Positions 1-12,896 of a stretch of 12,896 nucleotides of DNA are shown here, piece after piece. The notes below the pieces were generated by a model. It was not told the origin of the DNA. It searched no databases and was given only the letters and a program-made list of their open reading frames with translations. The translations under genes were made by a program, and so were the position numbers. The stretch is from a virus. How positions within the stretch are numbered: position 1 is the stretch's first letter; every line of letters starts with the position of its first letter. The DNA lies in the UHGV virus genome UHGV-0181219; one strand, 5' to 3'.

Positions 1-94
1 ATCCAAACTCAATATCCAGTGCATCAAAAAGCCAAAGCGGCGTTTGCCAGCAGTCTCTAACTTCTTTTGGTGTTTCTGATTTATGCTTAATCAT
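1..94 (-). CDS. Phage DNA N6-adenine methyltransferase-like protein, N-terminal fragment (gene continues past the window start)
   Basis: Minus-strand ATG at 92-94 overlaps the TGA stop of the HNH gene (ATGA). Translation MIKHKSETPKEVRDCWQTPLWLFDALDIEFG carries a W-x-TP-x-WLF motif that I recall from phage Dam-type methyltransferases. Only 31 codons are visible, so the call is tentative. Confidence 0.4.
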   Translation of the reverse strand, partial: MIKHKSETPKEVRDCWQTPLWLFDALDIEFG

Positions 95-618
95 ACAACC
101 TTCGCATATTGTCCGTGATATTTGTTGATAGCCTCACTGGCAACCAAACAAGCAAGTTCAAGATCTTCATAGAGCCCAAAATACAACCGGCCAAAATCTG
201 TGCGCACTTGAACGGCCCATTTATTTTTTTGCTTGTTCCATAAAACATTTTTTATTCCAGAACGGCTATTGCACTTAGTTTTCTGATTTCGGCTGTTTGC
301 TATCCGGCTTGCCTCCCTAAGATTTTTTGGGGAATTGTCCAGCCTGTTTCCGTTAATATGGTCAATATTTTTCAATGGCATTCTTTTGTTGTGCAGCGCA
401 AAAACAACTACGTGAACAAACATCTGAATGCCTGCAAAACACACCTGTCTATACCCAGATCCATTTATCGATGTTTTAATTTCATCTCCTGCCCGGTGGC
501 TGTGGTTGGGGTGTTTTAGCGAGTCCTTTTTGTATCTGACTGTATCTCCGTCTAAATACAGATAATCCTCAATAAGCCGATACCTATCTGACGCCGGCGT
601 ATTTGATTTGATAGTCAT
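91..618 (-). CDS. HNH homing endonuclease with a C-terminal AP2-type DNA-binding domain
   Basis: Track ORF 91..678 trimmed to the ATG at 616-618, which overlaps the ninB stop (ATGA). Product MTIKSN...YRLIEDYLYLDGDTVRYKK...IDHINGNRLDNSPKNLREASRIANSRN...NKWAVQVRTDFGRLYFGLYEDLELA shows the HNH_3 pattern (H-x-N-G-N...N-L) followed by an AP2-like segment. Confidence 0.8.
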   Translation of the reverse strand: MTIKSNTPASDRYRLIEDYLYLDGDTVRYKKDSLKHPNHSHRAGDEIKTSINGSGYRQVCFAGIQMFVHVVVFALHNKRMPLKNIDHINGNRLDNSPKNLREASRIANSRNQKTKCNSRSGIKNVLWNKQKNKWAVQVRTDFGRLYFGLYEDLELACLVASEAINKYHGQYAKVV

Positions 619-1055
619 GCAGCCCGATCTCCCCATCGCGCTTTCCATTCGAGAGCCAGTCGCGCTTCGTCTGACCACTTAACGCCACGCTCTGTACCGA
701 ATGCCTGTATAAGCTCTAATAGCTCCGCAAATTCGCTTACACGCATCCTGCTGGTTGACTGGCCTATTACCACAAAGCCATTCCCGGCAAGGTTAGGAAC
801 AACATCCTGCTGCTTTAATGCTGCGGTAAACACACACTTCCAGCTTTCTGCATCCAGCCAGCGACCATGCCATTCAACCTGACGAGAGACGTCACCTAAG
901 CAGGCCCATAGCTTCCTGTTTTGGTCTAAGCTGCGGTTGCGTTCCTGAATGGTTACTACGATTGGTTTGGTTGGGTCTGGAAGGATTTGCTGTACTGCGT
1001 GAATAGCGTTTTGCTGATGTGCTGGAGATCGAATTTCAAAGGTTAGTTTTTTCAT
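615..1055 (-). CDS. ninB: NinB (Orf-family recombination mediator)
   Basis: 146-aa product MKKLTFEIRSPAHQQNAIHAVQQILPDPTKPIVVTIQERNRSLDQNRKLWACLGDV... is near-identical over its length to lambda NinB as I recall it. Confidence 0.9.
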   Translation of the reverse strand: MKKLTFEIRSPAHQQNAIHAVQQILPDPTKPIVVTIQERNRSLDQNRKLWACLGDVSRQVEWHGRWLDAESWKCVFTAALKQQDVVPNLAGNGFVVIGQSTSRMRVSEFAELLELIQAFGTERGVKWSDEARLALEWKARWGDRAA

Positions 1056-1248
1056 GACTTCCCTCTCTAACAGATTTCAGGTTATTCCACTCCGTTACCG
1101 CACTGCGATAATTCGCGGCCGCCACAACAGCGTGGTTAGCGCAGTAGATTTGGCACCCGTTCTCCATGTCGAATATTGTCGGTGATTTTCCGCACTTACA
1201 TTTTTTGGCACGCGGTGCGTCTGAACACATTCCGTTAACGGTGTCCAT
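1036..1248 (-). CDS. Small Cys-rich hypothetical protein (possible zinc ribbon)
   Basis: 70-aa ORF with a strong SD (AGGGGGA) 5 nt upstream of the ATG on the minus strand. Cys pattern C-x9-CKCG...C-x3-C. Its 3' end overlaps the ninB start by 20 nt. Confidence 0.5.
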   Translation of the reverse strand: MDTVNGMCSDAPRAKKCKCGKSPTIFDMENGCQIYCANHAVVAAANYRSAVTEWNNLKSVREGSHEKTNL

Positions 1249-1274
1249 CAGGATCCCCCTCGTTCTTAATCCAA

Positions 1275-1302
1275 TAAAAAAGGGCTACTGTGTAAATAGC
1301 CC
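1275..1302 (-). terminator. Rho-independent terminator between ren and the nin genes (tR2-like)
   Basis: Stem GGGCTA/TAGCCC (1282-1287 and 1297-1302) with a 9-nt loop. The plus-strand A-run at 1275-1281 is a U-run after the hairpin on the minus-strand transcript. Confidence 0.5.
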
Positions 1303-1329
1303 CTGTTATTAGCTCAGTGATGTAGATGG

Positions 1330-1620
1330 TCATTGCCTTACCTCCATAAGCGCCCTATTAATAAACGCCGTCATTGGATTTGCACATCCCCACCCCGTAC
1401 CATCTGGATTTCTTTTAATTGGCTCCTTCTTCACTTTGCGTTTTGCATAAATAACCGTCTTCCACTTACGCTCAACAACACTCAAATGCCCTTGTTTCAC
1501 CATATGCCTTGCTGCTTGAGCGATTCTGTTATTTGGTATTCCGGTAATCAGTGCTAATTCATGTGGGGAGAATTGTTCATGAGTTTTCAGATATTCCAGG
1601 ATGATTTCTTTTCCAGTCAC
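1330..1620 (-). CDS. ren: Ren-like protein (winged-helix)
   Basis: 96-aa product MTGKEIILEYLKTHEQFSPHELALITGIPNNRIAQAARHM... matches the N-terminus and overall pattern of lambda Ren as recalled. Lies immediately after the DnaC-like gene with an ATGA overlap. Confidence 0.55.
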   Translation of the reverse strand: MTGKEIILEYLKTHEQFSPHELALITGIPNNRIAQAARHMVKQGHLSVVERKWKTVIYAKRKVKKEPIKRNPDGTGWGCANPMTAFINRALMEVRQ

Positions 1621-2462
1621 GATCTGCTCCTGTAACTATCCCATGTAAACGCAAGGGTGCATCCGCCGCCATCATTCATCCTGTCAATAACACGCTCACC
1701 AATGAATGCAGACAGTTCATCTTTGCTCTGGTTGCTAATCAGGATTGTTGGCTTCATGCGCTCGTAGCGGGTGTTGATGATTTCGAACATGATCATCTTT
1801 TCCGCCTCGCTTCCAAACTGCACACCAACCTCATCGATAATTAGCAGGTCAGGTTTAGTGAACTGTCGGATCACTTCATCCTCTGTGCGGGTGGAGTTTT
1901 TCGACCATGTTGATTTATATTCTCTGGCAATTTTCAGCGCCGTTGTGAAAATAGCTGAGCTTTGATGTTCCGTAATTGCGTGCCGGGCGATAGCCAGTGC
2001 AAGATGATTCTTTCCAGTACCAGGCTTTCCACACATAACCAGCCCACCGCCTTTCTGTAACCTCTCAGGCCATTTGCTGGCGTATGCCTGACACACTCTG
2101 AGCACTCTCTTTGCATCGTCGTTGACTGGCTCGTAGTTCTGTAGTGTGCAACCCTTGAATCGTTCAGGAATATCAAGATTATTCAACAGAAACTCGACAT
2201 TGCGCTTACGTGATTCCTCGTCGATTTTAATCTTCTCTGCCTGTAGCCGAATAAGCTCATCTCTCATGCATTCCGGGCATTCGCTAGGTCTTGAGGCAAA
2301 CTTAATTGGCCCAGTCGAGTAACGGTTACGCTGCTCAAACTCACCATGTTTTTCACAGATGCCAGTGCCAATTTCTACAGCTGTATGCTCGATAGCAATT
2401 GGCGGAGAACTCAATTCTGCAAGTTTTTTCTCCAGTTGGGAGATCTTTTCATCCAGCGTCAT
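1617..2462 (-). CDS. DnaC-like helicase loader (AAA+ ATPase)
   Basis: Walker A GKPGTGKNHLALAIA and Walker B LLIIDEVG are present, with an N-terminal Cys-rich region (CEKHG...CPEC) typical of DnaC/IstB-type phage replication proteins. Start moved to the ATG at 2460-2462 (MTLDEKISQ...), 2 nt after the O-like stop. Confidence 0.85.
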   Translation of the reverse strand: MTLDEKISQLEKKLAELSSPPIAIEHTAVEIGTGICEKHGEFEQRNRYSTGPIKFASRPSECPECMRDELIRLQAEKIKIDEESRKRNVEFLLNNLDIPERFKGCTLQNYEPVNDDAKRVLRVCQAYASKWPERLQKGGGLVMCGKPGTGKNHLALAIARHAITEHQSSAIFTTALKIAREYKSTWSKNSTRTEDEVIRQFTKPDLLIIDEVGVQFGSEAEKMIMFEIINTRYERMKPTILISNQSKDELSAFIGERVIDRMNDGGGCTLAFTWDSYRSRS

Positions 2463-2464
2463 GT

Positions 2465-3352
2465 TCACTCCTGCGCCCATGAAGGCATTTCAGTTTGTCC
2501 GTAATCTTTGGTGGCAAAGTTTTCAGCCTTAAGTCCATTAGCAACCTTGCGTACCGGTCTGGATAACGCCTGCTTGTTCTGGTAGCTGAGTTTCTGGCTG
2601 GCAGTGATAAACCAGTTCTTTGGCTTCTCATGGCTAAATTCGATATCCAGCCTTTCCAGTTCGTAATTCAGGTCAATGTTCGGATACAGGCGCTTCCATG
2701 CTTCGTAGTCCTTGTGGTTTAACCGAACGATATTTCCTTCGAATGCATAGCGACTTGAAATTTTATGGACATCAGCCCCACCCCCTTCACAAGTCGCGTC
2801 AGCGGCTTGGGTGTTAGAAAGGGAATCAGGAATCAGGTTAAGGGAATCAGGAATCAGGTTAAGGGAATCAGCAGGATTTAAACTGTTCTCTACTGGTTCT
2901 TGCACTGTACTTGCATGGTGCTTTTCTGGTTCTTCATTGTTTTCAATGATTTGTAGTGATTCGGCATTCTCCTTCTCTTCCTCTTTATCGTCCTTGCACT
3001 GTACTTGCATGGTGCTGTTATTGTTCTCTACTGGTTCTGGTATCTCACTGGCTGCTTCTTTGCAGTGAGGGTTCTGGTGCTTTTTCCAGTTATTGATTTG
3101 GATATATGAGCCGCCATTTACCTGATATCGGTTGATGAATTTGTGACTGTGAAGCTGCTGAAGCAGATCATTGCAGTCCACATCATCGAAAGGCAGTACC
3201 ATTGCTTTAATTTTCTTTGGGCGATCATCCAACCGCCCTTCTTTGTCAGCAATAGTCCATAACCCGGCAAAAAGGAGACGGGCATATGGAGAACACTCAG
3301 CTAATTCATCATTGGTGAAAAAGCCTGGTTTGATATTTCTTGAACGTGCCAT
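2465..3352 (-). CDS. Replication initiator / replisome organiser (O-like), with a C-terminal region resembling a DnaT-like domain
   Basis: Start set at the ATG at 3350-3352 (MARSRNIKPGFFTNDELAECSPYARLLFAGLW...), preceded by AAGGTGG. The acidic repeat-containing linker (DSLNLIPDSLNLIPDSL) is encoded by the iterons. The C-terminus (...ELERLDIEFSHEKPKNW...ASQKLSYQNK) loosely resembles the DnaT C-terminus from memory. Confidence 0.75.
   Translation of the reverse strand: MARSRNIKPGFFTNDELAECSPYARLLFAGLWTIADKEGRLDDRPKKIKAMVLPFDDVDCNDLLQQLHSHKFINRYQVNGGSYIQINNWKKHQNPHCKEAASEIPEPVENNNSTMQVQCKDDKEEEKENAESLQIIENNEEPEKHHASTVQEPVENSLNPADSLNLIPDSLNLIPDSLSNTQAADATCEGGGADVHKISSRYAFEGNIVRLNHKDYEAWKRLYPNIDLNYELERLDIEFSHEKPKNWFITASQKLSYQNKQALSRPVRKVANGLKAENFATKDYGQTEMPSWAQE
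2821..3037. repeat. Iteron-type direct repeats inside the O-like gene; putative phage replication origin
   Basis: GGGAATCAGGAATCAGGTTAA occurs in tandem at 2821-2841 and 2842-2862, with a partial third copy from 2863. CTTGCACTGTACTTGCATGGTGCT occurs at 2899-2922 and 2993-3016. TGTTCTCTACTGGTTC occurs at 2884-2899 and 3022-3037. Confidence 0.6.
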
Positions 3353-3363
3353 TTTGTCCACCT

Positions 3364-4164
3364 TTAGTACGGGAGTTCTTCCTGAGCTTCACGAATGCGT
3401 TCAGATACCCACTCCTTGAACGTTGTCCAGTTAGGTACTGTTTTCGCAAACTCAGTAAGTTCATCGAGATCTAAGTCGTATGAAAGCCATGCCTTGAGAT
3501 AACTCATTACATGGTTTTGATTGATATATATGCGGTTTTTAAGGATTCCTCTGATGTATAGAATCCTTTGTTCTTTTGGCGGTTTTCTTTTTGTCGCTGC
3601 TATGCGAGGGATGTACTCAAAGAATTCACCAGTAAGCTCATGGGTTATTTCTTGGGTGAGTTTTTTGTCTGCAGCAATCTCAATCGCATCGAGTATTTCT
3701 TCAAGCTTATATATTCGAAGCCATCTCTTGATAGATTTTCGCCCATTGTCATTAACAGTAAATGGCGCAATGCAGTCGTCAATTTTGGTAGCGACAATAT
3801 CAACAACATCGTCTTTCAGGCTCTTAAGACCATCTCGCCACTTGATCATCATCTCCAGTTGCTCTCGCTTGGTATTAAGTTCCTGGAGTTGCTGCCTTTG
3901 CTTTTCCATTATTGAATTATCGCTGAGCAGTTTGTCTCTTTTCCCGCCATTACAACTATCGCAAGAAGTAATAAGGTTCATCATGTCGTTATCGCCACCC
4001 TTGCTAACTGGGTTGATATGGTCGACATGAAGGATGACGTCTGGCGCAGAACTCCCACAGTACTGGCATTTGAAGCCATCGCGCTTGAAAACCTCAAACC
4101 GTATTTTCTTGGTAATGCCGGAACGAATCTTTTTTACCTGGTCTGGTGTAGGTTTTTTTGCCAT
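3364..4164 (-). CDS. HNH endonuclease-domain protein with a C-terminal domain of unknown function
   Basis: Start set at the ATG at 4162-4164 (MAKKPTP...), which has GGAG 6 nt upstream. N-terminus has HNH signatures (CQYCGSS...HVDHINPVSKGG...NLITSCDSCN), then a coiled-coil-like stretch and about 150 aa that I do not recognise. Confidence 0.75.
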   Translation of the reverse strand: MAKKPTPDQVKKIRSGITKKIRFEVFKRDGFKCQYCGSSAPDVILHVDHINPVSKGGDNDMMNLITSCDSCNGGKRDKLLSDNSIMEKQRQQLQELNTKREQLEMMIKWRDGLKSLKDDVVDIVATKIDDCIAPFTVNDNGRKSIKRWLRIYKLEEILDAIEIAADKKLTQEITHELTGEFFEYIPRIAATKRKPPKEQRILYIRGILKNRIYINQNHVMSYLKAWLSYDLDLDELTEFAKTVPNWTTFKEWVSERIREAQEELPY

Positions 4165-4185
4165 AATTAACTCCATAGAAAGCAG

Positions 4186-4485
4186 TTAAAAATCCATCTG
4201 GATTTGTTCAGAACGCTCGGTCTTGCACACCGGGCGTTTTTTATTGGTGATTTCATCAAGCGCATACTTAAAAGCCCTGCTAATCGGACTGATGTCTGAT
4301 GCCATTCCGAAAGCACACAAGACCGAAGCAATAAATCTCCAGTCCGTTCTGCTTATCTTCGATTCATGACAGCCAATCATCTTTGCCAGACCGCGCTGTG
4401 TAAGCGTTGACAGGTTGATGAGTAAATCAGTTTCAGCGCGATCAATTTCTCGCTGTGTTGGCTTGCTGTAACTTGCTTGTGTCAT
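4186..4485 (-). CDS. cII: cII-type transcriptional activator
   Basis: C-terminus ...EITNKKRPVCKTERSEQIQMDF closely matches lambda CII (...ILTNKKRPAATERSEQIQMEF). An HTH region (TQRGLAKMIGCHESKISR) precedes it, and the position after cro and nutR fits. Confidence 0.85.
   Translation of the reverse strand: MTQASYSKPTQREIDRAETDLLINLSTLTQRGLAKMIGCHESKISRTDWRFIASVLCAFGMASDISPISRAFKYALDEITNKKRPVCKTERSEQIQMDF
4214..4242 (+). terminator. Plus-strand rho-independent terminator antisense to the 3' end of cII (OOP-like)
   Basis: 8-bp stem CGCTCGGT/ACCGGGCG (4214-4221 and 4229-4236, one G-U pair), 7-nt loop, then TTTTTT at 4237-4242. It sits inside the cII coding region on the opposite strand. Confidence 0.5.
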
Positions 4486-4568
4486 TTGTTAATTTTCCAA
4501 TAGTGAATAGTTAGTTGAAAGGTATGCGTGGAAACGCATATGACCTTAGTTGGTCAGATATATTGGGA

Positions 4569-4583
4569 CTCGCTTTGTCAGCG
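4569..4583 (-). promoter_or_regulatory. nutR boxB-like hairpin (GACAA pentaloop)
   Basis: The minus-strand RNA reads UCGCU-GACAA-AGCGA, a 5-bp stem with the same GACAA loop as the nutL hairpin at 7562-7576. It lies between cro and cII. A boxA-like CGCTATTTT occurs about 23 nt upstream on the transcript (4607-4615 region). Confidence 0.5.
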
Positions 4584-4622
4584 ACGTAGGACGAATGTCC
4601 ATTGTGAAAATAGCGGTGTTAT

Positions 4623-4850
4623 TTATGCAGCCAGAAGGTTCTTTTTGCTTATTTCAAGCATTTCGCTTGCTTGATATTTGCCACCAGAAATCTCTTCGAT
4701 TTTTGATGCGTATTTCGTTTTCCCAAAAAACTCAGTCTTAGGGAGGAAGCCGTTTTTGAGCCACTTATAGACAGCCCTTTCGCTAACTCCACAAGCCTTC
4801 GCAACTTCAGGGATGCCGACACCTTTAATCGGCTCATCAAGATTTTGCAT
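4623..4850 (-). CDS. cro: Cro-like HTH repressor
   Basis: Divergent from cI across an operator-rich spacer. The product has an HTH (GIPEVAKACGVSERAVYKWLKNG). Start set at the internal ATG (MQNLDEP...) so that a 78-bp divergent promoter region remains; the longer start at 4883 is possible. Confidence 0.6.
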   Translation of the reverse strand: MQNLDEPIKGVGIPEVAKACGVSERAVYKWLKNGFLPKTEFFGKTKYASKIEEISGGKYQASEMLEISKKNLLAA

Positions 4851-4865
4851 AGGGATATCCTTTTT

Positions 4866-4927
4866 CGTACTTTCAGTACGCATTATGATTGAACTGAAAG
4901 TTTTTGCAAGTGCTTTAGTATCGTACT
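4866..4927. promoter_or_regulatory. OR-like operator cluster with divergent PR/PRM region
   Basis: Near-palindrome CGTACTTTCAGTACG at 4866-4880. Its core ACTTTCAGT (4870-4878) recurs inverted as ACTGAAAGT at 4893-4901. A third palindrome AGTATCGTACT lies at 4917-4927. Centres are about 23-25 bp apart. Confidence 0.4.
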
Positions 4928-4928
4928 C

Positions 4929-5636
4929 ATGGTTCAGAATGAAAAAGTGCGCAAAGAATTCGCCCAGCGGCTAGCGCAAGCCTGTAAAGAAGCTGGTCTT
5001 GATGAACATGGTAGGGGAATGGCTATAGCCCGTGCCCTTTCTCTTTCGTCCAAAGGCGTTAGCAAATGGTTTAATGCTGAGTCTTTACCGCGTCAGGAAA
5101 AAATGAATGCGCTTGCGAAATTTCTAAACGTTGATGTTGTTTGGCTTCAGCACGGCACTTCGTTAAATGGAGCGAATGATGAAGATACTCTTTCATTTGT
5201 TGGCAAATTAAAAAAAGGGTTAGTGCGCGTGGTTGGTGAGGCAATTCTTGGTGTTGATGGTGCCATCGAGATGACCGAAGAGCGCGATGGGTGGCTCAAG
5301 ATTTATAGCGATGATCCAGATGCCTTTGGTCTTCGTGTGAAAGGAGACAGCATGTGGCCCAGAATAAAATCAGGAGAATATGTACTCATTGAGCCTAACA
5401 CCAAAGTATTCCCGGGTGATGAGGTGTTTGTCAGAACCGTTGAAGGACACAACATGATTAAGGTTCTTGGCTATGACAGAGATGGAGAATACCAATTTAC
5501 AAGCATTAACCAGGACCACAGGCCTATAACGTTGCCTTATCATCAAGTAGCAAAGGTGGAGTATGTGGCTGGTATTCTGAAGCAATCTCGCCATCTGGAT
5601 GACATCGAGGCAAGGGAGTGGCTGAAAAATTCGTGA
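4929..5636 (+). CDS. cI: cI-type prophage repressor (HTH plus LexA-like S24 autopeptidase)
   Basis: N-terminal HTH region and a C-terminal S24 signature (GDSMWPRIKSGEYVLIEP ... MIKVL). No SD precedes the ATG, consistent with a leaderless PRM transcript as in lambda cI. Confidence 0.85.
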   Translation: MVQNEKVRKEFAQRLAQACKEAGLDEHGRGMAIARALSLSSKGVSKWFNAESLPRQEKMNALAKFLNVDVVWLQHGTSLNGANDEDTLSFVGKLKKGLVRVVGEAILGVDGAIEMTEERDGWLKIYSDDPDAFGLRVKGDSMWPRIKSGEYVLIEPNTKVFPGDEVFVRTVEGHNMIKVLGYDRDGEYQFTSINQDHRPITLPYHQVAKVEYVAGILKQSRHLDDIEAREWLKNS

Positions 5637-5836
5637 CTTCATCGTCACATAGCTGGTAGCCAGTGGCCAGAAGAGACGTTTGGCTGATCGGCAAGGTGTT
5701 CTGGTCGGCGCATAGCTGGTGAAAAAATTATTTAATGCGGTGTATTGGCTGATTGTAACCCCATGTAACATCTTGCCGTCACCATTTCGGTGGTTAGATT
5801 TTTAATAAAAAAAACAAATGTATAGCAAGGTTTTTT

Positions 5837-6316
5837 ATGGATAAAATTAATTACCCACCCCTGTTTGAGCCAGGGTTCCATGACATGGATGAAGCTGGAT
5901 TAAAATCGTATTGTGTCGATTGCTTTCCTTCATCATCCAGGCGAGGCATGCTATACTGTAATTTTATACAGCTACTCGAATCTATTCGAGAATTATCTGC
6001 TCAATATGGCTGTTTTACAGAAATATGGGTTGATGGTTCATACACCACGTCTAAACCAGAGCCTGATGATATTGATATTTTGTTGGTATGTGACTATAGC
6101 AATATAAACTCAATACCTGTCATGCTTCGGGGCCGCGTCGATAATTTGCTTGACCGAAACTACATCAAACAAAACTACAAAATTGATGTCCTACTACTCA
6201 TGAAGAATTTAGATGACCCTAACTATGATTATGAGTACTGGCGTAGCTACTGGCGCGGTTGGTTTGGTTTTGATCGCAGTGAAAACCCGAAAGGGTTAGT
6301 GAGGATTTTTTTATGA
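5837..6316 (+). CDS. Minimal nucleotidyltransferase (pol-beta-fold, MNT/SMODS-like), first gene of the candidate defence cassette
   Basis: 159-aa product with the pol-beta NTase signature: helix RELSAQYG, then G67-S68, D78-I-D80 (DIDILLV) and D117 (KIDVLLL). Its stop overlaps the next start (ATGA at 6313-6316). Confidence 0.7.
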   Translation: MDKINYPPLFEPGFHDMDEAGLKSYCVDCFPSSSRRGMLYCNFIQLLESIRELSAQYGCFTEIWVDGSYTTSKPEPDDIDILLVCDYSNINSIPVMLRGRVDNLLDRNYIKQNYKIDVLLLMKNLDDPNYDYEYWRSYWRGWFGFDRSENPKGLVRIFL

Positions 6317-7245
6317 ATGATAAATCAATGTTTAAAAATTGCGATAAACGCATTGATTTCATTCAAAAAGAAGTCGATGCAATGAAGCAAAACAAAACCA
6401 GGTCCTTTGCTGACATGCTTCTTTATCGCTCCATGGATTCTCATCTGAGCGATTTGAAGGCCGAAAAATTAAAGCAAGATAGTCGGCACCCACTTATCGA
6501 TTTTTTTGAGCTGCGGCTGAAAGGCTCTGAGGTTGACTTTGGCTCTATTCCTTTAGAGCTGCTTGGGGCTATTTCAACAAATCTTGCAGCGCTAATACAA
6601 AGAGCAACACACAAAATTGCCTCAGGCAAGGACTCAAAAAAAGTTCCCTACGACGTGAAAAGCTCCTTAAACCTCAGGCTGGCTGATTTATCCCCTGGGT
6701 CTACAAAATTGGGCGTCACCTTCTCTACAGGAATAGCAGAATTAGTAGAAACAGTACCCAGCAAGGCTGTAAAAGGCATATTCGATTTGTTGTTAAGCGA
6801 TGACGACAACAACTTCATGAATCACGTCGCTGAAATTGGATACAATTCCACTGTAAGCCTTAAGAGAATCGTAGAGGAATGCGATAAACACAACTTAACA
6901 TTTGATGCAAGTTGGACCGGTCCATTTAGTAATGGCACCAAGGTGGCAACTATTGACTCCAATAAAATTAAGTACTTGGTGAGTAGACTTACATCAACCA
7001 TTTCATCCCCTCCCATTACTGAAACGGTTACAGGCGAACTGGTCGTTCTATCCAAATATGGGAAGCTGGAGCTTGATGTTGGTGGTGAACATTTAAAGGC
7101 TTCCTATCCGATTGAAATGCTAGATTTAATACAAAAAAAACACAAGGTCGGACAGATTGTTTCTCTTTTAGTGGAGACTACTGAGATTCACAATGATCGC
7201 ATAGGTCTGTACCGTAAAAACCATCTTGTTAAATCGGTTCTTTAA
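6313..7245 (+). CDS. Hypothetical 310-aa protein, partner of the nucleotidyltransferase
   Basis: GAGGA RBS 7 nt upstream, translationally coupled to the NTase gene. I recognise no family; no convincing transmembrane segment. An R39-x4-H44 motif near the N-terminus is noted without weight. Confidence 0.7.
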   Translation: MNDKSMFKNCDKRIDFIQKEVDAMKQNKTRSFADMLLYRSMDSHLSDLKAEKLKQDSRHPLIDFFELRLKGSEVDFGSIPLELLGAISTNLAALIQRATHKIASGKDSKKVPYDVKSSLNLRLADLSPGSTKLGVTFSTGIAELVETVPSKAVKGIFDLLLSDDDNNFMNHVAEIGYNSTVSLKRIVEECDKHNLTFDASWTGPFSNGTKVATIDSNKIKYLVSRLTSTISSPPITETVTGELVVLSKYGKLELDVGGEHLKASYPIEMLDLIQKKHKVGQIVSLLVETTEIHNDRIGLYRKNHLVKSVL

Positions 7246-7252
7246 TATCTCA

Positions 7253-7278
7253 CCCGGCCACCGAGCCGGGTTTTTTTT
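7253..7278 (+). terminator. Rho-independent terminator closing the cI-cassette transcription unit
   Basis: Stem CCCGGC/GCCGGG (7253-7258 and 7265-7270), 6-nt loop, then TTTTTTTT at 7271-7278, starting 8 nt after the stop codon. Confidence 0.7.
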
Positions 7279-7452
7279 GCCTCTCGATCCCCCACCTAAA
7301 AACACATAACCAATTGTATTTATTGATGTAACTCGCTAAACCATGCAGTTCTGATCCCTGCCGCATAACCTTCATCAGCCACATTTTCAAAAATAAATTT
7401 CCTTATATATCATAATCATACTTCGTAGAGTTAATAAATCACCAAAATTCGT

Positions 7453-7485
7453 ACCAATAGTTCTTGATAATGTCGAACTATTGGT
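7453..7485. promoter_or_regulatory. 33-bp inverted repeat overlapping the putative PL -35; OL-like operator or other regulator site
   Basis: Perfect 11-bp arms ACCAATAGTTC (7453-7463) and GAACTATTGGT (7475-7485) around an 11-bp spacer that contains TTGATA (7464-7469). CATTAT lies 17 bp downstream at 7487-7492. Confidence 0.35.
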
Positions 7486-7561
7486 TCATTATTATCATCA
7501 TCAGCAGGACGCATTACTCACCATGGCGGTGAATATACAACGATTCAAACATGAATCTACG

Positions 7562-7576
7562 GCGCTGACAAAGCGC
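7562..7576 (+). promoter_or_regulatory. nutL boxB hairpin (P22-type)
   Basis: GCGCTGACAAAGCGC: 5-bp GC-rich stem with a GACAA pentaloop, matching the P22 nutL boxB as I recall it. It lies about 130 nt upstream of the N start. Confidence 0.6.
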
Positions 7577-7704
7577 AATAACCAAAGTGAACTTTGGGGT
7601 GAATGCAGAAGCTAATCTTCTCGGCGGAGGCGCTTTGCAATGATTACGCGACCGGAGTTAGTCGCCCGGCTGTATTCACCGCCAAAGTTCACCAGGAGGT
7701 CTAT

Positions 7705-8088
7705 ATGACACGCAGAACTCAGTTCAAAGGCAATTCACGTTCTCGTCGTCGTGAGCGTTTAAAGGCAAAGGCATTAGCTAACGGCGTACTGGCCCGCGAA
7801 GAAGCAATAAGTTCAGAAGTATTACACCGCCCTACTCTAAGCAGAGCGCAGATTCAGGCTAAAGGTACTCACGAAACGCCTGAGCGCATAGAAGACGCTA
7901 AGCCAATTAAGTTCATGGCACAGGACGTGATCTGGCAACAGAAAGAATACAGACGCAATCTGGAGAGAGCGGCCATTGTGTACGCGAATGAGTTTGGACA
8001 TAAGCAACCAGAAACTGGTGTATGTCTTCCAAATGTAGCTCTTTACGCGGCAGGCTACCGGAAATCAAAACAACTGACAGCGAGGTAA
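7705..8088 (+). CDS. N: N-type transcription antitermination protein (P22 gp24-like)
   Basis: Start at the ATG at 7705-7707, with AGGAGG 5 nt upstream. Arginine-rich motif near the N-terminus (NSRSRRRERLKAKA). C-terminus ...LPNVALYAAGYRKSKQLTAR closely matches P22 gp24 (...LPGVALYAAGHRKSKQITAR). Confidence 0.85.
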   Translation: MTRRTQFKGNSRSRRRERLKAKALANGVLAREEAISSEVLHRPTLSRAQIQAKGTHETPERIEDAKPIKFMAQDVIWQQKEYRRNLERAAIVYANEFGHKQPETGVCLPNVALYAAGYRKSKQLTAR

Positions 8089-8091
8089 GTG

Positions 8092-8316
8092 ATGAATCAG
8101 ACATACATTCCATCATGCTTGAGAAATCTGCCAAAGCAGAAAGCAAAGCCCCGCAAGCAAGCCATAAAGGACGCTAAGGCAGAGGTTATTGATCAAGCAA
8201 TACAATTGCTCAGGGAGGAGTTAAGAAGTGGCAAGCTCGAAGGAATGATGATGCCCTATCAGCGCGGATATCTATCGGCGATTAGTAAGTTGGAAGTATT
8301 GAAGAGTGAATTATGA
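8092..8316 (+). CDS. Hypothetical early-left protein (74 aa)
   Basis: ATG at 8092-8094 with GAGGTAAG upstream. Stop overlaps the next start (ATGA at 8313-8316). No family recognised. Confidence 0.5.
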   Translation: MNQTYIPSCLRNLPKQKAKPRKQAIKDAKAEVIDQAIQLLREELRSGKLEGMMMPYQRGYLSAISKLEVLKSEL

Positions 8317-9005
8317 ACTATCTGGAATTTCCGGATGGTTCATTGTTTTGGCAGCAAACCACTTATTTGAGAGGAATTAATATGTCATCAATCCGCTTAA
8401 CTACGAGAATGAAAGAGAAAATCGCTCGTAACGCTTTAATTAAGTCTGGGGTTTTCGCTGAACTTGAAGAAGTAACAAAGTTAAAGAACCAGCTTGCACT
8501 TGACGCCAGAGTTATTGCGTTTGGCGGTAAAAAGAAAACTGAGGAAGTGGATCAGTTATCATCCAGGTTAGTAGCTATAAGTGAAGAACTTGAAAAGATG
8601 GGATGTTCATTTTACTCATGCGATGTTCGTTCTACTTCAATTTATCTGACTGTATCTGGCAGAAGGGTTGGATGGCTTTCATATGGGAAAGACGGCAACG
8701 GCGAAGATATATTGCTCCCTACTCCGACCAAAGATAAATGCATGTTTGACGCAGAACACGAAATAACAAAAAGGTTTGATGAAATCTGCGCATTGCAACA
8801 AAAACTTGAAGCCAAGAAAAAGGATATCGAATCAAATGTATGGGCTGCTTTGAACTCAGTCACAACAGTTAAGCGACTTATTGAAGTTTGGCCTGAAAGC
8901 AAAGAATTGCTACCAAAAGAAGCAGATAAAGCAAGTACAGCACTTCCTGCTTTACGGGTAGAAGATTTGAATAAGATGATTGGACTTCCTTCCGAGGCCG
9001 CATAG
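8313..9005 (+). CDS. Hypothetical early-left protein (230 aa)
   Basis: Long ORF coupled to the upstream gene. An alternative start at the ATG at 8382-8384 (MSSIRLT...) with a GAGG RBS is also plausible. No family recognised. Confidence 0.6.
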   Translation: MNYLEFPDGSLFWQQTTYLRGINMSSIRLTTRMKEKIARNALIKSGVFAELEEVTKLKNQLALDARVIAFGGKKKTEEVDQLSSRLVAISEELEKMGCSFYSCDVRSTSIYLTVSGRRVGWLSYGKDGNGEDILLPTPTKDKCMFDAEHEITKRFDEICALQQKLEAKKKDIESNVWAALNSVTTVKRLIEVWPESKELLPKEADKASTALPALRVEDLNKMIGLPSEAA

Positions 9006-9020
9006 TCGGCCTTTATTTTT
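8995..9020 (+). terminator. Rho-independent terminator (tL-like)
   Basis: Stem AGGCCG/CGGCCT (8995-9000 and 9007-9012) followed by TTATTTTT at 9013-9020. It overlaps the stop codon of the 230-aa gene. Confidence 0.55.
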
Positions 9021-9139
9021 GGCATAAACAACAGAATAAACACTGCACTGTGTATTCATTCCAACGAGTAAATACACGGAGCAATGTCGCTCGTAACTAA
9101 ACAGGAGCCGACTTGTTCTGATTATTGGAAATCTTCTTT

Positions 9140-9164
9140 GCCCTCCTAAGTGAGGGCTTTTTTA
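9140..9164 (+). terminator. Second tL-like hairpin with a U-tract
   Basis: GCCCTC-CTAAGT-GAGGGC followed by TTTTTTAT. Confidence 0.45.
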
Positions 9165-9229
9165 TATGCATACCAATAACGCTTCACTTGAGGCGTTTTC
9201 GTTATGCAATCAAACAGAAGGAGTTACCC

Positions 9230-9364
9230 ATGATGCACTTTCAGTTCGCGGGTAGCGGCGTCATGTCCGCTTTCTACCCGCACGAATCTGAATTATCACG
9301 CCGAGTTAAACAATTAATCAGAGCAGCAAAGAAACAACTGGAGGCGTTATGCGCAATGAAATAG
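9230..9364 (+). CDS. cIII: CIII-type protein (FtsH inhibitor, stabiliser of CII)
   Basis: 44-aa product MMHFQFAGSGVMSAFYPHESELSRRVKQLIRAAKKQLEALCAMK, with AAGGAG 7 nt upstream. The AG...PSES/HESEL...R pattern matches lambda and P22 CIII as recalled. The track's longer ORF from 9125 is an upstream extension. Confidence 0.75.
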   Translation: MMHFQFAGSGVMSAFYPHESELSRRVKQLIRAAKKQLEALCAMK

Positions 9365-9501
9365 TCATTAATCACCAGATGCTTCGTGCTGCACAGAACA
9401 AAGCAGTAATAGCCAGATTTATTGGTGATTCCAAAATGTGGCTTGAAGCAAATAAAGCGATGAAATCAGCTATCAACCTTCCGTTGTATCGCAGGAAATG
9501 A
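9349..9501 (+). CDS. kil: Kil-like small protein (host cell-division inhibitor)
   Basis: 50-aa ORF absent from the supplied track (too short). MRNEIVINHQMLRAAQNKAVIARFIGDSKMWLEANKAMKSAINLPLYRRK carries the IA-x-FIGD-x-KM motif I recall from lambda Kil. It overlaps the cIII stop in another frame. Confidence 0.5.
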   Translation: MRNEIVINHQMLRAAQNKAVIARFIGDSKMWLEANKAMKSAINLPLYRRK

Positions 9502-9582
9502 GTTTTACAGATAACTGGTCAGACGAAGAATTCATTCGTCAGATGAACAAAATGCTCAATCAGCACAAAGAACAGGAGAAAG

Positions 9583-9894
9583 ATGATGATTCTGACTCTG
9601 AATGATAAGCGTGAAATATCGCAAATAATCGCAAGTTTTACTGATGAAGATTACGAACGAATCAACAGTGAAGTTGATCGCCTCTGCAAACGTTGCGACC
9701 CAATAAGCGAAATGCTTCGCTCATATAAACCAGATGAACACACTAAGGACGCTATCGACTGGCTGGAAGATTATGACTGTAACTATCAGGAAAAAGCCGC
9801 TGAATGGTTCTGGGATGCAATAACCGAAAGAGTTAAGGCTGAATATGCCTTCGCAATATTCAAACGCAGACACGTTTATGGAGAAGCAGCATGA
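9583..9894 (+). CDS. Hypothetical protein in the gam/abc position upstream of recT (possible RecBCD modulator)
   Basis: ATG with AGGAGAA RBS. Stop overlaps the recT start (ATGA at 9891-9894). The functional guess rests on position only. Confidence 0.6.
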   Translation: MMILTLNDKREISQIIASFTDEDYERINSEVDRLCKRCDPISEMLRSYKPDEHTKDAIDWLEDYDCNYQEKAAEWFWDAITERVKAEYAFAIFKRRHVYGEAA

Positions 9895-10802
9895 GCAATA
9901 TCGTTGAATTCGTTAAACAGCAAGAGCAGTTATTCTGCGGAGCATTGACTGAACAGACGGTGACATGGGCTAAGGAAAGCCAGTTTGCAATTCAGTATTT
10001 CCAGAAAAATGATTACCTGGCTAAAACAGCACTGGCAAATCCAACCAGCGCACAGAACGCCATCATCAATGTTGCGGCGATCGGTATCACCTTAAACCCG
10101 GCTAGCAAACTGGCTTATCTGGTTCCGCGCGACGGCATGGTGTGCCTTGATATCAGTTATATGGGATTGCTCCATATTGCAATGGAGTCTGGTGTTATCT
10201 CATGGGGTCAGGCAAAACTTGTTCATGCTAACGATACCTATGAGTCAAACGGGCTTGATAAAGCACCAACCCATAAATACAACGCCTTCGGTGATCGTGG
10301 TGATATTGTTGGCGTTTACTGCACAGTTAAGACGCCAGCAGGTGATTATCTAACGGAAGAGATGAGTCTGGCTGAAATTGAGGCTGTAAGGAAAACAAGC
10401 AAGGCAGCATTCAGCGATAAAGGACCATGGGTAAATCACTGGAATGAGATGGCGCGAAAGACGGTCGTAAAGCGTGCAAGCAAGTATTGGCCTAAGGCAT
10501 CACGTCTTGATAGTGCTATTCACGTACTAAACGAAGAAGAGGGTGTGTGGACTGAACCAGTTATGCCGCACAAATCAGAGGAAGATATCCGCGAAGATGA
10601 ACGGAAACGCCAGCAGGAAATAATGGATAAAGCACAACTTCTTTGCGATGAAATGGCTCAGGCAGAAAACATGGATGATTTGAAGCGATATTTTGCAGAA
10701 GCATATCGCCTGACATCTGGAATGAAATTGCAGCAGAACGTACAAGCCATTTACATAGAATGCAAAGCGAAACTGGAGGTTGCCAGTGAGCAAACTGTAT
10801 GA
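9891..10802 (+). CDS. recT: RecT-family single-strand annealing recombinase
   Basis: 303-aa product containing GPWVNHWNEMARKTVVKRASKYWP, which matches the conserved RecT segment GPWVTHWEEMAKKTAIRRLFKYLP from Rac RecT as recalled. Confidence 0.85.
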   Translation: MSNIVEFVKQQEQLFCGALTEQTVTWAKESQFAIQYFQKNDYLAKTALANPTSAQNAIINVAAIGITLNPASKLAYLVPRDGMVCLDISYMGLLHIAMESGVISWGQAKLVHANDTYESNGLDKAPTHKYNAFGDRGDIVGVYCTVKTPAGDYLTEEMSLAEIEAVRKTSKAAFSDKGPWVNHWNEMARKTVVKRASKYWPKASRLDSAIHVLNEEEGVWTEPVMPHKSEEDIREDERKRQQEIMDKAQLLCDEMAQAENMDDLKRYFAEAYRLTSGMKLQQNVQAIYIECKAKLEVASEQTV

Positions 10803-11268
10803 AATTGCCAATGAATACGCAAAGCTGATGGATTCAGATTTAGAGCCAGAGATGATTGCTGACACAATAGAAGGCATGGAAGGAGAATTTACCGATAAAA
10901 TAGAGCAACTTCTTTCCGTCATTAAAAATGAATCTGGTTATGCTGAACGCCTCAAGGAAGAGGCAAAGTCACTGAATGAGCGAGCCGCAGTAATTCAAAA
11001 TAAGATTGACAGCATCAAATCATATATAGCGTCATCGCTTGAAATGGTTGGCAAGAAAAATATTCGAGCAGGTATTCACCAGGTAACAATCCGCAAACCG
11101 TCAGAAATTGTAGAAATCATCGACTCAAGCGCCCTTCCTCCTGAATACGTTGAGTTTGAAACGACAATTAAAGCCGACAAACTGGCAATCAAACACCAAC
11201 TAAAAGCAGGAATAAATATCCCCGGCGCTCAACTCAAAGTTGGGAAACCTTCACTTCTTATCAAATAA
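10786..11268 (+). CDS. Coiled-coil protein, possibly Gp157-family, accompanying RecT
   Basis: Probable GTG start at 10786 with GGAGGT 5 nt upstream (the track used TTG at 10780). Coiled-coil-rich sequence. Family assignment is by size, position and composition only. Confidence 0.5.
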   Translation: MSKLYEIANEYAKLMDSDLEPEMIADTIEGMEGEFTDKIEQLLSVIKNESGYAERLKEEAKSLNERAAVIQNKIDSIKSYIASSLEMVGKKNIRAGIHQVTIRKPSEIVEIIDSSALPPEYVEFETTIKADKLAIKHQLKAGINIPGAQLKVGKPSLLIK

Positions 11269-11279
11269 CGGTATCGACT

Positions 11280-11594
11280 ATGAAAAAGACTCCATGGGAG
11301 AAATGGGAAGTCGATTTCTTGCGCGAAGTAGCGGCGACAATGCCAGTTGAAGTTATCGCTGAAAAACTGGAAAGGACTGAAAAAGCAGTAATGGCAAAAG
11401 CAACAAGGATTGGCGCTGACATTGTTAGCCGACTTCGTGGAAGACGCTGGACAAGAGCCGAAGTATCACTTTTCGGTAAGTTCTCCGCAGAAGAAATAGC
11501 AATTGCAACCTGCCGCTCAATTTATTCAGTAAGAGCTATGCGATACAAGCTAAAAAAACTCGATGAAGAAAGAGCAGGCATACGAATAAATTAA
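11280..11594 (+). CDS. Hypothetical protein with an internal tandem duplication of a W-x3-EV...EEIA...R(T/S) motif (possible HTH/SANT-like)
   Basis: 104-aa ORF. The two halves ([12 protein letters not shown]...[14 protein letters not shown] and [29 protein letters not shown]) align by eye. Confidence 0.55.
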
Positions 11595-11610
11595 CAAAGA
11601 GGAATTTACA

Positions 11611-11778
11611 ATGAGAGGACTTGCATACAATCCCGGCATTCTTCCGGCAGAAATGATTATTCGCCAACGCGTAAAGCCAATGCCATCGAGAGAGGAATTG
11701 CTAAAGAGAAATAGTTTCGGTTCTGTTAACGACAACAGATATCTGAATGCGATGTGGCGTAAAGGAGGCAAACAGTGA
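11611..11778 (+). CDS. Small hypothetical protein (55 aa)
   Basis: ATG with AAGAGGA RBS, absent from the track (below its size cut-off). Stop overlaps the GTG start of the next gene (GTGA). Confidence 0.35.
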
Positions 11779-12620
11779 GCAAAATTAATTACCAGGCACT
11801 GCGTGAGGCGGCAGAGAAAGCAACGTTGGGAGACTGGGACTCATATAAACCACACCGTGGCGCACGTGGTTATGAGGTCCGACTAAGTAGTCAGGCCATT
11901 GCGCAACACGTTCTGAAAAACAACGCTGAATTTATTGCTGCCTTTAATCCAAAGGTTGCTTTGGCACTACTGGATGAACGGGAAAAAAACCAGCAATACA
12001 TAAAACGCCCCGACCAGGAGAACGAGGATATTGCGCTAACGGTAGGGAAGCTGAGTGTTGAGCTGGAAGCATCAGAGAACAACCTTATTGATAGTGAATG
12101 CCATGTTGCTGAACTGGAAGAAGCGCTACGCGATAAGCAGGCGTTACTTGAAGCATCAGAGAAGCGCATAGCAGAACTGCGAGACTGGAATGCTGGGCTG
12201 GCACAGGAGTCATTAACGTATCAGCAGAGGGTAGCAGAACTGGAAGTAATCAAATCCGCTGCGGAAAAACTGGTTCGCTGTAAAGGCCGCTATCACAGTG
12301 AGCAAAACTATCGTGCGCTGGCAGCGTTGTTTGGCGTAACAGTGCCAGATTTACCGCCACTGGAAGCCGAATCTGTAAGCCAAACTTACAAGTTGAACGA
12401 GCTGTCGGGCAACTCTCCGGTAAGTCCGGGTGGTTGGATAAGCTGTAGTGAGCGAATGCCGAACGACGCGCAGTGGTGCGTAGTTGACGCCGCAGACGGG
12501 TATTACGTGCAATGCTGGTCTGAAGGTCAAGGATGGCTTGGAGATGACATCAGCCTACGTAATTGCGATGTAATCAGATGGATGGCGATTCCTGAACCGC
12601 CGGAGCAGGATGGTGAATGA
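11775..12620 (+). CDS. Ea22-like early protein with a C-terminal DUF551-type domain
   Basis: GTG start with AAAGGAGG upstream. Central coiled coil. The C-terminus ([20 protein letters not shown]...[10 protein letters not shown]) resembles the DUF551 domain common in enterobacterial prophage Ea22-like proteins as recalled. Confidence 0.6.
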
Positions 12621-12807
12621 TGCCGCCAGTTAAAGTTGTGATTATCACTTTGGTGATGATAGTGATTGCGAGAATCATGTCTGGTGAAGTTTGGTGGATA
12701 TGGTAATGGCTAAGGCAGCAGCAGAGCGCAACTAACAATCCTCGCACTGACGGGGATTTCTTTTATCTGAACTCGCTACGGCGGGTTTTGTTTTATGGAG
12801 ACAAGAA

Positions 12808-12896
12808 ATGTCAGATTTGGCTATGAAGGTTTTGAAATGGCAATCGACTGGCGATGTCGGCATCAGTAGCGCAACTCTTGCCTCAATCGCATGTGG
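12808..12896 (+). CDS. 5' end of a further hypothetical gene running off the window
   Basis: ATG at 12808 with GGAG 8 nt upstream; open to the window end (MSDLAMKVLKWQSTGDVGISSATLASIACG...). Confidence 0.3.
   Translation, partial: MSDLAMKVLKWQSTGDVGISSATLASIAC

Follow-up and report, generated by a model that had tools for sequence, protein, structure and literature searches.

Nucleotides 56-592 of the viral genome UHGV-0181219 (the whole stretch analyzed, 12,896 nt, is referred to here as the window) probably constitute a free-standing HNH-AP2 homing-endonuclease cassette, with a predicted nuclease of the HNH_3 type, that sits in a lambdoid prophage, within the 5' end of its Dam gene (PF05869). 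The features of the locus are as follows.

1..55, minus strand: resident Dam, which resumes at DCWQTPLWLFDALDIEFG... and is cut by the window edge (homology to the empty alleles restarts at GACTGCTGG; Pfam Dam)
56..94, minus strand: surrogate Dam 5' end, ATG at 94-92 and then 12 codons, MIKHKSETPKEVR, in place of native MTIKSNTPAHDK (empty-allele comparison)
56..592, minus strand: insert proper, 537 nt, without counterpart in the empty alleles, which have the 10 nt ACACGACAAG
91..618, minus strand: HNH-AP2 endonuclease ORF, 175 aa (translation, Pfam HNH_3, PHROG 99, AF2 model, Foldseek match to I-HmuI 1U3E)
106..258, minus strand: predicted AP2-fold DNA-binding domain, residues about 121-171, with three strands and then a long helix (model, Foldseek and homologues)
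289..420, minus strand: HNH_3 catalytic motif, residues 67-110 (Pfam; invariant columns in a 30-sequence alignment)
421..594, minus strand: predicted N-terminal helix and beta-hairpin, residues about 9-66, resembling I-HmuI-type HNH enzymes (modeled secondary structure; homologue alignment)
593..618, minus strand: captured Dam leader ATGACTATCAAATCAAATACGCCGGC, encoding MTIKSNTPA, the same in the empty alleles and now serving as HNH N-terminus (aligned base by base with HK97 and RM11911)
615..1055, minus strand: ninB, a lambda-type NinB/Orf recombination mediator of 146 aa (Pfam NinB PF05772, E=1.1e-54; translation)

The HNH ORF runs from an ATG at 618-616 to a TGA at 93-91 and encodes 175 aa. 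It overlaps the ninB stop (615-618) and the start of the Dam-family gene (91-94) by 4 nt each, and at both places the window reads TCAT, which is ATGA on the coding strand. ATGA overlaps of this kind are commonplace in phage operons. The window ninB is 98-100% identical to the ninB of HK97 and RM11911, and the 31 Dam codons inside the window match Pfam Dam (PF05869) at E=4e-7, above the gathering score. The ORF is matched by PHROG 99 "HNH endonuclease" (E=1.4e-43), its product is identical to RefSeq WP_052249892.1 ("HNH endonuclease signature motif containing protein"), and the best PADLOC match of the protein is "homing endonuclease" (E=5.8e-4). A second HNH gene elsewhere in the window gave weak PADLOC matches to R-M systems. 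The original prediction of an HNH-AP2 ORF at 91-618, flanked at both ends by ATGA overlaps, is thus borne out by translation, Pfam, PHROG and fold, the AP2 part by way of homologues and fold, and the overlaps are seen at 615-618 with ninB and at 91-94 with Dam.

Alignment with insert-free relatives, the comparison proposed together with that prediction, defined the insertion site as 537 nt in exchange for 10 nt. Base by base, identity with the HK97 and RM11911 empty alleles covers the native Dam start codon and a further 23 nt, and the ATGA at 615-618 is the native ninB/Dam junction, the same in the empty alleles. The HNH ORF has no start of its own and is carried in frame on the native ATG and first 9 codons of Dam. 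At the other end, the surrogate Dam N-terminus (pattern MIKHKS.TP.E.R) is joined to resident Dam at the conserved D-C-W-x-T-P codons (DCW-x-TP); the Dam codons borne by the cassette number 13 with the ATG, or up to 16 if the DCW codons are included. The composition of the insert is foreign relative to its surroundings, with a GC content of 40.2% (28% in the surrogate Dam leader) against 50-53% in the flanks.

By its fusion to the Dam ATG, the HNH ORF inherits the ATGA coupling to ninB and a place in the pR early-right transcript. The surrogate start and the rejoining at the DCW codons in turn mean that Dam is kept intact and is translated via coupling to the HNH ORF. The HNH gene had been placed "between" ninB and Dam; the breakpoints instead fall within the Dam coding sequence, 26 nt in and just before the DCW codons. 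The proposal that the gene rides the operon through translational coupling holds, the native Dam start having been taken over. The ATGA overlaps with both neighbors and the coupling also stand, although their reading changes: the upstream overlap is the captured start of Dam and the downstream one is the surrogate Dam start brought by the cassette. An intron- or intein-encoded homing endonuclease was considered and rejected. No Rfam family reaches its gathering score over the whole window, and nothing needs splicing because the HNH ORF ends in a stop codon and Dam restarts at its own ATG.

The catalytic domain is clear at the sequence level. Pfam HNH_3 (PF13392) matches residues 67-110 over profile positions 2-46 of 46 (E=4.6e-11; 42.6 bits, with a gathering cut-off of 24.8), and the residues that are invariant in an alignment of 30 homologues (H69, D86, H87, N89, N99, N108, and N111) are all present in the HNH ORF. 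By analogy with I-HmuI, individual HNH_3 residues may be given roles, among them the histidine in the D-H dyad and the asparagines of the H-N-N variant. A PDB sequence search with the protein returned nothing significant, so a fold comparison was needed. In the AlphaFold (AF2) model (pLDDT 89.9), residues 1-4 fall below a pLDDT of 50, and the captured Dam-derived N-terminus is predicted to be a disordered tail outside the fold. The top Foldseek PDB match of the model is I-HmuI (1U3E_M; prob 1.00, E=1.5e-3, 157 aligned columns), with a TM of only 0.39 that probably results from a differing orientation of the domains.

The modeled C-terminus consists of strands at residues 125-128, 133-140, and 143-150 and a helix at 153-171. 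It superposes on the AP2 domain of TEM1 (7ET5) with an rmsd of 1.9 A over 53 columns (Foldseek prob 1.0) and on AtERF1 (1GCC) with an rmsd of 2.1 A over 57 columns (TMt 0.69), the Foldseek E-values being modest throughout (1.5e-3 for I-HmuI, 0.06-0.2 for the AP2 domains). A direct Pfam AP2 (PF00847) search of the HNH protein gave no match even at E<=10; PF00847 is matched over the same columns by 15 of the 30 aligned homologues (best E=1.5e-10). Homologues and modeled fold together point, indirectly, to an AP2 fold. With its HNH_3 score, its full set of family-invariant residues and its I-HmuI-like predicted fold, the nuclease looks functional.

This domain architecture also bears on whether the gene could be a phage housekeeping HNH, of the terminase-associated type that serves cos cleavage and packaging (as HK97 gp74), found in the nin region by chance. 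In HK97-like phages, HNH proteins commonly serve as essential packaging factors (PMC3592412). The gene under study belongs to a different family (HNH_3 plus AP2, as opposed to the zinc-binding HNH PF01844 type), lies in the early-right nin region and not beside terminase, and is dispensable, being missing from HK97 itself and from about 98% of relatives. The presence/absence data effectively refute a packaging role, and we give it next to no weight.

The distribution of the insert shows a presence/absence polymorphism. Searching the HNH gene against 50,697 phage records by blastn ("distant") gave no DNA match, and the insert is absent from all 326 phage records with matching flanks. Because no phage record matched the HNH gene, E. 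coli prophages and IMG/VR were used to compare filled and empty alleles. A set of 5,426 E. coli genomes yielded 34 with the insert, at 98.3-100% identity. The ninB/Dam neighborhood is found in about 1,760 E. coli genomes, about 1,700 of them without the HNH gene, and an artificial query for the empty junction of ninB' and native Dam was contiguous in 626 genomes. The empty-site alleles presupposed by the idea of an invading element therefore exist in large numbers (326 phage records and about 1,700 E. coli genomes), and near-identical nin regions with and without the insert differ at one fixed site. The cassette is infrequent, at about 2% of Dam-bearing loci.

The same counts bear on a functional partnership between HNH and Dam, as an R-M-like or self-protection pair in which Dam methylation would shield the DNA of the carrier. 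The two genes are adjacent and translationally coupled, and HNH nucleases do occur in R-M systems, the PADLOC matches of this kind being weak and confined to the other HNH gene of the window. Dam stands without HNH in about 98% of loci, so the nuclease and the methylase are not co-inherited as an R-M unit and Dam is the older resident; the HNH sequence on Dam's own start indicates insertion into Dam and not co-evolution with it. The HNH_3 plus AP2 family is moreover of the homing type, in line with its best PADLOC match. GATC is the reported methylation site of the PF05869 Dam family and would in E. coli be modified already by the host Dam. The insertion region is devoid of GATC; the only nearby copy is in the 3' end of lambda-type ninB, 11 nt before the Dam ATG, and loci with the ninB' allele lack it. 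We consider such a partnership highly improbable, and the suggestion that proximity to the methyltransferase relates to target protection finds no support, given the frequency of Dam without HNH and the loss of the sole nearby GATC with ninB'.

A more serious alternative is that the HNH gene and the Dam 5' end form a passive, moron-like passenger, a mosaic segment spread by ordinary homologous or illegitimate recombination, with a nuclease that is inactive or that serves competition with co-infecting phages, exclusion or a general stimulation of recombination. Lambdoid nin regions are highly mosaic, and the cassette sits 3' of at least four different upstream genes with homology breaking at the gene boundary, while from one context to another the cassette and the HK97-type Dam body each keep about 98-100% identity. 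The spread over different ninB backgrounds within E. coli could thus reflect ordinary shuffling of lambdoid modules and not homing. A passenger would also fit the rarity of the cassette (about 2%), the known occurrence of nuclease genes at boundaries of genetic exchange (PMC10448857), and the possible coexistence of empty copies in the same genomes: several HNH-positive genomes have 6-7 places matching the flanks against 1-2 matching the insert. No conversion of these co-resident empty places is evident in the lysogens, though the operon is expected to be repressed there.

Against a passive passenger stand the conservation of all catalytic residues and, in particular, a second filled/empty pair. 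In locus L011, the HNH protein is 76.7% identical to that of the window and the surrogate N-terminus 77% identical, whereas the Dam body is only 49% identical. The resident MTDKS forms the beginning of the L011 HNH, and the W-R-T-P codons mark the return of homology. The nearest relatives of the L011 Dam (L044-L047, 94% and 91% identical) have DUF1367 followed directly by Dam with the native N-terminus MTDKSNTPPEDKDRW, and the flanks of L011 are 97-98% identical to those of its empty alleles. Each Dam type therefore has empty alleles that are 94-99% identical to its filled allele. The same element occupies the homologous site of diverged Dams, with incongruent histories of element and host gene, and the use of this position in two Dam subfamilies, each with near-identical empty alleles, is hard to obtain without site-specific targeting. 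We thus regard a passive passenger as unlikely and favor a homing cassette.

The association with Dam is limited to the HNH clade of at least 76% identity. A scan of species-representative genomes with the HNH protein found only one relative (37% identical), and distant HNH relatives (<=50% identity) occur in unrelated phage contexts (thioredoxin, tail genes, RusA). E. coli E200086 repeats the arrangement at ninB: an HNH ORF begins with native ninB codons 1-32 and is followed by ninB with a recoded N-terminus; this genome also has an HNH gene associated with ninF. Start capture combined with a surrogate 5' end is therefore a design seen at Dam, in two subfamilies, and at ninB in E200086.

The filled loci also record decay and loss. 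Of 21 loci, 16 have a full-length HNH ORF (175 aa), one has an ORF shorter by a single codon, and four have broken copies with stop codons, frameshifts or an IS insertion. Six genomes carry three different deletion scars, in which 12-40 nt of the HNH 3' end and the surrogate Dam start are kept; these HNH 3' remnants before the surrogate Dam start show that some copies of the cassette were lost by short-repeat deletion. Wherever a filled or scarred locus contains the complete Dam gene, the ORF is intact at 176 aa, a count that leaves out L003 (a truncated prophage end) as well as L021 and the window (both cut by the sequence end), and at the level of the ORF Dam function appears to be kept after insertion. 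Filled, broken, and scarred loci represent stages in the life cycle of a homing gene.

In E308-type loci this Dam comes straight after ninB', and we therefore considered that the MIKHKSETPKEVR Dam start might be the native allele of ninB'-type phages. This was rejected on three grounds: native ninB' ends in KGKAA* beside native Dam in 626 genomes; the GRVE* end of the E308 ninB' (AGGGTTGAATGA) corresponds to the last HNH codons of the E2 and FDAARGOS scars; and the E308 junction is derivable through a deletion at GAGGG repeats.

For the homing cassette that we favor, we infer the nuclease activity, the target sequence and the biased inheritance of the cassette, and propose the following course of events. 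Upon induction or in a mixed infection, the AP2 domain would bind the uninterrupted Dam 5' region, and the enzyme would nick or cut it. Both empty Dam alleles have in common CAAATCAAATAC[G/C]CC ... TGGC..AC.CC in this region, and the nick or cut is predicted to fall in the empty allele near ...CAAATCAAATACGCCGGCACACGACAAGGACTGCTGG.... Recombinational repair from a cassette-bearing genome would then copy the cassette in, one crossover falling in the Dam leader and the second at the DCW/W-x-TP codons or beyond them. Immunity of the carrier would follow from the replaced sequence between the crossover points and from the recoding of the surrogate leader; physical replacement of the target sequence is the simplest account of self-immunity.

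More tentatively, and with the balance leaning slightly against it, the HNH-AP2 elements of the nin region might make up a design class of their own, that of "start-capturing" homing cassettes, which enter the first codons of a host gene, seize its start and coupling, and carry a recoded 5' end. If so, start capture with a surrogate end would keep the host gene functional, and the dependence of its translation on the cassette would favor retention. The target would be destroyed, and even imprecise loss would leave a permanently resistant "scar" allele without regenerating it.

Overall, the cassette is a remarkably neat, though in other respects ordinary, representative of a known type of mobile element, and not a new kind of system. 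Its value lies in a cleanly defined natural series of filled, empty, and scar alleles for an HNH-AP2 homing endonuclease in the best-studied group of temperate phages. HK97, 434, and phi80-type phages are ready-made empty-site recipients, which brings homing in temperate phages within direct reach of standard E. coli genetics. The architecture illustrates a way for a homing gene to invade a coding region that needs neither intron nor intein and leaves the protein unsplit, and the resistant alleles that loss of the element can leave bear on the life cycle of homing genes and on the origin of lambdoid mosaic boundaries.

The combination of HNH and AP2 is a recognized class of homing endonuclease (Magnani, Sjolander and Hake, 2004, as cited in PMC10448857). 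We compared the cassette with the free-standing HNH-AP2 HEGs of phages, cyanobacteria and protists and with the "IPA-HNH" HEGs of ICP1 phages (PMC10448857). Like these, it has an N-terminal HNH(_3) and a C-terminal AP2 domain in about 170 aa, resides in a phage operon, and shows presence/absence polymorphism. Unlike them, it lies at a Dam gene and in a lambdoid nin region, neither of which is a reported location for the described HNH-AP2 HEGs; it also has to borrow its start codon and brings along a new 5' end for the gene that it enters.

The best structural match, I-HmuI of Bacillus phage SPO1 (PDB 1U3E), is an intron-encoded HNH nicking homing endonuclease and shares the HNH_3-type motif with Asn in place of the last His. 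This likeness suggests that the window enzyme may act by nicking as well. I-HmuI resides in a group I intron and has a C-terminal helix-turn-helix, whereas the window HNH has no intron, an AP2 domain in that position, and a surrogate start instead of splicing.

Among HNH genes inside phage coding regions, the gene-splitting endonucleases of T4-like phages, mobE in Aeh1 nrdA and mobA in T4 gene 60, are similarly free-standing, without intron or intein, and use the polycistronic message of the host; the endonuclease gene contains the signals from which the downstream host gene is expressed, and this favors its retention (PMC2988022). They split the host protein into two functional polypeptides, whereas the window cassette affects only the first 9-12 codons, supplies a recoded copy of them, and leaves Dam in one piece. 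Start capture itself has a parallel in gene 31 of phage epsilon34, in which an HNH homing endonuclease continues in frame from a resident N-terminus (PMC2629481); that gene lies in the early-left operon, belongs to a different HNH lineage, and is not described as bringing a surrogate 5' end for the resident gene. Finally, the ShiLan insertion, an HNH homing element in DNA methylase genes of actinophages, also targets a phage methylase gene and leaves an apparently functional methylase (PMC11855218). ShiLan lies mid-gene and is read through in frame within the methylase, with the HNH in another frame, whereas the window HNH forms a cistron of its own at the very 5' end of a methylase gene from the unrelated PF05869 family.

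The window carries a genuine HNH-AP2 homing-type insertion, which lies inside the 5' end of a Dam-family methylase gene and for which empty sites are abundant. The window itself represents the immunity, replication and nin region of a lambdoid prophage; minus-strand genes leftward from cI form the early-right operon, and genes for N, an Nmad5 protein and RecT lie beyond cI on the plus strand.

Genes of the immunity, early-right and nin region
4929-5636, plus strand, cI (S24 peptidase and HTH)
4623-4883, minus strand, cro
4186-4485, minus strand, cII
3364-4176, minus strand, second HNH gene, 270 aa (Pfam HNH PF01844/HNH_5 at the N-terminus; PHROG 16986)
2465-3361, minus strand, O-like gene
1617-2480, minus strand, DnaC/IstB-like loader
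1330-1620, minus strand, Ren/MarR-like gene
1036-1248, minus strand, PHROG-6308 gene
615-1055, minus strand, ninB (Pfam NinB, E=1.1e-54)
91-618, minus strand, HNH ORF (Pfam HNH_3, PHROG 99)
2-94, minus strand, first 31 codons of the Dam-family methylase (Pfam Dam PF05869, above gathering score)

The second HNH gene (3364-4176, minus strand), located between cII and the O-like replication gene, is unrelated to the HNH ORF. The entire segment is common to Stx1a phage Stx1_121427 and phages Louie and Dewey, and most other phages align there over the cII flank only; this gene may be another optional insertion. Directly 3' of cI, at the position of lambda rexAB, two plus-strand genes (5837-7245) are likely a prophage-encoded anti-phage moron: they match PDC-M63, a candidate defence system in PADLOC, with E=1.8e-41 for M63A (which also hits Pfam DUF6932) and E=7.5e-45 for M63B. 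The Nmad5 (nucleotide-modification-associated domain 5, E=7.9e-71) protein is encoded at 8313-9005 (plus strand) in the early-left operon, between N and RecT.

Translation of the minus strand confirmed the predicted HNH ORF (ATG at 618-616, TGA at 93-91, 175 aa) and its ATGA overlaps at both ends, seen as TCAT at 615-618 and 91-94, which are 4-nt stop/start overlaps with ninB and the downstream Dam gene. The protein matches Pfam HNH_3 (42.6 bits, cut-off 24.8) and PHROG 99 "HNH endonuclease" (E=1.4e-43), retains the family-invariant residues H69, D86, H87, N89, N99, N108 and N111, and is already named HNH endonuclease in RefSeq as the exact same protein. Pfam thus bears out the HNH part of the HNH-AP2 label; the protein's own sequence has no Pfam match to AP2, and that part of the label is supported by homologues and by the modelled fold. 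PF00847 (AP2) occurs in 15 of 30 aligned homologues, over the same columns as the C-terminus of the HNH ORF, and the AlphaFold2 model (mean pLDDT 89.9) has an AP2 three-strand-plus-helix unit at residues 125-171 that superposes at ~2 Å on the AP2 domains of Arabidopsis TEM1 and AtERF1. The best PDB match of the whole model is the HNH homing endonuclease I-HmuI.

A megablast search of 50,697 phage records with window 1-1300 matched 326, none of which covered the HNH ORF, and the DNA of this ORF had no match whatever among the 50,697. In HK97, HF4s, 434, mEp506 and many lambda-like phages, both flanks match as two pieces, with 527 nt missing. The neighbourhood was matched in 1,764 of 5,426 complete E. 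coli genomes, whereas at least 80% of the insert was found in only 34 (98.3-100% identity). Empty-site alleles are thus abundant in phages and in most matching E. coli genomes, the gene is not universal at this position, and the prediction of a selfish HNH element that invaded the operon is partly supported. The insertion does not lie between ninB and Dam, as originally predicted: aligned base by base with HK97 and E. coli RM11911 (flanks 100% identical), the window has its breakpoints inside the Dam 5' end, away from the gene boundaries. On the coding strand, homology from ninB crosses the ATGA and runs 26 nt, ATGACTATCAAATCAAATACGCCGGC, which in empty alleles is the start of Dam (MTIKSNTPA-HDKDCWQTP...), and picks up again at the D-C-W codons, GACTGCTGG. 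This makes the insert 537 nt long (window 56-592), standing where empty alleles have the 10 nt ACACGACAAG.

Lacking a start codon of its own, the HNH ORF borrows Dam's: its first nine codons, ATG included, are those of Dam, and the ATGA at its upstream end is therefore the junction that ninB and Dam originally shared. In the model this captured stretch is disordered (pLDDT <50 for residues 1-4). At its other end the cassette has a stop that overlaps a fresh ATG; this ATG and the twelve codons after it (MIKHKSETPKEVR) take the place of native MTIKSNTPAHDK, and Dam is rejoined at DCW. In every filled locus where the gene is complete, the Dam ORF is complete at 176 aa. Because its GC content is 28%, against 52.6% in the Dam body (insert, 40.2%; ninB, 50.1%), the surrogate leader is compositionally part of the insert, not of Dam. 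RefSeq/PGAP starts the cassette-downstream Dam at an ATT codon (175 aa, IKHK...; window 89-94, and loci L005, L008 and L009), three bases downstream of the ATG that gives the ATGA overlap, and this call is probably one codon short.

A protein search also recovered a 76% identical HNH protein (P0003) on a 5-kb contig, L011, where it directly precedes a Dam gene, the two overlapping by ATGA, and the gene upstream is DUF1367, not ninB. Between the window and L011, identity is 76.7% for the HNH proteins and 77% for the surrogate leaders (MIKHKSQTPIESR) but falls to 49% for the Dam bodies; compared with the Dam of the empty HK97 allele, the window-type body is 98.8% identical. Relatives found with the L011 Dam (94% and 91% identical) have the N-terminus MTDKSNTPPEDKDRW, and in their contigs (L044-L047), which are empty, DUF1367 is followed directly by Dam. 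L011 and L047 share 98% nucleotide identity in the 300 nt upstream and 96.7% in the 450 nt downstream; the match reaches 14 nt beyond the ATG (ATGACCGACAAATC) and restarts at TGGCGCACCCC, the W-R-T-P codons, with 28 nt replaced. In both cases the N-terminus of the HNH ORF is the resident Dam's first codons (MTIKSNTPA in the window, MTDKS in L011). Judging from these two filled/empty pairs with such divergent Dam proteins, a unit of HNH body, stop and surrogate Dam leader entered two Dam subfamilies at the same place, which speaks independently for site-specific mobility. Common to both empty alleles near the site are CAAATCAAATAC[G/C]CC and TGGC..AC.CC, a reasonable candidate recognition region. 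HNH relatives of ≤50% identity occur in unrelated phage contexts, as expected for a homing-endonuclease family with diversified targets.

The gene 5' of the near-identical cassette varies, with at least four kinds found, and the Dam leader is the same in all.

Genes upstream of the cassette
lambda-type ninB
diverged ninB' (...QRKGKAA*)
third ninB variant
non-ninB gene (GTG start in this setting)

Among 21 readable loci, the HNH ORF is full-length (175 aa) in 16 and one codon short in one; a premature stop (one locus), a frameshift (one) or insertion-sequence truncation (two) breaks the others. In strains 503440 and 503829 the HNH 5' end is cut by IS100 (IS21-family istA/istB; L010 1591-2924). 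The surrogate Dam start without an HNH gene occurs in six E. coli genomes, each of which keeps a remnant of the HNH 3' end. These scars reflect three different deletions (L005 1537-1580, E2; L006 1537-1570, FDAARGOS_944; L007 1537-1550, E308). In E2 and PK12, deletion between CTATCAA repeats produced a 14-codon mini-ORF (MTINKYHGQYVRVE*) that keeps the ATGA overlap at both ends; in FDAARGOS_944 the last 29 nt of HNH are joined to ninB'; in E308, W444 and TW10590, ninB' ends AGGGTTGAATGA. At the Dam start, ATGATTAA puts a stop in each of the two other frames, and upstream reading frames therefore all terminate there. Because 626 genomes contain a synthetic ninB'-native Dam junction as one contiguous match, the native ninB' end is KGKAA*; the E308-type junction was rejected as ancestral on this basis, and it is derivable from E2 by a GAGGG-repeat deletion. 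Among the loci examined, no Dam had the surrogate leader without upstream HNH sequence. Such a filled, degenerate and scarred series is typical of the homing-gene cycle, to which cassette loss would add a twist by leaving a target-less allele.

Proximity to the methylase had been suggested to relate to target protection, and nothing supports this. Dam is the older resident, HNH is absent in ~98% of Dam loci, and no GATC occurs within the replaced region; the only one nearby lies in lambda-type ninB, 11 nt before the ATG, and is missing in the ninB' context. HNH would adjoin Dam because Dam is its proposed target, and the insertion has no evident relation to methylation.

Sequence comparison documents how the cassette is built, its presence/absence polymorphism, its decay and a second, independent insertion. 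We propose, by analogy with I-HmuI-type HNH_3 enzymes, which are nickases, that the predicted enzyme would nick or cut uninterrupted Dam 5' regions and that repair would then copy the cassette into the cut allele, with crossovers in the Dam leader on one side and at or after the DCW/W-x-T-P codons on the other. Replacement of the sequence in between, together with the recoded leader, would make carriers immune. Because of the cassette's position, the HNH ORF would be expressed from pR in lytic growth via inherited ninB-Dam coupling. The predicted expression by coupling appears to stand in altered form: the upstream ATGA is the native ninB/Dam junction, and the downstream ATGA is the cassette's own. 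Dam translation would now hang on termination-reinitiation at the latter; a weak GAAGG lies 4 nt upstream of the cassette's Dam ATG.

Two further nin-region HNH insertions are present in E. coli E200086 (L004, NZ_CM128605.1; 314-1029 and 2615-3632). Native codons 1-32 of its ninB are fused to an HNH ORF, now broken in two, followed by ninB with a recoded 35-codon N-terminus (MKCVKYHLTNESIRYNAIQYLRTCDLDIIVEFKQ...). A related HNH insertion in the 3' part of ninF gives NinF a new C-terminus and leaves the native C-terminal fragment downstream. Given the same design at ninB, start capture with a surrogate end may therefore be general in nin regions.

The cassette architecture is neat and in part new. 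No published description was found of the complete design at Dam, in which start capture is combined with a recoded surrogate 5' end and empty and scar alleles exist to match. HNH plus AP2 is a well-known combination among homing endonucleases (Magnani et al., 2004, as cited in PMC10448857), and a hidden HNH element that targets actinophage methylases (PMC11855218) is unrelated to the HNH-AP2 of the window. In phage epsilon34, the N-terminus of a resident gene is fused in frame to an HNH homing gene (PMC2629481), similar to the capture of the resident Dam N-terminus by the HNH ORF. As a free-standing HNH gene inside a coding region, the cassette is like mobE in nrdA and mobA in gene 60 (PMC2988022), and its Dam restart is comparable to the host-gene signals embedded in T4 seg and mob genes, which favour retention of those genes (PMC2988022).

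Follow-up and report, generated by a model that had tools for sequence, protein, structure and literature searches.

What is the role of the short direct repeats that lie inside the predicted replication initiator gene of the virus genome UHGV-0181219? A sequence-only reading of the window (the whole stretch of DNA that was analysed, 12,896 nucleotides) had proposed that they form a putative replication origin within this gene. Comparative evidence strongly supports the core of that idea and led us to correct details that were wrong or incomplete. Judging from sequence comparisons, the segment 2822-3038 is probably an initiator-bound replication origin located inside the linker-coding middle of the initiator gene.

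The initiator gene is placed in a context that corresponds to the lambdoid replication slot, with the order cI, cro, cII, HNH, initiator, DnaC-like loader, ren-like and NinB. The gene, its parts and the neighbouring loader gene are located as follows:

2465-3352, minus strand: replication initiator gene, ATG at 3352, 295 aa
3062-3352, minus strand: N-terminal winged-helix domain, ~aa 1-97
~aa 98-183 of the initiator: acidic linker
~aa 184-295 of the initiator: C-terminal domain
2465-2524, minus strand: last 60 nt of the initiator gene, C-terminal tail ...KDYGQTEMPSWAQE
1617-2480, minus strand: DnaC-like helicase loader gene, whose start overlaps the initiator stop; Pfam IstB_IS21 and Bac_DnaA; phrog_50

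The family phrog_50 stands for 'DnaC-like helicase loader', and the NCBIfam DnaC-like matches of the loader gene were below the curated cut-offs. The repeats at 2822-3038 correspond to codons ~105-177 of the initiator gene, between the winged-helix domain and the C-terminal domain. They are arranged in two tiers, namely an array with a 7-bp period and two clusters of five 11-bp-phased units each:

2819-2871: 21-bp unit AAGGGAATCAGGAATCAGGTT, 2.5 tandem copies, 100% identical (TRF and repeat search)
2822-2870: heptad array of seven 7-bp units, sense strand TGATTCC/CTTAACC, translated DSLNLIPDSLNLIPDS
2871-2878: junction between 11-bp units and heptads, GCAGGATT (sense AATCCTGC)
2879-2933: proximal cluster of five 11-bp-phased units, TAAACTGTTCT, CTACTGGTTCT, TGCACTGTACT, TGCATGGTGCT, TTTCTGGTTCT
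2934-2983: 50-bp spacer between the clusters, T-rich on the plus strand, A+T 0.62 with a peak of 0.75 over 2930-2959
2984-3038: distal cluster of five 11-bp-phased units, TTTATCGTCCT, TGCACTGTACT, TGCATGGTGCT, GTTATTGTTCT, CTACTGGTTCT

The anatomy is better described in this way than as the 'two families of iterons' of the sequence-only reading, whose repeats are real and whose 24-mer and 16-mer are pieces of this layout. The tandem 21-bp unit that had been noted is indeed present and consists of three 7-bp heptads (GGAATCA, GGAATCA, GGTTAAG); along the array, GGAATCA starts five times (2822, 2829, 2843, 2850 and 2864) and GGTTAAG twice (2836 and 2857). The proximal cluster, with the sense-strand core AG(C/A/T)AC, holds the first copies of the 16-mer TGTTCTCTACTGGTTC and of the 24-mer CTTGCACTGTACTTGCATGGTGCT, and the distal cluster, the two cluster starts being 105 bp apart, holds the second copies, in the swapped order that had been correctly described. 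Both pairs are exact as reported: the 24-mer lies at 2899-2922 and 2993-3016 and extends to 27 nt with one mismatch, and the 16-mer lies at 2884-2899 and 3022-3037 and by eye really measures 17 nt. They go beyond what shuffled sequences produce, as none of 200 shuffles gave two matches to the 24-mer with three mismatches allowed and none of 200 gave three matches to the 16-mer. The lag-11 autocorrelation of 2871-3049 was 0.46, compared with 0.30 +/- 0.03 in 2000 shuffles (maximum 0.43).

Inverted repeats in the repeat region amounted to weak long-range pairs only, the repeats being direct with periods of 7 and 11 bp. Matches to DnaA boxes stayed at chance level in the window (31 found, 32 expected), with none within 2780-3300. 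A second cluster of the motifs was found neither elsewhere in the window nor in the flanks of related loci, which leaves no other group of sites for an origin. The spacer 2934-2983 is a weak candidate for the unwinding region. Besides the chance-level DnaA boxes, it speaks against an origin at this place that a clear A+T-rich unwinding element is lacking; the spacer, with 62% A+T, is poorly conserved and absent from short-linker relatives.

According to sequence searches, the initiator is not a homologue of lambda O, but a member of a separate and very large winged-helix initiator family in the lambda O slot. The label 'O-like' given to the gene before was right with regard to position and role, not with regard to homology: the 295-aa protein matched no Pfam family at E <= 0.01, the lambda O family Phage_rep_O included, and no NCBIfam family. 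Neither Pfam nor NCBIfam matches were obtained with 16 diverse N-terminal domains of the family (no RepA_N even at E <= 10), and a PDB sequence search with the N-terminal profile returned spurious designed proteins only. The depositor's note on the homologue of Hafnia phage yong1 names it Phage_rep_org_N (PF09681), an identity without Pfam support that we rejected (no match at E <= 1 for the yong1 and HK639 homologues, and none for the window protein). A confident structure prediction shows the N-terminal domain as a winged helix, possibly of the RepA_N/DnaD-NTD type. Among known structures, the iteron-binding domain of pSK41 RepA resembles it most, and the N-terminal domains of PLE RepA and DnaD are also listed. 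The C-terminal domain is poorly predicted (pLDDT 58).

Among 8000 candidates scored, 6835 proteins belong to the initiator family at E < 1e-5. The family has no Pfam model, and its members, usually annotated 'hypothetical', are encoded by temperate phages and prophages of E. coli, Salmonella, Klebsiella, Pseudomonas, Acinetobacter, Vibrio, Mycobacterium and many uncultured lineages. Phages Louie and Dewey, which are sequenced isolates, are 99% identical in the initiator gene. The literature search yielded no experimental report of binding or origin activity for any member of the family, and searching for the words of the repeats, for the motifs of the peptide and for that of the N-terminus gave nothing relevant. 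Two further leads were discarded: the 6.2-kb 'plasmid' record NZ_CP081787.1, which carries the initiator gene, is not a natural mini-replicon but actually a linear contig fragment of the phage, and a paper on mycobacteriophage RepA (PMC7157519) deals with relatives of the pMSC262-family plasmid initiator that have no evident tie to the family described here.

The repeats are retained in most of the relatives compared. In a protein-selected sample of 55-56 genes (GC 0.36-0.67), chosen independently of the repeats from Proteobacteria, Firmicutes, Acidobacteriota, Actinomycetota and others, at least two copies of TGATTCC were present in 53 of 55 genes, with ~0-2 elsewhere per locus. By this comparison, the same 7-letter word has remained unchanged across bacterial phyla in a widespread unannotated initiator family, and such cross-phylum conservation rules out chance or plain slippage as the source of the repeats. 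The association of repeats and winged helix is exclusive: the exact 29-mer of the heptad array occurs in at least 120 viral contigs and, in all 113 loci with a readable N-terminus, it lies inside a gene of the initiator family. Among 60 relatives, conservation along the gene, taken in 21-nt bins, peaks within the heptad array (0.99) and is lowest in the spacer (0.42-0.60); the proximal cluster reaches 0.77-0.86. The sense-strand CCTGC directly before the first heptamer is kept family-wide, with 1.2-2.0 bits at its last positions in the position-specific consensus.

The 11-nt periodicity 5' of the heptads is equally a family-wide feature, with values of 0.456, 0.413 and 0.440 at lags 11, 22 and 33. 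Lag 11 was the best lag in 44 of 54 genes, compared with 5/54 and 1/53 in the controls, and 11-nt phasing 5' of the array was detected in 48 of 53 genes. The distal cluster is poorly conserved in sequence, yet long-linker relatives still show the 11-nt phasing there, with a mean of 0.43 at lag 11, which is the best lag in 29/46. Comparison of close relatives revealed that the 21-bp unit varies in number, with one to six copies in near-identical Salmonella proteins. Absence of the repeats from otherwise identical modules had been named as a refuting condition, and here the outcome favours the proposed origin: besides the heptamers kept in the 53 genes mentioned above, the exact DSLNLI unit is present in 110 of the 120 closest protein clusters, the other 10 being without the exact peptide. 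No obvious array was seen in the distant relatives Mx8 p19, VvAW1 and GP4, a point against the origin reading.

As far as codon choice can tell, the constraint acts on the DNA and not on the peptide, with synonymous sites frozen in the array and randomised at the N-terminus; purifying selection at the DNA level is thereby established by comparison. The heptamer is translated both as DS and as LIP, and both stop-free frames are used, 111 vs 71 times. DS is written as GATTCC in 74% of cases, where 7% would be expected, and LIP as CTGATTC in 94%, where 10% would be expected. In the array codons of 56 genes, D is GAT in 98%, S is TCC in 90% (of six codons), L is CTG in 96% and I is ATT in 97%, whereas the codons of invariant N-terminal residues in the same genes are randomised (major-codon fraction 0.43). 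A distance of 94 nt separates the two copies of the 24-mer and puts them in different reading frames, with the peptides STMQVQCK and HHASTVQE; the 16-mer copies, 138 nt apart, share one frame (EPVEN). The repeats offer a clean case of amino acids dictated by a DNA site in coding sequence.

Moreover, three subfamilies use mutually exclusive words: TGATTCC with AGCAC units, TGATTC at alternating 7/8 bp in F10-like members, and GGAACAG with CTCGCGA. In the actinophage members (Butters-like, HQRID), CTCGCGA 11-mers and a GGAACAG 8-bp array were found in 40 of 42, without any TGATTC. Proteobacterial, firmicute and actinobacterial phages keep the two-tier layout, with 4-6 phased sites abutting a 7/8-nt array, while using different words. 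Diverged subfamilies preserve the layout with other words, which establishes that the repeats co-vary with the winged-helix domain.

Co-variation was also established at the other end of the protein, between the C-terminal tail and the neighbouring helicase loader, and makes the tail a candidate loader-recruiting peptide. The 3' 60 nt of the initiator gene recur, with 95-100% identity, at the 3' end of 'replication protein O' genes that show no relationship otherwise and precede DnaC-like genes, and this DnaC-associated end is also present in O-type genes of phages N7 and mEpX1. HK639-type relatives carry an alternative, P-associated tail (...DLDFNNTDWAYGVIR), which phi80 gp15, mEp237 O and HK225 O share at 95% identity. 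All 25 tails of the type ...DLDFNNTDWAY(G/E)V(I/M)R pair with a lambda-P-like loader, and across 82 loci the tail type equals the loader type, with one unclassified exception. At least five unrelated types of C-terminal domain come after the array in relatives.

Repeat binding, origin firing and the identity of the melted element are what we infer from these comparisons. The N-terminal winged-helix domain would recognise the repeated DNA. In the assignment that we prefer, the invariant heptads (sense TGATTCC, 7/14/21-bp spacing) would serve as the high-specificity sites, and the 11-bp-phased AGCAC-type units would align further protomers on one face of the helix, building and bending a nucleoprotein complex. 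The variable C-terminal part, notably its last ~20 residues, would recruit the loader encoded directly downstream, and this DnaC-like loader presumably delivers host DnaB. The repeat-encoded peptide (…EKHHASTVQEPVEN…ADSLNLIPDSLNLIPDS) would mainly be a by-product of the DNA constraint and act as a flexible linker, as in the central domain of pSK41 Rep. Sites centred 7 bp apart leave little room for winged-helix domains on a duplex, and the heptads might therefore be read otherwise, for instance as single strands or by another factor. It is conceivable, though not likely, that the two-tier layout is a device of its own kind by which a winged-helix initiator without AAA+ domain opens the origin, as a phage counterpart of the DnaA-box/DnaA-trio module: protomers would spread from the 11-bp sites onto one strand of the array and melt it. 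TGATTCC would then be a single-strand recognition code, which would explain both the 7-nt spacing and the extreme conservation.

The initiator might also bind the repeats for a regulatory purpose, by autoregulation through a roadblock of the pR transcript or by 'handcuffing' copy control, with the origin located elsewhere. Co-variation and DNA-level selection tell that the DNA is read, not what the outcome is, and neither a strong A+T-rich unwinding element nor DnaA boxes are found beside the repeats. We nevertheless regard this as unlikely, in view of the missing second motif cluster in the window and in the flanks of related loci, and of a position between DNA-binding and partner-binding domains that fits documented origins (PMC5703833; PMC3155836). 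Quite unlikely, too, is a recombination or homing junction, in which the array would be a linker for module exchange or the target of HNH/GIY-YIG endonucleases next to or inside the gene. Such a junction would be in line with the several unrelated kinds of C-terminal domain that begin right after the array, with the HNH gene directly upstream here and the GIY-YIG gene in the same slot in E. coli OW1E2, with the HNH domain inserted in the linker of six relatives (L044, L052, L141, L142, L149 and L171) and with phrog_5718, which covers both the winged-helix and the HNH domain. However, ease of recombination would not fix synonymous sites across phyla beside saturated N-terminal codons, and it leaves unexplained the 11-bp phasing and the joint, subfamily-specific replacement of both repeat types; homing could exploit a conserved site without causing its conservation.

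Two more readings place the function outside the duplex DNA. That the repeats matter as peptide, be it a short linear motif (…LIPDS…) or an acidic linker binding a host replication protein, is very unlikely: ADSLNLIPDS is indeed conserved, and two domains could plausibly be joined by an acidic linker, but a single DNA word is used in two frames, the peptides of the two 24-mer copies differ, codon choice is frozen in genomes of 36-67% GC, and the equivalent peptide of pSK41 is dispensable (PMC5703833). Least of all do we expect an RNA-level element, either a repeated UGAUUCC motif of the mRNA or GGAAUCA in an antisense transcript, bound by a regulator, or 24-mers acting as hairpin terminators on the antisense strand. 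A simple scan indeed marks both 24-mers as terminator-like on the plus strand; the hairpin is weak, however (-2.9 kcal/mol, z -1.7), neither strand of the heptad array is structured, no Rfam match (E <= 1) and no sigma-70 promoter (scan) were found in 2400-3500, and the 11-bp period is the pitch of duplex DNA, without obvious meaning for RNA.

If the repeats are the initiator-bound origin, a function and a cis-site could be assigned to a common initiator family that is mostly annotated 'hypothetical'. The origin of such prophages might then be located by a simple rule, namely by searching for an array of TGATTCC or GGAACAG with 11-bp-phased units in front of it, and phages Louie and Dewey offer a ready experimental system. 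The copy-number polymorphism of the heptads and the swappable tail bear on the reshuffling of replication modules among lambdoid phages.

Lambda ori consists of four ~19-bp dyad-symmetric iterons in O, followed by an A+T-rich block. The window initiator shares with lambda O/ori (also phi80/82/P22-type) the slot after cII and before the helicase-loader gene, and the layout with repeats in the linker-coding DNA between a DNA-binding N-terminus and a partner-binding C-terminus; in lambdoid O proteins the tail is exchanged together with the loader, as here. The earlier statement that the locus mirrors lambda ori holds for the repeats in the linker-coding DNA of the initiator. It does not hold for the repeats as such, which are direct 7-bp heptads and 11-bp-phased units without ~19-bp dyad iterons or a marked A+T-rich block. 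Lambda O has no sequence relationship to the window initiator, and its partner is P, whereas the partner here is DnaC-like. In iteron-type theta origins, direct repeats co-vary with the DNA-binding domain of the initiator, as they do in the three subfamilies described here. Bacterial oriC contains a 'DnaA box + DnaA-trio' unwinding module, reported by Richardson et al. in 2016. By analogy, both systems may share a two-tier design of phased duplex sites abutting a short-period array; the period of the trio is 3 nt, compared with 7-8 nt here, and the window initiator is a winged helix without AAA+ domain.

A comparable three-part initiator design is found in RepA_N replicons (pSK41, pTZ2162 and pAD1, the latter with 8-bp repeats) and in V. 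cholerae PLE RepA. The origin of pSK41 is located centrally in the rep gene and encodes a linker peptide that is dispensable as protein (PMC5703833; PMC3155836). In RepA_N initiators, a winged-helix N-terminus binds the iterons and the variable C-terminal domain is host- or partner-specific (PMC5703833; PMC3155836; PMC7145576); the iterons are semi-palindromic and converge on a poly-A tract (PMC7145576). In contrast, the window repeats are not semi-palindromic, and the window protein has no Pfam match to RepA_N (PF06970). The C-terminal domain of pSK41 Rep binds DnaG primase, whereas the family described here pairs with DnaC-like or lambda-P-like loaders and, unlike RepA_N plasmids, resides for the most part in temperate phages and in prophages of many phyla. 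Lambda and pSK41 already provide examples of an origin within the gene of its initiator, a design of which the repeats described here are probably a further version.

The window spans a lambdoid immunity and replication region, in which the following genes were assigned:

4929-5636, plus strand, cI-like repressor
4623-4883, minus strand, cro-like gene
4186-4485, minus strand, cII
3364-4176, minus strand, HNH endonuclease
2465-3352, minus strand, 295-aa initiator
1617-2480, minus strand, DnaC-like loader
minus strand, ren/MarR-like gene, then NinB
91-678, minus strand, second HNH endonuclease (Pfam HNH_3, phrog_99)

The second HNH gene follows NinB directly, with an overlap at the NinB end, bringing to two the HNH genes less than 4 kb from the replication module. 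Two plus-strand ORFs of unknown function (5837-7245; phrog_9194, phrog_6603) separate the repressor from an N-like antiterminator gene (7603-8088), and RecT-like and Mu Gam-like genes are found farther along (9891-11268, plus strand). Just past the initiator stop, two plus-strand terminator-like hairpins with T-runs (2402-2420 and 2429-2443) lie opposite the 5' portion of the DnaC-like gene, in antisense orientation; possibly they are antisense-transcription terminators, or else chance matches. Other short tandem repeats were reported by TRF at 8598-8636 (20 bp x 2.0, inside ORF 8313-9005), 9614-9634 (about 10 bp x 2.2, early in ORF 9583-9894) and 11589-11615 (14 bp x 1.9, between ORFs).

The sequence-only reading had placed iteron-like repeats in the acidic middle of the initiator, and there they are indeed found, in a gene on the minus strand. 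Its 21-bp tandem unit is present in 2.5 perfect copies (2819-2871) and consists of three heptads, with the words TGATTCC and CTTAACC on the sense strand; its 24-mer (2899-2922 and 2993-3016) and 16-mer (2884-2899 and 3022-3037) were recovered as exact copies, with match counts reached in none of 200 dinucleotide-preserving shuffles. The swapped order of the latter two was seen as well, but they are not separate elements: the order looks swapped because both are units common to two clusters of 11-bp units. The lag-11 autocorrelation of 2871-3049 is 0.46, against 0.30 +/- 0.03 in 2000 shuffles (maximum 0.43). From left to right, the region is built as follows:

2822-2870, heptad array, on the plus strand GGAATCA GGAATCA GGTTAAG GGAATCA GGAATCA GGTTAAG GGAATCA
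right of the heptad array, before the 11-bp units, junction GCAGGATT
2879-2933, proximal cluster of 11-bp units, TAAACTGTTCT, CTACTGGTTCT, TGCACTGTACT, TGCATGGTGCT, TTTCTGGTTCT
between the clusters, 50-bp spacer, T-rich on the plus strand
2984-3038, distal cluster of 11-bp units, TTTATCGTCCT, TGCACTGTACT, TGCATGGTGCT, GTTATTGTTCT, CTACTGGTTCT

The two 24-mer copies, 94 nt apart, are translated in different reading frames (STMQVQCK, HHASTVQE). TGATTCC itself is translated in two frames, to Asp-Ser (xxT-GAT-TCC) and to Leu-Ile-Pro (C-TGA-TTC-C), the only ones free of stops. For a repeat-independent sample, 16 diverse N-terminal domains were aligned and searched against one genome per species, which confirmed 389 relatives; the best 80 of these, with a locus GC of 0.36-0.67, represent Enterobacterales, Beta- and Gammaproteobacteria, several Firmicutes lineages, Acidobacteriota, Actinomycetota and others. 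Of 55 non-redundant genes, 53 hold two or more exact copies of TGATTCC in a 70-nt stretch, at spacings of 7 (50 cases), 14 (about 50), 21 (16) and 15 (6-7), compared with about 0-2 occurrences elsewhere in each 6-kb locus; these gene counts are not independent events, since sequences within a subfamily are related. This kinship is addressed by codon use, because the control is drawn from the same genes. GATTCC codes for 74% of Asp-Ser dipeptides and CTGATTC for 94% of Leu-Ile-Pro, versus 7% and 10% expected from codon use elsewhere in these genes. When the linker motifs [APT]DS and LIP were defined by peptide, Asp was GAT in 98%, Ser (six codons) TCC in 90%, Leu CTG in 96% and Ile ATT in 97% of cases, whereas across 24 invariant N-terminal-domain residues the commonest codon averages 43% (for one invariant Asp, GAT was counted 30 times and GAC 26 times). 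Synonymous change has thus reached saturation in these genes, yet is frozen in the array. We regard this control as decisive for constraint at the DNA level and, judged by sequence, the repeats are DNA elements rather than peptide repeats.

At least 120 viral contigs contain the exact 29-mer GGAATCAGGAATCAGGTTAAGGGAATCAG, which lies inside an initiator-family gene in all 113 loci with a readable N-terminus, the other loci being cut at the 5' end; it recurs at 98-100% identity in Vibrio, Acinetobacter and Pseudomonas phages, in surroundings that have otherwise diverged too far for megablast. At lags 11, 22 and 33, the 88 nt preceding the first heptamer give mean autocorrelations of 0.456, 0.413 and 0.440, compared with about 0.25 at other lags, and lag 11 scores highest in 44 of 54 genes, versus 5 of 54 N-terminal and 1 of 53 C-terminal control segments. 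The family consensus comprises six phased units, each built on the core AGCAC, and closes with CCtGC immediately before the first TGATTCC. Among 60 enterobacterial genes sharing the same C-terminal domain, profiled in 21-nt bins, the first heptad unit is the most conserved bin of the entire gene (0.99); the proximal 11-mers (0.77-0.86) are on par with the folded domains, and the spacer and distal cluster are least conserved (0.42-0.60), the distal region keeping its 11-nt phasing in long-linker relatives. Repeat number across related prophages, the comparison proposed earlier, does vary: near-identical Salmonella and enterobacterial homologues are polymorphic for the 21-bp unit (2819-2871), with protein lengths of 288, 295, 302, 309, 316 and 323 aa corresponding to 1-6 copies of DSLNLI(P). 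No obvious array was found in the distant relatives Mx8 p19, VvAW1 and GP4. Initiators with a 100% identical N-terminus are also carried by E. coli records deposited as plasmids, NZ_CP081694.1 (29.7 kb) and NZ_CP081778.1 and NZ_CP081786.1 (39.4 kb each, about phage-genome size), which could represent phage DNA that was excised or is kept outside the chromosome, or else products of assembly.

Both viral contigs and named phages were used to sample more diverged subfamilies. Butters-type actinophage proteins, with the motif HQRID in place of HQNPH, are encoded by genes with four to five 11-bp units (CTCGCGA core), then …GCGCC, then an 8-bp tandem array of 3-7 copies of GGAACAG(R). At least two GGAACAG are present in 40 of 42 of these genes, TCGCGA in 36 and TGATTC in none, and lag 11 is best in 36 of 40; HQNPH-type genes contain neither GGAACAG nor TCGCGA clusters. 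In F10-like Pseudomonas genes, TGATTC recurs with 7- and 8-bp spacings in alternation (28 of 34). The layout is thus conserved, and the two words switch in concert with the winged-helix subtype, as expected if the winged-helix domain reads them. Sense-strand GGAACAG (Mycobacterium phage Butters gp60, locus L206 2856-2943; loci L285-L364) resembles antisense proteobacterial GGAATCA; the actinophage array might have the opposite orientation with respect to the gene, unless the resemblance is a coincidence.

The initiator has no match in Pfam or NCBIfam. It is matched at E < 1e-5 by 6835 database proteins (8000 candidates scored), nearly all named 'hypothetical protein', and related PHROGs carry the label 'replication initiation protein'. 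An AlphaFold2 model of residues 1-105 from 64 diverse homologues (pLDDT 93.5) predicts a winged helix (helix-strand-helix-helix-strand-strand); the C-terminal domain gave no usable model (pLDDT 58). Among 82 loci sharing this domain, all 25 initiators whose tail ends in …DLDFNNTDWAY(G/E)V(I/M)R precede a lambda-P-like gene, and those with any other tail type (such as …KDYGQTE.PSWA..) precede a DnaC-like gene, except at one locus without a classified loader. The P-associated tail is 95% identical to those of the true O-family proteins phi80 gp15, mEp237 O and HK225 O, and the 60 nt at the 3' end of the initiator gene in the window (2465-2524, minus strand) match, at 95-100% identity, the 3' ends of O-type genes preceding DnaC-like genes in phages N7, mEpX1 and many E. 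coli prophages. These last ~20 codons (also L365 1423-1550) form a separately exchanged module matched to the adjoining loader gene, DnaC-like or lambda-P-like, and a mosaic boundary therefore lies inside the initiator gene. The protein, earlier called O-like, is not a member of the O family by sequence; tail-loader matching and the tail shared with O proteins argue that it is a functional counterpart of O, with a DNA-binding head, a linker with a putative cis-site and a loader-matched tail.

Between cII and the initiator gene lies a slot of variable content, in many cases a nuclease: HNH in the window (3364-4176, minus strand) and phage Louie, GIY-YIG in E. coli OW1E2, an ORF of unknown nature in HK639 and, in Hafnia phage yong1, an ORF weakly resembling a beta clamp (PF02767, E 1.8e-4, below cut-off); in relatives' loci the slot lies at L367 2395-3087, L365 2286-2690 and L366 2288-2824. 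An HNH domain is inserted inside the initiator linker itself in six loci (L044, L052, L141, L142, L149, L171), Mx8 p19 (L203) has a candidate GIY-YIG/T5orf172-like insert found by eye, and phrog_5718 covers winged-helix domain plus HNH. Such nucleases could be homing enzymes that take advantage of the unvarying putative origin DNA, or they could act as a functional partner.

The best-supported reading, which we consider probable, is that the repeats form an initiator-bound origin; the evidence throughout is comparative. The earlier origin proposal is upheld in part, by repeats in linker-coding DNA of the initiator, DNA-level selection and co-variation, but the iterons are not of the lambda type. 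We infer that the initiator would bind the repeats, the origin would fire and the DNA would melt at some site. The heptads, being most conserved, are favoured as the high-specificity element, with the 11-bp units as phased auxiliary sites. Since winged helices bound every 7 bp would be crowded on duplex DNA, reading of the array as a single strand is a live possibility. It is unlikely that the repeats are regulatory binding sites without origin function, and a recombination or homing junction seems rather improbable. That they form a functional peptide repeat, which codon data and two-frame use contradict, is very doubtful, and an RNA element, contradicted by lack of structure and by the helical-pitch periodicity, is the least credible of these explanations.

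In lambda, the origin also lies inside the initiator gene. Its iterons are dyad-symmetric, whereas the window repeats are direct, with 7/8-bp and 11-bp periods. The 8-bp repeats of pAD1 offer a parallel, and the DnaA-trio an analogy. Among plasmids, an origin inside the initiator gene is established for pAD1, pSX267, pLS32, pSK1 and pSK41, among others (PMC3155836). In pSK41 Rep, the N-terminal 120 residues bind four Rep boxes central in rep, the origin-encoded central domain is a dispensable linker and the C-terminal domain is host-specific (PMC5703833). [quoted passage not shown] By sequence, the initiator falls outside the O, RepA_N and Phage_rep_org_N families, and a literature search for the motif words and initiator family found no mention of them. 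For these reasons and given the different repeats, we rate the element as new within a known design: it would work like the lambda- and pSK41-type origins inside initiator genes, as a variant not described in the literature searched.

What the first reader, a model, noticed from the sequence alone, without database searches (positions are those of the whole stretch)
3364..4164. HNH-domain protein inserted between cII and the replication genes
In the canonical lambda layout cII is followed directly by O. Here a 266-aa protein with an N-terminal HNH motif and an unrecognised C-terminal domain occupies that slot and is tightly packed against the O-like start. It could be a replication accessory nuclease, a mobile HNH element, or an anti-defence or exclusion function.
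Basis: partly seen in the sequence, partly recalled or inferred. Interest (0 to 1): 0.5.

Follow-up and report, generated by a model that had tools for sequence, protein, structure and literature searches.

The report
Swappable HNH nuclease cassette before rep
The gene is real and encodes an HNH DNA-cutting enzyme with a conserved extra domain. It belongs to a widespread, already-annotated family that sits as an exchangeable cassette just ahead of the phage replication-initiator gene, and it most likely acts as a selfish or competitive nuclease rather than as core replication machinery.

Summary
It lies between cII and a non-lambda-O initiator whose ATG is 11 nt past the HNH stop.

- **Family:** HNH (PF01844) N-terminus, a 49-residue helix, and a confidently folded helical C-domain with no Pfam, PDB or BFVD match. 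It is phrog_16986, with 1562 homologs and every catalytic and zinc residue invariant. RefSeq and GenBank already call it "HNH endonuclease".
- **Always beside an initiator:** in 80 of 80 viral loci, the family gene abuts a gene that is a replication initiator or organizer in all but one unclassified and two weakly classified cases. These initiators belong to several unrelated families.
- **Not required by the initiator:** among the 80 closest relatives of this initiator, only 15 carry the gene. 55 carry a T5orf172 (GIY-YIG clan) protein and 10 carry a small unknown protein in the same slot. The borders are exact, and slot types are interspersed among near-identical initiators.
- **Repeats elsewhere:** the HNH/T5orf172 alternation recurs in a Pseudomonas initiator lineage.
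- **Mobile:** family members also sit in bacterial housekeeping loci, for example pyrH-frr.

Best reading: a free-standing, homing-type or competitive nuclease cassette. A replication-accessory role is not excluded. Function is untested. It is a new member of a known kind, of modest interest.

The parts
3364..4164 (-). HNH-family gene, 266 aa including the stop codon; member of phrog_16986
   Evidence: ORF. phrog_16986 at 1e-150 over the full length. 99.6% identical to 'HNH endonuclease' of phages Louie and Dewey. 100% nucleotide match to the E. coli PD7 prophage.
3934..4068 (-). HNH (beta-beta-alpha-metal) nuclease core, residues 33-77, with two CxxC zinc pairs (C33/C36, C68/C71), D48-H49, N63 and N72
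3772..3918 (-). Single long helix, residues 83-131, carrying the conserved REQLEMM..WR motif; links the two domains
   Evidence: AF2 model secondary structure H83-131. Conserved R100, Q102, M105 and W109.
3376..3750 (-). All-helical C-terminal domain, residues 139-263, of unknown function; invariant Y203, G206, I207, R211 and W246
4171..4174 (-). GGAG ribosome-binding site, 6 nt before the ATG at 4164
   Evidence: Read directly from the sequence.
3353..4161 (-). The exchangeable cassette. Homology to HNH-less relatives stops at about 4162 on the cII side, at the cassette gene's ATG, and resumes at 3352/3353, the rep ATG.
   Evidence: blastn of the window against 18 HNH-less loci. Pairwise L098/L099/L097 comparisons show 92-96% identical flanks with non-homologous slot content.
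2465..3352 (-). Replication initiator gene, 295 aa from the ATG at 3352; its AGGTGG ribosome-binding site lies at 3358-3363
   Evidence: phrog_17247 (3e-191) and 'replication initiation protein' phrog_16167, 12556 and 1408. Annotated as replication initiation protein in phage Louie.
2819..3047 (.). Iteron-like repeats inside rep, the presumed origin: 3 x AAGGGAATCAG at 21-nt spacing (2819-2871) and 47-nt repeats (2885-3047)
   Evidence: the repeat finder. Assigning these as the origin is an inference, by analogy with lambda ori lying inside O.
4186..4485 (-). cII gene, the upstream flank of the cassette
   Evidence: Pfam Phage_CII at 4.6e-35.
1617..2462 (-). DnaC-like helicase loader, third gene of the module
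   Evidence: IstB_IS21 at 1.8e-18 and phrog_50 at 3.2e-86. The 281-aa start is the one used in Louie.
4882..4909 (-). PR-like promoter, the only promoter-like site upstream of cro-cII-HNH-rep
   Evidence: Consensus scan: one site in 2400-5000 and none between cII and the HNH gene. This is a consensus match only.

Best explanation
The gene encodes a two-domain DNA endonuclease.

**What is shown**
- The N-terminus is a zinc-stabilised HNH domain of the McrA / Gme-HNH / IscB-Cas9 type.
- A 49-residue helix links it to a conserved helical C-domain.
- The catalytic and zinc residues are intact and invariant across the family.
- The gene is the variable cargo of a cassette site between cII and the initiator gene, with precise borders.
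- In close relatives the same site holds a T5orf172 (GIY-YIG clan) protein or a small unknown protein.
- Family members also occur in unrelated chromosomal loci.

**What is inferred**
- The gene lies in the early rightward operon, since no promoter-like site of its own was found.
- The enzyme has one active site per protomer, so each protomer most likely nicks one strand.
- It behaves as a free-standing, homing-type (selfish or competitive) nuclease. During co-infection, or on meeting a resident relative, it would cut DNA of related replicons that lack the cassette, in or near the cII-rep/ori region.
- Recombinational repair would then copy the cassette, together with the adjacent 5' end of rep, into the cut genome.
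- It is not a core part of the initiation machinery.
For: 1. **Patchy and swappable.** Only 15 of the 80 closest relatives of the initiator have the gene. 55 have a T5orf172/MUG113 protein and 10 have phrog_30464 in the same slot.
2. **Interspersed slot types.** In the initiator tree the three slot types are mixed among near-identical initiators.
3. **Exact borders.** Homology of 92-96% ends after the cII stop and resumes at the rep ATG.
4. **Replicated alternation.** The same HNH/T5orf172 alternation recurs in an independent Pseudomonas initiator lineage: 18 HNH, 8 T5orf172, 13 small ORFs, 2 Rha/ANT and 1 with none. A nuclease is therefore dispensable for that initiator.
5. **Co-conversion-like gradient.** Between L098 (HNH) and L099, 24 of 32 rep differences lie in the first 200 nt next to the cassette, with none across roughly 250-400 and 450-800 nt.
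6. **Mobility to unrelated sites.** Full-length homologs, 46% identical, sit between pyrH and frr in Ca. Electronema. Another lies beside a second HNH gene between HIT and DUF374 genes.
7. **Nuclease type.** The closest structures are nicking or modification-dependent HNH enzymes.
8. **Literature.** HNH and T5orf172 are the main phage homing-endonuclease families. They cluster at essential genes, including replisome genes; different classes share loci; and they sit at recombination boundaries (PMC10055350). T5orf172 nuclease activity was shown for Odn (PMC8263062).
Against: - In 80/80 viral loci the family gene directly abuts a downstream ORF that is an initiator or organizer in nearly all cases, usually with overlapping stop and start codons, and across unrelated initiator families and host phyla. 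A homing site would not be expected to carry over in this way.
- In this initiator family the slot is never empty, whereas the homing cycle predicts empty and decayed sites.
- Within HNH-positive phages, HNH, rep and dnaC identities decline together. That points to long co-inheritance, not recent invasion.
- HNH and T5orf172 domains also occur fused inside initiators. This could equally indicate a shared function.
- No target site, cleavage activity or gene conversion has been shown.
Confidence: 0.45

Rival explanations
1. Replication-accessory nuclease. The protein would work with the initiator at or near the origin, for example by nicking to start or switch to rolling-circle replication, or by processing forks or D-loops. 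T5orf172 proteins would be functional analogues filling the same role.
For: - 80/80 adjacency to initiators of several unrelated families, often with overlapping stop and start codons, in phages of Gamma- and Alphaproteobacteria, Firmicutes and cyanobacteria.
- The slot is always filled in the enterobacterial initiator lineage.
- HNH, rep and dnaC identities co-decay while cII is unlinked.
- Initiator::HNH and initiator::T5orf172 fusions exist: phrog_5718, phrog_8130, the P27 Rep, L053 and L082.
- All catalytic residues are invariant.
- Staphylococcal phages place an unrelated HNHc_6 nuclease directly upstream of the replisome organizer (PMC12323379).
Against: - Near-identical initiators work with HNH, T5orf172 or a 134-aa protein without a recognisable nuclease domain.
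- In the Pseudomonas lineage 13 of 42 slots hold only 64-80 aa ORFs and 1 holds none.
- The C-domain shows no supported homology to replisome proteins.
- Family members occur in chromosomal loci with no initiator nearby.
Confidence: 0.25
2. Domesticated weapon, for exclusion or against satellites. The nuclease would be kept because it cuts competing replicons (other lambdoid phages, satellites or plasmids) or host DNA early in infection, analogous to ICP1 Odn or PLE NixI, without necessarily spreading by homing.
For: - Odn is a nuclease aimed at an origin through a Rep DNA-binding domain, and similar proteins arose repeatedly in coliphages (PMC8263062; PMC10055350, section 24).
- NixI is an HNH nickase that blocks a rival's replication (10.1101/2021.07.12.452122).
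- Rep N-domain::HNH and Rep N-domain::T5orf172 fusions exist in relatives.
- Early co-expression with rep is inferred from operon position.
- The protein is strongly conserved.
Against: - The window protein has no Rep-like DNA-binding domain. Its C-domain matches nothing in the initiators.
- PADLOC hits are weak and confined to the HNH domain, and no partner genes are present.
- No target is known.
Confidence: 0.2
3. Packaging-type HNH, the cos-cleavage helper of terminase, as in HK97-like and staphylococcal cos phages.
For: The HNH domain is structurally closest to Gme HNH and GVE2 HNH. Those enzymes belong to the terminase-associated group described in PMC3592412.
Against: - The gene lies in the early operon between cII and rep, not next to terminase or portal genes.
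- In all 80 viral loci the downstream neighbour is a closely abutting ORF that classifies as a replication initiator or organizer in nearly every case, not a terminase.
- The extra C-domain is absent from that group.
Confidence: 0.03

Closest known systems
Free-standing phage HNH homing endonucleases (I-HmuI type; T4 Mob genes; ICP1 HNH and T5orf172 endonuclease genes described in PMC10055350 and PMC9040626)
   Same: - An N-terminal nuclease plus a separate C-terminal module.
- Located between conserved, essential genes.
- Patchy among close relatives, with alternation between HNH and GIY-YIG-clan genes at one site and precise borders at a recombination boundary.
- Copies at unrelated loci.
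   Different: - No homing, target site or cleavage has been shown.
- The HNH domain is of the McrA/IscB-Cas9/HNH_5 type with two CxxC pairs, not the I-HmuI HNH/N type.
- The C-domain is not a NUMOD, IENR1 or AP2 module.
- Phage members are almost invariably next to an initiator gene.
- No empty sites are seen in the nearest initiator lineage.
Gme HNH (PDB 4h9d) and phage GVE2 HNH (5h0o) nicking endonucleases; EcoKMcrA (6ghc)
   Different: They are about 100-aa single-domain enzymes or carry other N-terminal domains. They lack the long helix and the 125-aa helical C-domain. The phage examples are terminase-associated.
ICP1 Odn (origin-directed nuclease) and coliphage Odn-like proteins
   Same: A homing-endonuclease-type nuclease functionally tied to replication initiators and origins. 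Relatives of this locus contain Rep N-domain::HNH and Rep N-domain::T5orf172 fusions, the same domain logic as Odn (PMC8263062, PMC10055350).
   Different: The window protein itself carries no Rep-like DNA-binding domain. Odn uses T5orf172, not HNH. The Pseudomonas P27 fusion is the only initiator in its module and keeps both Rep ends, so it may simply be the initiator.
HNHc_6 nuclease gene upstream of the replisome organizer in staphylococcal Phietaviruses (e.g. ASZ22RN gp53)
   Same: The same gene order (nuclease, then initiator, then DnaC-like loader), with the nuclease gene overlapping the initiator gene (PMC12323379, Table 1).
   Different: It is a different His-Me finger family. HNHc_6 was not detected in the window protein at E<=0.01. 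The function of that gene is also untested as far as I could find.

Membership tests
HNH / His-Me finger nucleases (Pfam PF01844, HNH_5) | Profile match above the curated threshold | tested here: met
   PF01844 scores 50.5 bits against a cut-off of 21.4. HNH_5 scores 47.3 against 27.5.
HNH / His-Me finger nucleases (Pfam PF01844, HNH_5) | Catalytic His, the Asn residues and (in this subgroup) two CxxC zinc pairs are present and conserved | tested here: met
   C33, C36, D48, H49, N63, C68, C71 and N72 are invariant in 34 homologs sharing 45-85% identity.
HNH / His-Me finger nucleases (Pfam PF01844, HNH_5) | Beta-beta-alpha-metal fold | tested here: met
HNH / His-Me finger nucleases (Pfam PF01844, HNH_5) | Metal-dependent DNA cleavage | not testable with these tools
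   Requires a biochemical assay.
Free-standing homing endonuclease gene | Patchy presence among close relatives at one locus, with precise borders between conserved genes | tested here: met
   15 of 80 initiator relatives carry it. Slot types are interspersed in the tree. Flanks are 92-96% identical.
Free-standing homing endonuclease gene | Family members at unrelated genomic sites (evidence of transposition to new targets) | tested here: met
   A copy lies between pyrH and frr in Ca. Electronema, and another at a HIT/DUF374 locus with a second HNH gene.
Free-standing homing endonuclease gene | Empty (endonuclease-less) target alleles exist in the population | tested here: inconclusive
   None are empty among the 80 nearest initiator relatives, because the slot always holds another gene. 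In the Pseudomonas lineage 13 slots hold only 64-80 aa ORFs and 1 holds none.
Free-standing homing endonuclease gene | Site-specific cleavage of the endonuclease-less allele, and super-Mendelian inheritance with co-conversion of flanks | not testable with these tools
   Only an indirect hint exists: rep differences between L098 and L099 cluster in the 200 nt next to the cassette.
Terminase-associated (cos-packaging) HNH | The gene is adjacent to terminase or portal genes | tested here: not met
   The neighbours are cII and the initiator in the window, and a closely abutting initiator-type ORF in 80/80 viral loci.
DnaD / DnaB_2 (DDBH2) domain, considered for the C-terminal domain | Sequence-profile or profile-profile match to DnaB_2 | tested here: not met
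   No DnaB_2 hit for any of the 29 members at E<=1. hhalign against a small DnaB_2-positive set gives 4% probability and aligns only a 12-aa motif.
DnaD / DnaB_2 (DDBH2) domain, considered for the C-terminal domain | Fold match to solved DnaD-like domains | tested here: inconclusive
Origin-directed nuclease (Odn-like) | Nuclease domain fused to a homolog of a Rep origin-binding domain | tested here: not met
   The window protein has no similarity to any initiator outside the HNH domain. The feature is present only in relatives: the P27 Rep, L053, L082, phrog_5718 and phrog_8130.
Known anti-phage defence systems (PADLOC: Septu PtuB, Zorya ZorE, etc.) | Full-length model match together with partner genes | tested here: not met
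   Hits cover residues about 7-110 only, with E values of 6e-8 or weaker. No PtuA or Zor partners are nearby.

The most novel reading that the evidence does not exclude
Temperate phages across several bacterial phyla may keep a dedicated 'pre-initiator nuclease slot'. In this reading, interchangeable homing-type nucleases (the HNH family studied here, T5orf172, HNHc_6) are coupled in expression to the initiator and act on the replication origin or replisome.

They could act in either of two ways:
- triggering or switching the phage's own replication mode;
- destroying rival replicons that use the same origin.

The conserved helical C-domain would be a previously uncharacterised module directing the nuclease to the replication apparatus. 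The initiator::nuclease fusions would be the fused form of the same system.
Probability: 0.2. Interest if true: 0.65.

Novelty: new member of a known kind. Interest (0 to 1): 0.35.

Why it matters
- **If the selfish-nuclease reading is right,** the gene marks a recombination hot spot that drives mosaicism at the immunity/replication-module boundary of lambdoid prophages, including Stx-phage relatives. It would explain why that junction is so variable.
- **If the minority reading is right,** a nuclease would be a regular, exchangeable partner of phage initiators. That would bear on how lambdoid phages start or switch replication modes, and on competition between co-resident prophages.
- **In either case,** the C-terminal domain is a well-folded, widespread module (1145 representative proteins) with no known function or relatives.

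Tried and rejected
- **C-domain identity.**
  - Pfam scans of 29 members found nothing.
  - A PDB sequence profile search found only designed repeats and noise.
  - Foldseek against BFVD gave a best E of 0.077.
  - hhalign against DnaB_2-positive initiator C-termini gave 4% probability.
  - I had suspected a DnaD-like domain from the Y-x-R-G-I-L-x-N-R motif, and I now rate that unsupported.
- **afdb50 fold search.** The library was not available.
- **A fusion of the whole HNH/C-domain protein to an initiator.** The 400-570 aa family members carry unrelated, diverse C-terminal extensions, not Rep domains.
- **Fixed target-site differences between HNH-positive and HNH-negative rep 5' ends.** Only one perfectly discriminating column was found, a synonymous site in codon 2. 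It is too weak, and it is confounded by linkage.
- **Foreign base composition.** The gene is 42.2% GC against 43.9% for the window, which is unremarkable.
- **Own promoter or terminator around the gene.** None was found on the coding strand.
- **Rfam.** No family matched in the window.
- **Literature.** I found no paper on this family, on JBD44 plus HNH, or on an HNH gene between cII and rep.
- **PADLOC defence models.** Only weak hits to the HNH domain.
- **Terminase-associated HNH.** Rejected on gene context.

Full report
**1. Observation**

The ORF is real and lies on the minus strand at 3364-4164. It encodes 266 aa beginning MAKK; an in-frame ATG at 4176 would give 270 aa.

- GGAG at 4171-4174 sits 6 nt before the ATG at 4164.
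- The stop codon is TAA at 3366-3364. It is followed by AGGTGG and, after 11 nt, by the ATG (3352) of the next gene.
- The neighbouring genes, all on the minus strand, run cro-like, cII (Phage_CII, 4.6e-35), the HNH gene, a replication initiator, a DnaC-like loader, a MarR-like gene and ninB. cI lies on the plus strand.
- The initiator matches phrog_17247, 16167, 12556 and 1408 and has no Pfam match at E<=0.01.
- The only promoter-like site upstream is PR-like, at 4909-4882. The gene therefore appears to belong to the early rightward operon. This is an inference from a consensus scan.

**2. The protein**

Residues 33-77 match Pfam HNH (2.3e-13) and HNH_5. NCBIfam gives only sub-threshold IscB and Cas9-type HNH hits. 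The whole protein matches phrog_16986, annotated 'unknown function', at 1e-150.

A database search found 1562 homologs at E<=1e-5, nearly all 245-290 aa. In an alignment of 34 homologs sharing 45-85% identity, two sets of residues are invariant:
- C33, C36, D48, H49, N63, C68, C71 and N72 in the nuclease domain;
- R100, Q102, M105, W109, Y203, G206, I207, R211 and W246 in the rest of the protein.

The AlphaFold model (pLDDT 85.5) shows three parts: the HNH domain (residues 1-80), one long helix (83-131), and a helical domain (139-263). Modelled alone, the C-domain reaches pLDDT 96.

A profile search of 1.84 billion representative proteins found 1145 proteins with the C-domain. Most are fused to HNH. 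A few carry an XRE-type HTH instead (P0183), and some have unrelated 150-300 aa C-terminal extensions. None is fused to an initiator.

**3. Forward synteny: from the HNH family to its neighbours**

Near-identical copies occur in three places:
- E. coli phages Louie and Dewey, where the gene is annotated 'HNH endonuclease';
- an Stx1a phage;
- 18 of 5426 complete E. coli genomes.

Full-length homologs at 36-52% identity occur in phages of Pseudomonas, Oenococcus, Komagataeibacter and Vibrio, and a shorter one occurs in Synechococcus phages. In every case the gene lies immediately upstream of a replication initiator or organizer gene.

In 80 of 80 IMG/VR loci, a same-strand ORF of 180-390 aa abuts or overlaps the family gene, with gaps from -59 to +24 nt. 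I took 46 representatives of these downstream proteins:
- 34 match 'replication initiation protein' PHROGs;
- the rest match O-like, DnaD-like loader, primosomal or replisome-organizer PHROGs;
- only one (L083) was unclassified, and two more (L064, L073) had only weak or partial initiator hits.

Several downstream initiators themselves contain an HNH domain: Pseudomonas phage P27 Rep residues 108-206, L053 and L082. phrog_5718 is such a fusion.

**4. Reverse synteny: from the initiator to its upstream slot**

Among the 80 closest viral relatives of the window initiator (68-98% aa identity), the slot immediately upstream holds:
- the HNH family in only 15;
- a roughly 245-aa T5orf172/MUG113 protein (GIY-YIG clan, phrog_16524) in 55;
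- a 134-159 aa phrog_30464 protein with no Pfam domain in 10.

The slot is never empty.

The cassette borders are exact. Homology between HNH-positive and HNH-negative genomes (92-96% nt) ends just after the cII stop, at the cassette gene's ATG, and resumes at the rep ATG (window 3352/3353).

In a neighbour-joining tree of the initiators, the three slot types are interspersed among near-identical initiators. For example, L098 (HNH) is sister to L099 (phrog_30464). Between L098 and L099, 24 of the 32 differences in the first 900 nt of rep lie in the 200 nt next to the cassette.

phrog_8130 combines the initiator N-domain with T5orf172, as phrog_5718 does with HNH.

The alternation repeats in an independent lineage. 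Upstream of the Pseudomonas JBD44-type initiator, 42 loci show 18 HNH-family genes, 8 T5orf172 genes, 13 ORFs of only 64-80 aa, 2 Rha/ANT proteins and 1 with nothing.

Within HNH-positive enterobacterial loci, HNH, rep and dnaC identities fall together (HNH 100 to 85%, Rep 98 to 62%, DnaC 99 to 30%). cII is unlinked.

**5. Non-phage copies**

A 46%-identical full-length homolog in Candidatus Electronema lies between pyrH and frr, inside the rpsB-tsf-pyrH-frr-uppS-cdsA-dxr housekeeping cluster. A close relative of that protein lies next to a second HNH gene, between HIT and DUF374 genes. These loci contain no initiator. They show that the family can move to unrelated sites.

**6. Interpretation**

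The data pull in two directions.

*Towards a replication-linked function:*
- the family-wide adjacency to initiators and the tight stop/start arrangement;
- the co-decay of HNH, rep and dnaC identity;
- the initiator::nuclease fusions.

*Towards an accessory, mobile nuclease:*
- free exchange of the slot content among near-identical initiators;
- replacement by a different homing-type nuclease family or by small non-nuclease ORFs;
- exact borders at a mosaic junction;
- a co-conversion-like gradient in rep;
- insertions in housekeeping loci.

Published work supports the second view:
- HNH and T5orf172 genes are the main phage homing-endonuclease families.
- They cluster next to essential genes, including replisome genes.
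- Different classes share loci, and they mark recombination boundaries (PMC10055350; PMC9040626).
- The same nuclease domains have been recruited, by fusion to Rep DNA-binding domains, as origin-directed weapons (Odn, PMC8263062).
- An HNH nickase can block a rival's replication (NixI, 10.1101/2021.07.12.452122).

| Reading | Confidence |
|---|---|
| Free-standing homing-type or competitive nuclease cassette | 0.45 |
| Replication-accessory nuclease | 0.25 |
| Domesticated exclusion or anti-satellite nuclease | 0.20 |
| Packaging (terminase-associated) HNH | 0.03 |

The packaging reading is rejected on gene context. None of these functions has been tested experimentally. I found no paper on this family.

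**7. Novelty and score**

The gene is a member of a catalogued PHROG and is annotated in public records. By sequence and structure its nuclease domain is ordinary.

Three things appear not to be described specifically:
- the recurrent 'pre-initiator' cassette site with HNH/T5orf172 alternation in two phage lineages;
- the parallel initiator::nuclease fusions;
- the orphan C-domain.

These fit general patterns already reported for phage homing endonucleases. I rate the finding a new member of a known kind, interest 0.35. The more novel reading, a dedicated nuclease slot coupled to the replication module, has about 0.2 probability.

Noticed in passing
window 5837-6316 and 6313-7245 (+): Two overlapping genes next to cI match the PADLOC candidate defence pair PDC-M63A (1.8e-41) and PDC-M63B (7.5e-45). 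This is probably a prophage-borne defence moron in the rexAB-like position.
   Followed up: no
window 91-678 (-): A second nuclease gene of a different family: HNH_3 (Pfam 5.5e-11) with a weak PADLOC 'homing endonuclease' hit. It overlaps the end of ninB. Phages Louie and PD7 have a DNA methyltransferase at that position, so this also looks like a free-standing endonuclease insertion.
   Followed up: partly
window 2819-3047: Iteron-like repeats inside the initiator gene: 3 x AAGGGAATCAG at 21-nt spacing, plus 47-nt repeats. They encode the 'ADSLNLIPDSL' peptide repeats that recur in many initiators of this family and are presumably the origin.
   Followed up: partly
window 4210-4240 (+): A 12-bp hairpin followed by a T run, antisense to the 3' end of cII, in the position of the lambda oop RNA terminator. 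A CATAAT sequence overlaps the HNH start codon. There is no Rfam match.
   Followed up: no
L097 2264-3001; L110 2242-2994; L176 2603-3001: T5orf172/MUG113 (GIY-YIG clan) proteins fill the same cII-rep slot in most relatives of this initiator, and also in a Pseudomonas initiator lineage. One copy (L134) is split into two ORFs, which may indicate decay.
   Followed up: yes
L099 2597-3001; L161 2540-3001: The third alternative occupant of the slot is a 134-159 aa protein (phrog_30464) with no Pfam domain and unknown function.
   Followed up: partly
L004 4431-5513 (Pseudomonas phage P27); L053 4774-5403; L082 3732-4916: These initiators carry an HNH domain inserted after, or fused to, the conserved N-terminal domain, while a stand-alone HNH-family gene sits just upstream. 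PHROG families phrog_5718 (Rep N-domain + HNH) and phrog_8130 (Rep N-domain + T5orf172) capture such fusions.
   Followed up: partly
L228 5001-5810 (Ca. Electronema sp. JM); L229 2305-3741: Chromosomal, non-phage copies of the family. One is inserted between pyrH and frr in the conserved rpsB-tsf-pyrH-frr-uppS cluster. Another is in tandem with a second, shorter HNH gene between HIT and DUF374 genes.
   Followed up: partly
L227 1204-2319 (protein P0183): The orphan C-domain also occurs with an N-terminal XRE-type HTH in place of HNH, next to a PIN-domain gene. This suggests the C-domain is not itself the sequence-reading module.
   Followed up: no
Staphylococcus phage ASZ22RN genes 53-55 (PMC12323379, Table 1): An unrelated HNHc_6 nuclease gene overlaps the start of the replisome-organizer gene, which is followed by a DnaC/DnaI loader. 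This is the same nuclease-initiator-loader order in Firmicute phages.
   Followed up: no

Follow-up and report, generated by a model that had tools for sequence, protein, structure and literature searches.

A probable short-form allele of the lambdoid pO-oop-tO cassette opposite the 3' end of a prophage cII gene

What does a strong transcription terminator do on the strand opposite the 3' end of a phage cII gene? We pose this question for the virus genome UHGV-0181219, analyzed here as a single stretch of 12,896 nt ("the window"), in which an intrinsic terminator on the plus strand lies inside the last 19 codons of a minus-strand cII. The reading that we favor, with a probability of roughly 0.78, is that the element represents the lambdoid pO-oop-tO cassette in the form carried by this prophage, and that its predicted product is an RNA of ~69 nt antisense to cII. 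The element is ordinary, a short-form allele of a long-known lambda-type element, and is not surprising as such; what is new here, as read from the sequence, is the location of the putative promoter, the size estimate of ~69 nt and the short form of the allele.

In the window, the immunity and replication region is of lambdoid type and runs in reverse, with the following genes around the element:

4929-5636 (+): cI repressor, LexA-like (Peptidase_S24 plus HTH)
4623-4850 (-): Cro-like HTH protein
4186-4485 (-): cII gene, 99 aa, of the phage 21 / HK022 / 933W type (Pfam Phage_CII, PF05269, E = 4.6e-35); antisense target of the predicted RNA
3364-4164 (-): HNH endonuclease gene, 266 aa (Pfam HNH, E = 2.3e-13; phrog_16986)
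2465-3361 (-): replication-initiation protein

The CII protein shares 82-95% identity with its counterparts in phage 21, HK022, 933W and relatives. The HNH gene is the first gene to the right of cII and occupies the slot taken by O or a small ORF in other lambdoid phages; beyond it come the replication initiator and a DnaC-like ATPase. On the plus strand, its Shine-Dalgarno sequence, GGAG, appears as CTCC at 4171-4174 and its ATG as CAT at 4162-4164. E. coli PD7 has 100% identity to the window over 4060-4262, and PGAP gives it the same set of genes and places the HNH start identically; 2013C-3250 and 2010C-3053 are further E. coli genomes with exactly this context. The HNH-type context is rare: a count over complete E. 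coli genomes gave 18 of 5426, to which the Stx1 phage Stx1_121427 can be added, and the HNH module occurs joined to both lambda-type and 21-type cII. Any single complete E. coli genome covers at most 52% of the window, which is consistent with a mosaic prophage.

Some further features of the window lie outside the element. The replication-initiator gene (2465-3361) holds a perfect 21-bp tandem repeat in 2.5 copies (AAGGGAATCAGGAATCAGGTT; 2819-2871), probably iterons of the phage origin, and the terminator scan picked up in the same gene a 20-nt hairpin-forming sequence, GCACTGTACTTGCATGGTGC, that occurs twice (2902-2921 and 2996-3015, +) at a distance of 94 nt. Downstream of cI lie a DUF6932 ORF (5837-6316) and an uncharacterized ORF of 310 aa (6313-7245). 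The 5' part of the former carries a perfect LexA-box-like palindrome, CTGTAATTTTATACAG (5956-5971, +), which overlaps the window's best sigma-70 PWM match, TTCATC-17-TGnTATACT, with its -10 at ~5952-5957; one possibility is that SOS controls an internal promoter here, within an accessory or defence-like island.

The terminator hairpin and its kinship with lambda tO

The hairpin that raises the question has the following coordinates:

4210-4242 (+): intrinsic terminator, tO homolog; stem 4210-4221 / 4229-4240, loop 4222-4228, T6 run 4237-4242

On the plus strand, positions 4210-4240 read AGAACGCTCGGT-CTTGCAC-ACCGGGCGTTTT, and the T6 run at 4237-4242 is followed by A4243; the transcript would thus end in a stem of 11-12 bp and then U6. 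With 12 pairs, six of them G-C, the hairpin ranks first among the 27 terminator-like sites of the window, compared to 11.5 +/- 3.2 such sites in shuffles. Folded alone, it reaches -16.0 kcal/mol (z = -4.55), and equally stable structures arose in 0 of 200 shuffles. The first-pass annotation had placed a strong plus-strand terminator at 4214-4242 inside the minus-strand cII, and this claim is borne out by the top rank, the z-score and the Pfam identification of CII; its interval corresponds to the G+C-rich stem core and T-run of the hairpin at 4210-4242.

A bidirectional terminator that would also act on pR transcripts was considered and ruled out, as the minus strand lacks a U-run after the hairpin. 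The cII sense strand reads UCUGAACAAAUCC at this place, not a U-run, so the hairpin should not stop pR transcription.

A scan of 4100-4300 against Rfam 15 (E <= 1) returned no family match, with no OOP model among the results; such an outcome does not weaken the case for an OOP-family element. In direct alignments, positions 4193-4250 of the window align with lambda 38592-38646, the 3' part of OOP, and the difference is confined to the hairpin loop, which reads TCTTGCACA in the window versus TTGCCG in lambda and equals one extra CII codon. Positions 4192-4243 match the annotated oopRNA of phage 21 (AJ237660) at 51 of 52 bases. The phage 434 record has oop RNA annotated over the same conserved block, and a survey of 5426 complete E. 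coli genomes found the conserved tO block in 1336. Over its whole length, the RNA predicted below matches phage 21 oopRNA at 61 of 69 positions and lambda OOP at 58 of 66 aligned bases, with identity to lambda over the 29 nt before the loop and over the 21 nt that span the 3' arm and the U-run. By these alignments, the window hairpin is lambda tO by direct homology and not merely OOP-like. The locus had earlier been likened to the lambda OOP arrangement; the near-complete match to phage 21 oopRNA and the loop-only difference from lambda strengthen that likeness from analogy to homology.

One could still ask whether the hairpin simply follows from what the CII C-terminus must encode, or works within the sense cII mRNA, and has no role as a plus-strand terminator. 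Such an account draws on the C-terminal motif KKRP..TERSEQIQM, which is common to lambda-type and 21-type proteins. We compared nine terminator variants (lambda, 21, HK97, 933W, Shigella 75/02, Klebsiella phiKp_30 and three metagenomic alleles), in which 100% of cells were paired and three pairs showed compensatory double changes; controls in which the 3' arm was slid by 1-3 columns gave 0 compensatory pairs. The hairpin of Hafnia phage Meifeng was mis-registered by MAFFT, and this phage was excluded from the formal pair count and inspected by eye. In HK97, 933W, Shigella 75/02 and Hafnia Meifeng the amino acids differ, but compensatory substitutions preserve the stem, and it is always the antisense strand that has the U-run. 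After the hairpin, the sense strand of the window has UCUGAACAAAUCC. Both observations speak against a coding by-product, which we regard as highly improbable.

Synonymous diversity in cII points the same way as the covariation. Among 48 distinct 21-type cII alleles, third-codon-position diversity is 0.004 in the hairpin codons versus 0.076 in non-overlapping cII. This result is supportive, not decisive. Other 19-codon stretches of cII are equally invariant in these alleles, and the 5' half of the cII-RNA overlap is highly variable at synonymous sites, so that only the hairpin shows clear nucleotide-level constraint. From the compensatory changes, we take the terminator hairpin to be under selection.

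The putative promoter and the predicted antisense RNA

Where would an RNA that ends at this terminator begin? The first-pass annotation could identify no convincing promoter, a view that we revise: a candidate, TGGTCT-17-TGcCATAAT, lies at 4139-4167 and aligns with the -10 of lambda pO and with the layout of P22. Together with the terminator, the features of the proposed transcription unit are:

4139-4144 (+): -35-like hexamer TGGTCT, 17 bp upstream of the -10, matching the P22-pbi annotation
4159-4167 (+): extended -10, TGcCATAAT, in which CAT (4162-4164) is the complement of the HNH ATG
~4175-4243 (+): predicted OOP-like antisense RNA, ~69 nt, from alignments to lambda, phage 21, Min27 and epsilon34
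4190-4205 (+): small 6-bp 5' hairpin, AAAUCC-AUCU-GGAUUU, from the fold

For lambda, PMC5869508 gives 38675 as the OOP 5' end, with the -10 at a distance of 8-13 nt to its right. The lambda sequence has TGtCATAAT as its -10 (38683-38691), with CAT as the complement of the O start codon and TTGAGT 17 bp before. The P22-pbi record has an annotated oop promoter, TGGTCA-17-TGgCATAAT, plus a terminator antisense to c1. The window core, TTTGCCATAATTAACTCC, and lambda TTTGTCATAATGACTCC are alike except for one substitution and, in the discriminator, TA in place of G; on this alignment the window's -10 and discriminator are homologous to those of lambda pO. (In the first MAFFT alignment, the promoter region was put out of register by the 11-nt length difference.) The putative promoter has CATAAT 8-13 nt before the predicted 5' end and over the start codon of the next gene, and we infer that this pO-like promoter drives an oop-like RNA.

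As a sigma-70 promoter the site is uneven. The TGGTCT hexamer is weak against the -35 consensus (3/6), and a consensus promoter scanner made no call at the pO-like site because it demands at least 4/6 matches in the -35. The -10 plus TG score of 4159-4167 is the 30th of 25,720 window positions. By a rough PWM with a TG bonus, whose scores are approximate, the whole window promoter scores 8.4 (48th of 25,720 positions), with 13.1 for lambda pO, 6.9 for the HK97 type and 7.9 for the P22 type. A 45-bp fragment of lambda pO that contained the -10 and -35 was non-functional in plasmids, and 94 bp into O were needed (PMC5869508). This upstream O sequence is absent from the window, which speaks against activity of the pO-like promoter in an HNH-type context.

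The sequence CCTGGT (4137-4142 in the window) precedes CATAAT by exactly 19 nt, both here and in contexts of the HK97 and P22 types. At this distance it is seen in three otherwise unrelated upstream genes (window; L128 (HK97), L215 (P22), class C loci, e.g., L012), which have the N-terminal pattern M[TA]K....[YD]Q[EDV]K in common, and its position is that of the annotated -35 of P22 oop. It appears that the DNA sequence of the pO -35 is conserved even though the coding sequences around it differ.

If lambda's 7-nt gap after the -10 is kept, the RNA would start at A4175, in the spacer at 4165-4185; its 3' end, A4243, is taken from lambda position 38599. An OOP-sized RNA had previously been expected to start at 4150-4170, and the start is now predicted further on, at ~A4175, because this allele is the short form, of ~69 nt rather than 77 nt. 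The cII gene is the target: 58 nt of the predicted RNA (4186-4243) are perfectly complementary to it, and the other 11 nt come from the spacer. The predicted fold has an energy of -21.6 kcal/mol (z = -3.47), and 0 of 200 shuffles were as stable. The small hairpin at 4190-4205 is not conserved in all alleles, being broken where they read CCATTTGTATTTG. The window fold contains only this local 6-bp hairpin and no lambda-type 5' stem-loop (AGAUCCAG...CUGGAUUU), and a search of 4100-4260 for a LexA box (CTGT-N8-ACAG, up to 1 mismatch) found no match; to our knowledge, neither the lambda 5' stem-loop nor a LexA-like box is a defining feature of OOP.

Taken together as a mechanism, RNA polymerase would start at the extended -10 promoter TGGTCT-17-TGcCATAAT, over the ribosome-binding site and start codon of the HNH gene, transcribe leftward in phage terms (the window plus strand) from ~A4175, and stop at the tO hairpin and U-run, at ~4242-4243, to yield the RNA of ~69 nt. 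By analogy with lambda, a promoter active in its HNH context would produce an RNA with about this 5' end, which would pair with the pR-derived cII mRNA; RNase III would then cut the OOP:cII-mRNA duplex and lower CII synthesis, and less CII would push the lysis-lysogeny decision towards lysis. In lambda, the only phage for which this mechanism is known, down-regulation of cII by OOP is RNase III-dependent (Krinke & Wulff, as cited in passages of PMC7067206 and PMC5869508). Relatives of the RNA are known from expression data: RNA-seq revealed the 63-nt oop of P22 (PMC13397905), and OOP-BTP1 owes its annotation to transcriptome data for BTP1, a P22-like prophage (PMC7067206).

The cassette in other phages and gene contexts

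We compared 120 IMG/VR loci with the conserved core and 80 loci encoding a 21-type CII. The gene after cII differs among them, with at least six kinds seen: lambda O, HK97 gp53-like, P22 orf48-like, two Min27-like types and the HNH type. The promoter architecture is conserved across them. The -10 is at the expected place in 69 of 70 distinct contexts, either as CATAAT, always with TG at -15/-14 (49/49), or as the consensus TATAAT without TG (20/20). The 18 E. coli genomes with the HNH-type context are all at least 99% identical, so conservation within this class is uninformative. More distant phages have a comparable arrangement with other sequences: Hafnia phage Meifeng (58% CII identity) has TGaCATAAT and an antisense terminator of unrelated sequence at the same place, and Shigella phage 75/02, with a divergent cII homolog, has a TGn -10 and an antisense terminator of different sequence.

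The sole context of the 70 without the pO -10 (L191, IMGVR_UViG_2778261069_000005) has been rearranged, so that unrelated sequence adjoins GTGGATTGATCC, the 5' end of OOP. As a natural deletion of pO, it could serve for comparison.

Two length classes emerge from the gap that separates the -10 from the conserved CATCTGG. The long class, with a gap of 38 nt, comprises the lambda, HK97 and P22-orf48 types; the short class, with 26-27 nt, comprises the Min27-like types, epsilon34 and the window (27).

These comparisons bear on the possibility that the locus is an inherited tO/oop remnant, kept as a recombination patch at a module boundary and with no functional promoter in the HNH-type context. 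BLAST break-points do cluster at the edges of the block (~4154, 4185-4190, 4228-4230 and 4245-4250), the phage 21 record places its 'border lambda immunity' inside oop, and the same HNH context is joined to two cII types; the weak -35 and the need of lambda pO for extra upstream O sequence would also fit a dead promoter. However, the locus still has the -10, the TG and a TGGTCN -35 at 17-bp spacing, all in agreement with the promoter of P22, for which an RNA has been detected. The -10 is lost in just 1 of 70 contexts. Compensatory changes, moreover, maintain differing hairpins in divergent phages, which a pure recombination patch would not need. We consider a mere remnant quite unlikely.

A different emphasis would make the promoter itself the main player. 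Polymerase at pO would collide with pR transcription and occupy the Shine-Dalgarno sequence and ATG of the HNH gene, with tO merely ending the transcript, and expression of the downstream replication genes would be throttled. In every upstream class the -10 lies over the start codon and the discriminator over the Shine-Dalgarno sequence, as such a role would have it, and lambda pO activity cuts pR read-through and affects replication independently of the oop RNA level (PMC3985674). The lambda evidence, however, comes from O/ori-lambda plasmids, and here the HNH gene comes first and the initiator only after it. Such a role is also compatible with an antisense one, and as the main function of the locus we judge it unlikely.

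More tentatively, and with considerable doubt on our part, pO-oop-tO may be a portable unit that is independent of the replication module. Any gene after cII would be fused to it such that its Shine-Dalgarno sequence and ATG coincide with the pO discriminator and -10, as for the at least six unrelated genes seen here. The unit would come in two RNA length classes, of which the short one may act mainly by occlusion or collision on pR entry into the replication genes. If so, the short class, without the 5' stem and the LexA-like box, would not be under SOS control.

For the cassette allele with an antisense RNA, which we continue to prefer, the practical value lies in annotation. PGAP leaves the element unannotated in the E. 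coli PD7 record, and Rfam gave no OOP match. The comparison offers a rule for finding OOP genes in lambdoid prophages, namely a -10 (CATAAT with TG, or TATAAT) fused to the start codon of the next gene. The element leaves current understanding unchallenged.

Comparison with known OOP systems

Lambda OOP (pO-oop-tO; 77 nt, 38675-38599) shares with the predicted RNA its position antisense to the 3' end of cII, its start in the spacer before the next gene, and a TG-extended CATAAT -10 that overlaps the ATG of this gene. The two differ in the gap between the -10 and the conserved block, which is 38 nt in lambda and 27 in the window; because of these 11 fewer nucleotides, the long 5' stem-loop of lambda (AGAUCCAG...CUGGAUUU) is replaced by the 6-bp hairpin. 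The window loop is 3 nt longer, reflecting the one extra CII codon, and the -35 is TGGTCT in the window versus TTGAGT in lambda. Lambda also has CTGTTGATAGATCCAG, a LexA-box-like sequence with one mismatch, at the OOP 5' end, for which the window has no counterpart; a LexA site in lambda oop-pO is mentioned in PMC5869508. Finally, the next gene is O in lambda and an HNH endonuclease in the window.

Phage 21 oopRNA (AJ237660, annotated as misc_RNA) has the same cII type and the same tO allele, with the loop TCTTGCACA, as the window. It differs in its long lambda-type 5' part and in its lambda-type O gene and promoter.

With P22 oop, the likeness is in the layout: TGGTCA-17-TGgCATAAT corresponds to TGGTCT-17-TGcCATAAT in the window, the -10 overlaps the ATG of a non-O gene after the cII homolog, and the RNA is short. 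In contrast, the P22 terminator and the 3' end of c1 are unrelated in sequence to those of the window, and the P22 5' end (GATTGATCC) belongs to the lambda-like long family.

The predicted counterparts in Stx phages of the Min27 / phi24B type and Salmonella phages of the epsilon34 type share both the gap of 26-27 nt and the tO block with the window, whose predicted RNA matches that of Min27 at 59 of 69 positions and that of epsilon34 at 57 of 64. Min27 differs in having the consensus TATAAT without TG, and the upstream genes are different in both the Min27- and epsilon34-type counterparts. The comparison as a whole suggests that the function of the cassette is tied to cII and to pR transcription rather than specifically to lambda O or ori.

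Follow-up and report, generated by a model that had tools for sequence, protein, structure and literature searches.

The question raised by this locus is what the two genes following the repressor gene cI are, and whether they form an undescribed exclusion module in the position that lambda uses for rexAB, as was proposed from the sequence of the window alone (the window being the whole stretch of 12,896 nucleotides analysed from virus genome UHGV-0181219). The reported order of two + strand genes after cI and before the terminator, PL and N was recovered (Table 1), gene A starting 200 nt beyond the end of the co-oriented cI. Translation of A and B is coupled: the two genes overlap by 4 nt (ATGA), and a GAGG is placed 8 nt upstream of the gene B ATG. 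On the left, 5657-5718 is 96.8% identical to lambda 37257-37196 and reads SQWPEETFG-stop, which is non-coding here, the resident cI having ended at 5636; on the right, 7252-7326 is 86.7% identical to lambda 35825-35754, the match beginning at the final rexB base. Beyond it, the slot end is marked by a PL-like promoter, by homology to the lambda PL +1 region (7499-7532) and by a nutL boxB (7560-7574) that is P22-type; inverted repeat I3 pairs with 4571-4589. Because lambda homology is found on both flanks, the cargo at 5719-7251 is, at the level of sequence, an exact substitute for rexA plus rexB between conserved lambda flanks, which bears out the rexAB-equivalent slot more strongly than the sequence-only reading could, and this clean swap documents the slot as an exchange point for accessory cargo.

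Table 1. Features of the rexAB-equivalent slot and its surroundings in the window.
Feature	Position	Strand	Evidence
cI repressor gene	4929..5636	+	Peptidase_S24 4.4e-16, HTH_3 1.2e-05
Left slot boundary: relic of lambda-type cI 3' end and start of the cI-rexA spacer	5657..5718	+	lambda homology
Cassette-specific leader	5719..5836	+	unrelated to lambda
Gene A: putative DUF6932 minimal pol-beta-type nucleotidyltransferase, PDC-M63A, 159 aa	5837..6316	+	
Gene B: 310-aa partner, PDC-M63B	6313..7245	+	
Right slot boundary: intrinsic terminator and the sequence after it	7252..7326	+	terminator scan, lambda homology
PL-like promoter TTGATA-17-CATTAT (7464-7492), PL +1 homology (7499-7532), nutL boxB (7560-7574)	7464..7575	+	
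N	7603-8088		N peptide Pfam family match

The pair turned out to be catalogued already. Gene A matches PADLOC model PDC-M63A (PDLC04744) with an E-value of 1.8e-41 (residues 1-158 against 1-148 of 152), and gene B matches PDC-M63B (PDLC04749) with an E-value of 7.5e-45 (residues 23-304 against 20-300 of 309), and matches five further M63B models in PADLOC. With both proteins matching end to end and the genes adjacent, the locus is a member of PDC-M63 and hence already known, and no structural difference between it and PDC-M63 was seen. No named PADLOC system was matched besides the PDC-M63 models and a weak, partial match to PDC-M32A, so that AbiE/MenT and the other named systems in PADLOC were rejected. 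The same genes are represented by PHROGs 9194 (gene A) and 6603 (gene B) and by Pfam DUF6932, and both are 100% identical to genes of phage mEpX1, whose genome was deposited in 2012; the description of the module as new was therefore given up. PDC-M63 is one of 145 'guilt-by-embedding' defence candidates, put forward solely on the basis of its genomic embedding (Payne, Hughes, Fineran and Jackson, bioRxiv 10.1101/2024.01.29.577857). In the one published test of such a pair, deletion of PDC-M63AB from its native host E. coli NILS69 left both EOP and liquid infection unchanged with 10 virulent phages, a test that its authors describe as covering only 10 virulent dsDNA phages and one host. The exclusion role suggested for this locus thus stands as a prediction, the sole published test being negative. 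Literature searches returned no paper on DUF6932, nor any by the protein accessions, nothing relevant for the 2025 mEpX1 and PhiR30_1 records by GenBank accession or phage name, and nothing combining nucleotidyltransferase, OB-fold and anti-phage; the mEpX1 papers listed are, by title and abstract, not about these genes.

Gene A belongs to Pfam DUF6932 (PF22014; E 1.7e-24, 87.3 bits, the gathering threshold being 27; residues 8-157 aligned to model positions 7-141 of 142). Among 42 homologues, down to 33% identity, no substitution occurs at G67, S68, D78 or D80 and conservation of D117 is 90% or more, giving a complete pol-beta signature (hG[GS], [DE]h[DE]h and the third carboxylate), as the sequence-only reading had it; the same 42 homologues share the further invariant motifs GFH 13-15 and RSYWRGWFGF 136-145. 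As the GS, DxD and D117 positions are conserved, gene A may well be an active enzyme. Its predicted model is of high confidence (pLDDT 96.4), and the best PDB folds found by Foldseek are all nucleotidyltransferases (MNT antitoxins, 2rff and CdnC), in agreement with the suggested minimal scaffold close to MNT antitoxins or SMODS-type enzymes, the matches being weak (E 3.7e-3 to 0.1, TM 0.27-0.36). Other comparisons fell below significance, namely Pfam DNA_pol_B_palm (14.5 bits, below the threshold of 25), PDB profile matches to pol beta (E about 0.3), and the CdnC and CdnE matches. The family is acidic, with a median pI of 5.0. The assignment of gene A as a putative minimal pol-beta-type nucleotidyltransferase that has kept its active site complete is supported by the conserved motifs; a palm-like alpha-beta-alpha-beta-alpha-beta core may be present, the fold matches being weak.

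Gene B, as had been stated, has no recognisable family and no membrane segment: no Pfam or NCBIfam family was matched, and the maximum 19-residue Kyte-Doolittle score was 1.38. Pfam searches with 38 and with 23 members of the gene B family at E-values up to 10 gave only scattered coiled-coil noise, PDB profile searches gave no match, and the N-terminal and central parts had no significant Foldseek match in the PDB. Fold matches to class III cyclases and Cas10-like proteins were not accepted, with a probability below 0.5 and a TM of about 0.2. Three parts can be outlined: the N-terminus forms a coiled coil (about 10-56), the centre an alpha/beta domain for which no fold was matched (about 61-232), and the C-terminus an OB fold (about 235-309), modelled as a closed barrel of five beta strands that can be superposed on known OB folds. 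Residues invariant throughout the family are R68, G71, G77, P80, L81, G105, R122, L123, G129, S130, T131, W201, S247 and N294, with no conserved acidic or histidine catalytic set among family members. Conservation is highest in the block of residues 62-146, where several Arg and Ser/Thr positions are invariant (R68, R122, S130, T131, T136 and T139); this block is also the part that matches the N-terminus of PDC-M32A (E 3.4e-05), weakly and partially; S130 and T131 are placed by the model in a low-confidence loop. The OB domain is near neutral (median pI 6.5), and its conserved basic or aromatic residues are few (K251, K278, R301 and Y265). This first structural outline of gene B, with its coiled coil, its alpha/beta domain with invariant Arg/Ser/Thr and its OB fold, provides targets for mutation.

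With lambda RexAB, the pair shares an identical position from the cI 3' end to the terminator upstream of OL/PL, homologous flanks, and the form of a two-gene cassette on the cI strand, but there is no sequence relationship, with no Rex family match for A or B in Pfam, PHROGs or PADLOC. Unlike gene B, RexB is a polytopic membrane protein, and Rex lacks a nucleotidyltransferase, which gene A appears to be. Homology of the pair to RexA and RexB was rejected on the lack of any Rex match and of a membrane segment in gene B.

The pair behaves as accessory cargo that moves, which agrees with this part of the earlier claim. Identical A and B proteins lie behind three different cI alleles, the 100% identity holding even behind alleles with only 24% identity to each other, and in 7 of the 7 lambdoid loci compared a co-oriented cI-type repressor gene precedes the pair, usually directly; these include phages of E. 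coli (two alleles), Providencia and Erwinia, and two small genes intervene between cI and the pair in one Providencia locus (L003). Where the genes are directly adjacent, the spacer between cI and A is 45-286 nt. More widely, modules with A followed by B occur in Enterobacterales, Flavobacteriia and Desulfuromusa, where they lie in prophages, in a satellite-like element (L005) and in restriction-modification (RM) or toxin-antitoxin (TA) islands. Of the distinct contexts examined, all except one have a gene B homologue of 306-325 aa behind the DUF6932 gene, the two usually overlapping by 4-14 nt, and the homology of the distant partners to gene B was shown directly for L008, L010 and L011. The family numbers roughly 870 representatives and has variants such as L022, in which the DUF6932 gene stands without B. 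Comparison of these loci shows that A and B stay together as a unit across phyla and that their movement is not tied to the cI immunity type. Among its neighbours are a type I RM system with SIR2 (L021), YoeB/Phd together with a type I RM system (L010), and ParDE within an integrase island (L019); in the chromosomal contexts L008, L017 and L018, no neighbour is clearly a defence gene. One E. coli strain tolerates an IS3 element inserted between A and B, which mildly disfavours a strict toxin/antitoxin coupling.

The transcription signals and base composition carry less information. The leader, identical in mEpX1 and in a prophage of E. coli PM7, contains a hairpin (5775-5794) with runs of T and A behind it, flagged as terminator-like in the terminator scan, and an AAGG 6 nt before the gene A ATG. 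The own promoter suggested for the cassette (TTGCCG-16-TAGATT, 5773-5800) proved weak, with 8 of 12 consensus positions by direct reading and a score below the promoter scan threshold, and promoter-like sites in that scan were no more numerous than in shuffled sequence. The cI gene is the likely source of read-through transcription into the pair in the lysogen; expression with the repressor is probable since the two-gene cassette lies on the cI strand, as rexAB does. A strong terminator is indeed present before PL and N (7252-7278; a 7-bp stem at 7252-7271 with 6 G-C pairs, then T8), but it is not specific to the cassette, since it is homologous to the terminator that lambda has behind rexB. 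Likewise, the cassette is AT-richer as claimed, with a GC content of 40.2%, where cI has 45.5% and the window as a whole 43.9%, and falls in the lowest 2% among windows of the same size, but the reported range of 25-40% for 60-nt samples was not reproduced (27% to 50%, mean 41%), and a strong compositional anomaly was rejected, the gap being only about 4-5 GC points. The compositional and promoter arguments are weak. An Rfam scan of the window matched no family.

Taken together, the reading that we favour, with a probability of roughly one half, is that this instance of PDC-M63, carried as rexAB-slot cargo, functions as a lysogen-expressed conflict module driven by the nucleotidyltransferase, under control resembling that of HEPN/MNT type VII systems. 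Like rexAB, the pair would be co-transcribed with cI in the lysogenic state, and it might either exclude other phages or operate as a toxin-antitoxin-like abortive switch. Gene A would be the sole enzyme and gene B a non-catalytic, probably oligomeric partner, since the family-wide invariants of B include no acidic or histidine catalytic set. The upstream minimal nucleotidyltransferase might restrain the downstream protein by nucleotidylating it, S130 and T131 being candidate acceptor sites, and infection would then break the control of A over B, which is the weakest step. An association with conflict is suggested by the RM/SIR2, YoeB/Phd, ParDE and satellite-like contexts and by the PADLOC candidate listing. 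In HEPN/MNT type VII systems (MntA/HepT; 7ae2, 7ae9, 7bxo, 6m6u, 8xeh), a minimal pol-beta nucleotidyltransferase likewise comes first with a coupled downstream partner, and MNT chains bound to AMPylated HEPN (7ae2, 7ae9, 8xeh, 7bxo) are the top Foldseek matches of gene A; the likeness of A to MNT proteins is drawn from these matches and from the shared gene order. However, this similarity is weak (E about 4e-3, TM about 0.3), and gene A has its additional invariant motifs. A HEPN partner was rejected, with no Pfam or PADLOC HEPN match, no invariant Rx4-6H, and a gene B fold made of coiled coil, alpha/beta domain and OB fold, and no toxic activity can be read from gene B. Also counting against the favoured reading are the negative NILS69 deletion and the hairpin and T-run at 5775-5794, which could limit read-through from cI. 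The acidic gene A and the non-basic OB domain do not suit simple binding of nucleic acid, nor do they point to a specific alternative.

A bolder version can be put forward tentatively, in which PDC-M63 is a genuine prophage exclusion system with a new way of working. Here a nucleotidyltransferase of about 150 aa would control, or act through, a non-enzymatic gene B made of a coiled coil, a new alpha/beta domain and an OB fold, either by nucleotidylating it or through a nucleotide ligand that restrains it. In nature the system would be directed at temperate or lambdoid competitors, not at the virulent phages tried.

It is unlikely, though conceivable from the catalytic signature that only gene A carries, that the roles are reversed, with gene B as sensor or specificity subunit and gene A as an effector that nucleotidylates tRNA 3' ends or phage DNA ends and thereby arrests infection; the OB fold would bind phage or host nucleic acid or protein, and the coiled coil would drive assembly. 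Nucleotidyltransferase toxins acting on tRNA are established (MenT), and AbiE and MenAT are likewise nucleotidyltransferase-based two-gene conflict modules on mobile elements. Gene A, however, is half the size, has no sequence or fold link to DUF1814/AbiEii or MenT in Pfam, PADLOC or Foldseek, and its partner is not an AbiEi/COG5340 regulator. Moreover, the acidic gene A and the near-neutral OB domain, poor in conserved basic and aromatic residues, are unlike typical nucleic-acid binders.

Rather improbable, too, is a nucleotide signal, by which gene A would make a small nucleotide or short oligonucleotide bound by gene B, either activating it as in CBASS or holding it inactive until the signal is depleted or changed during infection. 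Such a signal is compatible with the invariant Arg and Ser/Thr residues of block 62-146, which could form a phosphate-binding pocket, with the sharing of this block between gene B and the PDC-M32A N-terminus, as expected of a mobile ligand-binding domain, and with the weak matches of gene A to CD-NTases. In Clover, a small accessory nucleotidyltransferase (CloB) is documented to restrain its partner, and in Hailong and Panoptes a signal similarly holds the partner inactive. Clover CloAB is, like the present pair, a two-gene operon of a small pol-beta-superfamily nucleotidyltransferase with an [DE]h[DE] motif and a partner, and Hailong HalAB and Panoptes, cited in PMC12265719, are likewise built on an accessory nucleotidyltransferase with an inhibitory signal. 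In these systems the partner is a dGTPase (CloA), an ion channel (HalA) or a 2TM beta-barrel protein, none of which gene B resembles; CloB lies downstream of CloA in the Clover cloning constructs, but here the nucleotidyltransferase is upstream, and no CloB or HalB chain was among the sequence or fold matches of gene A. CD-NTases carry a C-terminal helical acceptor-binding domain, which gene A, at 159 aa, lacks. Gene B has no recognisable killing domain, membrane segment, or SAVED, CARF or STING sensor fold. CBASS itself was set aside, as no PADLOC CBASS model was matched, CD-NTases have about 300 aa or more, and gene B is without an effector domain.

That the pair is not anti-phage at all, being a selfish addiction or stabilisation module, a counter-defence or another accessory function riding the variable slots of mobile elements, would suit the negative NILS69 deletion, the prediction of PDC-M63 from embedding and the chromosomal contexts free of clear defence neighbours, but is likewise improbable given that the slot is where lambdoid phages carry exclusion genes (rexAB, and also stk in 933W and bstA in BTP1), that the pair recurs beside RM, SIR2 and TA genes, and that the negative test was limited to 10 virulent dsDNA phages in one host.

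If the pair does defend, its architecture would be unlike that of every nucleotidyltransferase-based system characterised so far, CloB and HalB being compared by description. Since mEpX1, a lambdoid phage bearing the pair, grows on E. coli K-12, the exclusion reading is directly testable, and this makes the pair a convenient test case among the 145 PADLOC candidates.

Gene A and gene B, which encode a nucleotidyltransferase and its partner behind cI, form an already known member of PDC-M63, a system whose defence function is that of a candidate with one negative test. When checked against the PADLOC models, both proteins match (PDC-M63A, E 1.8e-41; PDC-M63B, E 7.5e-45), and the genes of phage mEpX1 are 100% identical to A and B; thus, the module that the sequence-only reading (largely correct overall) had regarded as undescribed is a catalogued member with identical sequence. 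PDC-M63 belongs to a set of 145 "phage defence candidates" that PADLOC took up because they lie embedded in systems of the BREX, DISARM or type I RM kind and that are explicitly stated to be untested (bioRxiv 10.1101/2024.01.29.577857). Deletion of PDC-M63AB from the prophage of E. coli NILS69 resulted in no change with 10 virulent phages, and its authors themselves pointed to the narrow phage panel. Our literature search retrieved one paper naming PDC-M63, this NILS69 study, and nothing further under DUF6932, the protein accessions or the 2025 GenBank records.

By gene calls and Pfam matches, the window covers a lambdoid phage's early/immunity region, and the proposed rexAB-equivalent position of the pair is correct and can now be defined precisely. 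In DNA comparison, the left flank (5657-5718) shares 96.8% identity with lambda 37257-37196, which comprises the final cI codons and the beginning of the cI-rexA spacer. The right flank (7252-7326) shares 86.7% identity with lambda 35825-35754, in a match that sets in at the final rexB base and spans the terminator. Since both flanks are homologous to lambda, the cargo at 5719-7251 substitutes precisely for rexA and rexB. The strong terminator said to close the pair is present at 7252-7278 (7-bp stem with 6 G-C pairs, then a T8 tail), but by this homology it belongs to the slot and not to the cassette. The resident cI already stops at 5636, so the lambda-type cI 3′ sequence beyond it is a recombination relic: SQWPEETFG-stop, the real cI end in mEpX1, is still readable at 5657-5687 as non-coding sequence 21 nt past the resident stop. 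This relic marks a recombination junction at which the immunity gene was exchanged and the cassette kept. In one Providencia prophage (L003, 4969-5466), cI and the pair are separated by a 44-aa ORF plus a DUF3024 gene; the slot is therefore able to hold stacked cargo.

Features of the window and their coordinates
Feature	Position	Strand	Basis or remark
HNH endonuclease gene (HNH_3)	91-678	-	just beyond ninB, overlapping its 5′ end
ninB	615-1055	-	
DnaC/IstB-like helicase loader	1617-2480	-	
HNH endonuclease gene (HNH/HNH_5)	3364-4176	-	between cII and replication genes
cII	4186-4485	-	gene calls/Pfam
nutR	4571-4589		inverted boxB copy downstream of cro
cro-like HTH gene	4623-4883	-	gene calls/Pfam
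cI	4929-5636	+	Peptidase_S24 + HTH
Gene A, 159 aa	5837-6316	+	
Gene B, 310 aa	6313-7245	+	
Promoter-like TTGATA-17-CATTAT	7464-7492		
Match to lambda PL +1 region	7499-7532		
nutL, P22-type boxB hairpin GCGCTGACAAAGCGC	7557-7575 (7560-7574)		
N-type antiterminator ORF	7603-8088	+	
Nmad5 gene, 230 aa	8313-9005	+	just downstream of N; Pfam Nmad5, E 7.9e-71
recT and ead/Ea22		+	gene calls/Pfam

The two genes are a coupled, same-strand pair downstream of cI, as had been described: they overlap by ATGA, GAGG lies 8 nt 5′ of the gene B start, and both N-termini align to those of homologues, so the start codons are correct. The cassette was also described as AT-richer than its neighbours. Its GC content is 40.2%, compared with 45.5% for cI and 43.9% for the whole window; this dip is real, placing the cassette among the lowest 2% of windows of equal size, yet it is small, and 60-nt samples range from 27% to 50%. 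The suggested own promoter did not hold up: with 8/12 consensus positions matched, it falls short of the scan cut-off, and promoter-like sites were no more numerous than in shuffled sequence. A hairpin followed by a T-run (5775-5794) overlaps the proposed site.

Gene A belongs to Pfam DUF6932 (87 bits; cut-off 27) and to phrog_9194. In 42 homologues, the most distant at 33% identity, the proposed pol-beta-type active site keeps G67, S68, D78 and D80 without exception and D117 almost always, and the nucleotidyltransferase site is intact; G13, R36, K73, P76 and most of the C-terminal RSYWRGWFGF helix are invariant as well. AlphaFold gives a model of very high confidence (pLDDT 96.4), and its best PDB neighbours are without exception nucleotidyltransferases (2rff, MNT antitoxins from HEPN/MNT complexes, CdnC and pol beta), at weak fold matches (E from 4e-3, TM about 0.3).

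Gene B, reported to lack a recognisable family, indeed has none in Pfam or NCBIfam, also when its family members were searched in Pfam, but it matches phrog_6603 besides PDC-M63B. In its model (pLDDT 80.5), residues 10-56 form a helical hairpin that matches only coiled-coil-type noise, and the alpha/beta domain (about 61-232) gave no significant structural match. The family-wide invariants are R68, G71, G77, P80, L81, G105, R122, L123, G129, S130, T131, W201, S247 and N294; no conserved acidic or histidine set is present, and B therefore looks like a non-catalytic partner. The most conserved block, residues 62-146 (window 6496-6750), matches the N-terminus of PDC-M32A, another PADLOC candidate (E 3.4e-05), suggesting a common mobile domain.

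The pair behaves as accessory and mobile. The cassette DNA is nearly intact in 17/5426 complete E. coli genomes, a second allele (about 55-62% amino acid identity) occurs in 96 more, and identical A/B proteins stand behind cI alleles with identity as low as 24%. Phages of E. coli, Providencia and Erwinia carry the pair behind cI. It is also found in a Serratia satellite-like element and, more distantly (B identity only 21-28%), in Flavobacteriia, Desulfuromusa and metagenomic contigs. Conflict-type neighbourhoods are frequent; among the distant pairs they include type I RM with SIR2, YoeB/Phd with type I RM, and a ParDE integrase island. A further distant pair adjoins a large DUF4011 helicase. 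The B family comprises 870 representatives (50% clustering, E up to 1e-3), nearly all of 300-325 aa among the 150 best. Pairing is obligate and translationally coupled, A preceding B with an overlap of usually 4-14 nt, in all but one distinct context examined. In the exception (L022), the DUF6932 gene lacks the partner, which may represent an alternative partner architecture; the DUF6932 gene is preceded there (1827-3902) by a 65-aa ORF and by a 360-aa protein that weakly matches a RES domain.

By analogy with rexAB, and given the short cI-to-A spacers (45-286 nt), A and B would be expressed with cI in the lysogen. The pair's architecture is unlike that of characterised nucleotidyltransferase systems. 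We prefer an HEPN/MNT-like arrangement, on the basis of gene order and of MNT antitoxins as nearest folds, in which the upstream minimal nucleotidyltransferase A would restrain B by nucleotidylation; S130/T131 of B, located in a low-confidence loop of the model, are candidate acceptors. Strict toxin-antitoxin coupling is weakened by E. coli OkiPb01716 (L025, 1798-4461), where an IS3 separates A and B of the second allele with both ORFs essentially intact, so that uncoupling is tolerated. Alternatively, B might be a sensor or adaptor and A the effector, with a nucleic acid or a protein as its target; the nucleic-acid version is weakened by the acidic character of both proteins (median pI 5.0 for the A family; the OB domain of B, median 6.5, is not basic). 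A might also make a nucleotide ligand for B, similar to the restraining-signal logic of Clover, or the pair might have no defence role. The pair can be studied conveniently in mEpX1 on K-12.

Elsewhere in the window, both HNH endonuclease genes may be homing-type insertions, and the gene for Nmad5 (nucleotide modification associated domain 5) may be additional accessory cargo of the PL operon. As the longest N ORF begins upstream of the arginine-rich motif, the true N start is probably M35 at 7705.
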